This document shows, piece after piece, positions 1 to 64,000 of a stretch of 64,000 nucleotides of DNA. Source of the DNA: an uncultured Acidobacteriota bacterium. Lineage in GTDB: Bacteria > Acidobacteriota > Thermoanaerobaculia > UBA5066 > Gp7-AA6. How positions within the stretch are numbered: position 1 is the first letter of the stretch; the number at the start of each line of letters is the position of its first letter. Location of the stretch: positions 84,169 to 148,168 of the forward strand of contig CAVULG010000009.1 in the NCBI GenBank assembly GCA_963742245.1, written 5' to 3'. The notes under the pieces are model-generated. The model searched no databases and had not been told where the DNA came from. It saw only the letters and a list, made by a program, of their open reading frames with translations. The position numbers were made by a program, and so were the translations under genes.

Positions 1-1
1 G

Positions 2-879
2 ACGCCGGGGCTGCGCGCGGCCCTGTCGGGAACGGACGCCGCGTTCGTCGGCGCGCCGCCCGCGGGAGCGCGCACTCTGCCCTGGAACCGCGTCGTTTCC
101 GTGCGCGACCTCGAGGCCGTGCGTGGCGGCGACGCGGATGCGGGAACCGCGGTCGTCTCGGCCGGGGATCTCGCCCTCGCCGAAAAACGCCTGCTCGGAA
201 GCCTCGTCAAGGACACCGAAGGCTTCATGTCGCGCCATTTCGAGCGCAGGATCTCGCTCGCGGTCAGCCGGCGCCTCGCCTCGACGTCCGTGACGCCGAA
301 CGCGATGACGCTCTTCTCGATCGCGGTCGGCCTCGCCGGCGCCCTCTTCTTTCTGACGCCGACCCGGGGCTCCGAGATCGCGGGCGCGGTCCTCTTTCTT
401 CTCCATTCGATCCTCGACGGCTGCGACGGGGAGCTCGCGCGCCTGAAGTTCCAGGAGTCGCGCTGGGGAGGCGTCCTCGACTTCTGGGGCGACAACGTCG
501 TGCACGCTGCCGTGTTCGCCGCCATGGCCGTCGGATGGGCGCGGCTCGCCGGCGCCGCCTGGCCGCTCGTCCTCGGCGCCAGCGCCGTCGCGGGCACGCT
601 CGCCTCGGCGCTCTTCGTCTACCGGCGCACGATGGCCGGAGCGAAGTCGCCGGAAGGCCCGCTCTACACCTCCGTCGCCACGCAGGAGCCCACGCCGCTC
701 TCGCGGCTCGCGGACGCCCTGTCGCGGCGCGATTTCATCTATCTCGTTCTGATACTGTCCGCCCTCGGCAAGGCCCGCTGGTTCCTGGCGCTTGCGGCCG
801 CGGGCGCCCCGCTCTATCTTCTGGCGCTCGTCGTCATCGCCACGGGCGAACGGCGCGCTGCGATTTCGAGGAAAGGTTC

Positions 880-883
<4 letters not shown>
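2..883 (+). CDS. CDP-alcohol phosphatidyltransferase, IPCT/DIPPS-like (5' end outside window)
   Basis: The frame is open from the window edge. It carries the signature DGCDGELAR-x8-G-x3-D-x3-D followed by several TM helices. The juxtamembrane segment KDTEGFMSRHFERRIS resembles the linker of fused cytidylyltransferase/DIPP synthases. The stop overlaps the next start (ATGA at 880-883). Confidence 0.75.
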
Positions 884-2225
<1,342 letters not shown>

Positions 2226-2229
<4 letters not shown>

Positions 2230-3578
2230 GGCTTACGGAGGTCCACCTTGGGAGCGTCGCCGGCGGGGATCGTCTCGACGGTGAGCTCCTCGGGCAGGTA
2301 CTTCACGTCCGCCGACCAGCCGGTCACGCGGCTGCCCTTCTCGTCTCGCATTTCCGAGACGGATCGCATCTCCCACTGGAGCGAGTACGGGCCCACGCGC
2401 AGGGTGGGGAACGGGCTCTCGGAGTCCTCGGTCTCCCCGGACGTGTCGGAGTTCGAGGACGCGCCCCGGAAACGCCAGCGGTACTTGACCGACTTCAGGC
2501 TCGGTTCGACGACCTCGATCACGCCTCGCCCCTGCGGGCCCTGGACGAGCAATGCGCGATCGGGACCGAGCGTGATCGAGCTCCCCGCTTCCATGAGGGC
2601 GATGAGACGGCCTCCGCCTTCCCTTTCGAACCGGGGCGTGACGCGGGCCATCTGCTCGTTGCGGTCCGGAAAGAGCGTCGCGAGGGCGTGCGCCTGCGCG
2701 AGGTCCAGGGACTCGAAGGAATCGCCGGGGAGCGGAATGACGTCCACCCCGCCGGCGAAGCCGACCGAAAACCCATCGTTCGTTCGGGCAAAAGGCGAGT
2801 GAGGCATCCAGAAGAGGCGGAAAGGACCCGCCCGGAGGGTCGCGGAAACCGGCACCGCGCCGCTGGTCTCCTTCCCACCCGGTTCCCGAAACCGCCACCG
2901 ATAGGCGACCTGCTCCCCCGTCGTCCCGGTCACCTTAAGAAGCGCCTCGCCTTCCGGACCCGAGACGAGGAATGCGGAGCCCACGCGCGCCTCGAGGGCC
3001 GTGCGGACGGAACCCTCGTCGTCGGGCGGGCCCTGGATCCGGTTGTATTGAGCGCTCAGCCGCGCCGCCTCGGACTGCATGCGCGCACCGAGCTCCGCCG
3101 GGTAGACGCTGGCCCTGACGCTCAAGCGGACGAGCGGGGCCTTGCTGGTCTCGGGCGCCTCATAGGCGAAGGCGTAGCTGGCCCGATCGTCGCCGGAGTT
3201 CTTCCAGTCCGACGCCCAGGAATACCGCTGGACGTGCTCGGGCTTCCGGGCGTCCACGAAGCTCGTCCAGCCCCGGACCATCGAGGTCGGGGTCCCGGGA
3301 TTGAGCGAGTCCTCTTTGAGCGGCGTCCAGCCGAGCTTCTCGAGACGCTTCACGATTTCGAGGATCGGCCCGGCCGCCGGAAAGGGGGCGTTCAACTCGT
3401 AGCTCGCGCTGCGGGCGTCGCCGTGTGTCTGGCGCCGGACATTCTCGGCGTCCGGGAGGACGATCAGCGCGTCGTCGAGACCGCTCGGAGGCCTCGCCGC
3501 CGCGTCGCGCCCACAGCCGAGCAGCGCCGCCAACACGGCGGACGCCACGGCCGGACCCAAGCGACACAATTGTGACAA
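2226..3578 (-). CDS. lipoprotein of unknown function with an internal domain duplication
   Basis: Signal peptide plus lipobox (AALLGC). Two roughly 100-aa segments share the motif V-x-YRWRFR...LR-x-GP-[FY]-x-L-x-W. TTG start; alternative starts lie a few codons downstream. Confidence 0.6.
3565..3574. promoter_or_regulatory. perfect palindrome CACAATTGTG between divergent lipoprotein and dinB genes (candidate operator)
   Basis: A 10-bp perfect palindrome (14-bp imperfect, GACACAATTGTGAC) lies 28 nt upstream of the dinB ATG. Confidence 0.3.
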
Positions 3579-3601
3579 ACGGAAACCTTGCGCCCGATTC
3601 T

Positions 3602-4726
3602 ATGCCTCAAGTCCGTCCAATAGACTCCCCTGGCGTGGCCGTCCGCCGAATCCTCCACGTCGACATGGACGCCTTCTACGCGTCCGTGGAGCAGCGCGAC
3701 GATCCGTCGCTCAAGGGCCGGCCCGTCGCCGTGGGCGGATCGCCCGAGAGCCGCGGCGTCGTCGCGGCCGCGAGCTACGAGGCCCGCAAGTTCGGCGTGC
3801 GCTCGGCGATCCCGATGGCGCGGGCGGTGCGGCTGTGTCCGGAGCTGACGATCCTCCGGCCCGACTTTCAGAAGTACGCCGCGGTCTCGAAACAGGTCAT
3901 GGAGCTCTTCCGGAGCGTCACGCCGCTCGTCGAGCCCCTGTCGCTCGACGAGGCGTACCTCGACGTCACGGAGAACGCGCTGGGGCTCGGGCTGGGCGTC
4001 GAGGTCGCCCGGCACCTGAAGGCCCGGATCCTGGAAGAGACGCGCCTGACGGCGTCGGCGGGTGTCGCGCCGAACAAGTTCCTCGCCAAGATCGCGTCGG
4101 GCTGGCGAAAGCCCGACGGGCTGACCGTGATCGCGCCCGAGCGTGTCGAGCGCTTCCTGCAGGACCTGCCCGTGGACGCGCTCTGGGGCGTGGGGCCCGT
4201 GACCGCGGGCAAGCTGCGGGCCGCGGGGATCGACCGGCTGGTCGACGTCCGGACCGCCGCACCCGACGTTCTGCAGAAAGCCGTCGGAAGCTGGGCCGAG
4301 GGGCTGCGACGCCTCTCGTTCGGGGAGGACGACCGCGCCGTCGAGCCCAACCGCGAGCGCAAGTCCGTGGGCTGCGAGGAAACCTACGCCAAGGACCTCA
4401 CCGAGCTTGCGGTGATCCGCGCGGAGGTCGAAGCGCTCGCGCGGCATGCGGCCGACATCCTCGGGCGTAAGGACCTCTACGCGCGCACCGTGACGCTGAA
4501 GCTGCGCTACTCCGACTTCACCACCATCACGCGCAGCGCCACGCAGGACCCCGCCACACGCGACGCCGGCGCGATCGTCGAGCGGGCGGTGTCTCTGCTC
4601 GCGAAGACGGAAGCCGGAGCGCGGCCCGTGCGGCTGCTCGGCGTATCGACGCACGGCCTGAGCGAGACCCCGCCGACCATCGAGGTCCCGGAACCCCCGG
4701 AGGAGCTCCTGCCGCTCTCCGAGTGA
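3602..4726 (+). CDS. dinB: DNA polymerase IV (Y-family)
   Basis: ATG 3602 lies inside ORF 3425..4726. Motifs HVDMDAFYASVEQ, SLDEAYLDVT and SAGVAPNKFLAKIAS are present. Confidence 0.9.
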   Translation: MPQVRPIDSPGVAVRRILHVDMDAFYASVEQRDDPSLKGRPVAVGGSPESRGVVAAASYEARKFGVRSAIPMARAVRLCPELTILRPDFQKYAAVSKQVMELFRSVTPLVEPLSLDEAYLDVTENALGLGLGVEVARHLKARILEETRLTASAGVAPNKFLAKIASGWRKPDGLTVIAPERVERFLQDLPVDALWGVGPVTAGKLRAAGIDRLVDVRTAAPDVLQKAVGSWAEGLRRLSFGEDDRAVEPNRERKSVGCEETYAKDLTELAVIRAEVEALARHAADILGRKDLYARTVTLKLRYSDFTTITRSATQDPATRDAGAIVERAVSLLAKTEAGARPVRLLGVSTHGLSETPPTIEVPEPPEELLPLSE

Positions 4727-4739
4727 GGAGCCGGCCTGA

Positions 4740-5666
4740 CTAGGAGCCGGTCGTGATCCCGCGCCGCACGGCCGAGAGCGGCGCCGCGTCGTCGTAGACG
4801 ATCCGCTCGCCCGCGGAGGCCACGCCCAGGCGCTTCCACAGGTCCGCGAGGTCGACCTTCTCCGGCATGGGCGCCTTGCCCATCCTCTCGTAGAGCTCGG
4901 TCAGCACCGGAACGCCGGTGGCGCGGTCTCCTTCGGAAAGCACCTTCTCGATCGGCCAGGATCGCGTCACTTCGCCGCCGGCGCGCACGATCCCGCGGAG
5001 GGCGTCGTCGAGCGAGAAGCGGTTGTTCGTCCGCTTGCGGATCTCGACGTCTGCGAGAAAGCAGAAGGCCGCCCCACCCCAGTACGTCGCGCTGTGGCCG
5101 CGCGCCTCGTCGAGCGACACGCCGCGCGCGCTCGCGAGCCCCTTCGGAATGCCCCACACGAGCCAGGTCCAGATCTCGTCGGCCGGCGCGAGCCCCGCCC
5201 GGGCCCGGACCAGCGGCTCGACGTAGGTCGCGAGCCCCTCCTCGAGCCACGCGTGGCCGTTCACGGAGGGAAGCGCCAGGTGCACCATCTCGTGCACCAG
5301 GATCCAGCTCTCGGAGAGATCCCGCGCGGTCGCGTCGTCGCCGACCCGGATGCGGATCGAGGGCTCGCCGCGTCCTTCGGTACGCCCGCCCGATACGGCG
5401 CCGCGCCCGCCGACGTGAATCAGGACGGCCACGCGCGGCACCGGAAAAGTTCCGTAATAGCTCGCGACCGCGCGGCCGGCGCCGATCACCCATCCCACCA
5501 GGTCCTCGTCGGAGAGAACCGGGTGTCGCCCCGAGATGCCGATGTCGAGGACGCCGCCGGGAACAGTGACCTCGGAGGCGCGGGCCGGTGTGGCCCCGGA
5601 AAGCGCCAGGCCCCCGACGAGCAGGGCCGCGACGAGGCTGGGCTTGCTCATTCCGGGGAGCGACAC
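4740..5666 (-). CDS. secreted gluzincin-type zinc metallopeptidase (M1/M61-like)
   Basis: Signal peptide. HEMVH followed by WLEEGLATY, the HExxH...E arrangement of gluzincins. Confidence 0.6.
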   Translation of the reverse strand: MSLPGMSKPSLVAALLVGGLALSGATPARASEVTVPGGVLDIGISGRHPVLSDEDLVGWVIGAGRAVASYYGTFPVPRVAVLIHVGGRGAVSGGRTEGRGEPSIRIRVGDDATARDLSESWILVHEMVHLALPSVNGHAWLEEGLATYVEPLVRARAGLAPADEIWTWLVWGIPKGLASARGVSLDEARGHSATYWGGAAFCFLADVEIRKRTNNRFSLDDALRGIVRAGGEVTRSWPIEKVLSEGDRATGVPVLTELYERMGKAPMPEKVDLADLWKRLGVASAGERIVYDDAAPLSAVRRGITTGS

Positions 5667-5699
5667 TGCATTAACCGGGCCAGAAGGAGAGGCGTGTTC

Positions 5700-7052
5700 C
5701 TAGCGTTTCTCCATCGGCACGAACGCCCGTTCGCCCTCGCCGAGGTACACCTGGCGGGGCCGCGCGATCTTCTCCTCGGGATCCTCGAGCAGCTCCTCCC
5801 ACTGGGCGAGCCAGCCGGAGGTCCGCGGGATCGCGAAGAGCACCGTGAAGGCCGCCGTGGGGATGCCGATCGCCTGGTAGATCAGGCCGGAGTAGAAGTC
5901 GACGTTCGGGTAGAGCTTGCGCTTGACGAAGTACTCGTCCTGCAGCGCGATGCGCTCGAGCTCGAGCGCGATGTCGAGCAGCGGGTTGCGTCCCGTGACC
6001 TCGAAGACCTCCTCGGCCATGCGCTTGATGATCTTGGCGCGCGGATCGAAGTTCTTGTAGACGCGGTGGCCGAAGCCCATGAGCCGCTTCTCGCCTTTGC
6101 CTTCCTTGACCTCTTTGATGAACGCGGGCACGCGGTCCTTCGTGCCGATCTCCTCGAGCATCTTGAGGACTTCCTCGTTCGCGCCGCCATGGAGCGGGCC
6201 GTAGAGGGCCGCCGCCGCACCCGCCACCGCCGAGTACGGGTCGGTGTGCGCCGAGCCGATGCCCCGCATCGCGTTGGTGCCGCAGTTCTGCTCGTGGTCC
6301 GCGTGGAGGATGAAGAGCGCGTCGAGCGCGCGCACGAGCGTCGGGTTCGGCTTGTAGTTCTCGGCCGGCGTCTTGAAGAGCATCGTCAGGAAGTTGGCCG
6401 TGTAATCGAGCTCGTTGGACGGGTAGACGTAGGGCATGCCCATCGAGTGCTTGTAAGCGAAGGCCGCGATCGTCGGCATCTTGGCGATCAGGCGGTGGAT
6501 CTGTTTGGTCCGCACGGCCGGATCGTGGACGTCGCGCGCCTCCGGGTAAAAAGTCGACATGGCCGCGACCGTTGCGATGAGCATCCCCATCGGGTGCGCG
6601 TCGTAGTTGAAGGCGTCCATGACCTTCTTCAGGCTCTCGTGGATCATGGTGTGGTACGTGACCGCGTGGACCCAGTCCTCGTACTGCTGCCGGTTCGGGA
6701 GCTCGCCGTAAAGAAGAAGGTACGCGACCTCCATGTAGTTGCACTTCTCGGCGAGCACGTCGATCGGATAGCCGCGGTACCGGAGGATGCCCTTGTCGCC
6801 GTCGATGTACGTGATGCGGCTGGCGCAGGCGGCGGTGTTGAGAAACGCCGGGTCGTAGGTCATGAGGCCGAAGTCTTCCGGCCCGGTCTTGATCTGGCGC
6901 AGGTCCGTGGCGCGGATGGTGCCGTGGGCGATCGGGACTTCGTAGACGCGCCCCGTCCGCTCGTCGCGGATCGTGAGCGCGTCCCGCTTGTCGCCGGCGG
7001 GGGCCGCCTTGTCTTCTTTTTCCTCGCCTTTGGCCGCTTCCACGGTGCCCAT
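5700..7052 (-). CDS. gltA: citrate synthase
   Basis: 450 aa. Motifs HADHEQN and GFGHRVYKNFDPRA. GGAGG Shine-Dalgarno 5 nt upstream of the ATG. Confidence 0.95.
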   Translation of the reverse strand: MGTVEAAKGEEKEDKAAPAGDKRDALTIRDERTGRVYEVPIAHGTIRATDLRQIKTGPEDFGLMTYDPAFLNTAACASRITYIDGDKGILRYRGYPIDVLAEKCNYMEVAYLLLYGELPNRQQYEDWVHAVTYHTMIHESLKKVMDAFNYDAHPMGMLIATVAAMSTFYPEARDVHDPAVRTKQIHRLIAKMPTIAAFAYKHSMGMPYVYPSNELDYTANFLTMLFKTPAENYKPNPTLVRALDALFILHADHEQNCGTNAMRGIGSAHTDPYSAVAGAAAALYGPLHGGANEEVLKMLEEIGTKDRVPAFIKEVKEGKGEKRLMGFGHRVYKNFDPRAKIIKRMAEEVFEVTGRNPLLDIALELERIALQDEYFVKRKLYPNVDFYSGLIYQAIGIPTAAFTVLFAIPRTSGWLAQWEELLEDPEEKIARPRQVYLGEGERAFVPMEKR

Positions 7053-7129
7053 GGGGACCTCCGCGGCTATTCTCTAACGGATTTCGCGAGAAACCTCGCG
7101 AGCGTCGAACTGCTCTTAGAATTGCCGCC

Positions 7130-7597
7130 GTGCCGGACACACCGAGCCTTCAGGACACCTTCGCGCCGAACAACCTCTGCTTCGGCTGCGGGCCGGCCAA
7201 TGCAAAGGGTCTCCGGATCAAAAGCTTCGTCGAGGGGGACACGCTCGTCGCGCAATGGCGCCCCGAGCCGCACCACGTCGCCTTCGACGGGATCGTCAAC
7301 GGCGGCATCTGCGGCGCGCTGCTGGACTGCCACAGCAACTGGACGGCGGCCTGGCACCTCATGCGGCGGTCCGGCGCCTCGACGCCGCCCTGCACGGTGA
7401 CAGCCGACTTTCACGTCACGTTGAAGCGCCCGACCCCGATCGACGCGACCCTGCTTCTCACCGCCCGGGTCGCCGAGTCCTCCGAGGACCGGGCCGTCAT
7501 CGACGCCACCCTCGAGGCCAACGGAAAGGTCACGGCCACCTGCCGCGGCACGTTCGTGGCGGTCCAGCCGGGTCACCCGGCGTACCACCGATGGTGA
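7130..7597 (+). CDS. PaaI-family hotdog-fold thioesterase
   Basis: 155 aa. N-terminal CFGCG motif and NGGICGALLD hotdog core. GTG start 7 nt after a TAGAAT box. Confidence 0.7.
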   Translation: MPDTPSLQDTFAPNNLCFGCGPANAKGLRIKSFVEGDTLVAQWRPEPHHVAFDGIVNGGICGALLDCHSNWTAAWHLMRRSGASTPPCTVTADFHVTLKRPTPIDATLLLTARVAESSEDRAVIDATLEANGKVTATCRGTFVAVQPGHPAYHRW

Positions 7598-7598
7598 G

Positions 7599-8351
7599 GT
7601 GGTGAAAGGCCGGGCCCTGCTCGCCGCGGCCCTCTTCGCGGGCCTCCCGGCGCTGGCCGCGGCGGCGCCGCCGCCCGAAGTCGCCGAGCGGACGGTCCTC
7701 TCCCGCGAGAAGAAGCGCACCTACGCTTTCTACGTCCCCGCATCCGTCAAGCCGGACGCGAAGGCGCCCCTGCTCGTCCTGATCCACGGCTCGACGTCCA
7801 ACGGAAAGACCATCCTGTCGCGCTGGACCGGCATGGCGGATGCCCACGGGATCATCCTGGCGGCGCCGAACGCCATCGACAACTCCCGCTGGGCCTCGCC
7901 GGAAGACGGGCCGCTCTTTCTCAAAGACGTCGTCGACGACGTCGCAAAGCTATACGCGATCGACGGCCGCCGCATGTACATTTTCGGCCACTCCGCCGGC
8001 GCCGTTTTCGCGCTCCAGATGGCGTGCCTCGAATCGCTCTATTTCGCGGCGGGCGCGATCCACGCCGGCGCGGTGAGCTCGGACTTCTTCTCGCTCTTCG
8101 ACTTCGCGCAGCGGAAGATCCCGCTCGCGATCTTCATCGGGACCCGGGACCAGTTCTTTCCGCTCGACGTCGTCCGCGCCACGAACGAGGCCCTGAAGAA
8201 GCGCAATTTCCCGCTCCTCTACGAGGAGATTCTCGACCACGCGCACGACTACTCGAAGGTGGCGCCGGACATCAACCCCAGGATCTGGACGTTTTTCGAG
8301 GCCCATCCCCTGCCCGAGGACCCGCGCTACACGGCCTTCAAGGACCCCTAG
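7599..8351 (+). CDS. secreted alpha/beta hydrolase (PHB-depolymerase/esterase family)
   Basis: Signal peptide, nucleophile elbow GHSAGA, and LLVLIHG oxyanion region. GTG start. Confidence 0.7.
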   Translation: MVKGRALLAAALFAGLPALAAAAPPPEVAERTVLSREKKRTYAFYVPASVKPDAKAPLLVLIHGSTSNGKTILSRWTGMADAHGIILAAPNAIDNSRWASPEDGPLFLKDVVDDVAKLYAIDGRRMYIFGHSAGAVFALQMACLESLYFAAGAIHAGAVSSDFFSLFDFAQRKIPLAIFIGTRDQFFPLDVVRATNEALKKRNFPLLYEEILDHAHDYSKVAPDINPRIWTFFEAHPLPEDPRYTAFKDP

Positions 8352-8423
8352 GCCAGCCTGTCTCTCTTACCGGCCGGGAGGCCAGTCGCCAAAGCACCGG
8401 CCGAGCCGTACACTTCCTGCACC

Positions 8424-10838
8424 TTGAAATCCGGCCTGCTTCGTGCCGCAGCGGCTTCCTGCGCGCTGATCGCCGCGGGGACCGCGTCCGCCGCGACGAG
8501 CTTCCAGCTCGCGTACCTGTCGGCGACCTCGGGACCCGCCTCGGGGGGAACGCCACTGTCGCTCGTCGGCAACCAGTTCACCGCGGGCGCCTCCGCGTCG
8601 ATCGGCGGCACGCCGGTCTCCGCCTCGGTCGCGAGTCCCACGCGGATTGCCGCGACGGCTCCCGCGCTGACCGCCGGGATGCTCCACGACGTCACCGTCA
8701 CGTCGGGCGGCCCCTCGGCGACGTTGCCGAAGGCCTGGTTCGCCGATTACCTCGACGTTCCGCAGTCGAGCCCCTTCCACGCGCCGGTCGAGACGATCGC
8801 GCGCGACGGAATCACCTCCGGCTGCGGCGGGGGCAACTACTGCCCGGGCAACTCGATCACCCGCGCGCAGATGGCCGTGTTTCTGCTCCGCGCGGCGCAC
8901 GGCGGCGGATACACGCCGCCTCCGGCGACCGGAACGGTCTTCGCCGACGTACCCCTCGGCACCTTCGCGGCCGACTGGATCGAGCAGCTCTATTACGACG
9001 GCGTCACCGGGGGCTGCGCGGTCTCGCCGTTGCGCTACTGTCCCACCGCATCCGTGACGCGCGGCCAGATGGCCGTCTTTCTCCTGAAGGTCTACCACGC
9101 GATCTCCTACGCGCCCCCGCCGGCGCAGGGCGTGTTCGGCGACGTGCCGGTCTCTTCGCCGCTCGCGCCCTGGATCGAGGAGCTCGCGCGCCTCGCGGTG
9201 ACCTCGGGCTGCGGCGGCACCTCCTACTGCCCCGGCAACGCCGTCACGCGCGGGCAGATGGCGGTCTTCATGGCGAAGACCTTCCACCGCGACGAGGCCG
9301 TCCGGTTCCTCGAGCAGGCGACCTGGGGCCCGAACGACGAAGAGATCGGCAAGCTCCTCGGGCTCGGGATCCTCCCGTGGCTCGGCGCGCAGTACGCCAC
9401 GCCGGCGACGAGCTATCCGGTCCTGCCGATGTGGCCGGACACGGTGCCCGACTCCTGCGACGAGGCGTGCCTCATCGCGAACTACTCGATGTATCCGATG
9501 TACACCCGGCTCTTCCGCAACGCGATGTACGCGCCCGATCAGCTCCGCCAGCGGATCGCCTGGGCGCTTCACAAGCTCGTCGTCGTCTCCGCGGACACCG
9601 TCTATCAGCCCAGCCGCATGTCGCCGTACCTGCGCCTGCTCGACCAGCACGCGTTCGGCAACTACCGCGACCTGCTCTTCAACGTCACGCTCAACCCGGG
9701 CATGGGCGAGTTTCTCAACATGTCGACGAGCACGAAGTACGACCCCAACGAGAACTACGCGCGCGAGATCCTCCAGCTCTTCACGATCGGGACGGAGAAG
9801 CTGAATCCGGACGGCACGACGCAGAACGACGGCGGCGGGCTCCCCCTGCCGACGTACAACCAGGCCGTCATCGACCAGCTCAAACTCGTGTTCACGGGTT
9901 GGTACATCCCGGACATCCAGTGCCCGGCGCCCAACGGCGGCGACGACTGCTGGGACTACGGGCCGCCGATGGCCCACGACCCGGACTACCACGACACCAA
10001 CTCCAAGACGCTCTTCGCGGGCTTCCTTCCCAACGCGACCGTGATCCCGGCCGGACAGACGGGCGCGCAGGACCTCGACGCCGCGATCACCGCGATCTTC
10101 CAGCATCCCAACGTCGGGCCCTACCTCTCGCGCGAGCTCATCAAGAGCCTCGTCACGTCCAATCCCTCGCCGGCGTACATCGAGCGCGTCGCCGGATTTT
10201 TCGACGACAACGGCTCGGGGGCGCGCGGCAGCCTCTGGGCGGTCGTCAAGGCGATCCTGCTCGATCCCGAGGCGCGCACCGAGCCTGCCGACCCGGTCTA
10301 CGGCCACCTGCGCGAGCCGGTGCTCTACATCAGCGCGATCCTGCGGGCGTTCGACGCGCGCGGCGCCGATCGGGCGACCGAGAGCGATGGAAACCTCTGG
10401 TGGGAAGCGCGCCAGCTCGGCCAGAGCCCTTTCCGGCCGCCGTCCGTGTTCTCGTACTTTCCGCAGTTCTACAACGCGCCTCCGGCGGCCGCCGGGATCC
10501 GGGGCCCGGAGTTCGGGATCCTGAACGCGAAGACCGCGCTCCAGCGAGCCAACTTCGTCAACCTCATGACGTTCTGGGGCGGGCTCCCCGCCGAGCCCGA
10601 GTGGCAGCTGCCGCTCGGAACCTCGCTCGATTTCTCGGAGCTCACGCTGCTCGCGAGCAATCCGGCGAACCTCGTCGACCGGCTCGACCGGCTGCTGCTC
10701 CACGGCACGATGTCCGACGCGCTGCGCGGCGCGATCGTCGACGCCGTCGCGGCCGTCGACCCGGGCTGGCCCGAGGGACGCGCATACCAGGCGCTCTATC
10801 TCGTCGCCGTTTCGTCCCAGTACCAGATCCAGAGGTGA
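8424..10838 (+). CDS. secreted DUF1800-domain protein with N-terminal IPT/TIG-like domain and three SLH-like repeats
   Basis: TTG start with a good signal peptide. Three roughly 60-aa repeats (F-x-DVP...GC...YCP...TR-x-QMAVF) at about nt 8745-9294. The C-terminal roughly 500 aa look like DUF1800. Confidence 0.75.
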   Translation: MKSGLLRAAAASCALIAAGTASAATSFQLAYLSATSGPASGGTPLSLVGNQFTAGASASIGGTPVSASVASPTRIAATAPALTAGMLHDVTVTSGGPSATLPKAWFADYLDVPQSSPFHAPVETIARDGITSGCGGGNYCPGNSITRAQMAVFLLRAAHGGGYTPPPATGTVFADVPLGTFAADWIEQLYYDGVTGGCAVSPLRYCPTASVTRGQMAVFLLKVYHAISYAPPPAQGVFGDVPVSSPLAPWIEELARLAVTSGCGGTSYCPGNAVTRGQMAVFMAKTFHRDEAVRFLEQATWGPNDEEIGKLLGLGILPWLGAQYATPATSYPVLPMWPDTVPDSCDEACLIANYSMYPMYTRLFRNAMYAPDQLRQRIAWALHKLVVVSADTVYQPSRMSPYLRLLDQHAFGNYRDLLFNVTLNPGMGEFLNMSTSTKYDPNENYAREILQLFTIGTEKLNPDGTTQNDGGGLPLPTYNQAVIDQLKLVFTGWYIPDIQCPAPNGGDDCWDYGPPMAHDPDYHDTNSKTLFAGFLPNATVIPAGQTGAQDLDAAITAIFQHPNVGPYLSRELIKSLVTSNPSPAYIERVAGFFDDNGSGARGSLWAVVKAILLDPEARTEPADPVYGHLREPVLYISAILRAFDARGADRATESDGNLWWEARQLGQSPFRPPSVFSYFPQFYNAPPAAAGIRGPEFGILNAKTALQRANFVNLMTFWGGLPAEPEWQLPLGTSLDFSELTLLASNPANLVDRLDRLLLHGTMSDALRGAIVDAVAAVDPGWPEGRAYQALYLVAVSSQYQIQR

Positions 10839-10843
10839 CACGC

Positions 10844-12301
10844 ATGCGCCGAAGCTCGAGATCCTCCCGACGCGAATTCCTGAGGCGCACGGCGTGCGCC
10901 GCTGCGAGCGCCGCGGCCGCCCAGGCCGGCTTTTCGAAGCTCGGCCTCATGAACCTCTACGCGCGTCCGCTCGCGCCGAGCGACTACCGCGCCCTCGTCT
11001 GCGTGTTCCTCGACGGAGGCAGCGACACCAACAACGTGATCATCCCGACCGACACGACGCACTACAACCAGTACATCGCGGCACGCCCCATCGACTCGGG
11101 TCTCGGCATCGACGCGGCGGACCTGCTGCCGATCGACACGCCGCCCGTCTTCGGCGGCACCGGGCGCACGTTCGGTCTGCACCCGAGCCTCACGGAGCTC
11201 CAGGGGCTCTTCAACGACAACAAGATGGCGGTCGTCTGCAACGTCGGCCCGCTCGTCGAGCCGGTGACCCAGCAGGACATCACCGACGAGAGCAAGCCTC
11301 TCCCCTACGCCCTCTTCTCCCACTCCGACCAGGTCGGCTGCTGGGCGACGGGACGCGCGGACCAGCGGATCCCGACGGGCTGGGGCGGCCGCATCGCGGA
11401 CGCGACGCTCGCCTGCAACACGGCCTCGGGCTTTCCGACGGTCACCTCGATCGACGGGGCGGCCGTCTTCACGCTCGGTCTCGCGCAGAACCCCCTCGCG
11501 ATCGACACGGGCGCGCTGGACCAGGTCCTCGTCCTGAACGGCTACTACGGCTCGCCCGGGGACGTGGCCCGCAAGAACGCGATGGACTTCGCGCGCACGA
11601 TCGACCGTTCGGCCCTGCTGATGGCGGCGACGAGCGACCTCACGCAGCAGGCGGTCGACATCAGCGGCGCCTTCTCAGTCGATCCGACGATCGGGACGAC
11701 GTTTCCCTCGACGTGGCTCGGCGACCAGCTCCTCCAGGTCGCCAAGGTCATGAAGCTCAACCTGACCTCGCCGCAGCTCTCGCTCAACCGTCAGATCTTC
11801 TTCGTCACGCAGGGCGGGTACGACACCCACCAGAGCCAGGGCCCCGATCACGCGGCCCTCCTCTCGGATCTCTCGGCCGCGCTCTCCGCCTTCTACGCCG
11901 CGACGCAGGAGCTCGGCCTCGCCGACCGCGTCACGTCCTTCACCCTCTCCGACTTCGGCCGCACGCTCGGGCCTTCCGGCGACTACGGCTCGGTCGGCAC
12001 GGATCACGGCTGGGGCAGCCACCAGCTCGTTCTCGGCGGCGGCGTCAACGGCGGCGACTTCTACGGCACGCCCAACGGCGCCACCGGCTCGATGTTCCCG
12101 GAATTGGTCTACGGCGGGCCCGACGACGTCTCGCCGTACGACCGGGGACGCTGGATTCCGACGACGGCTGTGGAGCAGTACGGCGCGACGCTGGCGAGCT
12201 GGTTCGGCGTGCCGGCGGGAGATCTCTCGACGGTCTTCCCGCTCATCGGCAACTTCGGCAGCACGAACCTCGGTTTCCTCGGCGCCGGCTCGGGCTGCTG
12301 A
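10844..12301 (+). CDS. DUF1501-domain protein (Tat-exported, sulfatase-like fold)
   Basis: ATG 10844 lies inside ORF 8024..12301. Twin-arginine signal SRREFLRR, plus DGGSDTNN and GTDHGWG motifs. It is the classic partner of DUF1800. Confidence 0.85.
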   Translation: MRRSSRSSRREFLRRTACAAASAAAAQAGFSKLGLMNLYARPLAPSDYRALVCVFLDGGSDTNNVIIPTDTTHYNQYIAARPIDSGLGIDAADLLPIDTPPVFGGTGRTFGLHPSLTELQGLFNDNKMAVVCNVGPLVEPVTQQDITDESKPLPYALFSHSDQVGCWATGRADQRIPTGWGGRIADATLACNTASGFPTVTSIDGAAVFTLGLAQNPLAIDTGALDQVLVLNGYYGSPGDVARKNAMDFARTIDRSALLMAATSDLTQQAVDISGAFSVDPTIGTTFPSTWLGDQLLQVAKVMKLNLTSPQLSLNRQIFFVTQGGYDTHQSQGPDHAALLSDLSAALSAFYAATQELGLADRVTSFTLSDFGRTLGPSGDYGSVGTDHGWGSHQLVLGGGVNGGDFYGTPNGATGSMFPELVYGGPDDVSPYDRGRWIPTTAVEQYGATLASWFGVPAGDLSTVFPLIGNFGSTNLGFLGAGSGC

Positions 12302-12308
12302 CGGGACC

Positions 12309-12334
12309 GGGCCGGGGACGAGCCCCGCCCCTAC
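12309..12334. repeat. REP-like hairpin, CTAC-type (single copy)
   Basis: GGGCCGGGG-ACGAG-CCCCGCCC-CTAC lies just after the DUF1501 stop. Confidence 0.7.
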
Positions 12335-12516
12335 GAAGACGGCCGGGGCTGCACGCCGGGTAGAATCCGCCTACGAACCCCGAAGTCGCCGCTGCCATCG
12401 ACTCGCTTCGCGACCGAAGCATCCTGACTGATGCCCAGGCGGCTGCCTTCCGTCCCGTTGCGCGCGGGGATCTCGTCTCCGTTCGCGCGCTGCTCCGCCT
12501 GCTCCTCTACGGCGGC

Positions 12517-13350
12517 GTGCTTCTCGCCGCGGGAGGGATCGGTCTCTTCCTCAAGGAGAACCACGACCGGCTCGGGCCCGCGCTCGTCGCGAGCCTGGCG
12601 GGCACAGCGGCCATCGCGTGTCTGGCTTACGTCGTCCGCCGCGCTCCCCGATTCTCCTGGGGCGAGGTCGAGTCGTCGCACGTCGCCGTGGACTACCTGC
12701 TCCTGCTCGGAATGCTCCTCGTGGCCGCCGACCTCGCGTACATCGAGGCCCAGTTTCGTTGGCTCGGACCGAACTGGGCGTATCACCTGCTGGCGGTCGC
12801 GATCCTCTACTTTGCCGCGGCCTACCGGTTCGACTCGCGCGCGGTGCTCACGCTCGCGCTGACTTCGTTCGCGGCGTGGCGCGGCGTCGAGGTCGGAATG
12901 CCGTTCGCCGGCCGGCGGCTGGCGGCCGCCGTCGCCTCGCCCGGCGTCGTGCGCGCCAACGCGATCGCCTGCGGGTTGCTGTACCTCGCCGCGGGAGCCG
13001 TGACGCTGCGGCTGCGGCGCAAGCCGCACTTCGAGCAGGTCTACGTCGCGGGCGGGCTCCTGCTGGTCTTCGGCGCGATGGTCAACGGCGCGTGGGACGA
13101 GCGGTTCGCCACTTGGCATCTCTGGCTCGCCGCGCTGGCCGTCGCAGCTGTCGTCGTCGCCGTCGTCACGTATCGGCTGCGCCGGGCGCTCGACTTCGGG
13201 ATCGCGATCGCGGCTTTCTACCTTGCCGGCATGCGGACGATCGGCGAGATTTTCTACAGTCGTTCGAGCGCCTTCATGCTCGCCCTGTGGAGCGTGCTCG
13301 CGCTCGTCGTCCTGATCCGGGCGACGCGCCGGATGCGGAGCGAGGCGTGA
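12517..13350 (+). CDS. DUF2157-like multi-pass membrane protein (N-terminus uncertain)
   Basis: Seven to eight hydrophobic helices. The first canonical start is GTG 12517, but protein-like in-frame sequence extends upstream to a stop at 12361. Confidence 0.6.
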   Translation: MLLAAGGIGLFLKENHDRLGPALVASLAGTAAIACLAYVVRRAPRFSWGEVESSHVAVDYLLLLGMLLVAADLAYIEAQFRWLGPNWAYHLLAVAILYFAAAYRFDSRAVLTLALTSFAAWRGVEVGMPFAGRRLAAAVASPGVVRANAIACGLLYLAAGAVTLRLRRKPHFEQVYVAGGLLLVFGAMVNGAWDERFATWHLWLAALAVAAVVVAVVTYRLRRALDFGIAIAAFYLAGMRTIGEIFYSRSSAFMLALWSVLALVVLIRATRRMRSEA

Positions 13351-14516
13351 ACCGCGCGTGGGTCGCCGCCGCGCGCGCCGCCGAGGTGCGCGGCGCTGCG
13401 CGAGGGTGGACCGATGCGAAGGCGATCGATGCACCGACGCGCGCCGCCATCGAGTCTGCCTATCCCGACGCGCGCATCGCGCTGCACCCCGTCTGGCGCG
13501 TCCTCGTCTTCATGGCGGCGTGCGTCGCCGTCTTCGCGCTGTACTTCGCCGTCTTCCACAACGACCTCGAAGGGCTGTGGCCGGCTTCGGCAGCCGCGAC
13601 GGTCCTGGTGCTGGCGACCGAGGCCATCCGGGGCTCCCGAGCCTCCGGCACCGGAGCCGACGCGGCGACCGCCTTCCTGGGTTACGTCTTCGCTCTCGTC
13701 GCCACACTCGTGCTCCTGGGCGACCTGGGGGGCATCGACGGCGATGCGACCCTCAATGTCCTCCTCGAGCTCTCCTGTGTGCTGGCGGCTCTCTTCGCGT
13801 GGCGTTGGGGGTTCTGGGGCTTCGCCGCGGTTTCGGCGGCAAGCGCCTTCGCTCTGGCCGCGCGGGCGCCGGCCGGACGCGCCATCTGGATGGTCTTGTC
13901 GCTGGGCCTTCTCTTTGCAACGGACCGGCTTCGCGATCGCGCATCGATCGCGCCACCCCACCGCAGGAGCCTCGCGGCCGTGTTCGTCGTGTCCGCGGCC
14001 GCCTTGTACTGCACCGTCAGTCTCTACGCGCTCGATCATTTCTGGATCGAGGCAATCAGGGTCCTGTTCCAACGCCCGCCCGCGCCGCCTCCGCTGCCCT
14101 CCGCGTTGCGGATCTTCGCAGGGGTTGCCACGGCGGTCTTCCCGGTCGTCTTCCTTGCCTGGGGCCTCCGCACCCGCCGCCCGCTTCTCCTCGTGATCGC
14201 GATCGCTTCGGGCGCTCTCTCCGTCGCAACCTTCCGCCACTACGTTCCGATCGGGCCGCGCTGGGCGTTCCTCACGGTCTGCGGCGCGCTCGTCGTCGGA
14301 GCGGCGCTCTGGATCCACCGGCGTCTGCGCGACGCGCCCGGCGGCGTCTGGAGAGGCTTCACCGCGAGCCCCCTCTACTCGGGCGACGCGGGTCTCTCCC
14401 CCCTCTCGGCCCTCGGAGCCGGCCTCGTCCTGCCGCACGCGCCGGAGCCGGACCGCGGCGGTCTCACGACCGGCGGCGGCCAGTACGGCGGCGGTGGCGC
14501 GTCGGGGCAGTACTGA
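13347..14516 (+). CDS. multi-pass membrane protein with Gly/Tyr-rich C-terminal tail
   Basis: GTG 13347 overlaps the previous stop (GTGA). About 10 TM helices. The tail reads GGLTTGGGQYGGGGASGQY. Confidence 0.6.
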   Translation: MNRAWVAAARAAEVRGAARGWTDAKAIDAPTRAAIESAYPDARIALHPVWRVLVFMAACVAVFALYFAVFHNDLEGLWPASAAATVLVLATEAIRGSRASGTGADAATAFLGYVFALVATLVLLGDLGGIDGDATLNVLLELSCVLAALFAWRWGFWGFAAVSAASAFALAARAPAGRAIWMVLSLGLLFATDRLRDRASIAPPHRRSLAAVFVVSAAALYCTVSLYALDHFWIEAIRVLFQRPPAPPPLPSALRIFAGVATAVFPVVFLAWGLRTRRPLLLVIAIASGALSVATFRHYVPIGPRWAFLTVCGALVVGAALWIHRRLRDAPGGVWRGFTASPLYSGDAGLSPLSALGAGLVLPHAPEPDRGGLTTGGGQYGGGGASGQY

Positions 14517-14535
14517 CTAGGTTCGCGGCATGATC

Positions 14536-14602
14536 GGGCGGGGACAAGCCCCGCCCCTACCCAAGCTTGCGATCCTCGTAGGGGCGGCCCTCGCGGCCGC
14601 CC
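14536..14602. repeat. inverted pair of REP-like hairpins between convergent genes
   Basis: GGGCGGGG-ACAAG-CCCCGCCC-CTAC (14536-14560) and GTAG-GGGCGGCC-CTCGC-GGCCGCCC (14578-14602). Confidence 0.8.
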
Positions 14603-14614
14603 TTCTGCGCCGCC

Positions 14615-16138
14615 CTATTTCCCCTTCAGGATCTCGATCGAGCCGTTGGAGTCCGCGAGCGTCAGCGGGCACTTGCCGTCGCCGATGCGGCCGTTCAGGA
14701 CCTCGCTCGAGGGCGAGCCCGAAACGGTCAGCGGCAGCTCGGTGTTGATCTTGCCGAACGACGTGCGCGCGTCGACCGTGTAGCCCGCCCCCTCCGGAAG
14801 ACGCACGGTGATCGGACCGAACGAGGTCTTGAGCGAGACCGGCTGGCACGCGCCGGGCTTGCCCGCTGCCGTGAAGACCTCGATCGCGCCGTTGGAGTTC
14901 TCGACGTCGATGCGCCCGGCCACGTCCTGGAGCCATACCGCGGCGAACGACGTCCGCACGTCGGCGCCGCCCTTGATCGCCTGCGCCTTGACGGCGCCGT
15001 TGGAGTTCCGGACTTCCAGGTCCCCGTTGATGCGCGTCGCCTCCGCGGCGCCGAAGCTCGTCTCGAGAGACGCCGCGCCCCCGATGTCGGCCGCCGACAC
15101 GGGAGAGTTCTGGCCGACGATCTTGACGCCCTTCTGGATCTTCGTCGCCGAGATCTTCGCGAACGATCCGCTGAGGTCCGCCGTCCCCGCGACGTCGTTG
15201 ACGGCGATCGAGCCGTTGTCGTTCTTCACGGTGGCATCGCCGCCGATCGCCGACAGCACCACGCTTCCGAACGACGACCGGATCGTGGCCGCCCCGCGGA
15301 TCGTTTCGGCGTTGACGGCGCCGTTGGAATTTTCGATGTCGAGCGGGCCGCCCAGGTTGCGCGCCTCGACACTGCCGAACGAGTTCTCGATCGAGACCGC
15401 GCCCTTGGTGTCGTTGACGATCGCAGCGCCGTTGGAGCCCGAGATCACGAGCTTGCCCGAGATCCGCGACGCCGCGACCTTGCCGAACCGGTTGCGGATG
15501 ACCGCCTCGCCGGTGATGTCGGAAACCTCGACACCCCCGTTGGAGCCCTGGACCTCGACGTTGCCCGCGTTGGTCACGACCTCGATCGATCCGAAGGCGT
15601 TCTCGATCCTCTGCGAGCCCCTGCCGTTGCGGAAGACGACCTTCCCGTTCGCGTTGGAGATCGCGCCGTTCGCCTTGAGGTTCTCGACGGACACGTCGCC
15701 GAACTTGTTGTGCGCCGAGAGCGGCATGGTCTCCGGGAGCACGATGTCGTAGTCGACCGAGTAGGACACGAAGCCCGACCCCGAAAAGTGCCACTTCTTC
15801 TGCGGGTATTTCGTTTCGACGACGATCGCCGAGCCGGATTCCGCGACCTCGATCCGGATGCCGTCCCCGAAGGTCTTCGCCTCGCCCGAGGCCGACGTCG
15901 AGACCTCGACGCGGGCCCGGATCCGGACCTCCGGCAGGGCGTGCGTCGTGATCCGGAGCTTCCCCTGGCTGTGATCGATTTCGAAACGCTGTCCCGGCTT
16001 GGCCGTCAGCGTCCTCGAGAAGTCGCGGTTGTAGTCGTCGCGGGACTCGCGGCTTTCCGACGCGAGGCCGGGGGATGCCGCAAGGACGGCGACAGCACAC
16101 AGGGCGGCGCCTGCGAAGAGACGGTATCGGCGGTTCAT
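14615..16138 (-). CDS. DUF4097-family beta-strand repeat protein (putative adhesin)
   Basis: ATG 16138 (MNRRYRL, signal peptide) lies inside ORF 14615..16681. Many N-x-NG-x-[VI] / SFG-x-[VI] repeats. Confidence 0.8.
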   Translation of the reverse strand: MNRRYRLFAGAALCAVAVLAASPGLASESRESRDDYNRDFSRTLTAKPGQRFEIDHSQGKLRITTHALPEVRIRARVEVSTSASGEAKTFGDGIRIEVAESGSAIVVETKYPQKKWHFSGSGFVSYSVDYDIVLPETMPLSAHNKFGDVSVENLKANGAISNANGKVVFRNGRGSQRIENAFGSIEVVTNAGNVEVQGSNGGVEVSDITGEAVIRNRFGKVAASRISGKLVISGSNGAAIVNDTKGAVSIENSFGSVEARNLGGPLDIENSNGAVNAETIRGAATIRSSFGSVVLSAIGGDATVKNDNGSIAVNDVAGTADLSGSFAKISATKIQKGVKIVGQNSPVSAADIGGAASLETSFGAAEATRINGDLEVRNSNGAVKAQAIKGGADVRTSFAAVWLQDVAGRIDVENSNGAIEVFTAAGKPGACQPVSLKTSFGPITVRLPEGAGYTVDARTSFGKINTELPLTVSGSPSSEVLNGRIGDGKCPLTLADSNGSIEILKGK

Positions 16139-16797
16139 GACTTGACCTCTTTCATCAGATCCTGCAGCGTCTTCTGCTTCTCGCGGTAGACCGCGAGGAG
16201 CTCGCGCCGCAGGTGGGTGTTGTAGCGGTTCTGCTCGATCGAAGACTGAAGGTCCGCAATCGCGGAATCGAGGACGGCGAGCTTCTCGCGGAAGTTCAGG
16301 GCGAGCGGGGTCGAGGCCGAGGCCAGGCGCGGCTGCGCGAGGCGCGAGAGTTTCTCGATCGAGGCGAGGTAGACCTTCTCCGCGTCCTCGACCTCGTCGG
16401 CGGCGGACTCGGCGAGGATCGGATCGCGCGTCGTCTCCCAGTGGGACACGAGCGGGTCCCGGCCGCCGCCGTCGCGGAAGACGAAGAGCCCGGCGGCCGC
16501 GATCGCGAAAAGCGCCGCAAGCGCCCCGGCCGGGAGGAAGCGCAGCCAGCTTGCCCGTTGCGGCGCTACCGCGCCGGCGGCTTGTGACTCCTCGGCGAGC
16601 CGCTGCCGGATCGCCGGCCAGAGATTCGGCGAGCTCCACGCCGTTTTCAACGACGGCCCCGCAGCGGAGAGGCGGCGCCACTCCGAGAGCTCGCGCGCGC
16701 AGTCGGCGCAGGTCCGGGCGTGCCCCTCGAAGGCCGCGGACAGCGCGGAATCCTCGCCCGACAGAGCGCGCTCGAGGTCGCGGCAGGAGGCCTTCAC
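16135..16797 (-). CDS. anti-sigma factor (zf-HC2 type, single TM)
   Basis: The H-x3-C-x2-C motif (HARTCADC) lies near the N-terminus, followed by one TM helix. There are 4-nt overlaps with both neighbours. Confidence 0.8.
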   Translation of the reverse strand: MKASCRDLERALSGEDSALSAAFEGHARTCADCARELSEWRRLSAAGPSLKTAWSSPNLWPAIRQRLAEESQAAGAVAPQRASWLRFLPAGALAALFAIAAAGLFVFRDGGGRDPLVSHWETTRDPILAESAADEVEDAEKVYLASIEKLSRLAQPRLASASTPLALNFREKLAVLDSAIADLQSSIEQNRYNTHLRRELLAVYREKQKTLQDLMKEVKS

Positions 16798-17363
16798 TGC
16801 GCCTCCTCCGGAAGGAACGCGCCGCCCGCCGACAGGGTCTTCTGGAGCCGGCGCTTGGCGCGGAACAGCAGCGAGCGCGACGTCGACTCGGGCACCTCGA
16901 GGATCTCGGCCGCCTCGCGATGCGAGAAGCCTTCGACCTCGCAGAGAAGAAACGCCGACCGCTCCCGCGGCTCGAGCCGCTTCAACGCCATCTCGATCGC
17001 GATGCGCAGCGCATGGTCTCCGCCTTCCCCGCCGAGGGCGATCTCCGCGGGCATCGGCCCCTCCGGGCGCCGGCGGTTGCGGCGGATGAAGTCGTAGCAG
17101 GTGTTCACGAGGATCCGGTAGAGCCAGGTCGACACGCTCGCGCCGCCGCGAAAGCCCGCCGCACCGCGGTAGGCCTTGAGCATCGCCTCCTGCACGGCAT
17201 CCTCCGCATCCGCGAGGTTGCCGAGAAGACTGGCCGCGATCGACTTCATCCTGTCTCCGTGCTCCAAAAAGATCCGTTCATAGGCCGCGAGGCTGCCTGT
17301 CCGGAGCTCTTCGAGAAGCTGTGACGGGGCCCCTTCGCCGGGCCGGGATTCGGTGCCTGACAG
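16794..17363 (-). CDS. ECF RNA polymerase sigma factor (probable CTG start; first canonical start is TTG 17267)
   Basis: Region 2 (AEDAVQEAMLKAY) and region 4 (REAAEILEVPESTSRSL) are present. Region 2.1-like sequence (SQLLEELRTGSLAAYERIF) lies upstream of TTG 17267. In-frame CTG 17363 is preceded by AAGGAG at a 6-nt spacing. Confidence 0.75.
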   Translation of the reverse strand: MSGTESRPGEGAPSQLLEELRTGSLAAYERIFLEHGDRMKSIAASLLGNLADAEDAVQEAMLKAYRGAAGFRGGASVSTWLYRILVNTCYDFIRRNRRRPEGPMPAEIALGGEGGDHALRIAIEMALKRLEPRERSAFLLCEVEGFSHREAAEILEVPESTSRSLLFRAKRRLQKTLSAGGAFLPEEAQ

Positions 17364-17505
17364 GTCGAACTCCTTTGCCGTCTGTGCGATGGGAACGAGC
17401 GAATCCAGCCTACACCTGCCTCCGGGATCGTCGAAGGAACCATTCCCGGCTCCTTAGACGTCGGGGCGGGGCGTTTCGTTGTGGGACGGGGGCCGAAATT
17501 TCGTT

Positions 17506-17573
17506 GGGGTCAGGTCTCGATTTTTCGGACGCCCCGCTGCCGGATGAACACCGAAAATTCGAGACCTGACCCC
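17506..17573. repeat. long near-perfect hairpin (23-bp arms, 22-nt loop) in a divergent intergenic region
   Basis: GGGGTCAGGTCTCGATTTTTCGG (17506-17528) pairs with CCGAAAATTCGAGACCTGACCCC (17551-17573) with one mismatch. It is followed by CGGGGTTTTTCGG. Confidence 0.8.
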
Positions 17574-17654
17574 CGGGGTTTTTCGGTTACTGCTCGAAGG
17601 GGTCCGCGAGGCCGGCGGATCTCTCCCCGGATATCCTCCGTCCCGGGAGGCCCC

Positions 17655-18170
17655 ATGCGCCGAGCTCCTGTTTTCGCCCTGCTCGCCCTGGCAACGCTGC
17701 TTTCCGGCATGGCCGCGGGCGCCGGCGCCCAGGAGGCCGTCTTCGTGGTCCGTCACGGCGAGAAGATTTCGGACGAGGACGAGCGCCTGACGGACGCCGG
17801 CCGCGCCCGCGCGGCGCGCCTCGCGGCGATGCTCGGCAAGTCGGGAGTCACCGCGATCTACTCGACCGACACCGACCGGACGCTCGGAACGGCCCGCCCC
17901 CTCGCCGTCGCGCTCGGCTTGAAGATCGGGATCTACGAGGTGACGACCCCGACCGCGCGCGCGGACTCGGCCGCCCTCGTCGAGCGCATCCGCCGCGAAG
18001 CGCCCCGCGGGACCGTCCTCGTCGTCGGCCACAGCAACACCGTGCCGCTGCTGCTCACGGCCTTCGGGTGCGCGGAGACCGTCACGATCGGCAGCGACGA
18101 ATACGACAACCTGTTCGTCGTCGTGCCGAAGGCAGAAACGGCGACGGCGCTCGTGCGGCTGAGGTACTGA
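17655..18170 (+). CDS. secreted histidine phosphatase family protein (SixA/PGAM-like)
   Basis: ATG 17655 lies inside ORF 17481..18170. Signal peptide, RHGEK catalytic motif and VVGHSN. Confidence 0.75.
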
Positions 18171-18188
18171 GCCGGGTCGGGATGCCGG

Positions 18189-19995
<1,807 letters not shown>

Positions 19996-20505
19996 GACCG
20001 TGTGCCCCGCGCCGATCTCGCCGGCGTCGACCTTCTCGTCGCGAAACTGCGCGTCGTCGATGTCGCGGTTCTCGTACCCGAGCAGTCGATAGCGGGAGAC
20101 GACCGCCGGATCGAACTCGACCTGCACCTGCGCATCCGAGGCGATCGTCTGGAGCGTGCCGGTGAGGTTCTCGACGAAGGCCCGCTGCGCCTCGCGCAGC
20201 GTGTCGACGTAGATGTAGCGCCCGTTGCCCTTGTCGGCCAGCTGCTCCATGAGCACGTCGTTGTAGTTGCCCATTCCGAAACCGACGGTCGTCAGCTCGA
20301 TGCCGGCCTTCGTTTCGCGCTCGATCGTGCCGAGGATGCCGTCCGCGCCGGTCAGACCCTCGTTGGCCACGCCGTCGGAGCAGAGGATCACGCGGTGGAG
20401 CCCGTCCTCGCGCCGGTTCCGCACCGCCATCTCGTAGCCCACGCGCAGCCCGGCTTCGGCGTTGGTCGATCCGCTGGCCTCGAGCCGGTCGATGGCGGCC
20501 CCTGC
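19996..20505 (-). pseudogene. remnant of a YfbK-like VWA/DUF3520 gene (both ends missing)
   Basis: The translation AAIDRLEASGSTN...VILCSDGVANEG...GFGMGNYNDVLMEQLADKGNGRYIYVD...VSRYRLLGYENR...VDAGEIGAGHTV matches the middle of VWA proteins. There is no MIDAS N-terminal part, no start codon and no C-terminal domain. Confidence 0.7.
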
Positions 20506-20526
20506 GCATCGGCCCCATGGAAACCT

Positions 20527-20542
20527 CCCGTCATCGGACGGG
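20527..20542 (-). terminator. short hairpin just downstream of the RNase II-family gene
   Basis: CCCGTC-atcg-GACGGG lies 5 nt after the stop codon and is followed on the minus strand by AGGTTTCC. The T-tract is weak. Confidence 0.35.
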
Positions 20543-20546
20543 AACT

Positions 20547-22016
20547 CTAACCCACGCGCACGAAATCGATGAACCCGCGCTCGACGTCCGTCGAGATGAG
20601 CTTGACCCGCAGCTTGTCGCCGACCTCGAGGCCCTCCCAGCCGTGGACGAGCTTGCCCTCGACGGGGGGCCGGAAGATGCGCACCCAGGTGCCCTTGTCC
20701 GAAGCGCCCGTGACGACCGCGTCGAAACGCTCGCCGAGCTTCTGTTCGAGAAGGAGCGCCGCGGCCGATTTGCGAACCAGCCGCTCGACCTTGTCGGCGT
20801 CGTCTTCCTGCTCGGTGCAGTGCACCGCGAGCGCCTGCAGCTCGGCGACCTCGTACGGCGCCGGCTCGCCCGCCAGCGCCGCCTTGACGAGGCGCTGCGT
20901 GATCAGGTCGGGGTAGCGCCGGTTCGGCGCGGTCGAATGCGTGTAGTCGCGCACCGCGAGGCCGAAGTGGCCGACGGGCGTCTGGCCAGGCCGCTCGACG
21001 ACGTACTCCCCGGCGCCCATCAGCTTCACGATCACGAGCGAGAGGTCCGGGAAGCGCAGCGGATCCGCGCGCCTCCGTTTGACGAGGAACGCTTCGAGGG
21101 CGCGCGCGTCGGGCTCGGCGGGCAGGCGGTCCCCCGTCTCGGCCGCGAGGGCCACGATCTTCTGCCAGCGCTCGGGCGAGCGGACGACGCGCCGCAGCGA
21201 CGGCACGCCTTTGCCTGCGAGAAAGCGCGCCGTCGCGCCGTTGGCCGCGATCATGAAGTCTTCGATGAGCTGGCGCGCCCGATTCTTCTCCTGCACCGCG
21301 AGATCGACGACCGTGTCGTCCTGGAAGACGGCGCGCGGCTCGATCGTCTCCAGATCCAGCGCGCCCTCCTCGTGGCGACGGGCGCGGAGGGCCTGCGCCA
21401 CCGCGTCCTGCGCCCGGAGCTGATCGACGACTCCCGCGAACGACTGCGCCTTCTCCGGAAACGCGCCCCCCTCGAAGCCGACGGACACCGCGTCGTAAGC
21501 GAGCTTGACGTGGTTGTGCACGGCAGCGCGGTAGAGCGCGCAGCGCCCCAGGCTCCCGTCCTTCGCGACCTCCATGTCGGCGACGACGGCGAGGCGATCC
21601 ACTCCCTCGTTCAAGGACGTGAGGTCGGTCGAGAGCTTCTCCGGCAACATGGGAAAGATCTCCGCCGCCGTGTAGACGCTCGTCGTGTTCGTGCGCGCAT
21701 GGACGTCGATCGCCGAGCCCTTGGCGACGAGCGCGTCGACGTCCGCGACGGCCACGAGGATCCGCGTGCCGCCGCCGGCGAGCGGCTCGGAGACCGTGAG
21801 CTGGTCGAGGTCGCGGGAATCGTCGTTGTCGATCGAGACCCAGAGCCGATCGCGCAGGTCGCGGATCCCGGCTCCGCCGGGCGGCGCGGGACCGCGGATC
21901 GCCGCGAGCTCGGCGTGGACATCCCGCGAGAAGTCGGGCTCGAGGCCCTTCTCGACCATGGCGCGCCGCGCGATGGCCTTCAGATCCGCCCGGTCGTGGC
22001 GCTCGGGACGCTTCAC
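20547..22016 (-). CDS. RNase II/R-family 3'-5' exoribonuclease with C-terminal S1 domain
   Basis: RNB-type core (IDNDDSRDLDQ..., HFGLAVRDYTHSTAPNRRYPDL) and an S1-like C-terminus. The chosen start is GTG 22016, downstream of the kinase stop. ATG 21959 is an alternative. Confidence 0.8.
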   Translation of the reverse strand: MKRPERHDRADLKAIARRAMVEKGLEPDFSRDVHAELAAIRGPAPPGGAGIRDLRDRLWVSIDNDDSRDLDQLTVSEPLAGGGTRILVAVADVDALVAKGSAIDVHARTNTTSVYTAAEIFPMLPEKLSTDLTSLNEGVDRLAVVADMEVAKDGSLGRCALYRAAVHNHVKLAYDAVSVGFEGGAFPEKAQSFAGVVDQLRAQDAVAQALRARRHEEGALDLETIEPRAVFQDDTVVDLAVQEKNRARQLIEDFMIAANGATARFLAGKGVPSLRRVVRSPERWQKIVALAAETGDRLPAEPDARALEAFLVKRRRADPLRFPDLSLVIVKLMGAGEYVVERPGQTPVGHFGLAVRDYTHSTAPNRRYPDLITQRLVKAALAGEPAPYEVAELQALAVHCTEQEDDADKVERLVRKSAAALLLEQKLGERFDAVVTGASDKGTWVRIFRPPVEGKLVHGWEGLEVGDKLRVKLISTDVERGFIDFVRVG

Positions 22017-22026
22017 GCGCCGGAGT

Positions 22027-24435
22027 CTAGCGCGGCCCCTTTTCGAGCCGGGCGAGTCTTTCCGCAGCTTCGCGCACGCGCGGGTTGTCGGGAGGCAGCT
22101 TCGCCTTGAGCGCCGCGTGGCTCTCCTCGAGAAGCGGCCGCGCCTCGCCGGTGCGGCCCTGCAGAGCGAGGCTCTCGCCCAGGATGCTGCGGCTGGCGGC
22201 AATCAGCCAGTGATCCGGCGGCAGCGTCCTTTCCCGCAATGCGAGGCTCTCCCGCAGAAATGGCTCGGCGCCGGACGGATCGTTCACGCCCAGGCGGCAT
22301 CGGCCGACGACCTGGAGCGTCGCCGCGACCATGGGATGCTCGTCGGGCAGCGTCTTTCCGCGATTGGCGAGGGCCTCGCGCGCCAGCGCTTCCGCCCGCG
22401 CGAGCGCGCCCTGCTCGAGGAGCATGTAGGCATAGTTGTAGAGCGTCCAGGAGACATCCGGATGCTCCGCGCCGAGCAGCTGCCGCCGCATCGCGAGCGT
22501 CTCGGCAAAGAGCGTCTCGGCCTCGGCCCCGTCGCGCCGGCCGTCCCACACGGCGGCCGCGAGCGCGCTCATCGCCGAGGCGACGTCCGGGTGCGGACCC
22601 GGGTGCGCGCGGCGGATGATGGCGAGCGCCTCCCGCTGCAGCGGCTCGGCGGCCGCGAGGTCGCCTTTCGTGCCGAGCGTGACCGCGAGATTGTTGAGGG
22701 CTTCCGCGAGAGCCGGGCTCTCCGGAGCGCTGGCGCGCAGGATCTTCACGGCGCGCTCCTCGGTGGCTTGCGCCGCCTCGAGCTTGCCCTCCGCCTGCTC
22801 GATCCCGCCGATCGCGGTCAACGCCCGCGCGGCTGCCTCGGAGTTTGCGCCGTGGAGGCCCTCGCGGATTTTCAACGCTTCGCGCGCGGGCGCCTCCGCC
22901 TTCTCCGGCTCTCCGCGGCTGAGGAGGACGGTCGAAAGAGCGAGCAGCGCATCGGCGACCGCGTCCGAATCGGTTCCGCGAACGCTCCGAAGGAGCTCCA
23001 CCGAGCGCCGGAGCTCCGGCTCCGCCTTGTCGTACAGACCCAGGCCCGAGTACGTCTCGCCGACCGTCTGCCGCACCCCGGCCTCGACCTCCGGCTGGCC
23101 GGCGAGATCGGAGGCGATCCGCAGCGAGGCGCGGTCGAGCACCTCCGCGACGGTCACCTGGCTGCCGTCCTTCCAGGGGTTCGCGGCGCCCAGGACTTCC
23201 TGGACGAACGCGTTGATCTGTGCGGCTTTCTTCGCTTCGCGCCGAGCGGACGCCGCGGAGGCGAGCGACAGCGCCAGCCCGACTGCCAGCGCCGCGACGA
23301 CCGCCGCGGTGGCGGCCGCCCCGATCCGGTGGCGGCGAACGAACTTCGACGCGCGGTACGCGAGGGTATCGGGCCGCGCGGCCACCGGCTCGTTGGTGAG
23401 GCACCGGCGCAGGTCCTCCGAGAGCTCGACGACCGACGCGTAGCGCCGCGCCGGCTCTTTCGCCAGCGCCTTGCCGAGGATCGTGTCGAGATCGTCCGAG
23501 AGCCCGGGCGGCTCGGGCTTCTGCTCGCAGACGATCTTTTCGATCTCGCTCGAGCGTCCGCTCGGAAAACGGTAGGGCGAGCGGCCCGTGAGAAGGCGGT
23601 ACAGGACGACTCCCAGCGAGTAGACGTCCGTGGCGGTGGTGACGGGCTCGCCGCGGATCTGCTCGGGGCTCGCGTAGTCCGGCGTCAGCACGCGCTCTCC
23701 CGCGCGCGTCAGGCCCGGATCCTCTTCGCCGAGGAACTTCGCGATGCCGAAGTCGAGCAGCTTGGGCTCACCCTCGCGTGTGACCAGGATGTTCGCGGGC
23801 TTGATGTCCCGATGGACGATGAGGCGCGCGTGCGCATACTGGACCGCCGCGCAGACCGAGCGAAACAGAAGGATGCGCGCCTCGCGATCGAGCCCGTGCG
23901 CGTCGGCATACACGTCGATCGGCTGCCCTTCGACGTGCTCCATGACGAGATACGGAATGCCTTCCCCCGTCGTTCCGCCGTCGAGCAGACGCGCGATGCC
24001 GGGATGGGCGAGCCGGGCGAGGGCCTGCCGCTCGGCGCGGAAGCGGCGAAGGGTCTCCGTCGAGAAGAGCCCGGGGCGAACGATCTTCACGGCGACCTTC
24101 GCCTCGTACTCCGCGTCGGCGCGGCGCGCCAGGAAGACCGTTCCCATGCCGCCCGAGCCGAGCTCCTCGAGGATTTCGTAGACGCCGAACCGTCCGCGCA
24201 GTGTCCCGCCTCCCGCCGGCACCACGCCTCGCGCGCCGTCGGCCACGATCTCCTCGAGAAAACCCTCGTCCTTCGTGTGGGCCTCGAGAAGACCGCGCAG
24301 CTCCGCCGCGAAGGCCACGTCGGCGCCGGATGCCTCGTCGACGAAGGCCGCGCGCTCTTCGGGCGGCCGCTCGAGGGCCTCCGCGAAGAGCGTCTTCAGC
24401 CGGCGAAAGCGCTCAGACGGCGCCGGGTCCGCCAC
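22027..24435 (-). CDS. Ser/Thr protein kinase with TM helix and C-terminal TPR repeats
   Basis: GSGGMGTVF, VAVK, HRDIKPANIL and DFGIAK motifs, one TM helix, and a roughly 400-aa TPR region. GTG start. Confidence 0.9.
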   Translation of the reverse strand: MADPAPSERFRRLKTLFAEALERPPEERAAFVDEASGADVAFAAELRGLLEAHTKDEGFLEEIVADGARGVVPAGGGTLRGRFGVYEILEELGSGGMGTVFLARRADAEYEAKVAVKIVRPGLFSTETLRRFRAERQALARLAHPGIARLLDGGTTGEGIPYLVMEHVEGQPIDVYADAHGLDREARILLFRSVCAAVQYAHARLIVHRDIKPANILVTREGEPKLLDFGIAKFLGEEDPGLTRAGERVLTPDYASPEQIRGEPVTTATDVYSLGVVLYRLLTGRSPYRFPSGRSSEIEKIVCEQKPEPPGLSDDLDTILGKALAKEPARRYASVVELSEDLRRCLTNEPVAARPDTLAYRASKFVRRHRIGAAATAAVVAALAVGLALSLASAASARREAKKAAQINAFVQEVLGAANPWKDGSQVTVAEVLDRASLRIASDLAGQPEVEAGVRQTVGETYSGLGLYDKAEPELRRSVELLRSVRGTDSDAVADALLALSTVLLSRGEPEKAEAPAREALKIREGLHGANSEAAARALTAIGGIEQAEGKLEAAQATEERAVKILRASAPESPALAEALNNLAVTLGTKGDLAAAEPLQREALAIIRRAHPGPHPDVASAMSALAAAVWDGRRDGAEAETLFAETLAMRRQLLGAEHPDVSWTLYNYAYMLLEQGALARAEALAREALANRGKTLPDEHPMVAATLQVVGRCRLGVNDPSGAEPFLRESLALRERTLPPDHWLIAASRSILGESLALQGRTGEARPLLEESHAALKAKLPPDNPRVREAAERLARLEKGPR

Positions 24436-24952
24436 CCGTAAGCTCCTTGAGCAACCAGGCGCGGGCCATCGCCGAATCGCGTTTCACCGTCGTCGGCGAG
24501 ACGGAGAGCGCCTCGCCCGTTTCCTCCACGGTCATCCCGGCGATGAAGCGCATCTCGACGATGCGGACGAGCTGGCCGTCGAGGGCGGAGAGCCGCTCGA
24601 GCGCCTCGTCGAGCGCGAGCAGGTCGTACGGCGCGCCGGCGGATGCCGCGACTTCTTCGGAAAGGGTCACGCGGACGCTGCCTCCGCCGCGCTTGGCGGC
24701 CCGGCGCGCGCGGGCGTGGTCGACGAGGATCCGGCGCATCACCTGCGCTGCGAGAGCCATGAACTGCGGACGGCTCTCCACGGTGAGGGCGTGGATGCGG
24801 GCGAGCTCGAGGTACGCCTCGTGGACGAGCGCCGTGGTCTGGAGGGTGTGGTCCGAGCGCTCGCCGCTCATGACCTTCCCGGCCAGGCGTCGGAGCTCTT
24901 CATAGATCTCCGGAATCAAGGCGTCGAGGTCCGTCCGGTCGCCGCCGCCCAT
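24413..24952 (-). CDS. ECF sigma factor, TIGR02999-like (kinase-associated type)
   Basis: HTLQTTALVHEAYLEL, MRRILVDHARARRAAKRGGG and VEMRFIAGMTVEETGEAL motifs. It overlaps the kinase start by 23 nt. Confidence 0.85.
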   Translation of the reverse strand: MGGGDRTDLDALIPEIYEELRRLAGKVMSGERSDHTLQTTALVHEAYLELARIHALTVESRPQFMALAAQVMRRILVDHARARRAAKRGGGSVRVTLSEEVAASAGAPYDLLALDEALERLSALDGQLVRIVEMRFIAGMTVEETGEALSVSPTTVKRDSAMARAWLLKELTGGGPGAV

Positions 24953-25184
24953 TGGGCGGGAATCCTACCGGGGGATCGAGGACCGATGGTCCCTGCCTTC
25001 GAGGTTTCTCGCTTCCTGCAGCAGAGGTTCAGGAGGAACGGCCATGAGCCGCATCGCCACTTCGCTCTCGAGTCCGGCCCTCGGCGGCGGTGCGATCCCG
25101 CAAGCCCTGAGCGCTCAGCAGCTTCGGCCCCTTTCGTCAGCGGATCTCACTTGCGGATGTCCCAATCAGGAGGCTTGGATAACC

Positions 25185-27389
25185 ATGAAGGCCAGAACCC
25201 TCGCGGTGCTCCTCTTCGCGGCGTGCGCGTCGCCCGCCCTCGCGCAGACGCCGGTTCTCGGCGGAGAGTTTCCGATCAACACCTACACGACGGATCAGCA
25301 GATCTCCTCCTCCGTCGCGTCGGACCACCAGGGCAACTTCGTCGTGACGTGGAGCGAAACCTCCCAGGAAGACATCTACGCCCGCCGCCTCGACGCGAAC
25401 TCGAATCCGCTCGGCCCTGAGTTTCGCGTCAACTCCTTCACCGGGGGGTTTCAGATCGACTCCCACGTGAGCGCGGACGCTTCGGGCAAGTTCGTCGTGG
25501 TCTGGACCGACGCCGGCGGCAGCGACGGCTCGCTCTCGGGCGTCTTCGGCCGCCGGTTCGACGCCGCTGGAGCCCCGATCGGCTCGGACTTCCCGATCAA
25601 CACCTACACGAGCTCGACCCAGCAGTCGCCCGCCGTCGCCGTCGATCCGTCGGGCTCGTTCGTCGTGGTCTGGCAGAGCAACGGGGCGGACGGTTCGGGC
25701 TTTGGAGTTCGCGGCCGCCGATTCAACGCCGCCGGAGCGCCGTTGGGCGACGAGTTCGCCGTCAACACTTACACCACCGATCGGCAGTCAGCTCCGCGCG
25801 TCGCCGCCGTCCCGTCCGGCGGGTTCATCGTCGTGTGGGAGAGCCAGGGCCAGGACGGCTCGCCCTACAGCATCTACGGCCGGCGCTTCGACGGCTCGGG
25901 GAACGGGTCGGCGGAGTTCGCGGTCAACTCGGTGACGACCGGATATCAGACGCTGCCCGACCTCGCCGTCAGCTCCGACGGCGGTTTCGTCGTGGCCTGG
26001 GGGGGCGAGACGGGCCCGAACAACGTCGACGTCTTCGCCCGGCGTTTCGCCAGCGACGGCACACCGCTCGGATCGGACTTCCCCGTCAGCAACCCGGCGA
26101 CGACCATCGAACTGAGGCCCCGCCTCGCCTTCGACGACGAAGACAACCTCCTGATCACCTGGATGGGCTTCGGCACGGACGTGCCTCTCTCCCACACCCC
26201 CAACGCGCCCGACGGAGGCAACCCCGAGATCGGCGCCTACGCCCGGCGCTTCGGCCCCGAGGGGCAGCGTATCGGCCCGCAGTTCCTCGTCAACGTCTAC
26301 ACGACCGGCGAGCAGAGCAGCCCGGCCGTGGCCGCCGGCGAGAACGGACAGTTCGTCATCACGTGGGAGAGCTATCAGGACGGGGGGTTCCGCGGAATCT
26401 ACGGCCGCTCGACGGGCTTTGTCGATGCAAAGCCGATGACCGTCGACGCGAGCGCGTCGGGGGGAACCTCCAACGTCAACGGCGTTCTGGAGCCCGGCGA
26501 ACGGGTGCTCGTCGCGCCGGCCTACCGCAACCGCTCGGAGGCCGGCATGACGCTGCCCGGCATCGCAACGAATCTGACGGGGCTGGCCGGCCCCACCTAC
26601 ACGATCAACGACGCCTCCGCCAGCTACGGGACGATCGCCCCGGACGCGACGACCGATTGCCTCGAAGCGACGGCCAACTGCTACGAGTTCACCGTCGCCG
26701 GGGCCCGGCCGGTCGTGCACTGGGACGCCGAATTCGACGAGCTCCTCGAGGTGCCCGGCTCGTTCGACGCGAAGAAGACCTGGGCCCTCCACGTCGGGGA
26801 AAGTTTTCCCGACGTCCCGGCGTCGAGCCCGTTCTATCCCTTCATCGAGAACATCCTCCATCACGGTGTGACCGGCGGCGGAGCCTGCGGCCCCGGCGTC
26901 TACTGCCCGCAGGACGGCGTGCTCCGCCAGCAGATGGCGGTCTTCCTGCTGCGCTCGCGCTACGGTCCCGGCTACGCGCCGCCGGCGGCGACGGGCTCTC
27001 TCTTCAGCGACGTGCCGGCATCCAATCCGTTCGCTGCCTGGATCGAGGAGCTGTACCGGCAGGGCGTGACGGGAGGCTGCGGGGGCGGTCCCCCGAATCC
27101 CCTGTTCTACTGTCCGACGGCGGTGGTCAACCGGCAGCAGATGGCCGCGTTCCTGCTGATCATGCGCGAAGGCGCCGGCTACGCGCCGCCGCCCTGCCAG
27201 ATTCCCCTCTTCGACGACGTGCCGTGCTCGAACGGCTTCGCGCCGTTCATCGAGGCTCTGTACAACCAGCAGATCGCGGCGGGCTGCTCGACGAATCCGC
27301 TTCGGTACTGCCCGGCCAATCCGACGACGCGGCAGCAGATGGCCGCGTTCCTCGTCCGGACCTTCGGGTTGGCTCTCTATGGGCCCTGA
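25185..27389 (+). CDS. secreted repeat protein: seven ~50-aa propeller-like repeats plus three SLH-like repeats
   Basis: ATG 25185 lies inside ORF 25044..27389, with signal peptide MKARTLAVLLFAACASPALA. The repeat unit is EF-x-VNTYT-x3-Q-x2-P-x-VA...G-x-FVVVW...G-x-[FY]GRRF. The C-terminal repeats at about 26805-27375 resemble those of the 8424 gene. Confidence 0.8.
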   Translation: MKARTLAVLLFAACASPALAQTPVLGGEFPINTYTTDQQISSSVASDHQGNFVVTWSETSQEDIYARRLDANSNPLGPEFRVNSFTGGFQIDSHVSADASGKFVVVWTDAGGSDGSLSGVFGRRFDAAGAPIGSDFPINTYTSSTQQSPAVAVDPSGSFVVVWQSNGADGSGFGVRGRRFNAAGAPLGDEFAVNTYTTDRQSAPRVAAVPSGGFIVVWESQGQDGSPYSIYGRRFDGSGNGSAEFAVNSVTTGYQTLPDLAVSSDGGFVVAWGGETGPNNVDVFARRFASDGTPLGSDFPVSNPATTIELRPRLAFDDEDNLLITWMGFGTDVPLSHTPNAPDGGNPEIGAYARRFGPEGQRIGPQFLVNVYTTGEQSSPAVAAGENGQFVITWESYQDGGFRGIYGRSTGFVDAKPMTVDASASGGTSNVNGVLEPGERVLVAPAYRNRSEAGMTLPGIATNLTGLAGPTYTINDASASYGTIAPDATTDCLEATANCYEFTVAGARPVVHWDAEFDELLEVPGSFDAKKTWALHVGESFPDVPASSPFYPFIENILHHGVTGGGACGPGVYCPQDGVLRQQMAVFLLRSRYGPGYAPPAATGSLFSDVPASNPFAAWIEELYRQGVTGGCGGGPPNPLFYCPTAVVNRQQMAAFLLIMREGAGYAPPPCQIPLFDDVPCSNGFAPFIEALYNQQIAAGCSTNPLRYCPANPTTRQQMAAFLVRTFGLALYGP

Positions 27390-28696
27390 GACGACGTGGA
27401 CGGAGACGGGATCAGGACCAGGTCTTCCTGGGGCGGATTCAGGTACTCCGCCCCTTTCTCCGTGACCACGGCCATCTCCTCGACGGAAATGCCCTTGGTC
27501 GTCTTCGCGGCCGCGTCGAGCTCCCAGCAGAAGAAGCCGTCGAAGGCGAAGGTCTGGCCCGGCACGAGCTTGCGCAGCGCACGCTCCCCCGGCGGCCGGT
27601 CGCTCTGCGCGCCCGATAGCCCGGGGCCGGGATCGTGGGCCCAGTATCCGACGGGATGCCCCGTGCCCCACGGCATCGGCAGCGAGCCGGCTTCCTTCAT
27701 CCACGCGCGCTGCGCCTTGTCGACGTCGTAGCCGGTCGCCCCGGGCTTCATCGCGGCGAGCGCGACGCGGCTGCCGCGCTTGCCCTTCTCCCACTTCTCG
27801 ATCGCCGACTTCGGCGCGGCCGCCTCGCCGGGCGCGAGCACGTAGGCGAAGCGCTGGATGTCCGTGACCCAGCGGCCGTGGACCTTGATGCCGAAGTCGG
27901 TCTGGATGAAATCGCCCGGCTGGATGACCTTGTCGGTCGCGTGCGAGTGCCCGCGGTCGGGGCCCGAGTTGACGTTGGGGTTCTGGTCGGGCGCCCAACC
28001 GTCCTCGTAGCCGAGCTCGCGCAGCCGCTTCTTCAGGTACCCCGCGAGGTCGGAATCGCGCGTCTTGCCCGGGACGACCGTCTTGTACGCCTCGATCTCG
28101 AGCTCCGCGGTCACCGCCGCCGCGCGCCGCATGATCTCGACTTCCTCGGGCAGCTTGACGGACAGCCACGCGGCGACGAGCTCCTGGGCCGAGACCAGGC
28201 GGCTCCTCCACTCGGGACCGAGCGCCGTCTCGAGCTCCTCGCGCTGTGTCCAGGAGAGGCCGTCGGAGACGGGGTCGCCGCCCGAGTTCACGGCGATCTT
28301 CTTCGGAGCGGCGGCTCGAACCCGCGCGGCCGCGGCGTCCCAGACGCTCTGGCCCGGCTCGACCACGACGACCTCGTCCACGACGCCGACGTCTTTCAAC
28401 GCCGTCGCCTCGCCCGAAGGCGAGACCGCGACGGAGGAGACGCGTCCGTCCTTCCGGAAGAACAAGAACGCAGCGGTGCCGCCGGCGTTTTCGCCGCCGA
28501 CGTGCGCGGCCAGCGGGTCGTTGTCGTTCTCGCGGCAGACGACGATCCAGGCATCCACGCCCGTCCGCTCCATCGCCGACGGCAGGAGCTTCTGGATCCG
28601 CTCCTTGCGGATGCGGGGCCAGGGGTTCTCGGAGGAGAACGCGGGGACCGCGCTCGAGACCAGGAGGGCACACAGGGCCGCCGTGCGGAGTCGCAT
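27377..28696 (-). CDS. secreted M24-family metallopeptidase (Xaa-Pro aminopeptidase-like)
   Basis: Signal peptide, a creatinase/prolidase-like N-domain, and a pita-bread core with D/H/E ligand context (IQTDFGIK, GHPVG, VEEMAVV). Confidence 0.7.
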   Translation of the reverse strand: MRLRTAALCALLVSSAVPAFSSENPWPRIRKERIQKLLPSAMERTGVDAWIVVCRENDNDPLAAHVGGENAGGTAAFLFFRKDGRVSSVAVSPSGEATALKDVGVVDEVVVVEPGQSVWDAAAARVRAAAPKKIAVNSGGDPVSDGLSWTQREELETALGPEWRSRLVSAQELVAAWLSVKLPEEVEIMRRAAAVTAELEIEAYKTVVPGKTRDSDLAGYLKKRLRELGYEDGWAPDQNPNVNSGPDRGHSHATDKVIQPGDFIQTDFGIKVHGRWVTDIQRFAYVLAPGEAAAPKSAIEKWEKGKRGSRVALAAMKPGATGYDVDKAQRAWMKEAGSLPMPWGTGHPVGYWAHDPGPGLSGAQSDRPPGERALRKLVPGQTFAFDGFFCWELDAAAKTTKGISVEEMAVVTEKGAEYLNPPQEDLVLIPSPSTSSQGP

Positions 28697-28705
28697 CGGC
28701 GGATG

Positions 28706-30175
28706 CTACTCGATGGGTGCGGGCTCTTCGCGCGGCACGAGAGCGAATCGCGCGCGCCGGTAGTCGAGCGTCAGCTTGAAGAAGTCGAGAAATCCCAGGC
28801 CGACGTTGCCGTCCGTCGCGCGATCCCGAAAGAGCGCGCGGGACGGGTTCTCGGTGAAGAAGGCGACGACGTCGGGCACGCGCCTTCCGGCGATCTCGAG
28901 CCATTCGATCGAGGACATGAGAAGCGTTTCGGTGCCGGCGGGAATCCTCGGTCCCTCGCGGCCTTCGAGCAGGCGCAGCCGCTCGACGGTCGGCCAGAAA
29001 AAGATGACGGCGGGCCCGGCCCCGAGGTCGATTCGAAAAAGTCCGGAATGGCCGCCATCCCACCGGCCCGGGACAATGGGGAGCTTCGACTCGAATCGCA
29101 GAGGGATCCAGAGCGCCGGCGAGGAGGGCGGATGCGCGGCGAACGTGACTCGGGGCACGGCACTCTCGACCGTCGCGACGCACCGGCTCAGAACGTCGTA
29201 GCCGACGATGCCGTGGATCGGCCGTCCGAGAGGCTCCGCGAGGAAATCGAGATCCATCTCGACGGCGGGAAGGCCGCGAACCGTCAGCGGGCCGATCGAG
29301 AGCGTCGCCGCGCGGCGGACGGGAGCGGCCATGAAGCCGTAGGCGCTCGCGAGCGGGGACCGGCCGACGATCGGAAGGTCGTTGCGCCAGCCGGCCGCGA
29401 GGACCGTCACCGCGGCCCCCGTGTCGAGGATGAACCAGCCGCGCGTGCCGTCGACCTCGGTCTCGACGAGGACGTGGCCGCTCGGCGCGCGCTCCGCGCG
29501 GATCCCGTCCCCATCGGCCGCCGAGAACGAGAAATCGTCGGGCTCCGGAAACCCCGGCGCCGAGAGCCCGACGGTCGCGGGTTCTCCGACGACCGCCGCG
29601 ACGCGCTCGAAGTCGGTCATCGCGACCCCTTCGACGGTGTGCCGGAGGCGGGTGGGGACCCAGGGGAGGTCCGGATCGCCCCAGGTGACGTCGAGCCTCT
29701 CCGTGCCGCCCAGCGATTCGAACTCGAAGGCAGCGGGCCGACCCGATGAATCCGGGTCGAGCAGGGCGCGCCCGGCGAGAAGACCGCCGCGCACCTGGAT
29801 CGGGATCGAAGAATCGCCCGGCTCCCCGCGACCGACCTCGAGGGCGGAGCCGTCCGAGAGCCAGACACCGGTGAGGATCGAGGAGAGGAACCGGGCACTC
29901 TCGAGGTCCTGGCCTTCGAGCGGATACGGCATGCCGGTCCAGTCCGACGCCCGGGCGTCTTCACCACCGTCGCCACCTTCGGTTCCGGCCCAGTAGACCT
30001 GCGGCAGCGGCGCGTCGATGCGCAGGAGCATCGCGCCGCCGGCCGCCGCTGCAATGACGGCACTACCGGGGCCGTCGAGGTGCCGCACGCGCGCCTCGAC
30101 GCGCGTCGCGCTACCGGGTTGCGGGGCTCTCCAGTGGACTGCTTCGCGCAGCGAAGCGAGGGAGGCCGCGCTCAT
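28706..30175 (-). CDS. retropepsin-like aspartyl protease, pseudo-dimeric (two catalytic motifs)
   Basis: Two D-[TL]-G-A motifs sit in one chain (FILDTGAAVTVL and FRIDLGAGPAVIF). Confidence 0.6.
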   Translation of the reverse strand: MSAASLASLREAVHWRAPQPGSATRVEARVRHLDGPGSAVIAAAAGGAMLLRIDAPLPQVYWAGTEGGDGGEDARASDWTGMPYPLEGQDLESARFLSSILTGVWLSDGSALEVGRGEPGDSSIPIQVRGGLLAGRALLDPDSSGRPAAFEFESLGGTERLDVTWGDPDLPWVPTRLRHTVEGVAMTDFERVAAVVGEPATVGLSAPGFPEPDDFSFSAADGDGIRAERAPSGHVLVETEVDGTRGWFILDTGAAVTVLAAGWRNDLPIVGRSPLASAYGFMAAPVRRAATLSIGPLTVRGLPAVEMDLDFLAEPLGRPIHGIVGYDVLSRCVATVESAVPRVTFAAHPPSSPALWIPLRFESKLPIVPGRWDGGHSGLFRIDLGAGPAVIFFWPTVERLRLLEGREGPRIPAGTETLLMSSIEWLEIAGRRVPDVVAFFTENPSRALFRDRATDGNVGLGFLDFFKLTLDYRRARFALVPREEPAPIE

Positions 30176-30179
30176 CCGG

Positions 30180-31427
30180 TCAGGCTCGTTCGACGGCCCG
30201 TCGCAGCGTGACGATGTCGACGAGCCCCGCGCATCCGTAGAGCGCGGGCAGAACTTTCGCCGCGGGGTGCTTGCGACGCAGGTCTGCGACGACCTCGGTG
30301 CCCGCGCGATAGGCGGGCAGGTTCATCCGGCCGAAAAGCGGATGCTTGCCCCACGCACCCGCGAACTTCCCGGCGCGCTCCTCGGAGACGAGGCAGTCGC
30401 GCCGGAGCGATGCCGCGATCTCCTCCTGCGGCGCGCGCTCTTCCCACGTGCGGTACGACGCCTGGTTCTTCGCGTCGTCCTGGAGGTGCGCGAGCCAGAG
30501 GCCGATCTGCAGGTCCTCGTCGGGCACCTGCTCGATTTCGGTCAGCCCCATCGCCATCAGAACCGCGTTGTTGCCGATGCCCTCCGCGAGCGTGCCCCAG
30601 CGTGTGTTCATGGCGAGGATCGTGGCCTCGAAACCGACGCGCCCGCGCACGTAGAGCCCCTGCATGAGGGCGCCCGTCGTGACGTGGCCCGGCACGACCT
30701 CGTGGCCGACGAGCTGCTCGAACTCGGGCACGGAAATCTGCAGCGACGCGTTGATCTCGTACAACGCCTCGTACTGCGGCGAACCGTCCGGATTTCGGGC
30801 GCGCCCGACGTAGCTCATGAATCCCGAAAAGAACGCGTCCGGGATCGGCACGAACGTCATGTTGGCGCGCGGAACACTCTGGAGATCCGCGGGCAGGTGC
30901 GGCGCGAGATGCTTCGTCGTCCCGGAGTCGAATCGCGCGATGAACGCATTCGCGAGCGTCGCGATGGTCTTCGGCGGGACCATGCGCTCGCGCCGCCAGG
31001 CGTCGACGGCCGCGAGCAGCTCCTCCGGAGTCTTCGACGGGTAGCCCGCGCGCGCGAGCAGGTCCGTGAGGCGGCGGCGCTTCTCATCCGGCCGCGACGG
31101 CGACGGCGTCCTGCCCGTCGACGCGACGACGCACCGCTCGTAGGACACGGCCGGTCCGCGTCCGAGCAGGTGCATCGAGAGGTCCCACATCGCCGACAGC
31201 GCCTCGCCGAGACCGTCGAAGAAGGCGCCCCGCAGCCCCGGAAGCTTCGCGCCCTCGGCCCGCAGGCCGTCGATCGCACCCTGCACGTCGATCGCCGCGA
31301 GGTACTCGTCGATCGCCGCTGTGTCCGGCTCCTTCGCGGCCGCTCCGCCGCTCGCCCGGAGCCGGCCCGCCGCGGGATGCGTGTACGCCTCGGGCATCGG
31401 CGCGTCGGAGAACCAGGAGTCGACCAC
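30180..31427 (-). CDS. DUF885-family protein (putative metallopeptidase); N-terminus uncertain
   Basis: HEVVPGH motif typical of DUF885. GTG 31427 is the first in-frame start. Protein-like sequence in another frame lies upstream (31430-31535). Confidence 0.55.
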   Translation of the reverse strand: MVDSWFSDAPMPEAYTHPAAGRLRASGGAAAKEPDTAAIDEYLAAIDVQGAIDGLRAEGAKLPGLRGAFFDGLGEALSAMWDLSMHLLGRGPAVSYERCVVASTGRTPSPSRPDEKRRRLTDLLARAGYPSKTPEELLAAVDAWRRERMVPPKTIATLANAFIARFDSGTTKHLAPHLPADLQSVPRANMTFVPIPDAFFSGFMSYVGRARNPDGSPQYEALYEINASLQISVPEFEQLVGHEVVPGHVTTGALMQGLYVRGRVGFEATILAMNTRWGTLAEGIGNNAVLMAMGLTEIEQVPDEDLQIGLWLAHLQDDAKNQASYRTWEERAPQEEIAASLRRDCLVSEERAGKFAGAWGKHPLFGRMNLPAYRAGTEVVADLRRKHPAAKVLPALYGCAGLVDIVTLRRAVERA

Positions 31428-31535
31428 CGCGCGAGCCCGTGCCCGATGGGTTCATCACGTCGCCGCCCCAGAGGGCGTCGATTCCCAGCAGCGCCGTCGC
31501 GGTCAGCGCGTCGAGGTTGCGCGTGCCGGAGTCCG

Positions 31536-33539
31536 TCAGGCCGGTTTCTCCTTCTTCATGGAGCCGCGCCACAGGTACACGCAGAGAAGGATGAATCCGA
31601 CCGAGCTGACCATCTGGGAGACGGGCTCGTTGTCGTAGAACGGCAGCTTGATCAGGTCCTCGCGGTACCAGCCGAAGAGCCGCAGACCCGCGCCGAACAC
31701 GCCGCCGAGTGCGCCGCCGGCCATCAGGCCCGATGCGATGATGATGGCCCGCTCGCGCATCGTCCGCCCCGCCTCGCCGCCCGTCTTCTCGGAACGCTTC
31801 TGGACGTAGTGGGAGAGGATGCCGCCGACGAGCGCCGGCGAATTGAGCTCGAGCGGCAGGTACATGCCGAGCGCGAAGATGAGCGGGGGCACGCGGAGCA
31901 TCTCCATCGCGACCGCGACGAAGGCGCCGGCCGCGAAGAGGACGTAGGCCACCGGCTGGCGGCTCATGAAGCCCTCCACCAGCGCCTTCATGATCGAGGC
32001 CTGGGGCGAGGCGAGCACCAGCCGCGTGTCTCCCGGGGCGGCTTCGCCGAACTGGAAGGTCTTCGCGAGCGCGACGATGACGAGGCCGACGACGACGGCC
32101 GAGCAGACGACTCCGAGGAACTTGACCTTCTCCTGCGCCGCAGGCGTGGAGCCCAGCCAGTAACCGGTCTTCAGGTCCGTGATCGTCTGGCCCGAAACCG
32201 ACAGCGCCGTGCAGACCATGCCGGCGATCGCCATGACGAAGAACATGCCGGTCCGTCCCGAAACGCCGAACTCGAGCAGGACGACCGACGAAATGATGAT
32301 CGTCAGCATGGTCATGCCGGAGACCGGGTTGCGCGCCGTCGTCGCGATGGCGTTGGCGGCGACCGACGTGAAGAAGAACGAGAAGACGAGGGTCAGACCG
32401 AGGCCCACGAGCGCGATGACCGCCGTCGTTCCGAGGTTGCCCAGGAAGATCGCGACGGCGAGCGCCGAGACGACGACGCCGAGCAGGATCTTCCCGATCG
32501 CCATGTCGCGGTCGGTCCGTTCCGCGCCATGGTGCTCGCCCTTCTGGAAGGCCTTCGCGGCGATGGAGAAAGAGCCGACGACGACCTTGAGGGACTTGAC
32601 GATGCCGAAGATCCCGGCCGTCGCGATCGCTCCGACGCCGATGAACCGCACGTAGCTGCGGAAGATGTCGGCCGCGGCCATCTGCGAGATCGGGACCGTC
32701 CCCGGGTAGATCGCGTCCGGAAACCGCTGGCCGAGAAACCAGATCAGCGGCACGAGGACCAGGTTCGAGAAGACGCCCCCCGCGCACAGCAGGGTCGAGG
32801 CCCGCAGGCCCATCACGTAGCCGAGGCCGAGGATGAAGGCGATCAGGTCGAAGCGCAGAATCATCCGCGCCTTCTCGTTGATCGTGGCGATCGCGGGCAC
32901 CCACTGGTAGTCGACGAACTCTTTCCACACCTGGAAGGTCGTCACGAAGAAATCGTAGACGGCCGAGATGCCGGTGGCCTGGAGAAGCAGCTTCGCCTGC
33001 GAGCCGCCCTTCTCGCCGGTGACGAGCACTTCCGTGATCGCCGTCGCCTCGGGGTACGGCAGCTCCCCGTGCATGTCGTGGACGAAGTAGCGTCGCAGGG
33101 GAATCAGGAACAGAACGCCGAGGCATCCGCCCGCGAGGCAGATGAAGATCGTCTGCCAGGGGTGCGGATCGAGCTTCAGGATGTAGAGGGCGGGCAGCGT
33201 GAAGATCGCTCCGGCGACGACCGAGCCCGACACGCCGCCGATGCCCGTGATGATGACGTTCTCGAGGATGCTCGACCGGCGGCCGTAGACACGGGCGAGG
33301 CCGATCGCGAGGATCGAGATCGGAATCGCGGCCTCCATGACCTGGCCGACCTTCAGACCCGAGTAGGCCGAGGCCGCCGTGAAGATCGCGCAGAGGAAGA
33401 GCCCCCACAAAACCGAGCGCCAGGTCGTCTCGGGCAGGTTCGCCGAGGCCGGAATCACCGGCACGTAGATCTCACCGGGCTTCAGGGGTCGATAGGCGTT
33501 CTCCGGAAGGGACTTCGTCTCGGACGCAACTTCCCCCAT
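31536..33539 (-). CDS. OPT-family oligopeptide transporter
   Basis: 667 aa with about 16 TM helices. The N-terminal region PLKPGEIYVP...TWRSVLWG and the overall pattern match the OPT superfamily. Confidence 0.85.
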   Translation of the reverse strand: MGEVASETKSLPENAYRPLKPGEIYVPVIPASANLPETTWRSVLWGLFLCAIFTAASAYSGLKVGQVMEAAIPISILAIGLARVYGRRSSILENVIITGIGGVSGSVVAGAIFTLPALYILKLDPHPWQTIFICLAGGCLGVLFLIPLRRYFVHDMHGELPYPEATAITEVLVTGEKGGSQAKLLLQATGISAVYDFFVTTFQVWKEFVDYQWVPAIATINEKARMILRFDLIAFILGLGYVMGLRASTLLCAGGVFSNLVLVPLIWFLGQRFPDAIYPGTVPISQMAAADIFRSYVRFIGVGAIATAGIFGIVKSLKVVVGSFSIAAKAFQKGEHHGAERTDRDMAIGKILLGVVVSALAVAIFLGNLGTTAVIALVGLGLTLVFSFFFTSVAANAIATTARNPVSGMTMLTIIISSVVLLEFGVSGRTGMFFVMAIAGMVCTALSVSGQTITDLKTGYWLGSTPAAQEKVKFLGVVCSAVVVGLVIVALAKTFQFGEAAPGDTRLVLASPQASIMKALVEGFMSRQPVAYVLFAAGAFVAVAMEMLRVPPLIFALGMYLPLELNSPALVGGILSHYVQKRSEKTGGEAGRTMRERAIIIASGLMAGGALGGVFGAGLRLFGWYREDLIKLPFYDNEPVSQMVSSVGFILLCVYLWRGSMKKEKPA

Positions 33540-33643
33540 ATCGGGCCTCCTGCGTGAACCTTGCGCGGGATCTTATCGGAGTCTTCCTTGGCGAATCCTC
33601 GGAAGGCCCGCGACGTATAGTCGTTCGTGGAAAGGGAGTGCCC

Positions 33644-34216
33644 GTGAACAAAACTCGACGTTTCCTCTGCGCGGCCGCGAGCGCGATCCTGGTCGCCACC
33701 GTTTCGACAGCGCAGCTTCCGACGCGCCCGCCTGTGGGCCGGCCCGACAGCGGAGCCATCGACGGCGCCTCGCCCGACGCGATCCTCACCGCGCTCTACG
33801 AATCGGTCAGCCACCCCGACGGCGTCGAGCCCGACTGGAAGCGCATGCGCGCCATCTTCATGTCCGTCGGCGTGCTCATCCCACCGAAGCGCCCGACCGA
33901 GGACATCTTCACCGTCGTCGACGTCGACGGCTTCCGGGACCGCGTCCGCGAGTCCGCCGCGAACGCGAAGAAGAAGGGCGAGTCGACGGCGTTCTTCGAG
34001 AAGGAGGTCGCGCGCCGGCTCGACTGCTTCGGCAACGTCTGCCAGGCGTTCTCGACCTACGAAGCGCGGCGTTCGCCGTCGGACGAGAAGCCCTTCGTCC
34101 GGGGGATCAACAGCATCCAGCTCCTCAACGACGGCAAACGCTGGTGGGTCGCGTCGGTCGCCTGGGACACCGAGCGTCCCAACAACCCGATCCCCGCGCA
34201 GTACCAACAACAATAG
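33644..34216 (+). CDS. secreted NTF2-like (SnoaL/DUF4440-like) protein
   Basis: GTG 33644 is preceded by AAAGGGAG. Signal peptide is present. The size and the W-x-x-x-x-W C-terminal pattern are NTF2-like. This is a weak call. Confidence 0.45.
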   Translation: MNKTRRFLCAAASAILVATVSTAQLPTRPPVGRPDSGAIDGASPDAILTALYESVSHPDGVEPDWKRMRAIFMSVGVLIPPKRPTEDIFTVVDVDGFRDRVRESAANAKKKGESTAFFEKEVARRLDCFGNVCQAFSTYEARRSPSDEKPFVRGINSIQLLNDGKRWWVASVAWDTERPNNPIPAQYQQQ

Positions 34217-34217
34217 C

Positions 34218-34350
34218 GGGGTCTGACGTGCACATCGCGAGCCCCCGAAGGACGACTTCGAAGCCGCGATGTGCAGGTCTGACCCCAGGTGCCCTCAACT
34301 GTCAGGACTGCAGGTCAGGCCCCACTTTGCAGGATTGCAGGGCTGACCCT
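34218..34350. repeat. imperfect ~69-nt hairpin plus three direct copies of TGCAGGkCwGrCCCy between convergent genes
   Basis: GGGGTCTGACGTGCACATCGCG...CGCGATGTGCAGGTCTGACCCC spans 34218-34286. The motif copies lie at 34272-34286, 34309-34323 and 34336-34350. Confidence 0.75.
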
Positions 34351-34355
34351 ACAGC

Positions 34356-35168
34356 CTAGACCCCGCCGAGCTCCTTCGAGCGGGCCGTCGCCGCCTCGAC
34401 GGCGTCCATGAGGATCGCGCGCAGCCGATTGCGCTCGAGGCTGTGGAGCGCGGCGATCGCCGTGCCGCCGGGCGAAGTGACCATGTCCTTCAGGACCGCG
34501 GGGTGGATCTTCAGGACCTCGGCCATCTTCGCCGCGCCGAGGACCGTCTGCACCGTCAGCGCCGTCGCGACGTCGCGCGAGAGTCCGACGCGCACGCCGG
34601 CGTCGGACAGGCCCTCGACGATCTGGAAGACGTACATGGGACCGCTGCCGGAGAGACCCGTGACCGCGTCGAGCTGGTACTCCGGAAGCTCGACGACGAG
34701 TCCGATCGACTCGAAGATCTTGCGGGCCTCTGCCATGCGCGCCGGCGTCGCGTGCTTGCCGCCGCAGAGCACCGTGGCCGAAAGGCGCACGACCGCCGCG
34801 ACGTTGGGCATCGCGCGCACGACCGGGACACGGGGTCCGGCGATCGCCTCGATGCGCGCGGTCGGAAACCCGGCCGCGATCGAGACGAGCAGGCGCTCAC
34901 GCGAGATCGCCGGCTTGATCTCGGTCAGCACCTTCTCGAGGATCTGCGGCTTGACGGCGAGGATCACGATGTCGGCCGAGCGCGCGGCCTCGAGGTTCGA
35001 CGCGACGACGCGGATGCGGAGCTCCTTCGCGAGGGCCGCCGCCTTGGCGGCCTTGGGGTGCGATGCCGTCAGCCGGCCGCGGCGTCCCCAGCCGGAGGCG
35101 AGGATCCCGCGAAGAAGCGCCGCGCCCATGTTGCCCGCTCCGAGAACGGCGATGCGTTTCTTCTCCAT
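34356..35168 (-). CDS. proC: pyrroline-5-carboxylate reductase
   Basis: ATG 35168 (MEKKRIAVLGAGNMG) lies inside ORF 34356..35657. AVKPQ and the C-terminal SPGGTAIAAL motif are present. Confidence 0.9.
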   Translation of the reverse strand: MEKKRIAVLGAGNMGAALLRGILASGWGRRGRLTASHPKAAKAAALAKELRIRVVASNLEAARSADIVILAVKPQILEKVLTEIKPAISRERLLVSIAAGFPTARIEAIAGPRVPVVRAMPNVAAVVRLSATVLCGGKHATPARMAEARKIFESIGLVVELPEYQLDAVTGLSGSGPMYVFQIVEGLSDAGVRVGLSRDVATALTVQTVLGAAKMAEVLKIHPAVLKDMVTSPGGTAIAALHSLERNRLRAILMDAVEAATARSKELGGV

Positions 35169-35216
35169 GGCCGCAGGATAGCGCGCGCGCCTGCGGTAGG
35201 CTCGCCGGTGCGCACC

Positions 35217-35642
35217 ATGGCCAGGATCAACTTCGGGCGGGTCGTTCTCGGCGGAATCCTCGCCGGCATCCTGATCAACGTCTCCGAGTACCTGCGCTAC
35301 GACGTCGTGATGCGCGGCGAGTTCGAGGCAGGTCTCCGCGCTCTCGGCAAGGGCCTCCCGCAGGGGGGCGCCGTGACCGTCGTCTGGACGCTCTGGGGAT
35401 TCGCGGTCGGCATCGCGGCCGTCTGGCTCTACGCCGCGATCCGGCCCCGCTACGGCAAGGGCGCCGCGACGGCGGTTCGGGCCGGTGTCGCGATCTGGTT
35501 CCTGACGTCCCTCCTCGCGATCGTTGCGATGAAGGCCATGGGCCTCTTCCAGATCTCCGTGGTCGCCCTCGTCTGGACGCTCGTCGAATCCGTCGCAGCG
35601 ACCCTCGCGGGAGCGTGGCTCTACCGGGAGACGGAGGCGTAG
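35217..35642 (+). CDS. small 4-TM membrane protein, unknown function
   Basis: ATG 35217 lies inside ORF 34443..35642. Four hydrophobic helices. Confidence 0.5.
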   Translation: MARINFGRVVLGGILAGILINVSEYLRYDVVMRGEFEAGLRALGKGLPQGGAVTVVWTLWGFAVGIAAVWLYAAIRPRYGKGAATAVRAGVAIWFLTSLLAIVAMKAMGLFQISVVALVWTLVESVAATLAGAWLYRETEA

Positions 35643-35645
35643 CGG

Positions 35646-35718
35646 GGGCGGCCACAAGGGCCGCCCCTACGAAGACAGGGTAGCGTTCCTGGCGTAGGGG
35701 CGGCCCTTGCGGCCGCCC
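35646..35718. repeat. inverted pair of REP-like hairpins between convergent genes
   Basis: GGGCGGCC-ACAAG-GGCCGCCC-CTAC (35646-35670) and GTAG-GGGCGGCC-CTTGC-GGCCGCCC (35694-35718). Confidence 0.8.
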
Positions 35719-35720
35719 TC

Positions 35721-36840
35721 TTACGCGAGCGCCTGCCGGAGATCCTCGATCAGATCGTCCGCGTGCTCGAGGCCGACGGAGACGCGGAGCAGGTTCTGCG
35801 GCGTCGGCGAGCCCGGGCCCTCGCTCGACGCGCGGTGCTCCAGGAGGCTCTCGGTCGCACCGAGGCTCGTCGCGTTGACGAAGAGCTTCACGCGCGAAGC
35901 GGCGCGCACCGCGGCGTCCCGGCCGCCCCGCACGCGCAGCGACAGCATTCCGCCGAAGGCACTCATCTGGCGGCGCGCGACGGCGTGGCCCGGGTGCGAC
36001 TCCAGCCCCGGATAATGCACGGCCTCGATGGCCGGATGCGCTTCGAGCGCGCGTGCAATCGCGAGCGCGTTCTCGGAATGCCGGTCCATGCGGCAGCCGA
36101 GCGTGCGCAGCCCGCGCAGGATGAGCCAGGAGTTGAAGGGCGACGCGACCCCGCCGAGGATGTAGCGGACCTGCTCCGCCCTCTCGAAGGTCTCGTCCTT
36201 TTTCCGGAAGACGAGGGCTCCCCCCTGCACGTCGCTGTGACCGCCGAGGTACTTCGTCGTCGAGTGGAGCACGACGTCCGCGCCGAGCTCGAGCGGGCCG
36301 CTGGAGCGCGGGCGTCGCGAACGTTCCGTCGACGGCGAGGAGCGCTCCCGCCTTCTTCGCGATCGCGGCGAGCCCGGCGAGGTCCACGACGTTCATCAGC
36401 GGGTTCGACGGCGTCTCCGCCCAGATCAGCCGCGTGTTCGGACGCATCGCGGCTGCGACGCGGGCGAGGTCGCCCATGTCGACGGCCGACGACTCCATGC
36501 CCCAGCGCGGCAGGAAGTCTTTCGCCATCTGGCGAAACCCGTAGTAGAGGTCCTCCTGAAAGAGAACGTGCGTGCCGGCCGGCATGGCCTGCAGATACGC
36601 CGCGCCGGCCGACAGGCCCGAGGCGAAGACGAGCGCCGCCTCGCCGGCGTCGAGCGCGGCGAGGGCCTCGCAGAGCTGCGCCTGGTTCGGGTTGGATTCC
36701 CGGATGTACATGTGTCCGCCGGGCGTCTCCCCGGCCGGGCCGTGCTCGAAGGTCGTCGAGAGATGAATCGGAGGCGCGACGTCGAAGGTCGACGGGTCGC
36801 GGCGGCGGCCGGCGTGGACCGCGAGCGTTTCGAATCTCAT
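35721..36840 (-). CDS. Cys/Met-metabolism PLP enzyme (cystathionine gamma-synthase/lyase family), single frameshift
   Basis: The N-terminal part is in ORF 35275..36840 (to ...AVDGTFATPALQRP). The C-terminal part is in ORF 35721..36272 (LHSTTKYLGGHSDV, PLP lysine). One extra base near 36296 (CGGCCCGCTCGAG) separates them. Confidence 0.8.
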
Positions 36841-39002
36841 GGCGTTCCCCCTTTGCCCGCGGGCGGCTTGCGCTTGCCGCGATACACGCCGTCGGGCTGG
36901 ATGACGAGAAGCTCGTCGATGACACCCTTGTCGTCCGGCAGGAAGCGAATCGAGTAACCCGTGAGCTCGCGAAACCGGAACTCGGTTCCGCGATACGCCT
37001 CGAGCGTGTACGGAGGCTGGCCCGGGACGAGCGCCGTGAGCGCATCGCCCTCGAGGGTCACCGTCACGGCGACCGAGGGCTGGTCAACGAGCACGAAGGT
37101 CCCGGTGGCCGACTTCAGGAACGCGGGATCCGACAGCCGCGCCGGCGGCTTCTTCTCGAAGACGATCTCGGCCGTCTGGGCCTCGAGCGGCATGGCGAGC
37201 GCGTCGACGTCTCCCTTCGCGTTCGTGTGGAAGAGGACGAACATCTTCTCGTCGGCAAGCGCCGGGTCCTCGAACACGGCGCGGAACGTCTCGTAGTGCC
37301 AGTGCTCGAGACGCATCGGAATCGCGTGGATCGTGGCTTTCAGCCCGGATGCGCCATCCCGGGATACCGCCATCGTCCCGTAGGCCGGGTGGGCGTAGTC
37401 GCCCGCGTACTCTTCGAGCGCGTGCGCGGGTTTCGTTCCCTTCTTGCGGTCGAAGGTCTCGAGCCCGCCTTTGGCCTTTTCGGCGCCCGCCTCGGCTTCG
37501 TCGACGCGGGTTTTCAAACGCGCGCTCCAGTCGATGGGCGAAAGCTCGAGCATCCGGTCGATCGCGACGCGGCTCACGATCTCGGGCAGCGGCGTCCCGT
37601 CCAGGTTCGCGAGCGCGACGACGCCGAGCTTCTCCGCCGGAAGAAACGTCACCATCGCCGAGAATCCGTCGATGTTGCCTCCGTGGTGCACGCGCTTCTT
37701 GCCCCGGTAGGACTCGACGAACCAGCCCATCGCGTACGTCGGCAGGATGATCTCCGGGTCCTTCCCCTCCTGGCGCATGACCATCTGGGGCTGATGCATT
37801 TCCGCGAGGTTGGCCTCGCCGACGACACGTATCCCGCCGCCGCCTGCCGTCCCGTTGGAGAGCTGGAGCTTCAGCCATCGGACCATGTCGGTCAGGTTGG
37901 AGTTGATGGAGCCGGCCGGACCCACCGCGTCGATGTTGCGGAACGGGATCTCGGAGACCTTCTCGTCCTTCTCGGTGTACGGCGCGGCGAAGTCCGCGGC
38001 CTTCTTCGACTCTTCGACCGAGAAGTTGCTCGCCGTCATGCCGAGCGGGCCGAAGATGCGGGCGCGCACGAGGTCCTCCCAGGACTTTCCCGCGACCTCG
38101 CCGGCGAGATACCCCGCCGTCAGAAACATGAGGTTCTGGTACTGCCACTTCGCGCGAAAATCCGCGTTGGGCTCGAGGTATCGCAGGCGCGCGAAGATCT
38201 CCGCCCGCGAGAGAGGCGCGTTGTACCAGACGAGATCGTGGCGCGGCAGGCCCGATCGGTGCGTGACGAGGTCCCGCGGCGTCATGCGCGCGCTCGCAAA
38301 CTCGTCGGCGAGCGCGAAGGACGGCAGGTAGTCCTTGACGGGAACGTCCCAGTCGAGCTTGCCGTCGTCGACGAGGACCCCGAGGCTCATCACCGTGAAG
38401 GCCTTCGTCGCCGAGCCGATGGCGAAGAGGGTGTCCTCCGTGACCGGGAGCTTCTTCTCGACGTTGCGCAGGCCGTAGCCCTTCGCGAGCACGACCTCGC
38501 CATCTTTCACGATGGCGACCGCAATCCCGGGAACGTTCCAGGTTTTCAGCGCGGCGTCGACGAACGCGTCGAAGCCCTCGAGCGCGCGCGCCGCGGCGGT
38601 GGCGGGAGGAAGGCGCCGCTCGAGACGGAAGGGAAACGTCTGTCCGCCCTGCGTGAAGTCGCCCGCCAGAGTCGCGCCGTCCGTCGCGAGCCGGCCGCGG
38701 AAGGTCGGATCGCCCGGGACCCCCCCGATCGCGAAACGGACCGTCTCGCCCGCGACGTCGAAGCCCGAGAGGGGCAGGGCCCGCGCGCCCTGTGCCGGAA
38801 TGTCGATCGTCCCGCTCCAGACGCCGCCCGGGCCGGCCGCGATCGCGACGAGCACTTCGAGCTTCTGGCCGGGCAGCTCGATCGCTCCCTGCCAGCGTCC
38901 ATCCGGCGCGGGCGCATCGGGGCTGGGGAAGGCGGCGACGGCAAGGGCGAGAGAAAGGCCCGCGAGGAATGCGGCGACCGGTAGAAAGCGTTTTCGATAC
39001 AT
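36837..39002 (-). CDS. secreted serine hydrolase, beta-lactamase/PBP family with C-terminal DUF3471-like domain
   Basis: Signal peptide, SATK (SxxK) motif and YQNL. 721 aa. The stop overlaps the next start (ATGA). Confidence 0.8.
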   Translation of the reverse strand: MYRKRFLPVAAFLAGLSLALAVAAFPSPDAPAPDGRWQGAIELPGQKLEVLVAIAAGPGGVWSGTIDIPAQGARALPLSGFDVAGETVRFAIGGVPGDPTFRGRLATDGATLAGDFTQGGQTFPFRLERRLPPATAAARALEGFDAFVDAALKTWNVPGIAVAIVKDGEVVLAKGYGLRNVEKKLPVTEDTLFAIGSATKAFTVMSLGVLVDDGKLDWDVPVKDYLPSFALADEFASARMTPRDLVTHRSGLPRHDLVWYNAPLSRAEIFARLRYLEPNADFRAKWQYQNLMFLTAGYLAGEVAGKSWEDLVRARIFGPLGMTASNFSVEESKKAADFAAPYTEKDEKVSEIPFRNIDAVGPAGSINSNLTDMVRWLKLQLSNGTAGGGGIRVVGEANLAEMHQPQMVMRQEGKDPEIILPTYAMGWFVESYRGKKRVHHGGNIDGFSAMVTFLPAEKLGVVALANLDGTPLPEIVSRVAIDRMLELSPIDWSARLKTRVDEAEAGAEKAKGGLETFDRKKGTKPAHALEEYAGDYAHPAYGTMAVSRDGASGLKATIHAIPMRLEHWHYETFRAVFEDPALADEKMFVLFHTNAKGDVDALAMPLEAQTAEIVFEKKPPARLSDPAFLKSATGTFVLVDQPSVAVTVTLEGDALTALVPGQPPYTLEAYRGTEFRFRELTGYSIRFLPDDKGVIDELLVIQPDGVYRGKRKPPAGKGGTP

Positions 39003-39159
39003 AGCCCCCCTCGCGGTGCCGGAACTCTTACATAGACAGGACCGCGACCGAAGAATCCGCCCGCTTGCGCGCAGCGTACTCCGTGCGAAACCTCGGCCCG
39101 GCGCCGGAATCTAAGGCATCCCGGCGCCGTTATCGGTTCGCCGAGGCAGGAGGGCCATC

Positions 39160-39798
39160 TTGCAACCCTTGCATCCCTTGAGACCCCGCAGGTTCTTGCT
39201 TCTCGCGCTTCCGGCTCTGGTGCTGGTGCTGTTCGCCGCCGCCGCGCCCGCCTACGCCGCACCCCACGAGACCGCGATCTTCGCGGGCGGCTGCTTCTGG
39301 TGCGAGGAAAGCGCCTTCCAGGATCTTCCCGGAGTGTCCTCCGTCGTCTCGGGTTACATCGGGGGCACGACGCCGAACCCGACCTACGAACAGGTCTCGA
39401 CCGGGCGCACGGGCCACGCCGAGGCGGCCGAGGTCACTTTCGATCCGGCGAAGATCTCGTACGCGAAGCTCCTCGACGTCTATTGGCACAACATCGATCC
39501 GACCCAGGTCGACGGACAGTTCTGCGACCACGGTTCCCAGTACCGCACGGCGATCTTCTACAAGACCGACGCGCAGCAGCGCGCCGCCGAGGCGTCGAAG
39601 GCGAAGCTCGAGCAGGAGCCGCGCTTCCGGGGAAAGATCGCGACGCAGATCCAGCCCGCGACGAAGTTCTACCCGGCCGAGGAGTACCACCAGGACTACT
39701 GCAAGGTGAACCCGGAGCGATACAAGTCTTACTACGAGGGCTGCGGCCGCGGAACGCGCCTGAAGCAGATCTGGGGCGATCAAGCGGGAGGCCACTGA
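39160..39798 (+). CDS. msrA: peptide-methionine (S)-S-oxide reductase, exported
   Basis: GCFWC active site. N-terminal signal peptide (...APAYA/AP). TTG start after AGGAGGG. Confidence 0.85.
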
Positions 39799-40379
39799 TG
39801 CGAACTCTGGGAATCATCGCCGTGATCGCGATCGGGATCGGAGTGGCCGTCGCCTTCGCGCGAAGCCCCGAACCGCAGTCGGCCTCTGCGTCCTCTGCGT
39901 CGGCCGGCTCGCCGGCGCCGCGCTGGACGGGGACCTTCGTAAAGCCTTCCGAGGAGGAGCTGAAGAAGCGGCTGACTGCCCTTCAATACCAGGTCACCCA
40001 GCACGAGGGAACCGAGCGCGCGTTTGCCAACACGTACTGGGACGAGAAGCGGCCCGGGATCTACGTCGACATCGTCTCGGGCGAGGTGCTCTTCTCGTCA
40101 CTCGAGAAGTACGACTCGGGTACGGGCTGGCCGAGCTTCTGGAAGCCGCTGGAGGCCGAGAACGTCAAGCGCGGCGCCAACCTCGGGTCTTTTCTCGGAA
40201 CGTGGGCGGAGGTCCGCTCCGCGCATGCCGACTCGCACCTGGGTCACGTCTTCTCCGACGGCCCGGCGCCGACGGGCCTGCGCTACTGCATGAACTCCGC
40301 GGCGATGTGGTTCATACCGGTGGAGGATCTGGAGAAGGCGGGCTACGGCCAGTACGCGGTTCTGTTTACGAAGAAGTAG
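39798..40379 (+). CDS. msrB: peptide-methionine (R)-S-oxide reductase, membrane-anchored
   Basis: ATG 39798 overlaps the msrA stop (TGATG). N-terminal TM helix, GTGWPSF, and RYCMNS catalytic Cys. The zinc CxxC pairs are absent. Confidence 0.85.
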
Positions 40380-40389
40380 CCGCGAAAAA

Positions 40390-40521
40390 GGGGCCGGCGG
40401 CATCTCCCTGCGTCGGCACGCGGCGGCCGTCCTCTGGCGGAACTGCCGGCCGCCGCTGACGACCACGAGGCAGACAGGCAGTAGGGAACGCCGCGCGAAG
40501 CGCGGCGGTACCGCGTCGGCC
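40390..40521 (+). repeat. ~130-nt GC-rich structured repeat (MITE-like), copy A
   Basis: It aligns by eye at roughly 85-90% with the reverse complement of 49369-49508. Internal hairpins are GCGGCGGCCG...CGGCCGCCGC (40420-40456) and GCCGCGC-GAAG-CGCGGC (40490-40506). Confidence 0.8.
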
Positions 40522-40554
40522 CACTTACTGTGTGGCCAAGGACGCAGGTCGGTG

Positions 40555-40725
40555 TGGGCCGCCGCAGATCACCTCCTCCGGGAGACGCCGCCGGCCCGGC
40601 CTCAACGCGGTTCGGGCGGCCGCGCCCCAGAAAAAGAAGGGTGTAGGGGCGGGGGTGGTCGCCGTCCTGTCGGACGGCGCCTCCTACTGCCGAGGGTTTG
40701 CCGTTGGTGGGCGGACGGTCCCCGC
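40555..40725 (-). repeat. partial/diverged copies of the same repeat family
   Basis: GGGAGACGCCGCCGGCCC (40580-40597) is the inverted match of the copy A 5' end. CCTCCTACTGCCGAGGGTTTGC...GGTGG (about 40677-40712) resembles the central part of copy B. Confidence 0.55.
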
Positions 40726-40735
40726 CCTCCCTCCT

Positions 40736-41635
40736 CTACGGTGCGAGCCCCGGCTCGTAGTACATGAGGAACTCCAGGAACTTGATCGCCTCGATCATGT
40801 CCTTGCCGCGGAACCGGATCGCGTGCGCGTCGGTGCGCTCGACGATCGGGAGATAGGCGAGGACCTCGGACGGCCGGTAGTTCTTGAAGCGCACGTCGAG
40901 GACGACGGGCGGGGCGACCACGTAGGGTTTGAAGCTCGAGAGCCGTCCGAGCGCCGTCTTCGCCGCCTCGCGGATCTTGTCGCAGCTCGCTTCGGGGGTG
41001 AGCGTGCGCGCGGAGTGAAAACCATAGTTCCACTTGACGACGGCGCCCTCGATCGGCCCCAGCAGCGCCTGCGCCTCCTTGACCGCCGCGTCGTCGCCCG
41101 TGATCAGCGCGACGGGCACCTTGAAGTGCCCCGCGACCGCAGCGTCGAGGCCCGCCTCCGGAACGGAGACGCCGTTCAGGCGCACGTCCGCGAGGTTGGC
41201 GGACGACATCGTGTGCGCCCGGACTCCCTCGGTCGCCGTGGTCGAGGAATGGAACCCGACGAAGAGCACGGCGTCGAAGGAGGCGTCGATCCCCTGCATC
41301 ATCGCGAGGGGCCGCGGCCACGAGCGGACGATCTGGACGTCCTTCGGGAAGCGCTCGATCAGGAGGTTCTGTCCGTTCCCGTGCGAGTCCGCGACCAGGA
41401 TCTCGGTCGCGCCGGCGGCCCGCGCGCCTTCGATCGCGGCGAGCACCTCGTTGGTCATGAAGCCGCGGAACCGCTCGTACTCGAAGCCCGGGGGTCCGAG
41501 CTGTTCGCCGCTCACGACGCCGGCGATGCCTTCCATGTCGGCGGCGATGAAAACCTTGAGCTTCCTCGGCTGCGCGAGCGCTGGAAAAGCGAGAAGGAAC
41601 GCGAGCGCGGGAAGGAACCGGGCGCCGCGCCTCAC
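40736..41635 (-). CDS. M55-family D-aminopeptidase (DppA-like), exported
   Basis: GTG 41635 lies inside ORF 40736..42514. Signal peptide, then VFIAADMEGIAGV and ADSHGNG motifs. Confidence 0.8.
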   Translation of the reverse strand: MRRGARFLPALAFLLAFPALAQPRKLKVFIAADMEGIAGVVSGEQLGPPGFEYERFRGFMTNEVLAAIEGARAAGATEILVADSHGNGQNLLIERFPKDVQIVRSWPRPLAMMQGIDASFDAVLFVGFHSSTTATEGVRAHTMSSANLADVRLNGVSVPEAGLDAAVAGHFKVPVALITGDDAAVKEAQALLGPIEGAVVKWNYGFHSARTLTPEASCDKIREAAKTALGRLSSFKPYVVAPPVVLDVRFKNYRPSEVLAYLPIVERTDAHAIRFRGKDMIEAIKFLEFLMYYEPGLAP

Positions 41636-42441
41636 AGCCCGCCGCCCGTCGCCGGGGCTTCCGTCTTCGCCCCCTTCGGCATCGCGAAGCGCGAATCGTC
41701 GATCGTCACGTCGAGCTCGATCTTGTCGAACACGAGCGACTGCGTCTCCTCCACGTCGGGCGTGGACGCCGAGTACGAGTGCGGCAGCATGAGACCGCCG
41801 ACCTTGCGGTAGTCGCCGATCCGGCTCTTGATCTCGATGGGCCGTCCGTCGACGCTCCGGCGCGACACCGTCAGAACCTGGAGGTATGTCTTCGCGTCGA
41901 GGTACAGATCGCGCGACTCGCCGTTCTTGCGCGTGATGCGCAGGCGCCAGGCTTCGATCGCGCGGCCGCCTTCGCCCTCGCCCTCGAGCGTTTCCTTGCC
42001 GACGAGCTCGATCGTGTTGCCCTTGGCCAGGGCGTCGACGAGCGGTCCGTCCATGTCGGCCTGCATCTCGATGTCGCGGGTCTCGGCATCGGTCATGATC
42101 CGCGGCTCGACCTGCCCCGCGAACGGCATCACGGCCCAGGCCGTTTTTCCGTCGAACGCCTGGATGGCCATTTGGCCGTCGAGCGTGAACTCCCAGCGCG
42201 CTTTGGCAGGACGCTTGAGCTCCAGCACGGTCGGCAGCTTGTCCTGCCCCAGCCGCATCGCCCCCGTCATGCGCATCGATTGAACGGCCTGGATCTTCTC
42301 CAGGCCGCCGCGCGCCTCGAGGTTCTTTGCCACGAGCTCCTCGGCGGTGGGGGTCTGTTCGGCCGCGAGGGCCGCGGCAAGTCCGAGGGCCGCAGCGAGT
42401 CCGAGGGCCGGCACGGGCAAACCGCGCATCGTTTTGTTCAT
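41632..42441 (-). CDS. LolA-like outer-membrane lipoprotein-sorting family protein (tentative)
   Basis: Signal peptide, a roughly 240-aa beta-rich sequence, and an N-terminal AEELVAKNLEARGG motif typical of this family. Confidence 0.5.
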   Translation of the reverse strand: MNKTMRGLPVPALGLAAALGLAAALAAEQTPTAEELVAKNLEARGGLEKIQAVQSMRMTGAMRLGQDKLPTVLELKRPAKARWEFTLDGQMAIQAFDGKTAWAVMPFAGQVEPRIMTDAETRDIEMQADMDGPLVDALAKGNTIELVGKETLEGEGEGGRAIEAWRLRITRKNGESRDLYLDAKTYLQVLTVSRRSVDGRPIEIKSRIGDYRKVGGLMLPHSYSASTPDVEETQSLVFDKIELDVTIDDSRFAMPKGAKTEAPATGGGL

Positions 42442-42492
42442 TCCACGCTCCCGTTCGGCGCGACTCTAACCCAGGCCCCCCGGCCGAGGGTG

Positions 42493-42525
42493 TATATAGA
42501 GCCCCACCAAACACTCGGAGGGAGG
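42493..42525 (+). promoter_or_regulatory. putative promoter -10 (TATATA) and Shine-Dalgarno (GGAGGGAGG) of the RyR/4TM/TIR operon
   Basis: An AT-rich hexamer at 42493-42498 stands out in GC-rich DNA. The Shine-Dalgarno at 42517-42525 lies before GTG 42531. Confidence 0.4.
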
Positions 42526-42530
42526 CGCGC

Positions 42531-42818
42531 GTGGTCTACAAGCCCTCGCCCCGCGACACTTCGGGCGTCCGCCTGCCTCGCGAGATCGCCGAGCTGACGG
42601 AGCTGCTCGCGAGGAACACGCACGAGAACTGGGCGCGCCAGCGCATCGCCGAAGGCTGGCGCCACGGCCCGCAGCGCGACGACGCGAAGAAGGAGCACCC
42701 TTCGCTCGTTCCCTACGAAGAGCTGCCCGAGTCCGAGAAGGAATACGACCGCACGACCGCGATGGAATCGATCAAGACGATCCTCGCGCTGGGATACCGG
42801 ATCGAGAAGAAGTCGTGA
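42531..42818 (+). CDS. stand-alone RyR-domain protein
   Basis: GTG 42531 lies 6 nt after GGAGGGAGG. 95 aa. IAELTELLARNTHENWARQRIAEGWRHGPQRDDAKKEHPSLVPYEELPESEKEYDRTTAMESIKTILALGY matches the RyR (PF02026-type) repeat pattern. Confidence 0.85.
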   Translation: MVYKPSPRDTSGVRLPREIAELTELLARNTHENWARQRIAEGWRHGPQRDDAKKEHPSLVPYEELPESEKEYDRTTAMESIKTILALGYRIEKKS

Positions 42819-43933
42819 GCGCCGCCGACGCGCCGCGCAAGCCCGACACGGCCGAGCGCGACGACGACATGCACGACCCGACCGATCGGGGCAAGGCGTT
42901 TCCGCTGGGTCCCTTCCTGCGCCTCTGCGATCCGTACGACGGGAAGAAGGGGCCCGAGCCGTGCCTGCGCACGGACTTCGATGACGCGGACCGGCGCGCG
43001 GCCGGAGGTCAGGGTGCGCACAGTTTTCTCGTGGTCGCATCGGTGCTCTGCGGTCTGACCGCGATTTTCTGGGGACTCGGGTCGCAGCTGCGTCGGCCGT
43101 GGCCTCCCTCCCCCGACGAAGTGCACGGTGGCGCGGGTTGGTGGTTCGAGGCGGGATTGACCGGTCTGGCTTTGATCCTCGTGCTCTGGACCCTGATTCG
43201 CGCGACCCAGAAAACGTGGCTGATCGAGCGATACAAGGCCGAGCACCTGCGCCTCATCAAGTTCCGGCTTCTCATCGAGCCGTCCCTCTGGAACGGCGAC
43301 GTCAAAGACATGCAGGACCTGCAACACGATCTGGAGACGCGGCGCGCGAAAGTCGCCCATGCCCCGCACAAGCTGCTCGAAGCGCTCGCGCACAGCGATG
43401 CCCTTCCCGATCTCCCGTCGACCGAGTCCTGCCGCCGCGTCGATCTCGTACAGCTCCAACGGCTCCTCGATTACTACCGGCGCAAGCGCCTCGACTTTCA
43501 GCTGCGGTATTTCGAACGGAAGATGGGCGAGAAGCTGTCGTGGCTCGACAACAGTCTCTGGCAACCGGTCTTCTTTTTCGTCGCGATCGGACTGAGCGCC
43601 TTCAATCTCATGCTCGAGAGTCCGTGGAGCCAGCCCTCCAACGCAGCGATCGTGCGGGTTCTGGTGTTCGGATCCCTGGCGGTGCCCTTCGGTTGGGCCG
43701 CCATCCGAACGCTTCGGGGCGCACACGAGCGTGTCCGCAACCAGGCGCGCTCCCACGCCCGGTACGACTCGCTCGCGGAGATTCGCCGCAGCCTCGACGC
43801 CGAGGTCGCCCGGGACGCCGAGCATCTCGACCCGACCAAGATCTTCGGCTACCTCTACCTCTGCGAGGGCCTCCTCGCGGCCGACCAGCACGAGTGGCTG
43901 CGGCTGATGACCGAGGCCGAGGCGTATGGCTGA
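42815..43933 (+). CDS. 4-TM protein with two SLATT-like 2TM modules
   Basis: The GTG start overlaps the RyR stop (GTGA). TM pairs lie at about aa 68-129 and 250-299. Each pair is followed by an amphipathic helix. The segment QLRYFERKMGEKLSWLDN precedes the second TM pair, as in SLATT/DUF4231 proteins. Confidence 0.6.
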   Translation: MSAADAPRKPDTAERDDDMHDPTDRGKAFPLGPFLRLCDPYDGKKGPEPCLRTDFDDADRRAAGGQGAHSFLVVASVLCGLTAIFWGLGSQLRRPWPPSPDEVHGGAGWWFEAGLTGLALILVLWTLIRATQKTWLIERYKAEHLRLIKFRLLIEPSLWNGDVKDMQDLQHDLETRRAKVAHAPHKLLEALAHSDALPDLPSTESCRRVDLVQLQRLLDYYRRKRLDFQLRYFERKMGEKLSWLDNSLWQPVFFFVAIGLSAFNLMLESPWSQPSNAAIVRVLVFGSLAVPFGWAAIRTLRGAHERVRNQARSHARYDSLAEIRRSLDAEVARDAEHLDPTKIFGYLYLCEGLLAADQHEWLRLMTEAEAYG

Positions 43934-44870
43934 CGTCTTCATCTCTTACGCGCACCAGGACGGCGAGATCGTCCGGGAGCTCTCGCCCGCGCTCGAGGCC
44001 GCCGGCTACACGACCTGGTACTACGAGGACAAAGGCGCCGTCGGCGCCTCTTATCTCCTGCAGATCGACCAGGAGATCGAGCGCTGCCACGCCGTCGTCG
44101 TCGTCATCTCTCCGGACTCGGTCGGCTCGGACCAGGTTTCCAAGGAAGTCATCCGCGCGCACGAGTCGCGCAAGAAGTTCATCCCCGTCCGCCACGGCCT
44201 CACGCACGACGAGTTCCAGCGGCGGCAGCCCGAGTGGCGGATGGCGTTCGGCGCCGCCGTCTCCGCGGAAGTCCCGCCCGAGGGCGCGCGCGCGATGGCG
44301 GGACGAATCGTCGCCGGGTTGAAGAAGCTCGGCGTGGAGCCGGGCGGCCCGCCCGCCCTGCCGTCCTCGCCGCTGCGGCGGCTCTCGCGCGGCGCGATCA
44401 AAGGCCTGCCGGCGACCGACACGGGTCTCGGAGGCATCGTGGCCGGAATCGTCGGCCTGCTCGGGATTCCGTGGGCGCTCTTCTATCTCCTGAAGGCTCT
44501 GACGCCGCCGGAGGGAACGGCCGGAGGTTTCGTCCTGTCCACGTTTCCGGGTTTTCGGACCGCGACGATCCTGCTGAATCTCGCGGGCCTCGCCCAGAAC
44601 GCGCTCCTGCTCTATGGAGCCTGGCTGCTGCGCCGCAAGGACGCCCGCGGCGCGCCGCTTCTGAAGAAGGTCTCCGTCTCGATGCTCGCGACCGTCGGGC
44701 TCTGGCTGCTGGTGTCGCTCGCGTCCTTCACGGGCGAGAGCGCGCGACGCGCCATTCCAGATGCCAACTCGCGCAGCGGTCTCGTCGTGGCGACGATCGT
44801 GGCCGGAATGATCGCTCTCGTTCCGTCGGGCCTCGTCTTCGGCCTCTTCCGCAACGCCGGCAAGCGCTAA
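43926..44870 (+). CDS. TIR domain protein fused to 4-5 C-terminal TM helices
   Basis: The ATG overlaps the upstream stop by 8 nt. DVFISYAHQD beta-A strand, and VVVISPDSVGSDQVSKEV with the conserved Glu (E74). The region from aa 165-310 is hydrophobic. Confidence 0.85.
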   Translation: MADVFISYAHQDGEIVRELSPALEAAGYTTWYYEDKGAVGASYLLQIDQEIERCHAVVVVISPDSVGSDQVSKEVIRAHESRKKFIPVRHGLTHDEFQRRQPEWRMAFGAAVSAEVPPEGARAMAGRIVAGLKKLGVEPGGPPALPSSPLRRLSRGAIKGLPATDTGLGGIVAGIVGLLGIPWALFYLLKALTPPEGTAGGFVLSTFPGFRTATILLNLAGLAQNALLLYGAWLLRRKDARGAPLLKKVSVSMLATVGLWLLVSLASFTGESARRAIPDANSRSGLVVATIVAGMIALVPSGLVFGLFRNAGKR

Positions 44871-44895
44871 GAGCTAAGGATAGTCTTCCGTCCGC

Positions 44896-46005
44896 ATGCA
44901 ACGGATCGAAGACCTCCCGACGCCCTCGGTCCTCGTCGACCTCGACATTCTCGAGCGCAACGTCCGCGCGATGCAGGATCGGGCGCGGGAGGCCGGCGTG
45001 AAGCTGCGGCCCCACGCGAAGACCCACAAGTCCCCGGAAGTCGCGCGCCTGCAGCTTTCGGCGGGGGCGAGCGGGCTCACCCTCGCGAAGACGTCGGAGG
45101 CGGAGGTGTTCGCGGCTCTCGGCTTCGACGACATCTTCCTCGGCTATCCCATATTCGGCGCGGACAAGGCGCGCCGCCTCCTGGCTCTGGCGGACCGAAT
45201 CGCCTTGACCGTCGGAGTCGACAGCGAGGAGGGCGCACGGAGTCTCGGCGCCGTCTTCCACGCCGCCGGACGCCGGCTGCCCGTGCGCCTCAAGATCGAC
45301 TGCGGCTATCACCGCGTCGGCGTCGCGCCGGAGGCCGCCGTCGGGATCGCCCGACGCGTCGCGGAGATACCGGGCATTGCGTTTTCCGGTGTCTTCACTC
45401 ACGGCGGGCAGGGATACGCCGGCAGAACTCCGGAAGAGGTCGCCGAGGCCGGTCACATCGAGGGCCGCGTGGTCGCCGAATCCGCCGACGCGATCCGCTC
45501 CGCCGGGCTTCCGGTCGAGGAGGTGTCGCTCGGCTCGACACCCACCGTGCGCTCGGCGCTCGGAGAGAGCGGCATCACCGAGTGCCGTCCGGGCACCTAC
45601 GTGTACAACGACTTTTCCCAGGCCACGCTCGGCAGCTGCGGTCTCGAGGACTGCGCCATGACGGTCGTCGCCACCGTCGTCAGCGTGCCGGCCGCGGACC
45701 GCGCCGTGTGCGACGCGGGTTCGAAGACGCTTTCGACCGATCCGCTGCGCCCCACGGGCGCGGGGCACGGGGCGATTCTCGGCGAGGGCACGGCCAATCT
45801 GCGCAAGAGCCGGATCGCGAAGCTCTCGGAGGAGCACGGCGTGATCGCCGTCGAGCCCGGCGAGTCCTTTCGCGTCGGCGAGCGCATCCGCATTCTTCCC
45901 AACCACGCCTGCATCGTTTCCAACCTCCACGACCGTCTGGTCGCGGTCCGCGGCGGACAGGTCGAGGGCGTCATCACGGTCGCCGCGCGCGGCTGCGTGC
46001 AGTAG
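44896..46005 (+). CDS. D-TA-family PLP enzyme (D-threonine aldolase/D-serine dehydratase-like, alanine racemase N-domain fold)
   Basis: The PHAKTHK PLP-lysine motif and a C-terminal HACIV...L pattern. 369 aa. Confidence 0.75.
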   Translation: MQRIEDLPTPSVLVDLDILERNVRAMQDRAREAGVKLRPHAKTHKSPEVARLQLSAGASGLTLAKTSEAEVFAALGFDDIFLGYPIFGADKARRLLALADRIALTVGVDSEEGARSLGAVFHAAGRRLPVRLKIDCGYHRVGVAPEAAVGIARRVAEIPGIAFSGVFTHGGQGYAGRTPEEVAEAGHIEGRVVAESADAIRSAGLPVEEVSLGSTPTVRSALGESGITECRPGTYVYNDFSQATLGSCGLEDCAMTVVATVVSVPAADRAVCDAGSKTLSTDPLRPTGAGHGAILGEGTANLRKSRIAKLSEEHGVIAVEPGESFRVGERIRILPNHACIVSNLHDRLVAVRGGQVEGVITVAARGCVQ

Positions 46006-46067
46006 AAAAACCGGAACCGAGAACCCGCGACCTCGCGTAGTTCTTCCGTACAGCGAAAGGACCCCCG

Positions 46068-46706
46068 ATGCCGACCATGTCCATGTCCCGCAGATCCCGC
46101 TTCCTTCCGGCGATCCCGCTCGTGGCCGCGTTCCTGGTCCCCTCGGAGTCCGCCACGGCCGCCGACGCCTGGACCGTCGACAAGGCGCACTCGGACGCGA
46201 GCTTCACGATCCGCCACTTCACCTCGAAGGTCCGCGGGGGTTTCACGGACTTCGAAGGCGTGATCCAGGCCGACGCCGCCAAGCCCGACCTCTCTTCCGT
46301 CGCCTTCACGATGAAGACCGCCTCCATCGATACCAACAACGCCGACCGGGACAAGCACCTTCAGTCGCCCGACTTCTTCGACGCCACGAAGTGCCCGGAC
46401 ATCTCGTTCAAGAGCTCGAAGATCACCTCGACCGGGAAGGACAAGTACGACGTCGCGGGCACGCTGACGATGCGCTGCGTCGCCAGGCCCGTGACCGTGC
46501 CGGTGACCTTCACGGGCTTCGTCAAGGACCCGTGGGGCAACGAGCGGGCGGGCTTCGAGATCGCGACGAAGCTGAACCGAAAGGACTTCGGCATCGACTG
46601 GAACAAGGCCCTCGACGCCGGCGGGTTCATCCTGTCGGACGACGTGGACGTCTCGATCAACATCGAGGCGGTCAAGAAGAAGCCCGAGGCCGCGCCGGCC
46701 AAGTGA
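46068..46706 (+). CDS. YceI-family periplasmic polyisoprenoid-binding protein
   Basis: Signal peptide, W-x-VD-x-AHS, RDKHLQSPDFFD, and GTLTMRCV...V motifs. Confidence 0.85.
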   Translation: MPTMSMSRRSRFLPAIPLVAAFLVPSESATAADAWTVDKAHSDASFTIRHFTSKVRGGFTDFEGVIQADAAKPDLSSVAFTMKTASIDTNNADRDKHLQSPDFFDATKCPDISFKSSKITSTGKDKYDVAGTLTMRCVARPVTVPVTFTGFVKDPWGNERAGFEIATKLNRKDFGIDWNKALDAGGFILSDDVDVSINIEAVKKKPEAAPAK

Positions 46707-46737
46707 GCCGGCGCCCGGACGGACTAAGATTCGCGCC

Positions 46738-47898
46738 ATGACGACCCCGGACGCCGCCCCGCACCGCTCCCACCGGATCCGCCCCGCCTCGCTGGCGGGC
46801 TTCGTGCTCGTCCACCTGGCGGCGCTGGGTGTCTTCGCCGTGGGGTTTTCCTGGTGGGGCGTTGCGCTGTGTGTCGCCTCCTACTACCTCCGCATGTTCG
46901 CGATCACGGCGGGCTTCCACCGTTACTTCAGCCACCGCACCTACCGTCTATCCCGCGTCCCGCAGTTCCTGCTCGCGCTGCTCGGACAGACGGCCGCGCA
47001 GAAGGGCGTGCTCTGGTGGGCGTCGAACCACCGCCACCACCACAAATACTCGGACCGGCCCGAGGACATCCACAGCCCGATGCAGAGCGGCTTCTGGTGG
47101 AGTCACATGGGCTGGATCCTCTCGCCGGACCAGGACCGCACGGACTTTTCGCGCATCCCGGATCTCGCGAAGTACCCGGAGCTCGTGTGGCTCGACCGCC
47201 ACAAGTACGTGGCGACCCTCGCCTACGGCGTCGCGTTGTCTCTCGCCTTCGGGCCGGTCGGCCTCTTCTACGGCTACTTCCTGTCGACCGTGCTCCTGTG
47301 GCACGGCACCTTCTCGATCAACAGCGTGATGCACGTCTTCGGCCGCCGCGTCTTCGCGACGACGGACGACTCGCGCAACAGCTTCCTCTTCGCGCTCATC
47401 ACGATGGGCGAGGGCTGGCACAACAACCACCACTACGCCCCCGCCTCGGCCGCCCAGGGATTCCGCTGGTGGGAGGTCGACCCGAGCTATTACCTGCTCT
47501 GGGCCGGCGAGAAGCTCGGCGTCGTCCGGGGACTGCGCCGCCCTCCCCGCCGCTGGCGCGAGGCCGCGCTCGAGGCGGACCGGACGGGACGCGCGTTCTC
47601 CTCGGCGCGCCTCCACGTCGAAGTCCGGACCTTGACGGAGCGCTGGTCGCGCCTGCGCGCCTCCGTGCGCGTCACGGCGCACGACGCGCTGGCCGACCTC
47701 GAGTCGGCGCGGGAACGCGCCGCCGCGCGACTCGAGCATCTCCACGCGGAGGCCGCCGCCGCGGGCGCGCGGGCCGGACGCCGCCTCGAGGACATCCATC
47801 GCGAGATCGAAAGGGCGCGCGCGCATCTCGTCGAGATCCTGCGCCGCCTCGTGGCGACCGCGGAATCGCTCGGCATGCCGGATCCGCAGCCGGGCTAG
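46738..47898 (+). CDS. acyl-CoA/acyl-lipid delta-9-type fatty acid desaturase with ~115-aa C-terminal helical extension
   Basis: Three His boxes are present: HRYFSH, NHRHHHKYSD and HNNHHY. Confidence 0.85.
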   Translation: MTTPDAAPHRSHRIRPASLAGFVLVHLAALGVFAVGFSWWGVALCVASYYLRMFAITAGFHRYFSHRTYRLSRVPQFLLALLGQTAAQKGVLWWASNHRHHHKYSDRPEDIHSPMQSGFWWSHMGWILSPDQDRTDFSRIPDLAKYPELVWLDRHKYVATLAYGVALSLAFGPVGLFYGYFLSTVLLWHGTFSINSVMHVFGRRVFATTDDSRNSFLFALITMGEGWHNNHHYAPASAAQGFRWWEVDPSYYLLWAGEKLGVVRGLRRPPRRWREAALEADRTGRAFSSARLHVEVRTLTERWSRLRASVRVTAHDALADLESARERAAARLEHLHAEAAAAGARAGRRLEDIHREIERARAHLVEILRRLVATAESLGMPDPQPG

Positions 47899-47917
47899 AA
47901 GCTCGAAGCCCGACGTC

Positions 47918-48424
47918 GTGAGGGAGCTCTTCCGGCGGCGGATCGCCGGGCCGATTCGTCAGCAGCTCACGCAGGGCCTCTCTCCGGACACACTCGCGCT
48001 GACGATCGGGGTCGGTCTCGCGATCGCCGTCATCCCGATCGTCGGCGTCACGACGATCCTCTCGTTCCTCGCGGCCTGGGCGCTGCGCCTGAACCAGCCC
48101 GTCATCCAGGCGATCAACTGGACGAGTGCTCCGCTCCAGATCCTCATGATCTTTCCCTTCATCCGGCTGGGCGAGCGGCTCTTCTCCGCGCCGAGGCTCA
48201 CGCTCTCGCTCGACGAGCTCGTCGCGGCCGGGAAGGCCGACCCCGTCGGCACGATCGGGCGCCTCGGATCGACGGCCGCGCACGCGGTCGTGGCGTGGGC
48301 GCTCGTCGTGCCGCTCATCGTCGGGGGCGTCTACGTCGCGGCCCGCCCGGCGCTGCGCGCCCTCGCGCGCCGGTCCCGGCCCGCGTCCGCCGTGAGCGAT
48401 CCGACGCCGCCTGCGGTAACGTAG
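47918..48424 (+). CDS. DUF2062-domain membrane protein
   Basis: GTG start. 168 aa. LTQGLSPDTLALTIGVGLAIAVIPIVG matches the DUF2062 N-terminal pattern. Confidence 0.65.
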   Translation: MRELFRRRIAGPIRQQLTQGLSPDTLALTIGVGLAIAVIPIVGVTTILSFLAAWALRLNQPVIQAINWTSAPLQILMIFPFIRLGERLFSAPRLTLSLDELVAAGKADPVGTIGRLGSTAAHAVVAWALVVPLIVGGVYVAARPALRALARRSRPASAVSDPTPPAVT

Positions 48425-48429
48425 ACGCA

Positions 48430-49341
48430 GTGGAGCTTCCCAGCCCGCTCGAACGGGCGCCGGAGAGCCTTTCCGCGGGACGGACGCTGTACTTGAAACG
48501 CGAGGACGCGCACGAGCTCGGCGCGTTCAAGTGGCGAGGCGCTCTGCCGACCATCGAAGGCTACAAGGCCAACGGCGCGGCCGCCGTCGTGACCGCGTCG
48601 ACCGGCAATCACGGCGCCGCGGTCGCCTGGGCGTGCCGACGTCTGGGAATGCGCGCCATGGTCTACGCCCCCGCCGGCGCGTCGCTTTCCAAGCTCGCGC
48701 TCATCCACTCGCTCGGCGCCGAGATCCGCCTGATCGGCACCGACCTCGACTTCGCCAAGGACGAGGGCAAGCGCTTCGCCGAGGAAGCGCGCGTGCCTTT
48801 CTTCGAAGACGGCGTGGAGGCGGCGCAGTACGAAGGCTACGGCGCAATCGCCGCCGAGATCCTCGACCAGCTCGAGGCGCCGCCCGCGGCGGTCGTGGTG
48901 CCGGTGGGCAACGGGGCGCTCATCGGAGGGATGGGCCGCGTCCTGAAGGCGCGCGCGCCCGAGACCGTGCTCGCGGGAGTGGCTGCGAAGGAGGCTCCGG
49001 TCATGGGCCTTTCGTTCGAGGCGCGGCACGCCGTCCCCTGCGACCGGATGGCGACCTTCGCCGACGGCCTCGCCGTGCGCGTCGCGATCCCGGAGGCCGT
49101 CGTGCGCGTCAACGACGTCGTCGATCGCATGCTGCTCGTCTCCGAGCGCGCGATGGCCGAGGCGGTCGGCGCGTACGAGCGCGCGGGCATCCGCGCGGAG
49201 GGCGCCGCGGCCGCGGCCCTCGCGGGTCTGCCGCAGCTCTCCGACGTGACGGGTCCGATCGTCCTCGTCGTCACGGGACGCAACATCGACGAGCCGCTGC
49301 GGCGCCGGGCGATCGACGATCCGGAGTCGTTTCCGGAGTAG
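48430..49341 (+). CDS. PLP-dependent threonine/serine dehydratase-family enzyme
   Basis: GTG 48430 lies inside ORF 48295..49341. LKREDAHELGAFKWRGA (PLP Lys), STGNHG, and a Gly-rich PVGNGALIGG loop. Confidence 0.75.
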   Translation: MELPSPLERAPESLSAGRTLYLKREDAHELGAFKWRGALPTIEGYKANGAAAVVTASTGNHGAAVAWACRRLGMRAMVYAPAGASLSKLALIHSLGAEIRLIGTDLDFAKDEGKRFAEEARVPFFEDGVEAAQYEGYGAIAAEILDQLEAPPAAVVVPVGNGALIGGMGRVLKARAPETVLAGVAAKEAPVMGLSFEARHAVPCDRMATFADGLAVRVAIPEAVVRVNDVVDRMLLVSERAMAEAVGAYERAGIRAEGAAAAALAGLPQLSDVTGPIVLVVTGRNIDEPLRRRAIDDPESFPE

Positions 49342-49368
49342 ACGGACCAGCCGCCACGCAGCGCGTCT

Positions 49369-49508
49369 GGCCGACGCATTACCGCCGCGCTTCGCGCGGC
49401 GTTCCCTACTGCCGTGGGTCTGCTTTCGGTGGTCGGGTCAGCGGCGGCCGGCAGTCACCCTCAAGGACGGCCGCCGCGTGCCGACGCAGGGAGACGCCGC
49501 AGGCCCCT
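49369..49508 (-). repeat. ~130-nt GC-rich structured repeat (MITE-like), copy B (inverted relative to A)
   Basis: See copy A. It lies between the convergent stops of the dehydratase-like gene (49341) and the amidase (49507), and it abuts the amidase TAG. Confidence 0.8.
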
Positions 49509-51138
49509 ATGTCGCGAGGTCCGCCGTCGCGAGAAACCGCGGCGGCTTGCGCGCCTGCGTCGCTTGCTCGAACGCGTAGGCGATCCGGAAGAGCGTCGGC
49601 TCGCTGCCGGCGCGTCCGAAGAACGAGAGCCCGACGGGCAGCCCGAAGTGCCACCCGGCCGGAACGGTCACATCCGGGTAGCCCGCGATCGCGGGCAGCG
49701 AGGAGCTGCCTCCGGGACCGTACGAGCCGATCACGAGATCGATGAGGGAGGCCGGTCCCGACGTCGGCGCCACGAGGCAGTCGAGGCGATGCGTCTCCAT
49801 GGTCTTGTCGATGCCCTCGATGCGCGACAGCCGGAGATCGCTCGCGAGCGCGTCGACGTAGGCCTTCTCCGAGAGCGGCCCCTTCGCCTGCGCCTTCTCG
49901 AAGATCTCCTGGCCGAAGTACGGCATCTCGCGGGCGCGGTTCTTCTGGTTGAAGACGATCAGGTCCGCGAGCGTGCGGTACGGCGTGCGTGCGCCGAGGC
50001 CCGCGAGGTAAGCGTTCAGGTCCGCCTTGAATTCGTACAGCAGCACGTCGAACTCGAACTCGTCCGTCTCCCCCACGGTCGCGATGTCGGCCGGATCGAC
50101 GATGATCGCGCCCTCGCGCTTCATCACCGCGAGGGCCTCCTCGGCGATGGCGTCGGCTGCCGGATTCTGGCCGTACAGCTTCTTGCGGGGCACCCCGATG
50201 CGCGCGCCTCGCAGGCCCTTCGCGTCCAGAAACGTCGTGTAGTCGAGCGGGGCCTTGCCCGCGAGCTCGCGCGTCGCCGGGTCCGCCGGGTCGTAGCCGC
50301 AGAGCACCGTCAGGAGGGCCGCCGCATCCGCCACGGTGCGCGTCATCGGGCCCGCGGTGTCCTGCGAGTGGGCGATCGGGATGATCCCGGTGCGCGACAC
50401 CAGGCCGAGCGTGGGCTTGAAGCCGACGAGCGCGCAGTTGTTCGCCGGCGACACGATCGAGCCGTCGGTCTCGGTCCCCACGGTCAGGGCCGCGAGGCTC
50501 GCGGCCGCGGCGGCGCCGGAGCCCGAGCTCGAGCCCGAGGGATCGCGGTCGAGTACGTACGGGTTGCGGCACTGTCCGCCGCGTCCGCTCCAGCCGCTCT
50601 GCGAGTGAGTCGAGCGGAAGTTCGCCCATTCGGAGAGGTTCGTCTTCCCGAGGATCACCGCGCCCGCGTCGCGCAGCCTCTTGACGATCGGCGCGTCGGC
50701 GGCCGGGATCGCGCCCACGAGGGCGAGCGAGCCCGCCGTCGTCTGCATGCGATCCGCCGTCCCGATGTTGTCCTTGAGCAGCACCGGGATGCCGTGGAGC
50801 GGGCCCCGGACCCGCCCGGCCTTGCGCTCCGCGTCGAGACCGTCGGCGATCGCGAGCGCGTCCGGGTTGATTTCGAGCACGCAGCGCAGCTCCGGCCCCC
50901 GCTTGTCGAGGGCCTCGATCCGCGCGATGTACCTCTCGGCGAGGGTGCGCGCGGAATCTTCTCCGGAGCCCATGCGCTTCTGAAGGTCGACGACCGTCAG
51001 CTCGTCGAGCTCGAAGGCGGGCGGGGCGAGCGGCGAGGAAACCGCCGGCGTCGAAGTCGAGGCGGGGGTCGGGCGCGAGAGGCCGAGCGCGGCGCCGCCG
51101 AGGACTCCGCTCTTCAGCAGCGAACGGCGATCGATCAT
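49507..51138 (-). CDS. amidase (amidase-signature family), Tat/Sec-exported
   Basis: ATG 51138 follows GGGAGG and lies inside ORF 49507..52344. N-terminal DRRSLLKSG signal. The GGSSSGSGAA signature and the Ser-cisSer-Lys context are present. Confidence 0.85.
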   Translation of the reverse strand: MIDRRSLLKSGVLGGAALGLSRPTPASTSTPAVSSPLAPPAFELDELTVVDLQKRMGSGEDSARTLAERYIARIEALDKRGPELRCVLEINPDALAIADGLDAERKAGRVRGPLHGIPVLLKDNIGTADRMQTTAGSLALVGAIPAADAPIVKRLRDAGAVILGKTNLSEWANFRSTHSQSGWSGRGGQCRNPYVLDRDPSGSSSGSGAAAAASLAALTVGTETDGSIVSPANNCALVGFKPTLGLVSRTGIIPIAHSQDTAGPMTRTVADAAALLTVLCGYDPADPATRELAGKAPLDYTTFLDAKGLRGARIGVPRKKLYGQNPAADAIAEEALAVMKREGAIIVDPADIATVGETDEFEFDVLLYEFKADLNAYLAGLGARTPYRTLADLIVFNQKNRAREMPYFGQEIFEKAQAKGPLSEKAYVDALASDLRLSRIEGIDKTMETHRLDCLVAPTSGPASLIDLVIGSYGPGGSSSLPAIAGYPDVTVPAGWHFGLPVGLSFFGRAGSEPTLFRIAYAFEQATQARKPPRFLATADLAT

Positions 51139-51207
51139 GGTGTCCTCCCCAAAGGCGCCGCGAGAGATATCACGGGAGGCCGAAGCGGGCGATAGGATCT
51201 GACGCGC

Positions 51208-53596
51208 GTGACCGATCGACGCGCGCTCCTCCTCTTCGCCGCGCTTGCGATTCTCACGGCGTTTTATCCCGCGTTCTTCGGCGAGCTCCCGGTGCCTGCC
51301 GGCGGCGCCCGCCTCATCGTCCCCGGAGGCTCGCCGCCCGAAGACCGCAACGACGAGCTCGGCGACGTGCCGACGCAGTTTCTTCCCTGGACGACGGCCG
51401 TCGCCGACGCCTACCGCGCCGGACGGCTGCCGCTGCGTTTCGCGGCCAACGGCTGCGGCACGCCTCTCTGGGCCGATCCCCAGGCGCAGGCCGTCACGCC
51501 GACCACGCTCTTCGCGGTCCTCTTTGGCCCCGCCTGGGGCTTCGGCGCGGCGGCGGCCTTCAAGCTGTTCCTGGCCTCCGCCGGCGCGTACCTCTTCGCC
51601 CGGGCGCGTGCGCTCTCGTTCTCCGCGAGCGCCTGGACCGGGGTCGCGTTCGGCTTTGCCCTGCAGATGACGGCGTGGATGCACTTCCCGCACACGTGGC
51701 CGGTCGCCCTCCTGCCGTTCGCGCTGCTCGCGCTCGAACGCCTCGCGGCCGGGCGGCGCGGGGGGTTCGCCGCGACGACCGCGATCGTCGCCCTGCTCCT
51801 CTGCGGCGGCTATCCGGAGGGCGAGTTCTTCGTGGCGCTCTGCGGCTGCGCCTGGTTCGCCGCACTCCTGCTGTCGCAGCGGGAGCCGGTGCGGCTGCGT
51901 CTGCGGCGCCTCGGCCTCGCGGCCGCCGCGTCGCTGCTCGGGCTCGGGCTCACCGCCGCGTACACGCTGCCGGCCACGCTCGCGATCGCGCGCGGCGAGC
52001 GCTCGGTGCAGGTCGCGCGGTGGGCGCGCGGGTTCGATCCGACGCTGTCCGCCCGCGACTTCGTGCGTCCGCCGATCTACTGGGACGTCATGCGCTTCTG
52101 GGTGGTGCCGGAGGCCCAGGGCAATCCCCGCGACGAGGACAAGTTCGGTCCCTACTCTTTCGCCGGACGCGCGAGCGGCTACGCCGGCGTCCTGGTCCTC
52201 GCCTTCGCTCTGGCCACGTTCTTCTGGCGGCGCGCGCCGCGCACGGTGCGCCTCGCCCGCGCGGGCGCCGTGCTCGCGGCCCTGTATCTCCTCTGGTATC
52301 CGCCGCTCGTCTACTTCCTGCAGGCCACACCCGGGATCTCGCACCTGGCGACGCGGCTGACCTCCAACCGTGCCAACGCAATCCTCGTCCTGCTCTTAGC
52401 GCTCCTCGCCGGCTTCCAGCTCGACCGGATCCGCGCGGCGGGCCGCACGGCCGCCACGCCGGTCGCGCTCGCGATCCTCCTCGCCGCGACGGCCCTGGTG
52501 TTCCGTGAGCACGCGCTCGCGCCGGAACGACTTCCGTGGACCGCCTGGCGGTCCGTCCGGTTCGTTCTGCCGGCCGTGCTGCTGCTCGCGGCCTTCGTGC
52601 TCGTGATCATGCTCCGGGCGGGTCGCACGACGCCCCGGCATCTGCGCGTTCTCGCGGTCTTCCTCGTCGGCGCCACGGCCCTCGACCTGATGCGGATCGG
52701 CGCGCGCTTCAATCCGGGAACGCGGCGCGCGGATTATTTTCCCGTCACGCCGCAGGTCCGCGCGCTGCAGGAGACCGCGCGCGGCGGCCGCTTCGCCGAC
52801 GCCGGGCTGTCCCTCACCGGTATGGCCGCGATGTACGGCCTCGAGGATCTGCGCGTGCACGACCCGCTCGGGCCCGCGGATTACCAGGACGTGCTCGCGG
52901 CGGCCGCGGGCTACACGGGGCCGGGCGAGTACAGCGCCCGCGTCACGAACCTCGAGGCGCCGATCCTCGCGTTCCTCAACACGCGCGCGCTCGTGGGCCC
53001 CGGACGAACCGGTCCGCCCCCGCATCGGCCCCGCGCCCGAGGCGATCCTCCCCGACACCCTCGCGGGATGGCCCGACTCCGGCGCCCTCTGCGCGCCCTG
53101 GCTGCAGAGACGGATTTTCTGCGCCGCGCCCACGTCGTCGGCGAAAGCGAAGCGTTCTCCGGAGCGGCGCGGATCGTCTCTCACGCTCAGCCGCGGCCCG
53201 AGGAGATTCGCGTGCGCATCGAGACGGACGGCGCCGCGCGTCCTCGTCGTCCCCGTCACGACCGACGGCGGCTGGACGGCGCAGGCTGAGGGCGACGGCA
53301 AGCCGCTCGAGACCCTCACGGCCAACGGAGCGTTTCTCGCTGTGCGCGTGCCGGCGGGCGCGACCGAGATCGTCTGCCGCTACACGCCGCCGGGATTGCG
53401 GGCGGGGCTTCTCGTCTCCGCCGGGTCCGCGCTCATCCTGGCGCTCCTCGCGTGGCGCCGGCTCAGAAGAGGTGGGCGATCGAGCTCGCGTAGTAACGAA
53501 GCAGGGGAATCTCCTCGGGGCGGGCCCGAAAAAGACCTTCCCCGTCGGCCGAATCGACCAGCCGGCGCAGCGTCAGCATCCGCAGGCCCACCGTGA
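51208..53596 (+). pseudogene. YfhO-like membrane glycosyltransferase-family protein, C-terminal region frameshifted (3 changes)
   Basis: Many TM helices up to about 52980. The conserved C-terminus (VLVVPVTTDGGWTAQAEGDG...VRVPAGATEIVCRYTPPGLRAGLLVSAGSALILALLAW) is in the frame of ORF 53342..53596. Frame switches occur near 52985, 53090 and 53239. The true stop is uncertain. Confidence 0.65.
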
Positions 53597-54900
53597 TCGC
53601 GTAGTCCTGGTCGCCCCGCGGCACGTAGACGTGCGCGCCGCGGCCCTCGAGCTCGTCCGATCAGGCGCAGGACCTCGCCCTTGAGCTCGAGCTCGCTGAA
53701 GCTGCGCTCCGGCGCTCGGACGAACACGGTCGCGACGAGCGACACCGGCACGACCGGGATCACCTTGGCGATCTCCGCCATGAGCTCGCGCGCGAGATCC
53801 TGCAGGCGCCCCGAGCGTTCCTCGGACGAGAGCTGGCGGAAGTCGAATTGGTGTCGGGCCAGATGGCGCCGCAGCGAGAAAGGCGAGCCGAAGTTGACGC
53901 ACGCGTAGCCGAAGCGGTGCCAGCGGCTGCGCGCGCGCAGCCATGCGTTGCGCGCGACGAAACGCGCCGTCGTGCCGGCCGCAGAACCGCCGCTGCGCGG
54001 CGCCGACTGCGGGTCGAGCTCCTGGAGGAATGAGCGATCCTCGAAGGTGCGGTCGTAGTTGATTCCCACGGGCACGAAGACGAGGTCCCGCTCGCCCGCC
54101 GGATCGAATGCGCGCACCATGTAGTCGAGGATCCCGAGCTTCGGCGGCCGCAGTTTTCCGTCGCGCGAGAGCCCGCCCTCGGGAAAGACCGCCTGCGTCA
54201 CGCCGGCCGCCGTCGCCATCCCGACGTACCGCTCGAGGACCTTCCGGTAGAGCGGATCTTTCGAGTTGCGCCGGACGAAGTACGCGCCCATCGAGCGGAT
54301 GAGCGCCTGAAGCGGCCAGATGCGCGCCCACTCGCCCACGGCGTAGGAGAGCGCGGCCTTCTCCGCCGCGAGGTACGACACCAGGATGTAGTCCATGTTG
54401 CTGCGGTGATTGATGAGGAAGACGACCGTCGACTGCGGCGCGATGGCCGCCAGCCCCGCCTCGTCCTCGTAGCCCAGCCGCACGCGGTACAGCGAGCGCG
54501 CGATGTTGCGGGCGAGCCAGTAGCCGAGGCGGAAATAGACGTAGGCGTTGAAGGCCGGAACGATCTCGCGGGCGTACCGGCCGATCCGCTCCATGACGAC
54601 CTCGCGCGGCATCGCCTTCTCGACGGCCTCGGCCTCCGCGGCCTGCTGCACCTGGGGATCGTAGAGGAGGCGGTCGATCAGGACGTCGCGCCTGGTCAGC
54701 TCGAACGGGGCAATGCGAATCTTGAGCCGGGTATTGATTTCCTCGAGGACGCGATTGACCCGCCGCCGCAGCACCCAGCGCACGCTCGGAAGGAGCAGCC
54801 GGTCGAGCACCGCCCACGCCGCGAGCAGGCCGACGACCACCGCGAGCCAGACGGGAAGAGAGACCACGTCGGTCGTAGAGGACTCCGTTGCGCGGAGCAT
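53463..54900 (-). CDS. PlsB/PlsC-type glycerolipid acyltransferase with N-terminal TM, single frameshift near the 3' end
   Basis: ATG 54900 (MLRATESS). NHRSNMDY (HxxxxD) and FPEGGLSRDG motifs. One extra base near 53660 (CTGATCGGACGAG). The restored tail ...DELEGRGAHVYVPRGDQDYAITVGLRML...YYASSIAHLF ends at TGA 53463. Confidence 0.75.
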
Positions 54901-54909
54901 ACTGCCCTC

Positions 54910-55569
54910 ATGCCGCGTCACGTCTTCGTCGCCGGCGGGACGGGTTATCTCGGTCGCGCCGTGATTCCGCTCCTCGCCGGGCGCGGTCACACCGTCCGCG
55001 CGCTCGTCCGGCCCGGCTCGGAGCGCAAGCTCCCCGCGGGATGCGCGCCGGTGCCCGGAGACGCGCTCGACGCCGCCTCGTTCACGGACCGCGTCGCTCC
55101 GGCCGACACGTTTCTCCAGCTCGTCGGCGTGCCGCATCCCTCGCCCGCAAAGGCGGCGCTCTTTCGCAGCGTGGACCTCGCGTCGGCGAAGGCCTCGGCG
55201 CAGGCGGCCGCAGCCGCGGGCGTTTCGCACTTCGTCTACGTCAGCGTCGCGCATCCGGCTCCGGTGATGCGCGCCTACTGGGAGGCCCGGGTCGAGGCCG
55301 AGGCGTTCATCGCCGGGCAGGGATTGAAGGCAACGATCCTGCGCCCCTGGTACGTGCTCGGGCCGGGGCACCTCTGGCCGTATGTTCTCCTGCCCGGCTA
55401 CTGGCTCGCCGAACGCCTGCCCGCGACACGCGCCTCCGCGCGGCGGCTCGGGCTCGTCACGCTGCCGCAGATGGCCGCGGCAATCGTCGCGGCGATTGAG
55501 AGCGAAAGCGGGAGCCCGGTCTCCGGCACGCGCATCGTCGAGGTGCCGGAGATCCGGGCCAGCTCGTAG
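54910..55569 (+). CDS. NAD(P)-binding Rossmann protein (NmrA/atypical SDR-like)
   Basis: ATG 54910 lies inside ORF 54406..55569. VFVAGGTGYLG motif. Confidence 0.75.
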   Translation: MPRHVFVAGGTGYLGRAVIPLLAGRGHTVRALVRPGSERKLPAGCAPVPGDALDAASFTDRVAPADTFLQLVGVPHPSPAKAALFRSVDLASAKASAQAAAAAGVSHFVYVSVAHPAPVMRAYWEARVEAEAFIAGQGLKATILRPWYVLGPGHLWPYVLLPGYWLAERLPATRASARRLGLVTLPQMAAAIVAAIESESGSPVSGTRIVEVPEIRASS

Positions 55570-55636
55570 GGGCGGGCCTTGCGCCCGCCCGTCTCAGCGT
55601 CCCGTAGGGGCGGGCCTTGCGCCCGCCGTCTCAGCG
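55566..55636. repeat. tandem direct duplication of a REP-like unit
   Basis: GTAG-GGGCGGGC-CTTGC-GCCCGCC(C)-GTCTCAGCG appears twice (55566-55599 and 55604-55636). The TAG stop of the plus gene and the TGA stop of the minus gene both lie inside the units. Confidence 0.8.
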
Positions 55637-56191
55637 CGGCCAGAGCCAGGCGAACACTCCGGCCGTCAGCAACCCGTACACCGCGCCGTCGATCCCTTCC
55701 TTGATGGTCGACGACCAGCTCCGGCCCCACCACACCGCGCCCGGAACGACACCGGCCGCGTACGCGAGCATCGCGATGCCGCCGGTCAGCCGGAACACGC
55801 CGCGGTACGAGGCGCCCCACGGCATCACGTGCCCGGCCAGGTACGCGACGCACGCGGAAACGGCCAGCAGATAGAGGAACCAGGTCACGAGCTGCTTGCC
55901 CATGCCCATCGGTCCCGGCGGCCAGATGACCATGGTGCCGAGCGGCCCCTCTTCCAGCTTCTTCTTCGTTTCGGGGCTCTTGTCGCGCGGGTCGCAGAAC
56001 GGGAAGCGGTACTGGCCGCGCGTCACCCCCGCCCGCCGCATCGCCTCGAGCAAGCCCGCTTCACCGGGCAGCACCGACCAGTCCGACTTGTGATGGGGCA
56101 GGAGCATCCAGACGATCGAGCTCGCGATGTAGACCACCACTCCCGAAACCAGGATGGGAAGCCACAGGCTGGCGACCGAAACCATACCCAC
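55631..56191 (-). CDS. membrane protein, unknown function
   Basis: 186 aa with 4 predicted TM helices. No recognisable motif. Confidence 0.5.
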   Translation of the reverse strand: MGMVSVASLWLPILVSGVVVYIASSIVWMLLPHHKSDWSVLPGEAGLLEAMRRAGVTRGQYRFPFCDPRDKSPETKKKLEEGPLGTMVIWPPGPMGMGKQLVTWFLYLLAVSACVAYLAGHVMPWGASYRGVFRLTGGIAMLAYAAGVVPGAVWWGRSWSSTIKEGIDGAVYGLLTAGVFAWLWPR

Positions 56192-56225
56192 CTCCTGCGA
56201 AATTGAGGCGCATTATCCTCCCCGC

Positions 56226-56678
56226 ATGGAATGGACGCGCGGGACATTCACGATTTCGACGGATCCGGCCCGCCTGGACCGCGAGCTCATCCATGGCTTC
56301 CTCGCCGGCTCCTACTGGGCCCGGGGCATTTCCCGCGAGATCGTGGACCGCTCGATCGACGGCGCGCTCTGCTTCGGGCTGTACGAGGGCCCCGGCTCCG
56401 AGCAGATCGGCTTTGCCCGCGTCATCACCGACCGCGCGACCTTCGCCTATCTCGCTGACGTCTTCGTGCTCGAGTCCCACCGGGGCCGCGGGCTCGCCGT
56501 CTGGCTCATGGAGGTCATCCGCGCGCACCCCGACCTCCAGGGCCTGCGCCGGTGGATCCTCATGACCCGCGACGCGCAGGGCCTGTACCGCAAGTTCGGG
56601 TTCAACGAGATCGAGGACCCGGCGCGCTGCATGGAGGTCGTCGACCGCGACGTGTACCTGCGTCCTCGGAGCGGTTAG
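56226..56678 (+). CDS. GNAT-family N-acetyltransferase
   Basis: ATG 56226 lies inside ORF 56154..56678. The acetyl-CoA loop HRGRGLAVWLM and a C-terminal YRKFGF. Confidence 0.8.
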   Translation: MEWTRGTFTISTDPARLDRELIHGFLAGSYWARGISREIVDRSIDGALCFGLYEGPGSEQIGFARVITDRATFAYLADVFVLESHRGRGLAVWLMEVIRAHPDLQGLRRWILMTRDAQGLYRKFGFNEIEDPARCMEVVDRDVYLRPRSG

Positions 56679-56738
56679 ACTTTCCCTGCTGCCTATGATC
56701 GCCTCTCGCTAAGCACGACACGTCGGGTCTCAAAACTT

Positions 56739-57533
56739 GTGTCGCCCGCGGCGCGCATTGCGTCGCGAGGAGAGGAGATTTTCTTGAACGCACCGCATGA
56801 CTGGTGGAGCACTTTTTTCTCCGGCCTCGCCGTGGAAATGTGGCGCGGAGCGCTGCCGCCCGAAGCCACGCAGGCCGATGCCGATTTCCTCTGGAAGCAC
56901 CTGAAGCTCGCGAAGGGCGCGTGCGTCCTCGACGTTGCGTGCGGCGCCGGCCGGCTCGCGCTGCCGCTCGCCGAGCGCGGCTGCGCGGTGACGGGTGTCG
57001 ACATCTCGCAGGATTTTCTGGACGCGGCCGCCGCGACGGCGACTGCGAAGGGCCTGTCGCTCAAGCTGCGCCGCGCGGACATGCGCGATCTGCCGGGCGG
57101 AGCGACGTTCGACGCGGCCTTCTGCTTCGGCAACAGCTTCGGCTACCTCGACGACCGGGGCAACGAGGAGTTCGTCGCGGCGGCCGCCGGGGCGCTTCGC
57201 CAGGGCGGCCGTTTCGCCATCGACTTCGGCCAGACGGCCGAGGGCGTTCTCCCCGCTCTCGCGCCAAAACAGCAGGCGTACCTCGGCAGCATTCACTTCG
57301 AGGAGGAGACGCGCTTCGACGCCCGCAGCTCGCGCATCGAGAACGTGTTCACCTTTTCGCGGGGCGATCAGAGCGAGACCAAGCTCGCTTCGCAGCGGCT
57401 GTACCTCGGGGGCGACGTCGCGCGGATGCTCGAGCACGCGGGCTTCGCGATCGCCGGCTTCTACGGCTCGCCCGCGGAAGAGCCCTTCGCGCTGAAGTCC
57501 CCGCGCCTGCTCATCGTGGGCGAGAAGCGATGA
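56739..57533 (+). CDS. class I SAM-dependent methyltransferase
   Basis: VLDVACGAGRLALPLA (motif I) and VTGVDIS. The start could also be TTG 56784. Confidence 0.8.
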   Translation: MSPAARIASRGEEIFLNAPHDWWSTFFSGLAVEMWRGALPPEATQADADFLWKHLKLAKGACVLDVACGAGRLALPLAERGCAVTGVDISQDFLDAAAATATAKGLSLKLRRADMRDLPGGATFDAAFCFGNSFGYLDDRGNEEFVAAAAGALRQGGRFAIDFGQTAEGVLPALAPKQQAYLGSIHFEEETRFDARSSRIENVFTFSRGDQSETKLASQRLYLGGDVARMLEHAGFAIAGFYGSPAEEPFALKSPRLLIVGEKR

Positions 57534-57756
57534 GCGCCTTCGTCAGCGAGTAGAGGCTGATGAGCGTCCAGGATCCTTCGAGCACGATGAGACCCCAGTT
57601 GCCGAGCTCGATGGCGAAGTACGTCAGGATCGCCGCTCCGACGAGGTTGAGGATGAGATACGGGCGGCTGTCTCCGGACAGCTTTCCGGCCTGCTGGCCG
57701 GCGTACGCGGCGAGGATCATGGCGGCGCCGACGAGCGAGACGGCCTGCCCGATCAT
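57511..57756 (-). CDS. small 3-TM membrane protein
   Basis: ATG 57756 lies inside ORF 57511..58251. 81 aa. It overlaps the upstream stop (ATGA) and the convergent methyltransferase 3' end by 23 nt. Confidence 0.5.
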   Translation of the reverse strand: MIGQAVSLVGAAMILAAYAGQQAGKLSGDSRPYLILNLVGAAILTYFAIELGNWGLIVLEGSWTLISLYSLTKALIASRPR

Positions 57757-58595
57757 CGCGCGGCTCCGGCGGGCACGGCCCTTCCGAGGGCCTCCGCGAG
57801 GCGTCCGAGAGCCTCGTCGAGCATGCGCTCGATCCGGACACCCGCCCCTTCTGGCAGGTCCCAGGAGAGGACGCGGGCTCCGACGACCTTTCCCTGCCCG
57901 GGGAACCGGAAGCCCTTCAGCTCCAGCATGCCATGGACCTCCTCCCACGACAGCGCCACCTCCCACCGCGTCTTCGCCAGGACTCGGCCCGTCAGGGTCG
58001 TTCCCCCGGCGAACCGCAGCGCGCACGGGTCGCCCGGCTCGCCGATGGCGGCGCCTCCCGCGCTCGTCAACCAGCGTCCGAGGCCTTCGGCCGTCGCGTA
58101 GTACGGGAGCAGCCGGTCGTAGGCGTACTCCGCCGGCCGCATGACGAGGATCGAGGTCTTCGGACGGCCGCGATACGTCTCCAGGTAGAGCTTGAGCGCC
58201 GCGAGCGCGCTGGTCCATCCCGAGGCGATCCCTTCGATCTCGTCGTCCCACTGCGACCCGTCGAGAAAGCCCGAGTTGACGAGGGTGACGAGCGTTTCGC
58301 CGCCGTCCCGCTCGATCCTGACTTCGAGGAGAAACGGCCCGCTTCCCGGCGCTTCGCCCCCGAGCGCGAAGCGTTTCCCGGGCTCGGCGGCGACGACTTC
58401 GTAGGGGATCTCGTAGCCGAACTTCTCGAAGACCCAGGTGAACGTCGAACCGACCTCGGGTTTGCCGGTCGCCCGGTCCACGAACCAGCGTGCGATCTCC
58501 GCGGGGTCGGCCCAGGCACTCCAGACCTCTTCCGGCGTTGCGCGCGTTCGCATCGTCACGGTCATCTGCCGGCCGCGATGCTGCCTTTCCGTCAT
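57753..58595 (-). CDS. SRPBCC/AHSA1-like protein (two tandem domains)
   Basis: ATG 58595 follows GGGAGG. PEEVWSAWADPAEIARWF matches the Aha1/START-like N-terminal pattern. The typical ArsR partner gene is adjacent. Confidence 0.7.
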   Translation of the reverse strand: MTERQHRGRQMTVTMRTRATPEEVWSAWADPAEIARWFVDRATGKPEVGSTFTWVFEKFGYEIPYEVVAAEPGKRFALGGEAPGSGPFLLEVRIERDGGETLVTLVNSGFLDGSQWDDEIEGIASGWTSALAALKLYLETYRGRPKTSILVMRPAEYAYDRLLPYYATAEGLGRWLTSAGGAAIGEPGDPCALRFAGGTTLTGRVLAKTRWEVALSWEEVHGMLELKGFRFPGQGKVVGARVLSWDLPEGAGVRIERMLDEALGRLAEALGRAVPAGAAR

Positions 58596-58614
58596 CGGAT
58601 CCTCCCTTCGCGTC

Positions 58615-59316
58615 TCATCCCTCGGGCTCCTCGGAATCCGTTTCCCCCTCTTGCACCTCTTCCGCCTCTTCCGCCGCTTCCACACTGGCCGCGACGGGAT
58701 AGCATGCGAGGACCAGCCGGTAGGGCCTGCCCCGTCCCGGCCGTCCGTCCGCGCGCAGGTTGGGCGAGGAGTACCGCGCGATGACGTCGACGACCGCCTG
58801 TCGCACCGCCTCGGCGAACCGCGTCCGCTCCGCCGGCGTCTCGAAGCGAAACTGCGACTTGAGCGACAGCGTCGACAGGCGCTTGCCCTCCCGGCCGGCC
58901 TCCTCCGAGGCACGGCCCACGTCGGACCGCACCTGCTCGGCAAGGGCGATCAGGTAGTCCGCGGAGGCCGGGTCCGCGATCGTCCGCCAGTCGGCTGCGA
59001 GCGGGCCGAGCAGCTCCGGGGAAAGCGTGTAGGTGCGGGCGGTGGCGACATAGCGTTGCTCGATGAGGTTGCGCCGGCGCCGGCGACCGGCGGCCTTCAG
59101 GAGACCGGCCTTCTCCAGGGCCCGGACGTGGTAGTTGACGCGCTGCCGCGGCAGTCCGAGGCGCCGCGCGAGCTCGCTCGAGGACGAAGGCTCCCGGGCC
59201 AGAGCCAGCAGCCGCGAGCGAAGGGGGTGCAAGAGGGCGTTCGCTCGGCGTGCCGTGCCGACGGCTTCGAGCTGAGTGGAGGGCATCGCGGAAGGCGGAG
59301 ATGAGCTCAATGACAA
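58615..59316 (-). CDS. ArsR/SmtB-family HTH transcriptional regulator with acidic C-terminal tail
   Basis: LLHPLRSRLLALAREPSSSSELARRLGLPRQRVNYHVRALEKAGLL is a winged-helix region. The start may be the internal Met at 59286. Confidence 0.75.
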   Translation of the reverse strand: MSLSSSPPSAMPSTQLEAVGTARRANALLHPLRSRLLALAREPSSSSELARRLGLPRQRVNYHVRALEKAGLLKAAGRRRRRNLIEQRYVATARTYTLSPELLGPLAADWRTIADPASADYLIALAEQVRSDVGRASEEAGREGKRLSTLSLKSQFRFETPAERTRFAEAVRQAVVDVIARYSSPNLRADGRPGRGRPYRLVLACYPVAASVEAAEEAEEVQEGETDSEEPEG

Positions 59317-59330
59317 CTATACTTGTACAG

Positions 59331-59340
59331 ACAAATTTGT
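59331..59340. promoter_or_regulatory. perfect palindrome ACAAATTTGT in the AT-rich ArsR/ABC divergent region (candidate operator)
   Basis: It sits in TTGTACAGACAAATTTGTTTGTCAATATGG, between the divergent ArsR-family and ABC exporter genes. Confidence 0.4.
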
Positions 59341-59393
59341 TTGTCAATATGGAAAGTGCGCCCTCCGCGCTACAGGATGCATAGTTGGAACGT

Positions 59394-61367
59394 ATGGCTC
59401 GACTGGGCTTTGCCGGCGGCGGTCTCTCCTCCCGCTCCTCGAAAGCGGAACGGGGTGGCGGTGGGGCAACCCGCAGGGCCGCCTCCCGGGGAGAGCCGGA
59501 GAAGAAGAAGAGCCTTCCCCTGAAGGTGCTGCTCCGCGACGCCGCGGAGCTGATCCATGCCCGCAAGGGGCGCCTGGCGCTCGGATTCGGCCTGCTGCTG
59601 ACGAGCCGCCTGTGCGGTCTCGTCCTGCCCGGCACGACCAAGGTGCTTCTGGACGACGTCATCGGCAAGGGCCGCCAGGACCTCCTCACGAAGATCGTCC
59701 TGATCACGGGGGCCGCAACCATCGTCCAGGCGATCACGGGCTTCGCGCTTTCCCAGGTCCTCGGAAAGGCCGCCCAGCGCTCGATCACCGAGATGCGCCG
59801 CTCGGTCCAGTCCCACGTGGGCCGCCTGCGCGTGGCGTTCTTCGACCAGACGAAAACGGGGGTCCTGCTCTCCCGCGTGATGACCGACGCCGAGGGCATC
59901 CGCAACCTCGTCGGAACGGGCCTGGTCGAGCTCGCCGGCGGGATCGTGACCGCGCTGCTCGCCCTCGGCATCCTCTTCTACTTCAGCGCGAAGCTGACCC
60001 TGATCGCCCTGACCGTCCTTTCTCTCTTCGGCCTGGTGCTGCTCTATGCGTTCCGGACGCTTCGCCCCCTGTTTCGGGAGCGCTCGAAGATCAATGCCGA
60101 AGTCTCGGGCCGCCTGACCGAGTCTTTTTCCGGGATCCGTGTCGTCAAGGCCTACCGCGCCGAGCGCCGCGAGGCCCTCGTCTTCACCCGGGGCGCCCAC
60201 AAGCTCTTCCGCAACGTCGCGAAGACGATGACGAGCTTTTCCGCCGTCGCGGCCCTCTCGACCCTCCTGCTCGGCGTCGTGGGCGTGACGATCATGTGGG
60301 TCGGGGCTCACGAAATCGAAGCCGGCCGCATGACCGTGGGCTCCTTCGTGTCCTTCACGCTGTACCTGGGCCTTCTCGTCGGGCCGGTCATTCAGATCGT
60401 GTCGATCGGGAGCCAGGTGACCGAGGCCTTCGCCGGCCTCGAGCGGATCCGGGAGCTGCGGGAGGAGATCGCCGAAGACGCCGGCGATCTCGCCCGTGAG
60501 CCCCTGCCCCCGATCGAGGGCCGCGTCGAGTTTCGCGACGTCCGCTTCGCCTACGACGAGAAGGTTCCCGTGCTGCACGGCATCTCGTTCGTCTCTCCCC
60601 CGGACACCGTGACGGCCCTCGTCGGCCCGTCGGGCTCGGGCAAGAGCACGATCATCGGCCTCGTGGCCGCGTTCCATCGCCCGACCTCCGGGTCGATCCT
60701 CGTCGACGGCCGGGACCTCGCCGACGTGCGCCTGGCCGACTACCGCGGCCAGATCGGCGTCGTCTTCCAGGACAACTTCCTGTTCGACGGCACGGTCTAC
60801 GAGAACATCGCCTACTCGCAGCCCGACGCGCCCCGCGAGGAGGTCCTGCGCGCCGCGCGCATCGCCAACTGCGACGAGTTCGTCGAGAAGCTCGCCGACG
60901 GCTACGAGACCATCGTCGGCGAGCGCGGCGTCAAGCTCTCCGGCGGCCAGCGTCAGCGGGTGGCGATCGCGCGCGCGATCCTCGCCGATCCGCGCATCCT
61001 GATCCTCGACGAGGCGACCTCGTCGCTCGACAGCGAGAGCGAGGCCCTGATCCAGGAGGGCCTGGCGGAGCTCATGAAGGGCCGGACGACGTTCGTCATC
61101 GCCCACCGGCTCTCGACGATCCGGCGGGCCGACGCGATTCTCGTGGTCGAGGGAGGCCGCATCGTCGAGAGCGGCCGCCACGAGGCGCTGCTCGCACGGG
61201 GCGGCCGCTACGCGGACCTCTACACGCGCCAGTACGGCCTGGAGTCGAACCTTTTCCTGAATCCCGGCGAGGCGGTCGCCGTCGAGGACGACACGGCTTC
61301 GCCCGTCAGCGCCGCGGATTCCCGGATCGGGAGCCTGCCGCTCGTCGGGGGCGGATCCTCGGAATGA
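59394..61367 (+). CDS. ABC exporter, fused permease/ATPase (MsbA/multidrug type)
   Basis: Six TM helices. Walker A GPSGSGKST, signature LSGGQRQR, and Walker B ILILDEATS. ATG 59394 is used; TTG 59385 is also possible. Confidence 0.9.
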   Translation: MARLGFAGGGLSSRSSKAERGGGGATRRAASRGEPEKKKSLPLKVLLRDAAELIHARKGRLALGFGLLLTSRLCGLVLPGTTKVLLDDVIGKGRQDLLTKIVLITGAATIVQAITGFALSQVLGKAAQRSITEMRRSVQSHVGRLRVAFFDQTKTGVLLSRVMTDAEGIRNLVGTGLVELAGGIVTALLALGILFYFSAKLTLIALTVLSLFGLVLLYAFRTLRPLFRERSKINAEVSGRLTESFSGIRVVKAYRAERREALVFTRGAHKLFRNVAKTMTSFSAVAALSTLLLGVVGVTIMWVGAHEIEAGRMTVGSFVSFTLYLGLLVGPVIQIVSIGSQVTEAFAGLERIRELREEIAEDAGDLAREPLPPIEGRVEFRDVRFAYDEKVPVLHGISFVSPPDTVTALVGPSGSGKSTIIGLVAAFHRPTSGSILVDGRDLADVRLADYRGQIGVVFQDNFLFDGTVYENIAYSQPDAPREEVLRAARIANCDEFVEKLADGYETIVGERGVKLSGGQRQRVAIARAILADPRILILDEATSSLDSESEALIQEGLAELMKGRTTFVIAHRLSTIRRADAILVVEGGRIVESGRHEALLARGGRYADLYTRQYGLESNLFLNPGEAVAVEDDTASPVSAADSRIGSLPLVGGGSSE

Positions 61368-61370
61368 GAA

Positions 61371-61447
61371 GGGCGCCCGCAAGGGGCGCCCCTACGAGAC
61401 CGGATTCACCGCGACGTCCGCGTAGGGGAGGGGCTTGCCCCCTCCCC
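61371..61447. repeat. inverted pair of REP-like hairpins between convergent genes
   Basis: GGGCGCCC-GCAAG-GGGCGCCC-CTAC (61371-61395) and GTAG-GGGAGGGG-CTTGC-CCCCTCCC (61422-61447). Confidence 0.8.
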
Positions 61448-61461
61448 TGTCAGCCGCCCCG

Positions 61462-62191
61462 CTAGCTCCGGCGCCCGCCCATCAGGCGGAGCAGCATCAG
61501 GAACAGGTTGATGAAGGTGATGTACAGCGCGAGCGCGCCCACGACCGAGTACGCGCCGTGCCGCTCTTCCGGAATGCTGACGGCCATGACCTTCATCCGC
61601 TGCGCGTCGTAGGCCGCGAGACCCGTGAAGACGATGACGCCCACGATCGTGATCACGAACTGCAGCCCCGAGTTGCCCGCCGCCCCCTTCCAGAACGCGC
61701 TCACGAGCAGCGCCAGGAAAACGCCGACGAAGCCCATGAAGAGGAACTGGCCCCAGCCGGCGAGGCTGCGCTTCGTCGTCGTTCCATAGAGCGCGAGCGC
61801 GCCGAACATCCCCGCGGCGACGAGAAACGTCGTCGCGACGGAGCCGCCCGTGTAGACCAGGAGGATCGGCGAGAGCCAGGCGCCGACCAGCGCCGAGAAC
61901 ACGACGAAGAGAACGGTCGCCAGACCCGGCGACGAGCTTTTCGACGCGCGCCTGCAGGTAGAACGCCAGACCGAGAGTGGCGATCCAGAGCCCCCAGTAG
62001 AGGACGGGTGTCCGGACGATCGTCAGCGCGGCGCCGGGCGTCCCGATGATCGCGAAGGCCACCGCCGTCGAGATCCCGAGGCCCACGAACATCCACCCGT
62101 AAACCTTGCGCAGGAAACCCGTCACGCGCTCGGCCGTGGCCGTCGCGGTCGGTGAAAACGCGGACTGAGGCGTCATTTCAAATTCGTTCAT
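61462..62191 (-). CDS. Bax inhibitor-1/YccA-family membrane protein, single frameshift
   Basis: The N-terminal part (MNEFEMTPQS...FLRKVYGWM...) is in the frame of ORF 61406..62767. The C-terminal part is ORF 61462..61902 (AAYDAQRMK). One extra base near 61937. GGAGGAG Shine-Dalgarno before the ATG. Confidence 0.75.
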
Positions 62192-62244
62192 GGTGTCTCC
62201 TCCGGAAACCCGGATTCTATCGCTCCATCGTGTCCCAGCCGGCG

Positions 62245-62724
62245 TCAGTTGACCTTGTAACGCAGAGCCTCCAGGGCCCGCAGTGCCAGAGGATCGCCCG
62301 GGCTCTCGGCCAGTGCGCCCTCGAACTCCGCCACGGCCTCCGCGATCTCTCCCCGGGAAGCCCGCAGGCGCCCGAGATTCAGGTACGGAAAGTGCCTCGG
62401 CTCGTAGCGGGGCGCCGTCTTCGCGCGCTCGAACCAGTCGATCGCGCCATCGCCGTCGCCCTGCTCCATCAGGTAACAGCCGATGTCGTTGTAGGGATTC
62501 CCGAAGGAGGGGTCGGTCGCGATGGCCTTGCGGCATTCCTCGATCGCATCCGCCAGGCGTCCCGCGAAGGAGTAGGCCCAGCCGCGAAACGTGTACGCCT
62601 CGGCGGTCGGCTCGGTCTCGAGCGACCGCGTGAAGAGAGCGATCGCCTCCGTCAGCTCGCCCTCGAGGAGCTTTCCGGTGCCCTCGCGCCAGAGCGAGAG
62701 TGCTTCTTCGGATCGCGCGCCCAT
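62245..62724 (-). CDS. TPR-repeat protein
   Basis: 159 aa with three to four TPR-like helical hairpins (A-x3-F-x2-A...P pattern). Confidence 0.7.
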   Translation of the reverse strand: MGARSEEALSLWREGTGKLLEGELTEAIALFTRSLETEPTAEAYTFRGWAYSFAGRLADAIEECRKAIATDPSFGNPYNDIGCYLMEQGDGDGAIDWFERAKTAPRYEPRHFPYLNLGRLRASRGEIAEAVAEFEGALAESPGDPLALRALEALRYKVN

Positions 62725-62750
62725 GCCCGATTATAGAATTCGTCCACCCG

Positions 62751-63197
62751 ATGAGCGACGACCGCAAATACCGCCACCGCGGCTACCAGGAGTCCGACTC
62801 GCAGCCTTCCGGCGGCCGGCGCTCCGGCGGGCCGCGGCCGCCGCGCGACGACGACGGCGCTCCCCGCGGGCGCGGGATCGATCAGGACAAGGCGGTGGTC
62901 TTCCGGTGCAAGCACTGCGGCGAGAAGGTGCTCGATCTCGACTCGATCGGCGCCGAGGCGACCTGCCGCAAGTGCGGCGGTGCTCTCCACGCCTGCAGCC
63001 AGTGCTCGTTCTTCGACACGTCGGCCCGCTTCGAGTGCACGCAGCCGATCCCCGCGCGCATCCCGTCGAAGCAGGCCGCCAACACGTGCACCTTCTACGC
63101 GCCGTCGAAGACGTTCGACCTGACCGGCAGCCGCGGCGTCGAGGCCACGCCCGACGACGCCCGCTCGGCCTTCGACGCGCTGTTTCGCAAACCGTAG
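62751..63197 (+). CDS. Cys-rich zinc-ribbon protein with basic disordered N-terminus
   Basis: ATG 62751 lies inside ORF 62700..63197. CKHCG, CRKCG and CSQC pairs. TAGAAT box 11 nt upstream. Confidence 0.55.
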   Translation: MSDDRKYRHRGYQESDSQPSGGRRSGGPRPPRDDDGAPRGRGIDQDKAVVFRCKHCGEKVLDLDSIGAEATCRKCGGALHACSQCSFFDTSARFECTQPIPARIPSKQAANTCTFYAPSKTFDLTGSRGVEATPDDARSAFDALFRKP

Positions 63198-63204
63198 GGC
63201 GGCG

Positions 63205-63912
63205 CTAGATCCGCTTCGCCGCGGCCACCGCTTTCCTCAACACCGCGCGGAGCATCGCGGGCGTCAGCTTCCCCGTGAACGTGTTCTGCTGACTCGGGTG
63301 GTAGGTCGCGAGCAGACGGTCGCGGCCGATCTGGAAATCCGCTCCGTGGGAAAAGCGCGGCCGCGGTTTCGGCAGCGTCGTGCCCTCGGCCGCGAGGGAC
63401 TCGAGACACGCGGTGAACGCGAGGGCTCCGAGGGCGACCAGCACGCTCGGCTCCGGAAGCAGCGCGAGCTCGCGAAGCAGGTACTCGCGACAGTTGCCGA
63501 GCTCTTCGGGCAGCGGCCGGTTGTCCGGCGGCGCGCAGCGGGCGGTGGCCGTCACGAGCGCGCCGTCGAGCGCGAGGCCGTCGCCCCGGTGAATCGACTC
63601 CGGCTGATTGGCCAGGCCGACGGCATGGAGCGCGGCGAAGAGAAAGCGCCCCGACTCGTCGCCCGTGAAGATGCGCCCCGTCCGATTCCCCCCGTGCGCC
63701 GCGGGCGCCAGGCCGACGATCAGGATCCGGGCCTTCGAATCGCCGAAAGCCGGGACCGGCCGCGCCCAGTATTTCTGACCGGCGAAGCGCCTCGGGGGAT
63801 GCCGCGCCGCCTCTTCGCGCCACGCGACCAGACGCGGGCAGCGGCGGCATGCGACGACGTCGCGGGCGACCGAAGCGAGCGAGTCCCGCCGGGCCGCGGT
63901 CGTGCGTCGCAT
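63205..63912 (-). CDS. uracil-DNA glycosylase, family 5 (UdgB-like)
   Basis: CRRCPRL Fe-S Cys motif, GLAPAAHGGNRTGR (family-5 motif A) and HPSQQN motif B. Confidence 0.8.
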   Translation of the reverse strand: MRRTTAARRDSLASVARDVVACRRCPRLVAWREEAARHPPRRFAGQKYWARPVPAFGDSKARILIVGLAPAAHGGNRTGRIFTGDESGRFLFAALHAVGLANQPESIHRGDGLALDGALVTATARCAPPDNRPLPEELGNCREYLLRELALLPEPSVLVALGALAFTACLESLAAEGTTLPKPRPRFSHGADFQIGRDRLLATYHPSQQNTFTGKLTPAMLRAVLRKAVAAAKRI

Positions 63913-63914
63913 GG

Positions 63915-64000
63915 CTACTTCTTGGCGGGAAGCCCCTTCGGCACGCCCATCGCGCGCCAGCGCTTCTTCTTTTCTTCCCAGTCCTTCTCGGCGCGCTTGC
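63915..64000 (-). CDS. 3' end of an unidentified gene (5' part outside window)
   Basis: Open minus-strand frame ending ...KKRWRAMGVPKGLPAKK-TAG, 2 nt before the UDG start. Confidence 0.35.
   Translation of the reverse strand, partial: KRAEKDWEEKKKRWRAMGVPKGLPAKK

Follow-up and report, generated by a model that had tools for sequence, protein, structure and literature searches.

A three-gene RyR, SLATT-like and TIR operon on a soil Acidobacteriota chromosome as a candidate Thoeris-like membrane-associated pathway

Type VII Thoeris consists of a TIR protein, ThsB, and a SLATT effector, ThsH, and provides phage defence via canonical cADPR (Yirmiya et al., bioRxiv 2025, 10.64898/2025.12.03.692087). 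ThsH, which has no RyR partner, has a predicted cADPR-binding site between SLATT protomers, and SLATT proteins as a group are established or predicted effectors (10.64898/2025.12.03.692087). In the portions of Tables S1 and S2 of that study that were consulted, the rows listed contain no RyR effector category; the strings "ryr" found there are residues within TIR sequences. On the phage side of the conflict, RyR-domain proteins were described in 2026 preprints that bind or cleave 2'cADPR and 3'cADPR, and one of them also binds canonical cADPR, below 1 uM (PMC13232231; 10.64898/2026.06.04.730250). RyDEP is gp78 of mycobacteriophage DyoEdafos (PMC13232231), and RyR Tad is gp68 of Pectobacterium phage CB1 (10.64898/2026.06.04.730250).

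Here we describe an operon that brings a RyR domain, a SLATT-like protein and a TIR protein together on a bacterial chromosome. It lies in a 64,000-nucleotide stretch of DNA, referred to below as the window, and a preliminary description had regarded it as a self-contained module of a RyR sensor or adaptor, a TIR enzyme and a membrane effector.

Operon layout and the three encoded proteins

The operon comprises three translationally coupled genes on the + strand of a soil Acidobacteriota chromosome. Gene A (42531..42818, GTG start at 42531) encodes a RyR-domain protein of 95 aa, gene B (42815..43933) a 372-aa ThsH-like protein with four TM helices in a tandem SLATT-like arrangement that is the predicted effector, and gene C (43926..44870, TAA stop at 44868-44870) a TIR-4TM protein of 314 aa. 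A and B overlap by GTGA at 42815-42818, B and C overlap by ATGGCTGA at 43926-43933, and the gene downstream of C starts at 44896. The 89-nt regulatory spacer upstream of A (42442..42530, + strand) contains two conserved motifs and a ribosome-binding site. The first motif, GACTCTAACCCA at 42462-42473, is the GACTCTA motif of the spacer; the second, GGGTGTATATAG at 42488-42499, is -10-like and includes TATATA at 42493-42498; and the ribosome-binding site, GGAGGGAGG, occupies 42517-42525 ahead of the GTG, all three on the + strand. When the sequence was re-read, the GTG start, the ribosome-binding site, the TATATA box, the spacer and both overlaps fell where the preliminary description had placed them. 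A scan of the spacer against the sigma-70 consensus found no promoter. Comparison of 11 syntenic genomes reveals the TATATA box to be part of a motif, GGTGTATA(A/T)(G/A)A, that is kept 5' of the RyR gene in most of them. The full GGTGTATAAGA motif is found in eight of the 11 and a reduced ATAAG/GTAAG core only in the other three, and a GACTCTA(A/C)CC motif and the GTG start are also conserved at the RyR gene.

Protein A matches the Pfam RyR family PF02026 over the whole profile (positions 1-91 of 91, E=1.9e-36, 124.6 bits against a Pfam cut-off of 27.4), so the earlier RyR assignment holds. It is a minimal single repeat without an N-terminal extension, and a PDB sequence search matches it to RyR repeats and to B. 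thetaiotaomicron 3NRT (E=5e-32). BLASTP aligns A with RyDEP at E=8e-11 over the core, and residues H75/W78/H100/D117 of RyDEP correspond, with identical spacing, to H31 (42621-42623), W34 (42630-42632), H56 (42696-42698) and D73 (42747-42749) of A, all codons being on the + strand. Across 78 RyR domains these four positions are conserved at 100, 92, 84 and 89%, respectively. From this alignment, A is predicted to be the subunit that binds cADPR isomers.

Hydropathy analysis places the TM helices of B at aa 71-89 (43025-43081), 110-128 (43142-43198), 248-266 (43556-43612) and 279-297 (43649-43705), on the + strand, and the soluble parts, which carry many conserved or invariant Arg/Lys residues, are all predicted to be cytoplasmic. 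The AF2 model of B has a pLDDT of 87.8 and a pTM of 0.84. The SLATT assignment in the preliminary description is supported at the level of the family, since relatives of B match SLATT_3/DUF4231 with their N-terminal half and SLATT_1 with their C-terminal half, whereas B alone lies below the Pfam and NCBIfam thresholds, with no match in Pfam and a sub-threshold match to NCBIfam SLATT_1 (E=0.002, 18 bits, cut-off 41). Comparison of the N-terminal and C-terminal halves of B by hhalign gave no significant similarity (E=0.19). For this reason, the term internal duplication refers to the separate Pfam matches of the two halves and not to self-similarity. A Foldseek search of the PDB with the B model returned nothing meaningful (best E=0.19, to ABC-transporter helices) and thus gives the SLATT assignment no independent structural support. 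How close, then, is B to ThsH? A ThsH-like protein (L090) that adjoins a ThsB 90% identical to that of a validated type VII system has four TM helices, with SLATT_3 at 12-163 and SLATT_1 at 167-288, and hhalign aligns it colinearly with B (E=1.4e-4, probability 53%). B has the tandem SLATT_3+SLATT_1 layout of ThsH, with its four TM helices arranged alike, but is a remote relative whose sequence link to ThsH is weak.

The B family comprises 421 clusters at 50% identity (E<=1e-30) from at least 8 phyla, including archaea. This large family appears to be uncharacterised, occurs in soil lineages that have received little study, and reaches the threshold of no curated Pfam family. No relatives of B were found in IMG/VR viral contigs, PLSDB plasmids or INPHARED phages. 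The N-terminal DDDMHD motif of B might, as a guess, be a docking site for RyR; a regular-expression test for its tracking of RyR adjacency was uninformative because the motif is too variable beyond the close clade.

The N-terminal TIR domain of C (aa 1-140; 43926..44345, + strand) is a predicted NAD+-consuming signal synthase. It matches Pfam TIR_2 at aa 4-93 (E=5.7e-20), with weak matches to CAP12-PCTIR_TIR (E=5e-4) and ThsB_TIR (3e-3), and the PDB sequence matches are BtTir and AbTir. Foldseek finds AbTir (7uxu) to be the best match of the AF2 model, with a TM score of 0.79; the fold is closest to those of AbTir, BtpA and SARM1, and the matches also include SPARTA TIR-APAZ domains. Glu74 (codon 44145-44147, + strand) aligns with the catalytic Glu of AbTir and BtTir and is invariant in all 58 related TIR domains compared, which bears out the earlier call of a TIR with a catalytic Glu. 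The domain looks catalytically competent on these alignments. Bacterial TIR NADases of the AbTir, BtTir and BtpA type yield 2'cADPR and 3'cADPR as products.

The remainder of C is a four-helix membrane bundle (aa ~160-308; 44403..44870 with the stop codon, + strand), modelled by AF2 with helices at 163-192, 199-236, 242-276 and 280-308 and a pLDDT above 90. This domain is kept in about 40 full-length homologues. It is fused to the TIR in 12 of 79 genome loci, and at other loci its place is taken by one TM helix and an ectodomain or by 8-10 TM helices. Nearly all TIRs associated with the B family are membrane proteins. The bundle is a membrane anchor and may also provide the TIR protein with its sensing module. 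Among PADLOC models, none matches A or B, and PDC-S66 was rejected as the identity of C: the domain order differs, and the TIR part alone matches (aa 3-102 of C to positions 150-254 of the 282 in the model, E=1.2e-13).

Gene linkage, diversification and chromosomal context

Are the three genes a unit, or do they merely happen to be adjacent? Of 79 sampled genomes with B homologues, which represent more than 8 phyla, 61 have a RyR gene immediately upstream of the B homologue and 56 have a TIR gene within 6 kb. No genes other than RyR and TIR recur as neighbours of B. These synteny counts reject chance adjacency of three unrelated genes and confirm the conserved neighbourhood that the preliminary description had proposed to check; the module it described as self-contained keeps its synteny across phyla, down to 33% identity of B. 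RyR and B are fused into a single protein at seven genome loci; among 149 family representatives, 4 are such fusions, and several lineages have RyR joined to the N-terminal end of B. Such fusions fit the proposed role of RyR as a sensor or adaptor, and a sensor domain joined to its effector is the usual layout. At the 23 loci without a TIR gene within 6 kb, mostly housekeeping neighbours stand in its place. Isolated exceptions at TIR-less loci are a DUF4062-STAND-TPR gene, a second SLATT protein and a TPR-S adenylate/guanylate cyclase.

One syntenic site was compared across 11 genomes. Identity there is 66-88% for the flanking genes and 74-93% for RyR, whereas for B it is mostly 22-40%. The TIR gene at this site has alleles of three classes, whose reassortment is independent of B, and in one genome, that of the closest relative, it is decayed by internal deletion. 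B and C thus undergo rapid modular diversification at a fixed locus, and the contrast of a fast-diverging B and reassorting TIR alleles with conserved flanks is the signature of conflict genes in an arms race.

The immediate neighbours of the operon are an unannotated secreted protein, an M55 peptidase, as stated before, and a D-Ser-dehydratase-like enzyme. The upstream gene at 41632-42441 (- strand), previously called LolA-like, has no match in Pfam, and the counterpart of the downstream PLP enzyme at orthologous loci is Ala_racemase_N/D-ser_dehydrat. Pfam content in the window and in the sampled loci is that of housekeeping genes, with no apparent defence island. No CD-NTase, pyrimidine cyclase or Argonaute gene was found nearby, and the most frequent Pfam families listed for the 49 window proteins include no cyclase. 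Among the families listed for the window, the only strong PADLOC matches look generic and comprise PD-T4-6 kinase models and single matches to mad3, mad6 and MkoA. A few of 141 neighbours at 64 other loci match PADLOC models (DpdF-like, QatA, patatin-effector and retron-XIII accessory), a number that stands without a genome-wide baseline.

A candidate signalling pathway and its alternatives

A fundamental question is how a RyR domain, a SLATT-like protein and a TIR protein would work together. We hypothesize that the operon encodes a Thoeris-like membrane-associated pathway in which the TIR makes a cADPR-type signal, RyR is its receptor and the SLATT protein is the effector, a reading that the sequence comparisons make slightly better than an even bet. 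Under this hypothesis, C would sit at the inner membrane through its four-helix bundle and, once an event at the membrane or envelope (phage attack, for instance) triggered it, would turn NAD+ into a second messenger of the cyclic ADP-ribose type. The single-repeat RyR protein A, which probably dimerises, would bind the messenger in its H31/W34/H56/D73 pocket and in this state act on B, which would then oligomerise or open so that the membrane is permeabilised or depolarised and infection is aborted. The nature of the signal, the role of RyR as a receptor and not a damper, the membrane damage and the anti-phage role are all parts that we infer.

RyR might not be the receptor, given that ThsH is predicted to bind cADPR itself and that B has conserved cytoplasmic Arg/Lys residues. 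An alternative hypothesis, which we consider unlikely, keeps the same pathway and makes RyR a damper: B would sense the TIR product directly, and A, like a sponge or glycosidase of the RyDEP type, would sequester or hydrolyse stray cADPR isomers, thereby setting the activation threshold and switching the system off in the manner of type III CRISPR ring nucleases. The catalytic His/Asp dyad of RyDEP is kept in A as H31 and D73, ThsH acts without a RyR partner and its predicted cADPR site lies between SLATT protomers, and many of the cytoplasmic basic residues of B are invariant, all of which fit this reading; however, linkage of RyR to B is tighter than that of TIR to B, RyR-B pairs exist without a nearby TIR, and the position of RyR at the N-terminus of B in several lineages is typical of a sensor and its effector. 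Self-limiting sensors such as Csm6 CARF domains illustrate that sensor and damper roles can coexist. The phage homologues of A are sponges or glycosidases (PMC13232231; 10.64898/2026.06.04.730250), which again fits a damper, but catalytic and non-catalytic RyR homologues are indistinguishable by sequence (PMC13232231).

A second alternative is that the operon is a housekeeping second-messenger pathway and not an immune one, such that a TIR embedded in the membrane or carrying an ectodomain senses a cue from the envelope or the environment and a RyR-gated SLATT channel adjusts ion flux, membrane potential or dormancy. The fixed chromosomal site that the operon occupies amid housekeeping genes in at least 11 genomes, the lack of an apparent defence island, the absence of B from the viral, plasmid and phage collections searched, the receptor-like TM and extracytoplasmic domains of the associated TIRs and the conservation of RyR above that of the flanking genes are consistent with such a role. 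However, B and TIR diverge far faster than their flanks, alleles reassort independently at one site and the TIR gene is decayed in the closest relative, as expected of conflict genes and not of core physiology; moreover, the closest characterised relatives on both the TIR-SLATT and the RyR sides act in phage-host conflict. For these reasons, we regard a housekeeping role as improbable.

Very improbable is a third arrangement, in which the TIR kills by NAD+ depletion, as do the TIRs of SPARTA, CBASS and Pycsar, with RyR and SLATT working upstream of the TIR or alongside it, for instance as a sensor complex in the membrane that switches it on: the SPARTA TIR-APAZ and weak CAP12-PCTIR_TIR (E=5e-4) matches and the adjacency of a membrane-bound TIR to another membrane protein speak for it, but we know of no NAD-depleting TIR system paired with SLATT or RyR, no CD-NTase, pyrimidine cyclase or Argonaute gene is nearby, SLATT proteins are established or predicted effectors, and RyR-B pairs persist without TIR and are thus unlikely to be mere activators of it. 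RyR domains, in addition, bind TIR products (PMC13232231; 10.64898/2026.06.04.730250).

If the receptor pathway is carried beyond this locus, RyR might be the receptor by which prokaryotes natively detect cyclic ADP-ribose signals made by TIRs, and might gate a membrane-permeabilising SLATT protein, separate or fused; we consider this generalisation less likely than not. To our knowledge, bacterial RyR domains have so far comprised only phage counter-defence proteins and structural-genomics orphans. If the generalisation is true, the bacterial RyR domain would gain a native cellular role, the RyR fold would have its first host sensor role and nucleotide-based immunity a new sensor fold, and RyDEP and RyR Tad would stem from a host receptor that phages had captured. 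The pairing of a cADPR-type ligand with RyR and membrane ion flux would be older than the ryanodine receptors of eukaryotes, and the partner TIRs, which carry TM helices with variable ectodomains or multiple TM helices, would be Toll-like transmembrane sensors of bacteria and archaea. The generalisation bears on the long-standing question of whether RyR repeat domains are direct targets of cADPR-type molecules, and a minimal system of RyR and a 4-TM partner, both small proteins, would be suited to binding and electrophysiology work.

Comparison with known systems

The preliminary description could place this architecture in no named system, and indeed no PADLOC or NCBIfam model names the operon, but the combination of a TIR with a tandem-SLATT protein is that of type VII Thoeris. 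Both have a catalytic-Glu TIR and a 4-TM protein of the tandem SLATT_3+SLATT_1 type in an operon with overlapping genes, and presumably both turn an NAD-derived cyclic ADPR signal into membrane damage. However, type VII Thoeris has two genes and the present operon three, the extra one being a host RyR gene coupled or fused to the SLATT protein. The type VII ThsB is a small soluble PF08937 protein, whereas C joins an AbTir-like TIR_2 domain to four TM helices, and BLASTP detects no sequence similarity between the two TIRs (E=0.88). B extends beyond ThsH at the N-terminus by ~40-50 aa, has longer linkers and falls below the curated Pfam and NCBIfam SLATT thresholds, and the present system was not seen in a defence island in the loci sampled.

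A belongs to the same Pfam family as RyDEP and RyR Tad and keeps their ligand and catalytic His/Trp/His/Asp residues. Those proteins are phage anti-defence factors, whereas A is host-encoded and predicted to be a receptor or regulator of the host's own signal; it is chromosomal, in an operon with TIR and SLATT-like genes, and for this reason is not classed as a phage anti-defence protein. The Repeat12 and Repeat34 of eukaryotic ryanodine receptors are also related, in that RyR1-3 repeats match A with per-repeat E values down to about 5e-20 and the fused B relatives, like RyR channels, are membrane proteins with RyR as their cytosolic module. Eukaryotic ryanodine receptors, however, have tandem repeats and a six-TM pore, whereas here a single repeat is paired with an unrelated 4-TM SLATT protein and we know of no calcium link. 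AbTir, BtTir and BtpA are the best sequence and structure matches to the TIR of C and share its catalytic Glu, and C differs from them in its anchoring by a C-terminal 4-TM bundle.

Type II Thoeris, in the portion of Yirmiya et al. consulted, pairs a TIR with a Macro-domain-TM effector, ThsC (10.64898/2025.12.03.692087). To the extent covered there, this system and the SLOG/SAVED-TM effectors of CBASS follow the same logic of a nucleotide sensor joined to a membrane-disrupting TM part that responds to a partner-made signal; here the sensor fold would be RyR, usually as a separate polypeptide. No adjacent CD-NTase or pyrimidine cyclase, the enzymes that make the activating signal of CBASS and Pycsar TIR effectors, is found at the operon. 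We know of no report of RyR as a host sensor domain, and what appears to be new relative to all of these systems is the combination of a host RyR coupled or fused to a SLATT effector with a membrane-embedded AbTir-like TIR.

Operon layout and upstream region

The three plus-strand open reading frames of the preliminary description were confirmed exactly in position: gene A, encoding the RyR-domain protein (42531-42818, 95 aa, GTG start), gene B, encoding the SLATT-like protein (42815-43933, 372 aa), and gene C, encoding the TIR protein (43926-44870, 314 aa). The window sequence reads GTGA at the A/B junction and ATGGCTGA at the B/C junction. Between A and a divergent minus-strand gene (41632-42441, 269 aa) lies an 89-nt spacer (42442-42530). 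The product of that gene has a signal-peptide-like N-terminus; this protein, previously labeled LolA-like, has no Pfam match at E ≤ 0.01, and its gene is present in only some of the genomes that share the site. Within the spacer lie TATATA (42493-42498) and GGAGGGAGG (42517-42525). The window has a G+C content of 69% and is most closely related to uncultured Acidobacteriota and Thermoanaerobaculia MAGs.

In 11 genomes the operon is found at one and the same site, flanked by genes for an M55 peptidase and a D-Ser-dehydratase-like protein. Common to all of them 5' of the RyR gene are GACTCTA(A/C)CC, a GGAGG-like ribosome-binding site and the GTG start. The non-coding motif GACTCTAACCCA (42462-42473) is kept throughout the 11 syntenic genomes, and the motif GGGTGTATATAG (42488-42499) is complete in eight of them. 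The TATATA "box" noted earlier proved to be part of a conserved element, because the motif recurs 5' of the RyR gene across the syntenic genomes, as GGTGTATAAGA in eight of the 11, with TATATA as the window's version. A sigma-70 consensus scan gave no fit for this box. Moreover, ~14 nt separate the facing edges of GACTCTAACCCA and GGGTGTATATAG in the window, and GACTCT lies ~25 nt from TATATA, a spacing for which a standard sigma-70 -35/-10 pair is ill-fitting. The two motifs could represent a promoter recognized by a different sigma factor, or else an operator.

The three proteins and their association

Protein A consists of one complete RyR repeat (Pfam PF02026, E = 1.9e-36; 124.6 bits versus a cut-off of 27.4), and sequence comparison with the PDB matches it to the repeats of animal RyR1-3 and to the 103-aa "putative ryanodine receptor" of Bacteroides thetaiotaomicron (3NRT, E = 5e-32). 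Alignment with RyDEP, the gp78 protein of mycobacteriophage DyoEdafos, pairs H75/W78/H100/D117 of gp78 with H31/W34/H56/D73 of A at identical spacing, and catalytic and sponge-type RyR homologues are, according to the RyDEP paper, a 2026 preprint, not separable by sequence alone (PMC13232231). Among 78 distinct RyR domains adjoining B homologues, the four positions of A are conserved at 100, 92, 84 and 89%, respectively.

Protein B has four TM helices by hydropathy (aa 71-89, 110-128, 248-266 and 279-297) and a confident AF2 model (pLDDT 87.8, pTM 0.84). By itself it has no Pfam match and only sub-threshold NCBIfam SLATT matches; its SLATT identity is clearer at the family level because of the matches among 27 homologues (SLATT_3 in 15, DUF4231 in nine and SLATT_1 in three), in which the first two-TM module corresponds to SLATT_3/DUF4231 and the second to SLATT_1. 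Clustered at 50% identity, the family comprises 421 clusters at E ≤ 1e-30 and 824 at E ≤ 1e-10.

The N-terminus of protein C is a TIR_2 domain (Pfam, E = 5.7e-20) that is nearest to BtTir and AbTir by sequence. By fold, the AF2 model (mean pLDDT 86.4) is nearest to AbTir (7uxu, TM 0.79), followed by the TIRs of SPARTA, BtpA and SARM1 (Foldseek). At the catalytic Glu position C has Glu74, a residue that shows no variation among 58 distinct TIR domains of related loci. After a disordered linker, residues 163-308 form a confident four-helix membrane bundle (AF2 model, hydropathy).

How widely does this combination of genes recur? Scanning one genome per species yielded 79 loci, which belong to Acidobacteriota, Gemmatimonadota, Planctomycetota, Verrucomicrobiota, Lentisphaerae, Nitrospirota, Myxococcota, Dormibacterota and Methanoperedens/Euryarchaeota. 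The order RyR, B, TIR recurs down to 33% identity of B and in unrelated flanking contexts. By iterated HMM searches of six-frame ORFs, B is directly preceded by a same-strand RyR gene in 61 of the 79 loci, RyR occurs somewhere in the locus in 66, and a TIR gene is present in 56. Of these 56, 17 have the TIR gene immediately downstream, as in the window (12 of the 17 with the 4-TM tail seen there), 18 have it upstream in the same orientation, and 21 have other arrangements. Clustering of all neighboring ORFs at the 79 loci gave no recurrent partner besides RyR and TIR. RyR and B share a single open reading frame at seven loci, and such fusions account for 4/149 of the top family representatives of B.

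The TIR domain is N-terminal in nearly all loci scanned and is followed by one TM helix with a 150-600 aa extracytoplasmic region, by four TM helices as in C, or by eight to ten such helices. Close relatives of these TIRs outside the loci have WD40, LRR or TPR modules instead. Because the C-terminal parts vary in this way, they look like a sensing module. One locus TIR bears an FGE-sulfatase-type ectodomain. At L019 (4629-5654), one of the other genome loci with a B homologue, and at similar loci (L014, L016-L018, L024-L026, L028, L032), the gene order is TIR, RyR, B, and the TIR is joined through one TM helix to a ~140-aa beta-rich extracytoplasmic domain that has no Pfam match. In predicted topology, these proteins resemble Toll-like receptors with their domains in the opposite order.

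Several loci depart from the basic arrangement. In Nitrospirota and Lentisphaerae, B homologues have as neighbors large multidomain proteins with one or two C-terminal RyR repeats (L030:7006-9555; L069:725-3433 and 6990-9869; L034:7044-8879 and 9846-12350), among them an 849-aa RelA_SpoT, TPR, SLOG (LSDAT_prok) protein with two RyR repeats and a 959-aa AAA-ATPase with RyR. Judged by predicted domains, RyR is evidently a reusable module of several conflict-like architectures. Directly 3' of a RyR-B pair without a canonical TIR, L023:7260-10295 encodes a 1011-aa DUF4062 (TIR-like), STAND NTPase and TPR protein that may substitute for the TIR. A TPR-S and adenylate/guanylate cyclase protein directly 5' of a B homologue without a RyR gene (L074:3849-5870) could be an alternative signal generator. 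Besides a B homologue, the metagenome contig L008 (905-13006) has one RyR gene and a fragment of a second, a 963-aa TIR-WD40 protein, a WD40 fragment, an Nmad2 protein and a DUF4231/SLATT protein separate from B. The locus resembles a multi-component form of the system that has been rearranged or is decaying. At L046:3868-5610, a 580-aa protein with SLATT_3/DUF4231 and SLATT_1 is encoded directly 5' of a B homologue without RyR or TIR, and therefore two tandem-SLATT genes stand side by side.

Predicted pathway and turnover at a fixed site

The best-supported model, in which all functions are predicted, is a Thoeris-like pathway. A membrane or envelope cue would activate the membrane-embedded TIR protein C, which would turn NAD+ into a cADPR-type messenger; the messenger would be bound by the RyR protein A, which would then act on the ThsH-like tandem-SLATT protein B so that the membrane is compromised. 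A is assigned the receptor role because it is linked more tightly to B than to the TIR, is translationally coupled to B, and in some loci is fused to the N-terminus of B. RyR Tad, gp68 of Pectobacterium phage CB1, binds 3'cADPR with a Kd of 43 nM, and its ligands below 1 µM also include 2'cADPR and canonical cADPR (2026 preprint; 10.64898/2026.06.04.730250).

The main rival keeps the same pathway and makes the RyR protein a sponge or glycosidase that sets a threshold, and it has B sense the signal directly. Further phage RyR homologues, besides RyDEP, are nanomolar sponges (PMC13232231), and direct sensing has likewise been proposed for ThsH, the SLATT effector of type VII Thoeris (10.64898/2025.12.03.692087). 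Receptor and damper roles could also coexist in a self-limiting sensor. That the TIR serves instead as an NAD-depleting effector is less likely than messenger production.

Also less likely is a non-immune signaling function of the operon. The window has the gene content of a housekeeping region (citrate synthase, inositol-1-phosphate synthase, MsrA/MsrB, M55 peptidase, P5C reductase, transporters), and loci without a TIR also have mostly housekeeping surroundings. Across the 49 proteins covered by the Pfam and PADLOC summaries, the strong PADLOC matches among the families listed look generic and are mostly to PD-T4-6 kinase models, for which the window's Ser/Thr kinase probably accounts; single mad3, mad6 and MkoA matches were not traced to a protein of origin. 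Elsewhere in the window are two angiotensin-converting-enzyme-like Peptidase_M2 proteins and a Bax1-I (BI-1) family protein. Defense models matched a handful of 141 immediate neighbors at 64 other loci, a count with no baseline for comparison, and no B relatives were found in IMG/VR, PLSDB or INPHARED.

Across the 11 syntenic genomes, the flanking proteins share 66-88% identity and RyR 74-93%, B mostly 22-40%, and the TIR 27-49% between its three allele classes, which are out of step with the B alleles. Between the window and L064, identity is 85% in the TIR and only 22% in B; between L045 and L065, it is 57% in B and only 29% in the TIR. In the closest relative of the window, an uncultured Acidobacteriota MAG (L011:7049-7237), C is reduced to a 57-aa in-frame, internally deleted remnant that joins the first TIR residues to the last TM helix. 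RyR and B are intact there, and B has 77% identity to that of the window. The putative signal-making gene appears to have been lost recently. That B and C change rapidly and in modular fashion at a fixed site, next to a strongly conserved RyR subunit predicted to bind the ligand, is the pattern of conflict genes, and for this reason a purely housekeeping role is argued against.

Comparison with Thoeris systems

The TIR of the experimentally validated type VII Thoeris system of Pseudohongiella (ThsB; Table S1/S2 of Yirmiya et al.) served as a query and led to a 90%-identical ThsB. Its downstream neighbor is a 294-aa ThsH-like protein with SLATT_3 at 12-163 (E = 1.5e-42), SLATT_1 at 167-288 (E = 1.4e-32) and four TM helices. 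This tandem SLATT layout is the same as that of B. The TIR of C has no similarity to type VII ThsB by BLASTP. The B-family profile aligns colinearly with the ThsH-like protein (B 49-236 to 9-185) in a weak match (hhalign, E = 1.4e-4, probability 53%), from which B is predicted to be a remote ThsH-like tandem-SLATT protein and not an orthologue.

A 2022 survey described TIR-SLATT neighborhoods and predicted SLATT to be an effector regulated by ADPr derivatives, in an account from which RyR is absent. The searchable literature holds no report of a host RyR domain linked with SLATT or TIR, and the accessible part of the Thoeris survey tables (Yirmiya et al.) lists no RyR-associated type. Because neither source contains such a combination, we regard the RyR component and the TIR architecture as new, and the system, with its functions predicted from sequence and models, as Thoeris/SLATT signaling that includes both.

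What the first reader, a model, noticed from the sequence alone, without database searches (positions are those of the whole stretch)
43926..44870. TIR domain fused directly to a 4-5 helix membrane domain, catalytic Glu retained
Seen: the N-terminal ~125 aa carry TIR hallmarks (DVFISYAHQD; VVVISPDSVGSDQVSKEV with Glu74 at the position of the catalytic Glu). Residues ~165-310 form 4-5 hydrophobic helices. Established: TIR effectors and signal generators in known bacterial systems are usually soluble, or are fused to sensor domains such as STING, SAVED or NLR-like modules. Inference: an integral-membrane TIR would put NAD+ cleavage at the inner membrane, next to the co-encoded 4TM protein. The TM domain may gate TIR oligomerisation.
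Basis: partly seen in the sequence, partly recalled or inferred. Interest (0 to 1): 0.7.

Follow-up and report, generated by a model that had tools for sequence, protein, structure and literature searches.

The report
Membrane TIR in RyR–SLATT–TIR cassette
The gene does encode a TIR enzyme domain fused to a four-helix membrane domain, and it is the last gene of a three-gene, probably anti-phage, cassette whose first gene is a small ryanodine-receptor-type domain of the kind recently shown in phages to bind or cut cyclic ADP-ribose signals.

Summary
ORF 43926-44870 encodes a 314-aa protein with a real TIR domain (Pfam TIR_2, E=6e-20; fold closest to AbTir, SPARTA and SARM1). Glu74 is invariant and sits at the catalytic-Glu position. 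A disordered linker and four (not five) transmembrane helices follow.

The gene is translationally coupled to two upstream genes: a 95-aa RyR (R12) domain protein and a 372-aa four-TM protein that is a divergent tandem SLATT protein.

TIR+SLATT is the gene content of type VII Thoeris. Two features were not found described in the literature searched:
- a 4TM module without a Pfam family on the TIR;
- a host-encoded RyR protein that keeps all four ligand/catalytic residues of the phage cADPR glycosidase RyDEP.

RyR lies directly upstream of 45 of 65 metagenomic relatives of the SLATT gene. TIR partners there carry alternative C-terminal modules (4TM, TPR, WD40, PsbP, CD225).

In Thermoanaerobaculia the cassette occupies one fixed intergenic site. 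It is absent from three related genomes, and its modules are shuffled and fast-evolving. These are conflict-system hallmarks.

Best reading: a Thoeris-like NAD+-derived signalling system with a membrane-embedded TIR sensor/synthase, a SLATT pore effector and a RyR signal binder or degrader. All biochemistry is inferred.

The parts
42442..42530 (+). Left junction and leader. This is the intergenic region between the divergent LolA-like gene and the RyR gene. It contains a Shine-Dalgarno-like GGAGGGAGG at 42517-42525.
   Evidence: Sequence read. The left ~55 nt align with the intergenic region of cassette-free related genomes. No sigma-70 consensus promoter was found.
42531..42818 (+). RyR (R12) domain protein, 95 aa, soluble. 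The start is GTG 42531. The longer mechanical ORF from 42327 overlaps the LolA-like gene and is not supported by the 93-108 aa homologues.
   Evidence: Pfam RyR E=1e-35, 122 bits against a cutoff of 27.4. phmmer matches animal RyR2 repeat 1 at E=4e-20 and the B. thetaiotaomicron 3NRT protein at 4e-32. BLASTP to phage RyDEP gives E=8e-11, with RyDEP H75/W78/H100/D117 aligned to H31/W34/H56/D73. These residues are 100/100/91/100% conserved in 45 orthologues.
42815..43933 (+). Tandem SLATT-like 4TM protein, 372 aa. TM helices lie at about 66-92, 108-130, 247-268 and 277-300, with large cytosolic parts. The start GTG overlaps the RyR stop (GTGA).
   Evidence: NCBIfam SLATT_1 E=2e-3 and SLATT_3 E=0.04 for this protein. 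Family level: 31/41 members hit SLATT_3 (best 7e-8) and 23/41 SLATT_1 (best 6e-10); Pfam SLATT_3 26/41 and DUF4231 10/41. The N-half hits SLATT_3/DUF4231 and the C-half hits SLATT_1, above Pfam cutoffs in some members. AF2 pLDDT 89.8, pTM 0.86. No PDB fold match.
43926..44330 (+). TIR domain of the TIR-4TM protein (aa 1-135). The start ATG overlaps the SLATT gene stop by 8 nt (ATGGCTGA). The Glu74 codon is at 44145-44147.
44331..44420 (+). Low-confidence, Pro/Arg-rich linker (aa 136-165).
   Evidence: pLDDT <50 for aa 145-165. Variable length and sequence in the family.
44421..44870 (+). C-terminal 4TM module (aa 166-308) plus a basic tail and the stop codon. Conserved small-residue motif in TM1 (A173, G177, G180), and F207, F210-R211, N218, W260, P300, F308-R309.
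   Evidence: The profile search found the module in 85 representative clusters, fused to TIR_2, Zn-ribbon, GYF_2 or Sel1, or standing alone. No Pfam model covers it. It is not related to the SLATT protein by hhalign.
44871..44895 (+). Right junction: 25 nt before the D-serine-dehydratase-like gene (starts 44896), which is a flanking gene and not part of the cassette.
   Evidence: Junction alignment with empty sites. The DSD gene is absent next to the cassette in other lineages.

Best explanation
The TIR-4TM protein is the sensor and signal-synthase of a three-gene, Thoeris-like conflict (most likely anti-phage, abortive-infection) cassette: RyR-domain protein, tandem-SLATT membrane protein, TIR-4TM.

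Proposed mechanism:
- The C-terminal 4TM module holds the cytoplasmic TIR at the inner membrane in an inactive state.
- It responds to a membrane-associated cue of infection by letting TIR domains self-associate.
- The assembled TIR (Glu74) converts NAD+ into an ADP-ribose-derived second messenger, a cADPR isomer.
- The messenger activates the tandem-SLATT protein to permeabilise or depolarise the membrane.
- The small, highly conserved RyR/R12 protein binds the same messenger in the cytosol. I favour a role as buffer or off-switch (sponge or glycosidase that sets the activation threshold and prevents self-killing). The alternative is that it is the ligand-binding subunit that relays the signal to SLATT.

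Shown:
- domain identities;
- operon coupling;
- conservation of the catalytic and ligand residues;
- recurrent RyR-SLATT-TIR linkage;
- presence/absence polymorphism;
- modular shuffling.

Inferred:
- NADase/cyclase activity;
- nature of the signal;
- the trigger;
- the pore function;
- the role of RyR;
- the defence phenotype.
For: 1. Operon. The three genes overlap (GTGA; ATGGCTGA) on one strand.

2. TIR is catalytic-type. E74 is invariant and aligned to the AbTir catalytic-motif Glu. The closest solved relatives are the NAD+-cleaving TIRs BtTir (E=3e-13), AbTir, SPARTA and SARM1.

3. The middle gene is SLATT-superfamily. TIR+SLATT is type VII Thoeris, shown to defend through cADPR (bioRxiv 10.64898/2025.12.03.692087). 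TIR-SLATT neighbourhoods were predicted earlier to be ADPr-signal plus pore (PMC9503650).

4. RyR keeps all four RyDEP ligand/catalytic residues. Phage RyR-domain proteins bind 2'/3'cADPR at nM affinity or hydrolyse it (PMC13232231).

5. Linkage is recurrent.
- Identical trios occur in other genomic contexts.
- In 80 metagenomic loci of the SLATT family, RyR is directly upstream in 45/65 assessable loci and downstream in 5.
- A TIR gene is directly downstream in at least 28/54.
- None of 70 other TIR loci has RyR or this SLATT.

6. The C-terminus of the TIR partner is interchangeable: 4TM, TPR, WD40, PsbP-like, CD225, DUF4062. This resembles the variable sensor regions of ThsB proteins.

7. 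Conflict-system signatures.
- The cassette sits in one intergenic site and is absent from three related genomes with about 92-nt empty sites.
- Cassette-free genomes nest among cassette-bearing ones.
- SLATT median identity is 30% and 4TM 47%, against RyR 80% and flanks 66-88%.
- Outward-facing loops are the most variable parts.
- Module divergences are uncorrelated.

8. RyR acts on a conserved small ligand rather than docking on SLATT. RyR stays about 80% identical while SLATT drops to about 30%, with no co-variation (rho 0.07-0.27). Sixteen of 65 SLATT loci lack a strong RyR hit, so SLATT can apparently work without it.
Against: - No biochemical or phenotypic data exist for any member.
- The flanking genes are housekeeping, not a defence island.
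- The cassette was not found on phages, plasmids or viral contigs. PADLOC recognises only the TIR domain.
- The TIR has no detectable sequence similarity to the two validated type VII ThsB TIR domains whose sequences the supplement text showed (E=0.56 and 26).
- The canonical Trp of the WxxxE motif is Gln70, which could alter or abolish catalysis.
- The window's own SLATT protein scores below the curated SLATT cutoffs.
- RyR is tied to this SLATT family and not to TIR genes in general. That fits a SLATT-specific subunit at least as well as a generic signal buffer.
- Sequence cannot tell a hydrolase from a sponge from a sensor. RyDEP homologues with the same residues differ in activity.
Confidence: 0.55

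Rival explanations
1. Same cassette and same signal logic, but the RyR/R12 protein is the obligate ligand sensor. It binds the TIR product and docks on the tandem-SLATT protein to open it. That would be a split, bacterial version of an R12 domain sitting on a channel, as in animal ryanodine receptors.
For: - RyR is linked to this SLATT family (45/65 upstream plus 5 downstream) and to no other TIR locus examined (0/70).
- The stop/start overlap with the SLATT gene suggests stoichiometric co-production.
- Ligand-binding residues are invariant.
- The domain is about 50% identical to RyR2 repeat 1.
Against: - There is no co-variation between the highly conserved RyR and the hypervariable SLATT (rho 0.07-0.27).
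- About a quarter of SLATT-family loci lack a clear RyR gene.
- Type VII ThsH SLATT effectors are proposed to bind cADPR themselves.
- The catalytic dyad His/Asp is 100% conserved, though it also contacts the ligand.
Confidence: 0.22
2. This is not immunity but a lineage-specific physiological signalling device. Membrane or envelope stress is sensed by the 4TM module, converted to an ADPR-type messenger and translated into ion flux through the SLATT protein, with RyR tuning the response.
For: - The chromosomal site is fixed between housekeeping genes across deeply diverged Thermoanaerobaculia.
- There is no mobile-element or defence-island context, and the cassette is absent from phage, plasmid and viral collections.
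- The 4TM module also occurs with Zn-ribbon, GYF_2 and Sel1 partners that are not defence-specific.
Against: - The cassette is absent from three related genomes at the same site.
- The membrane parts diverge extremely fast while the flanks stay conserved, and modules are shuffled.
- Partners in sister loci are typical conflict-system parts: STAND-TPR, patatin, TIR-WD40.
- The closest characterised system is anti-phage.
Confidence: 0.12
3. The TIR-4TM protein is itself the killing effector, through NAD+ depletion at the membrane and/or pore formation by its Gly-rich 4TM bundle, rather than a signal generator. SLATT and RyR act upstream or in parallel.
For: - Many bacterial TIRs (AbTir-like, SPARTA, TIR-SAVED) act as NAD+-depleting effectors (own knowledge), and these are its closest solved relatives.
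- TM1 carries a conserved small-residue motif and TM4 of relatives gives weak glycine-zipper hits.
Against: - No other signal-generating enzyme (CD-NTase, cyclase, SMODS) is encoded in the cassette, so nothing would activate it.
- SLATT is the recognised effector module in TIR-SLATT systems.
- RyR proteins act on TIR-made signals.
Confidence: 0.08
4. The TIR is a non-catalytic scaffold, acting by protein-protein assembly as in TLR/MyD88, and the membrane domain simply anchors it.
For: The Trp of the WxxxE motif is replaced by Gln or His. The profile also matches non-enzymatic TLR and MyD88 TIRs.
Against: E74 is invariant over 38-100% identity. The best sequence and fold matches are enzymatic TIRs. 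The co-encoded RyR domain is a nucleotide-signal binder.
Confidence: 0.03

Closest known systems
Type VII Thoeris (ThsB TIR + ThsH SLATT effector; canonical cADPR signal), Yirmiya et al., bioRxiv 10.64898/2025.12.03.692087
   Same: A TIR gene sits next to a SLATT-superfamily membrane protein. The logic is presumably the same: an NAD+-derived signal activates a membrane effector.
   Different: - This is a three-gene cassette with a RyR/R12 protein, which that paper and its held supplements do not mention.
- The TIR carries a C-terminal 4TM module.
- The TIR is of the TIR_2/AbTir-like type, with no BLASTP similarity to the two validated type VII TIR domains tested.
- The SLATT protein is a 372-aa tandem form with 4 TM.
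- It is not in a defence island.
Phage RyDEP (mycobacteriophage DyoEdafos gp78) and phage RyR-domain sponges, PMC13232231
   Same: Same Pfam domain (PF02026). All four ligand/catalytic residues are conserved with identical spacing.
   Different: - RyDEP is a viral anti-defence protein. Here the RyR protein is host-encoded inside the TIR operon, so it would be a component or regulator of the system rather than an inhibitor from outside.
- It has 95 aa and lacks RyDEP's about 40-aa N-terminal extension.
- Hydrolase versus binder is unknown.
AbTir / BtTir bacterial TIR NADases (PDB 7uxu, 7uxr)
   Same: These are the best sequence (E=3e-13, 2.5e-11) and fold (TM-score 0.79) matches. The Glu is aligned.
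   Different: Those proteins are soluble, with coiled-coil N-termini. The Trp of their WxxxE motif is Gln70 here. The product is unknown.
TIR-SLATT gene neighbourhoods predicted by Burroughs/Aravind (cited in PMC9503650 and PMC7159879)
   Same: TIR is paired with a 2TM SLATT module predicted to be an ADPr-derivative-regulated pore.
   Different: The two papers that could be searched do not mention RyR. The original 2015 paper was not in the searchable library.
Animal cADPR - ryanodine receptor axis (SARM1/CD38 make cADPR; RyR channels carry R12 repeats)
   Same: The three ingredients co-occur: a TIR enzyme, an R12 domain about 50% identical to RyR2 repeat 1, and a membrane channel-like protein.
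   Different: The R12 domain is a separate 95-aa protein, not part of the channel. The membrane protein is SLATT and is unrelated to RyR pores. The analogy is functional and not shown.
Toll-like receptors (membrane-tethered TIR)
   Same: A cytoplasmic TIR is attached to a membrane-spanning part.
   Different: TLRs have a single pass, an extracellular LRR sensor, the TIR C-terminal to the TM, and a scaffold function. Here the TIR is N-terminal to four TM helices with only short outside loops.

Membership tests
TIR domain (Pfam TIR_2, PF13676) | Profile match above the curated cutoff | tested here: met
   72.5 bits against a cutoff of 28, E=5.7e-20
TIR domain (Pfam TIR_2, PF13676) | Flavodoxin-like TIR fold superposable on solved TIR domains | tested here: met
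   AF2 pLDDT about 90 over aa 1-135. Foldseek gives AbTir E=8e-6 with TM-score 0.79, plus SARM1, SPARTA and MyD88.
Catalytic (NAD+-cleaving) TIRs | Conserved catalytic Glu on helix alpha-C | tested here: met
   E74 is invariant in 37 sequences and aligned to the AbTir WTNYE Glu.
Catalytic (NAD+-cleaving) TIRs | Trp four residues before the Glu (WxxxE) | tested here: not met
   Invariant Gln70; His in the L083/L085 clade. The significance is unknown.
Catalytic (NAD+-cleaving) TIRs | NAD+ turnover and identity of the product | not testable with these tools
   Needs an enzyme assay and LC-MS.
Thoeris (general) | A TIR gene in an operon with an effector gene that can receive a TIR-made signal | tested here: met
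   Overlapping genes. The SLATT-superfamily neighbour is the effector type of type VII.
Thoeris (general) | Enrichment in defence islands or mobile contexts | tested here: not met
   The flanks are MsrA/B, peptidase M55, D-Ser dehydratase-like, YceI and desaturase. No hits in phage, plasmid or viral collections. The cassette is nevertheless an indel polymorphism.
Thoeris (general) | Protection against phage | not testable with these tools
   Needs phage challenge.
Type VII Thoeris | Effector carries a SLATT domain | tested here: inconclusive
   The window protein scores below the cutoffs (18 bits against 41). At family level 31/41 members hit SLATT_3 and 23/41 SLATT_1, and some members exceed Pfam cutoffs.
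Type VII Thoeris | TIR belongs to the ThsB clusters of validated type VII systems | tested here: not met
   BLASTP to the two validated TIR sequences shown in the supplement passages gives E=0.56 and 26.
Type VII Thoeris | Two-gene architecture | tested here: not met
   Three coupled genes including RyR.
RyR / R12 domain (PF02026) | Profile match above the cutoff, with similarity to solved R12 repeats | tested here: met
   122 bits against 27.4. RyR2 repeat 1 E=4e-20; 3NRT E=4e-32.
RyDEP-type cADPR glycosidase/sponge | H75, W78, H100 and D117 equivalents present | tested here: met
   H31, W34, H56 and D73 in an ungapped alignment. They are conserved in 45 orthologues.
RyDEP-type cADPR glycosidase/sponge | Virus-encoded anti-defence protein | tested here: not met
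   It is encoded in a chromosomal operon with TIR and SLATT. The SLATT gene is absent from viral collections.
RyDEP-type cADPR glycosidase/sponge | Binding or cleavage of 2'/3'cADPR | not testable with these tools
   Needs EMSA or TLC as in PMC13232231.

The most novel reading that the evidence does not exclude
A cellular RyR/R12-domain protein is an integral third component of a widespread bacterial TIR-SLATT signalling system. It is the receptor for the TIR-made ADP-ribose messenger and controls a membrane channel-like effector. On this reading, a prokaryotic 'TIR, then cADPR-type signal, then R12 domain, then membrane permeability' pathway prefigures the animal cADPR-ryanodine-receptor axis. 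It would also offer a minimal system to test whether R12 domains are the long-sought cADPR-binding sites.
Probability: 0.22. Interest if true: 0.9.

Novelty: new variant of a known kind. Interest (0 to 1): 0.68.

Why it matters
Four reasons it would matter if the model holds.

1. It would be the first TIR signalling system in which the TIR enzyme is itself an integral membrane protein. That points to sensing of infection at the membrane rather than in the cytosol.

2. It would show that RyR/R12 domains, just identified in phages as destroyers or sponges of cADPR signals, are also used by the host inside the signalling operon. They could act as a built-in off-switch, comparable in logic to ring nucleases of type III CRISPR (own knowledge), or as the signal receptor. 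I know of no host-encoded regulator of this kind described for Thoeris.

3. The co-occurrence of a TIR, an R12 domain about 50% identical to RyR2 repeat 1 and a membrane permeability protein gives a simple bacterial model. It bears on the old, unresolved question of how cADPR acts on ryanodine receptors.

4. The modular family (RyR + tandem SLATT + TIR-X, where X is 4TM, TPR, WD40, PsbP or CD225) is a ready-made set of natural sensor swaps for studying how TIRs are triggered.

Tried and rejected
- First working idea, rejected: a vertically inherited housekeeping locus, because 11 loci were perfectly syntenic. Three related genomes then showed the same flanks with about 92-nt empty sites, and the flank tree nests them among carriers.
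- hhalign of the TIR's 4TM module against the SLATT protein found no relationship (probability <5%).
- hhalign of the N-half against the C-half of the SLATT protein found no internal repeat. Pfam nevertheless hits SLATT models in both halves of some members, so 'tandem SLATT' rests on those hits only.
- Foldseek of the confident SLATT model against PDB gave nothing below E=0.1.
- I tested whether the acidic N-terminal DDMxD motif of the SLATT protein occurs only when RyR is present. It is near-universal, so the test was uninformative.
- PADLOC gave only TIR-level hits (PDC-S66, ThsB, SAVED-TIR, Aga-TIR) and nothing for RyR or SLATT.
- The SLATT protein has no match in viral contigs, phage genomes or plasmids.
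- There are no tRNA or Rfam features in the window, no sigma-70 consensus promoter, and no credible terminator between the genes.
- Literature searches for RyR together with SLATT or TIR operons in bacteria found only the two 2025-26 preprints. Neither describes this trio.
- The D-Ser-dehydratase-like gene 25 nt downstream was considered as a fourth member. It was rejected because it is present at empty sites and absent from trios elsewhere.
Full report
**1. Observation**

The ORF at 43926-44870 (+) encodes 314 aa in a 65-72% GC window.

TIR domain:
- Its N-terminus matches Pfam TIR_2 (E=5.7e-20, 72.5 bits against a cutoff of 28) and TIR (E=2.4e-6).
- An AlphaFold2 model built on 37 homologues has mean pLDDT 86.7. 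It shows a complete TIR fold (aa 1-135), a disordered linker (145-165) and four long helices at 163-192, 199/208-236, 242-269 and 280-308.
- Foldseek against the PDB returns only TIR domains: AbTir 7uxu (E=8e-6, TM-score 0.79 on the target), SPARTA TIR-APAZ, SARM1, BtpA and PdTIR.
- Glu74 (GAA, 44145-44147) is invariant in the family.
- In a profile-to-PDB alignment Glu74 pairs with the Glu of the AbTir/BtTir 'W-T-N/E-Y-E' motif. By my own knowledge that is the catalytic E208 of AbTir.
- One departure: the Trp four residues upstream is an invariant Gln70, and His in a distant clade.

Membrane part:
- Hydropathy and the K+R distribution fit an N-in/C-in four-TM topology with a cytoplasmic TIR.

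**2. The gene is the last of three coupled genes**

*Middle gene.* The upstream ORF 42815-43933 (372 aa, 4 TM) ends 8 nt inside the TIR gene (ATGGCTGA). It starts on the stop codon of a still earlier gene (GTGA).

*First gene.* That gene runs from 42531 to 42818 after correcting the start to the GTG behind a GGAGGGAGG Shine-Dalgarno sequence. It encodes a 95-aa RyR domain protein:
- Pfam PF02026, E=1e-35.
- About 50% identical to repeat 1 of the R12 domain of animal RyR2, E=4e-20 for the 90-aa repeat.

*What the middle protein is.* The window's copy has no Pfam hit and only sub-threshold NCBIfam SLATT hits. Its family is clearer:
- Of 41 homologues, 31 hit NCBIfam SLATT_3 (best 7e-8) and 23 hit SLATT_1 (best 6e-10).
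- 26 hit Pfam SLATT_3 and 10 hit DUF4231.
- The N-terminal TM pair matches SLATT_3/DUF4231 and the C-terminal TM pair plus tail matches SLATT_1, above Pfam cutoffs in some members.

I therefore call it a divergent tandem SLATT protein. Its AF2 model is confident (pLDDT 89.8, pTM 0.86) but has no solved structural relative.

**3. What the literature says about the parts**

- TIR next to SLATT is the architecture of type VII Thoeris. In that system the TIR makes canonical cADPR on infection and the SLATT protein ThsH is the presumed membrane-breaching effector (bioRxiv 10.64898/2025.12.03.692087).
- TIR-SLATT neighbourhoods had been predicted to be an ADPr-signal plus pore (PMC9503650, PMC7159879).
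- RyR-domain proteins were shown in 2026 to be phage anti-Thoeris factors (PMC13232231):
  - RyDEP of mycobacteriophage DyoEdafos is a glycosidase that cleaves 2'/3'cADPR.
  - Other phage homologues sequester these signals at nanomolar affinity.
  - The key residues are H75, W78, H100 and D117.
- I fetched RyDEP (MN234187 gene 78) and aligned it. The window protein matches it ungapped over 44 aa (41% identity, E=8e-11), with H31, W34, H56 and D73 at those four positions.
- In 45 distinct RyR proteins encoded next to SLATT-family genes these residues are 100, 100, 91 and 100% conserved.
- No paper in the searchable library links RyR domains to TIR or SLATT operons of bacteria. The Thoeris survey and its held supplements do not mention RyR. 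The original 2015 SLATT paper was not searchable.

**4. How general the trio is**

*Full-length TIR-4TM relatives.* About 39 clusters at 38-77% identity exist. In a scan of one genome per species the family appears in only eight representatives, all Acidobacteriota/Thermoanaerobaculia MAGs.

*The trio is wider than that lineage.*
- Two MAGs have RyR, tandem SLATT and TIR-4TM (TIR proteins of 350-362 aa with a homologous 4TM) in entirely different flanks.
- Another locus couples the SLATT and RyR genes with a 963-aa TIR-WD40 protein.

*Survey of 80 metagenomic loci encoding relatives of the SLATT protein*:

| Feature | Count |
|---|---|
| RyR gene directly upstream | 45 of 65 loci with enough upstream sequence |
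| RyR gene downstream | 5 more loci |
| TIR gene directly downstream | at least 28 of 54 (family-specific HMM, so a lower bound) |
| 4TM module on the TIR | 7 of 23 assessable |

*Partners in the remaining loci*:
- TIR_2-TPR, TIR_2-PsbP-like, TIR_2-CD225 and TIR_2-DUF4062;
- DUF4062-STAND-TPR;
- patatin genes.

*Control.* None of 70 loci around other close TIR relatives contains RyR or this SLATT.

The conserved core is thus RyR plus tandem SLATT, usually with a TIR whose C-terminal module is interchangeable. The 4TM is one such module.

**5. The 4TM module itself**

- A profile of the module, searched against 1.84 billion representative proteins, finds 85 clusters.
- They include TIR-4TM proteins of at least two TIR subtypes. 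They also include Zn-ribbon-4TM, GYF_2-4TM and 4TM-Sel1 proteins and stand-alone forms.
- No Pfam model covers the module, and it is unrelated to the SLATT protein by hhalign.
- Conserved positions include a small-residue motif in TM1 (A173, G177, G180) and F210-R211, N218, W260 and P300.
- I read it as a generic membrane-embedded tether or oligomerisation module. This is an inference.

**6. Population behaviour**

*Fixed site.* In eleven Thermoanaerobaculia-type loci the cassette lies at exactly the same place. On one side are peptidase M55 and a LolA-like gene. On the other are a D-Ser-dehydratase-like gene, YceI, a fatty-acid desaturase, DUF2062 and a PALP enzyme.

*Empty sites.* I first took this for a core locus. 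Three related genomes then proved otherwise:
- Their flanking D-Ser-dehydratase is 82, 82 and 73% identical to the window's.
- They have the same flanks with only about 92 nt between them and no cassette.
- The junctions align within the intergenic region.
- A neighbour-joining tree of the flanking proteins nests the cassette-free genomes among carriers.

This implies at least two losses, or gains.

*Module divergence within carriers*:

| Module | Median identity |
|---|---|
| RyR | 80% (range 72-93%) |
| Flanking genes | 66-88% (range) |
| TIR domain | 45%, in three types |
| 4TM module | 47% |
| SLATT protein | 30% |

- For example, window against L004 gives RyR 86%, TIR 82%, 4TM 37% and SLATT 33%.
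- Pairwise divergences of the modules are nearly uncorrelated. Spearman rho is 0.08-0.40 within the lineage, and SLATT against 4TM gives 0.11. The pairs are not independent, so this is descriptive only.
- The outward-facing loops are the most variable parts: mean pairwise identity 0.13-0.19 in SLATT and 0.36-0.44 in the 4TM.

Presence/absence polymorphism, shuffling and fast evolution of exposed parts are typical of conflict systems. This holds even though the site is not a defence island and the cassette is absent from phage, plasmid and viral collections.

**7. Mechanism**

Shown:
- domain identities;
- translational coupling;
- conserved catalytic and ligand residues;
- recurrent linkage;
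- modularity;
- polymorphism.

Inferred, following type VII Thoeris and RyDEP:
- The 4TM module keeps the cytoplasmic TIR at the membrane.
- It controls TIR self-association in response to a membrane-proximal cue.
- The TIR converts NAD+ to a cADPR-type messenger.
- The tandem SLATT protein responds by breaching the membrane.
- The RyR protein binds or hydrolyses the messenger.

The independent divergence of the 4TM and SLATT modules argues that they communicate through a diffusible ligand rather than by specific contact.

*The role of RyR.* I favour a buffer or off-switch for two reasons:
- RyR is strongly conserved and does not co-vary with the hypervariable SLATT.
- About a quarter of SLATT loci lack it.

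The alternative, that RyR is the ligand-sensing subunit of the SLATT effector, remains serious. RyR is tied to this SLATT family and to no other TIR locus.

*Which messenger.* This is open. The nearest solved TIRs, AbTir and BtTir, make 2'cADPR (own knowledge). Type VII systems use canonical cADPR.

**8. Comparison and novelty**

The system works like Thoeris, and its gene content overlaps type VII. It fails several membership criteria:
- no similarity to the validated type VII TIR sequences that could be tested;
- three genes rather than two;
- no defence-island context.

The window's SLATT protein is also below curated thresholds.

I classify it as a new variant of a known kind. Two elements were not found described in the literature searched:
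- the integral-membrane TIR;
- above all, the host-encoded RyR/R12 component.

**9. Limits**

- Nothing here is experimental.
- The survey used my own HMMs on short metagenomic contigs and only the best 80 of 149 loci.
- The SLATT assignment is by sub-threshold or family-level profile hits.
- The tree and correlations are simple.
- Residue roles are transferred from one preprint.

Noticed in passing
P0152, P0155, P0165, P0173, P0182, P0201, P0139: The 4TM module of the TIR protein is an uncharacterised domain without a Pfam family. It also occurs fused to Zn-ribbons, GYF_2 domains, Sel1 or TPR repeats, or alone, in about 85 representative clusters.
   Followed up: partly
L119:1880-3103 and L125:5249-6307: In sister cassettes the TIR partner carries a CD225/IFITM-like membrane domain (E=6e-18) or a PsbP-like domain (E=1e-10). 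These are two further unusual TIR fusions next to RyR-SLATT pairs.
   Followed up: partly
L143:4881-6565, L153, L157, L129:4923-6083: Some SLATT-family loci lack RyR and TIR. They are followed instead by a small 'GFTGHR' protein (no Pfam hit; possibly SLOG-like, by eye only) and/or a patatin-like phospholipase.
   Followed up: partly
L086:900-13006: A locus with the tandem SLATT gene, a complete and a fragmentary RyR gene and a 963-aa TIR-WD40 protein. A separate DUF4231 (SLATT-clan) gene and an Nmad2-domain gene lie nearby.
   Followed up: no
L084:2305-3426 versus L083:7058-8110: The same TIR-4TM gene from two assemblies is identical up to 'DWTDEG' and then diverges into a Gly/Arg-rich tail without TM helices in L084. 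This is a frameshift: either an assembly error or a pseudogene.
   Followed up: no
phage collection: RyR-domain ORFs related to the window protein occur in 261 phage records (Salmonella, Pseudomonas, Arthrobacter, Stenotrophomonas, Erwinia, Pectobacterium and others). Two unannotated human-gut 'Bacteriophage sp.' contigs encode copies 52-57% identical over the full length.
   Followed up: no
window 42327-42530: The mechanical ORF for the RyR gene (163 aa from TTG 42327) overlaps the divergent LolA-like gene (41632-42441, minus strand). The supported start is GTG 42531.
   Followed up: yes
window 1-64000: No tRNA genes and no Rfam family reach threshold anywhere in the 64-kb window.
   Followed up: yes
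window 42815-42900 (SLATT protein aa 13-30) and homologues: A near-universal acidic N-terminal motif (DDDMHDP.DR / DDMxD) and an invariant C-terminal 'EW.RLM.EAEWYG' occur in the tandem SLATT family. Their function is unknown, and the acidic motif does not depend on the presence of RyR.
   Followed up: partly
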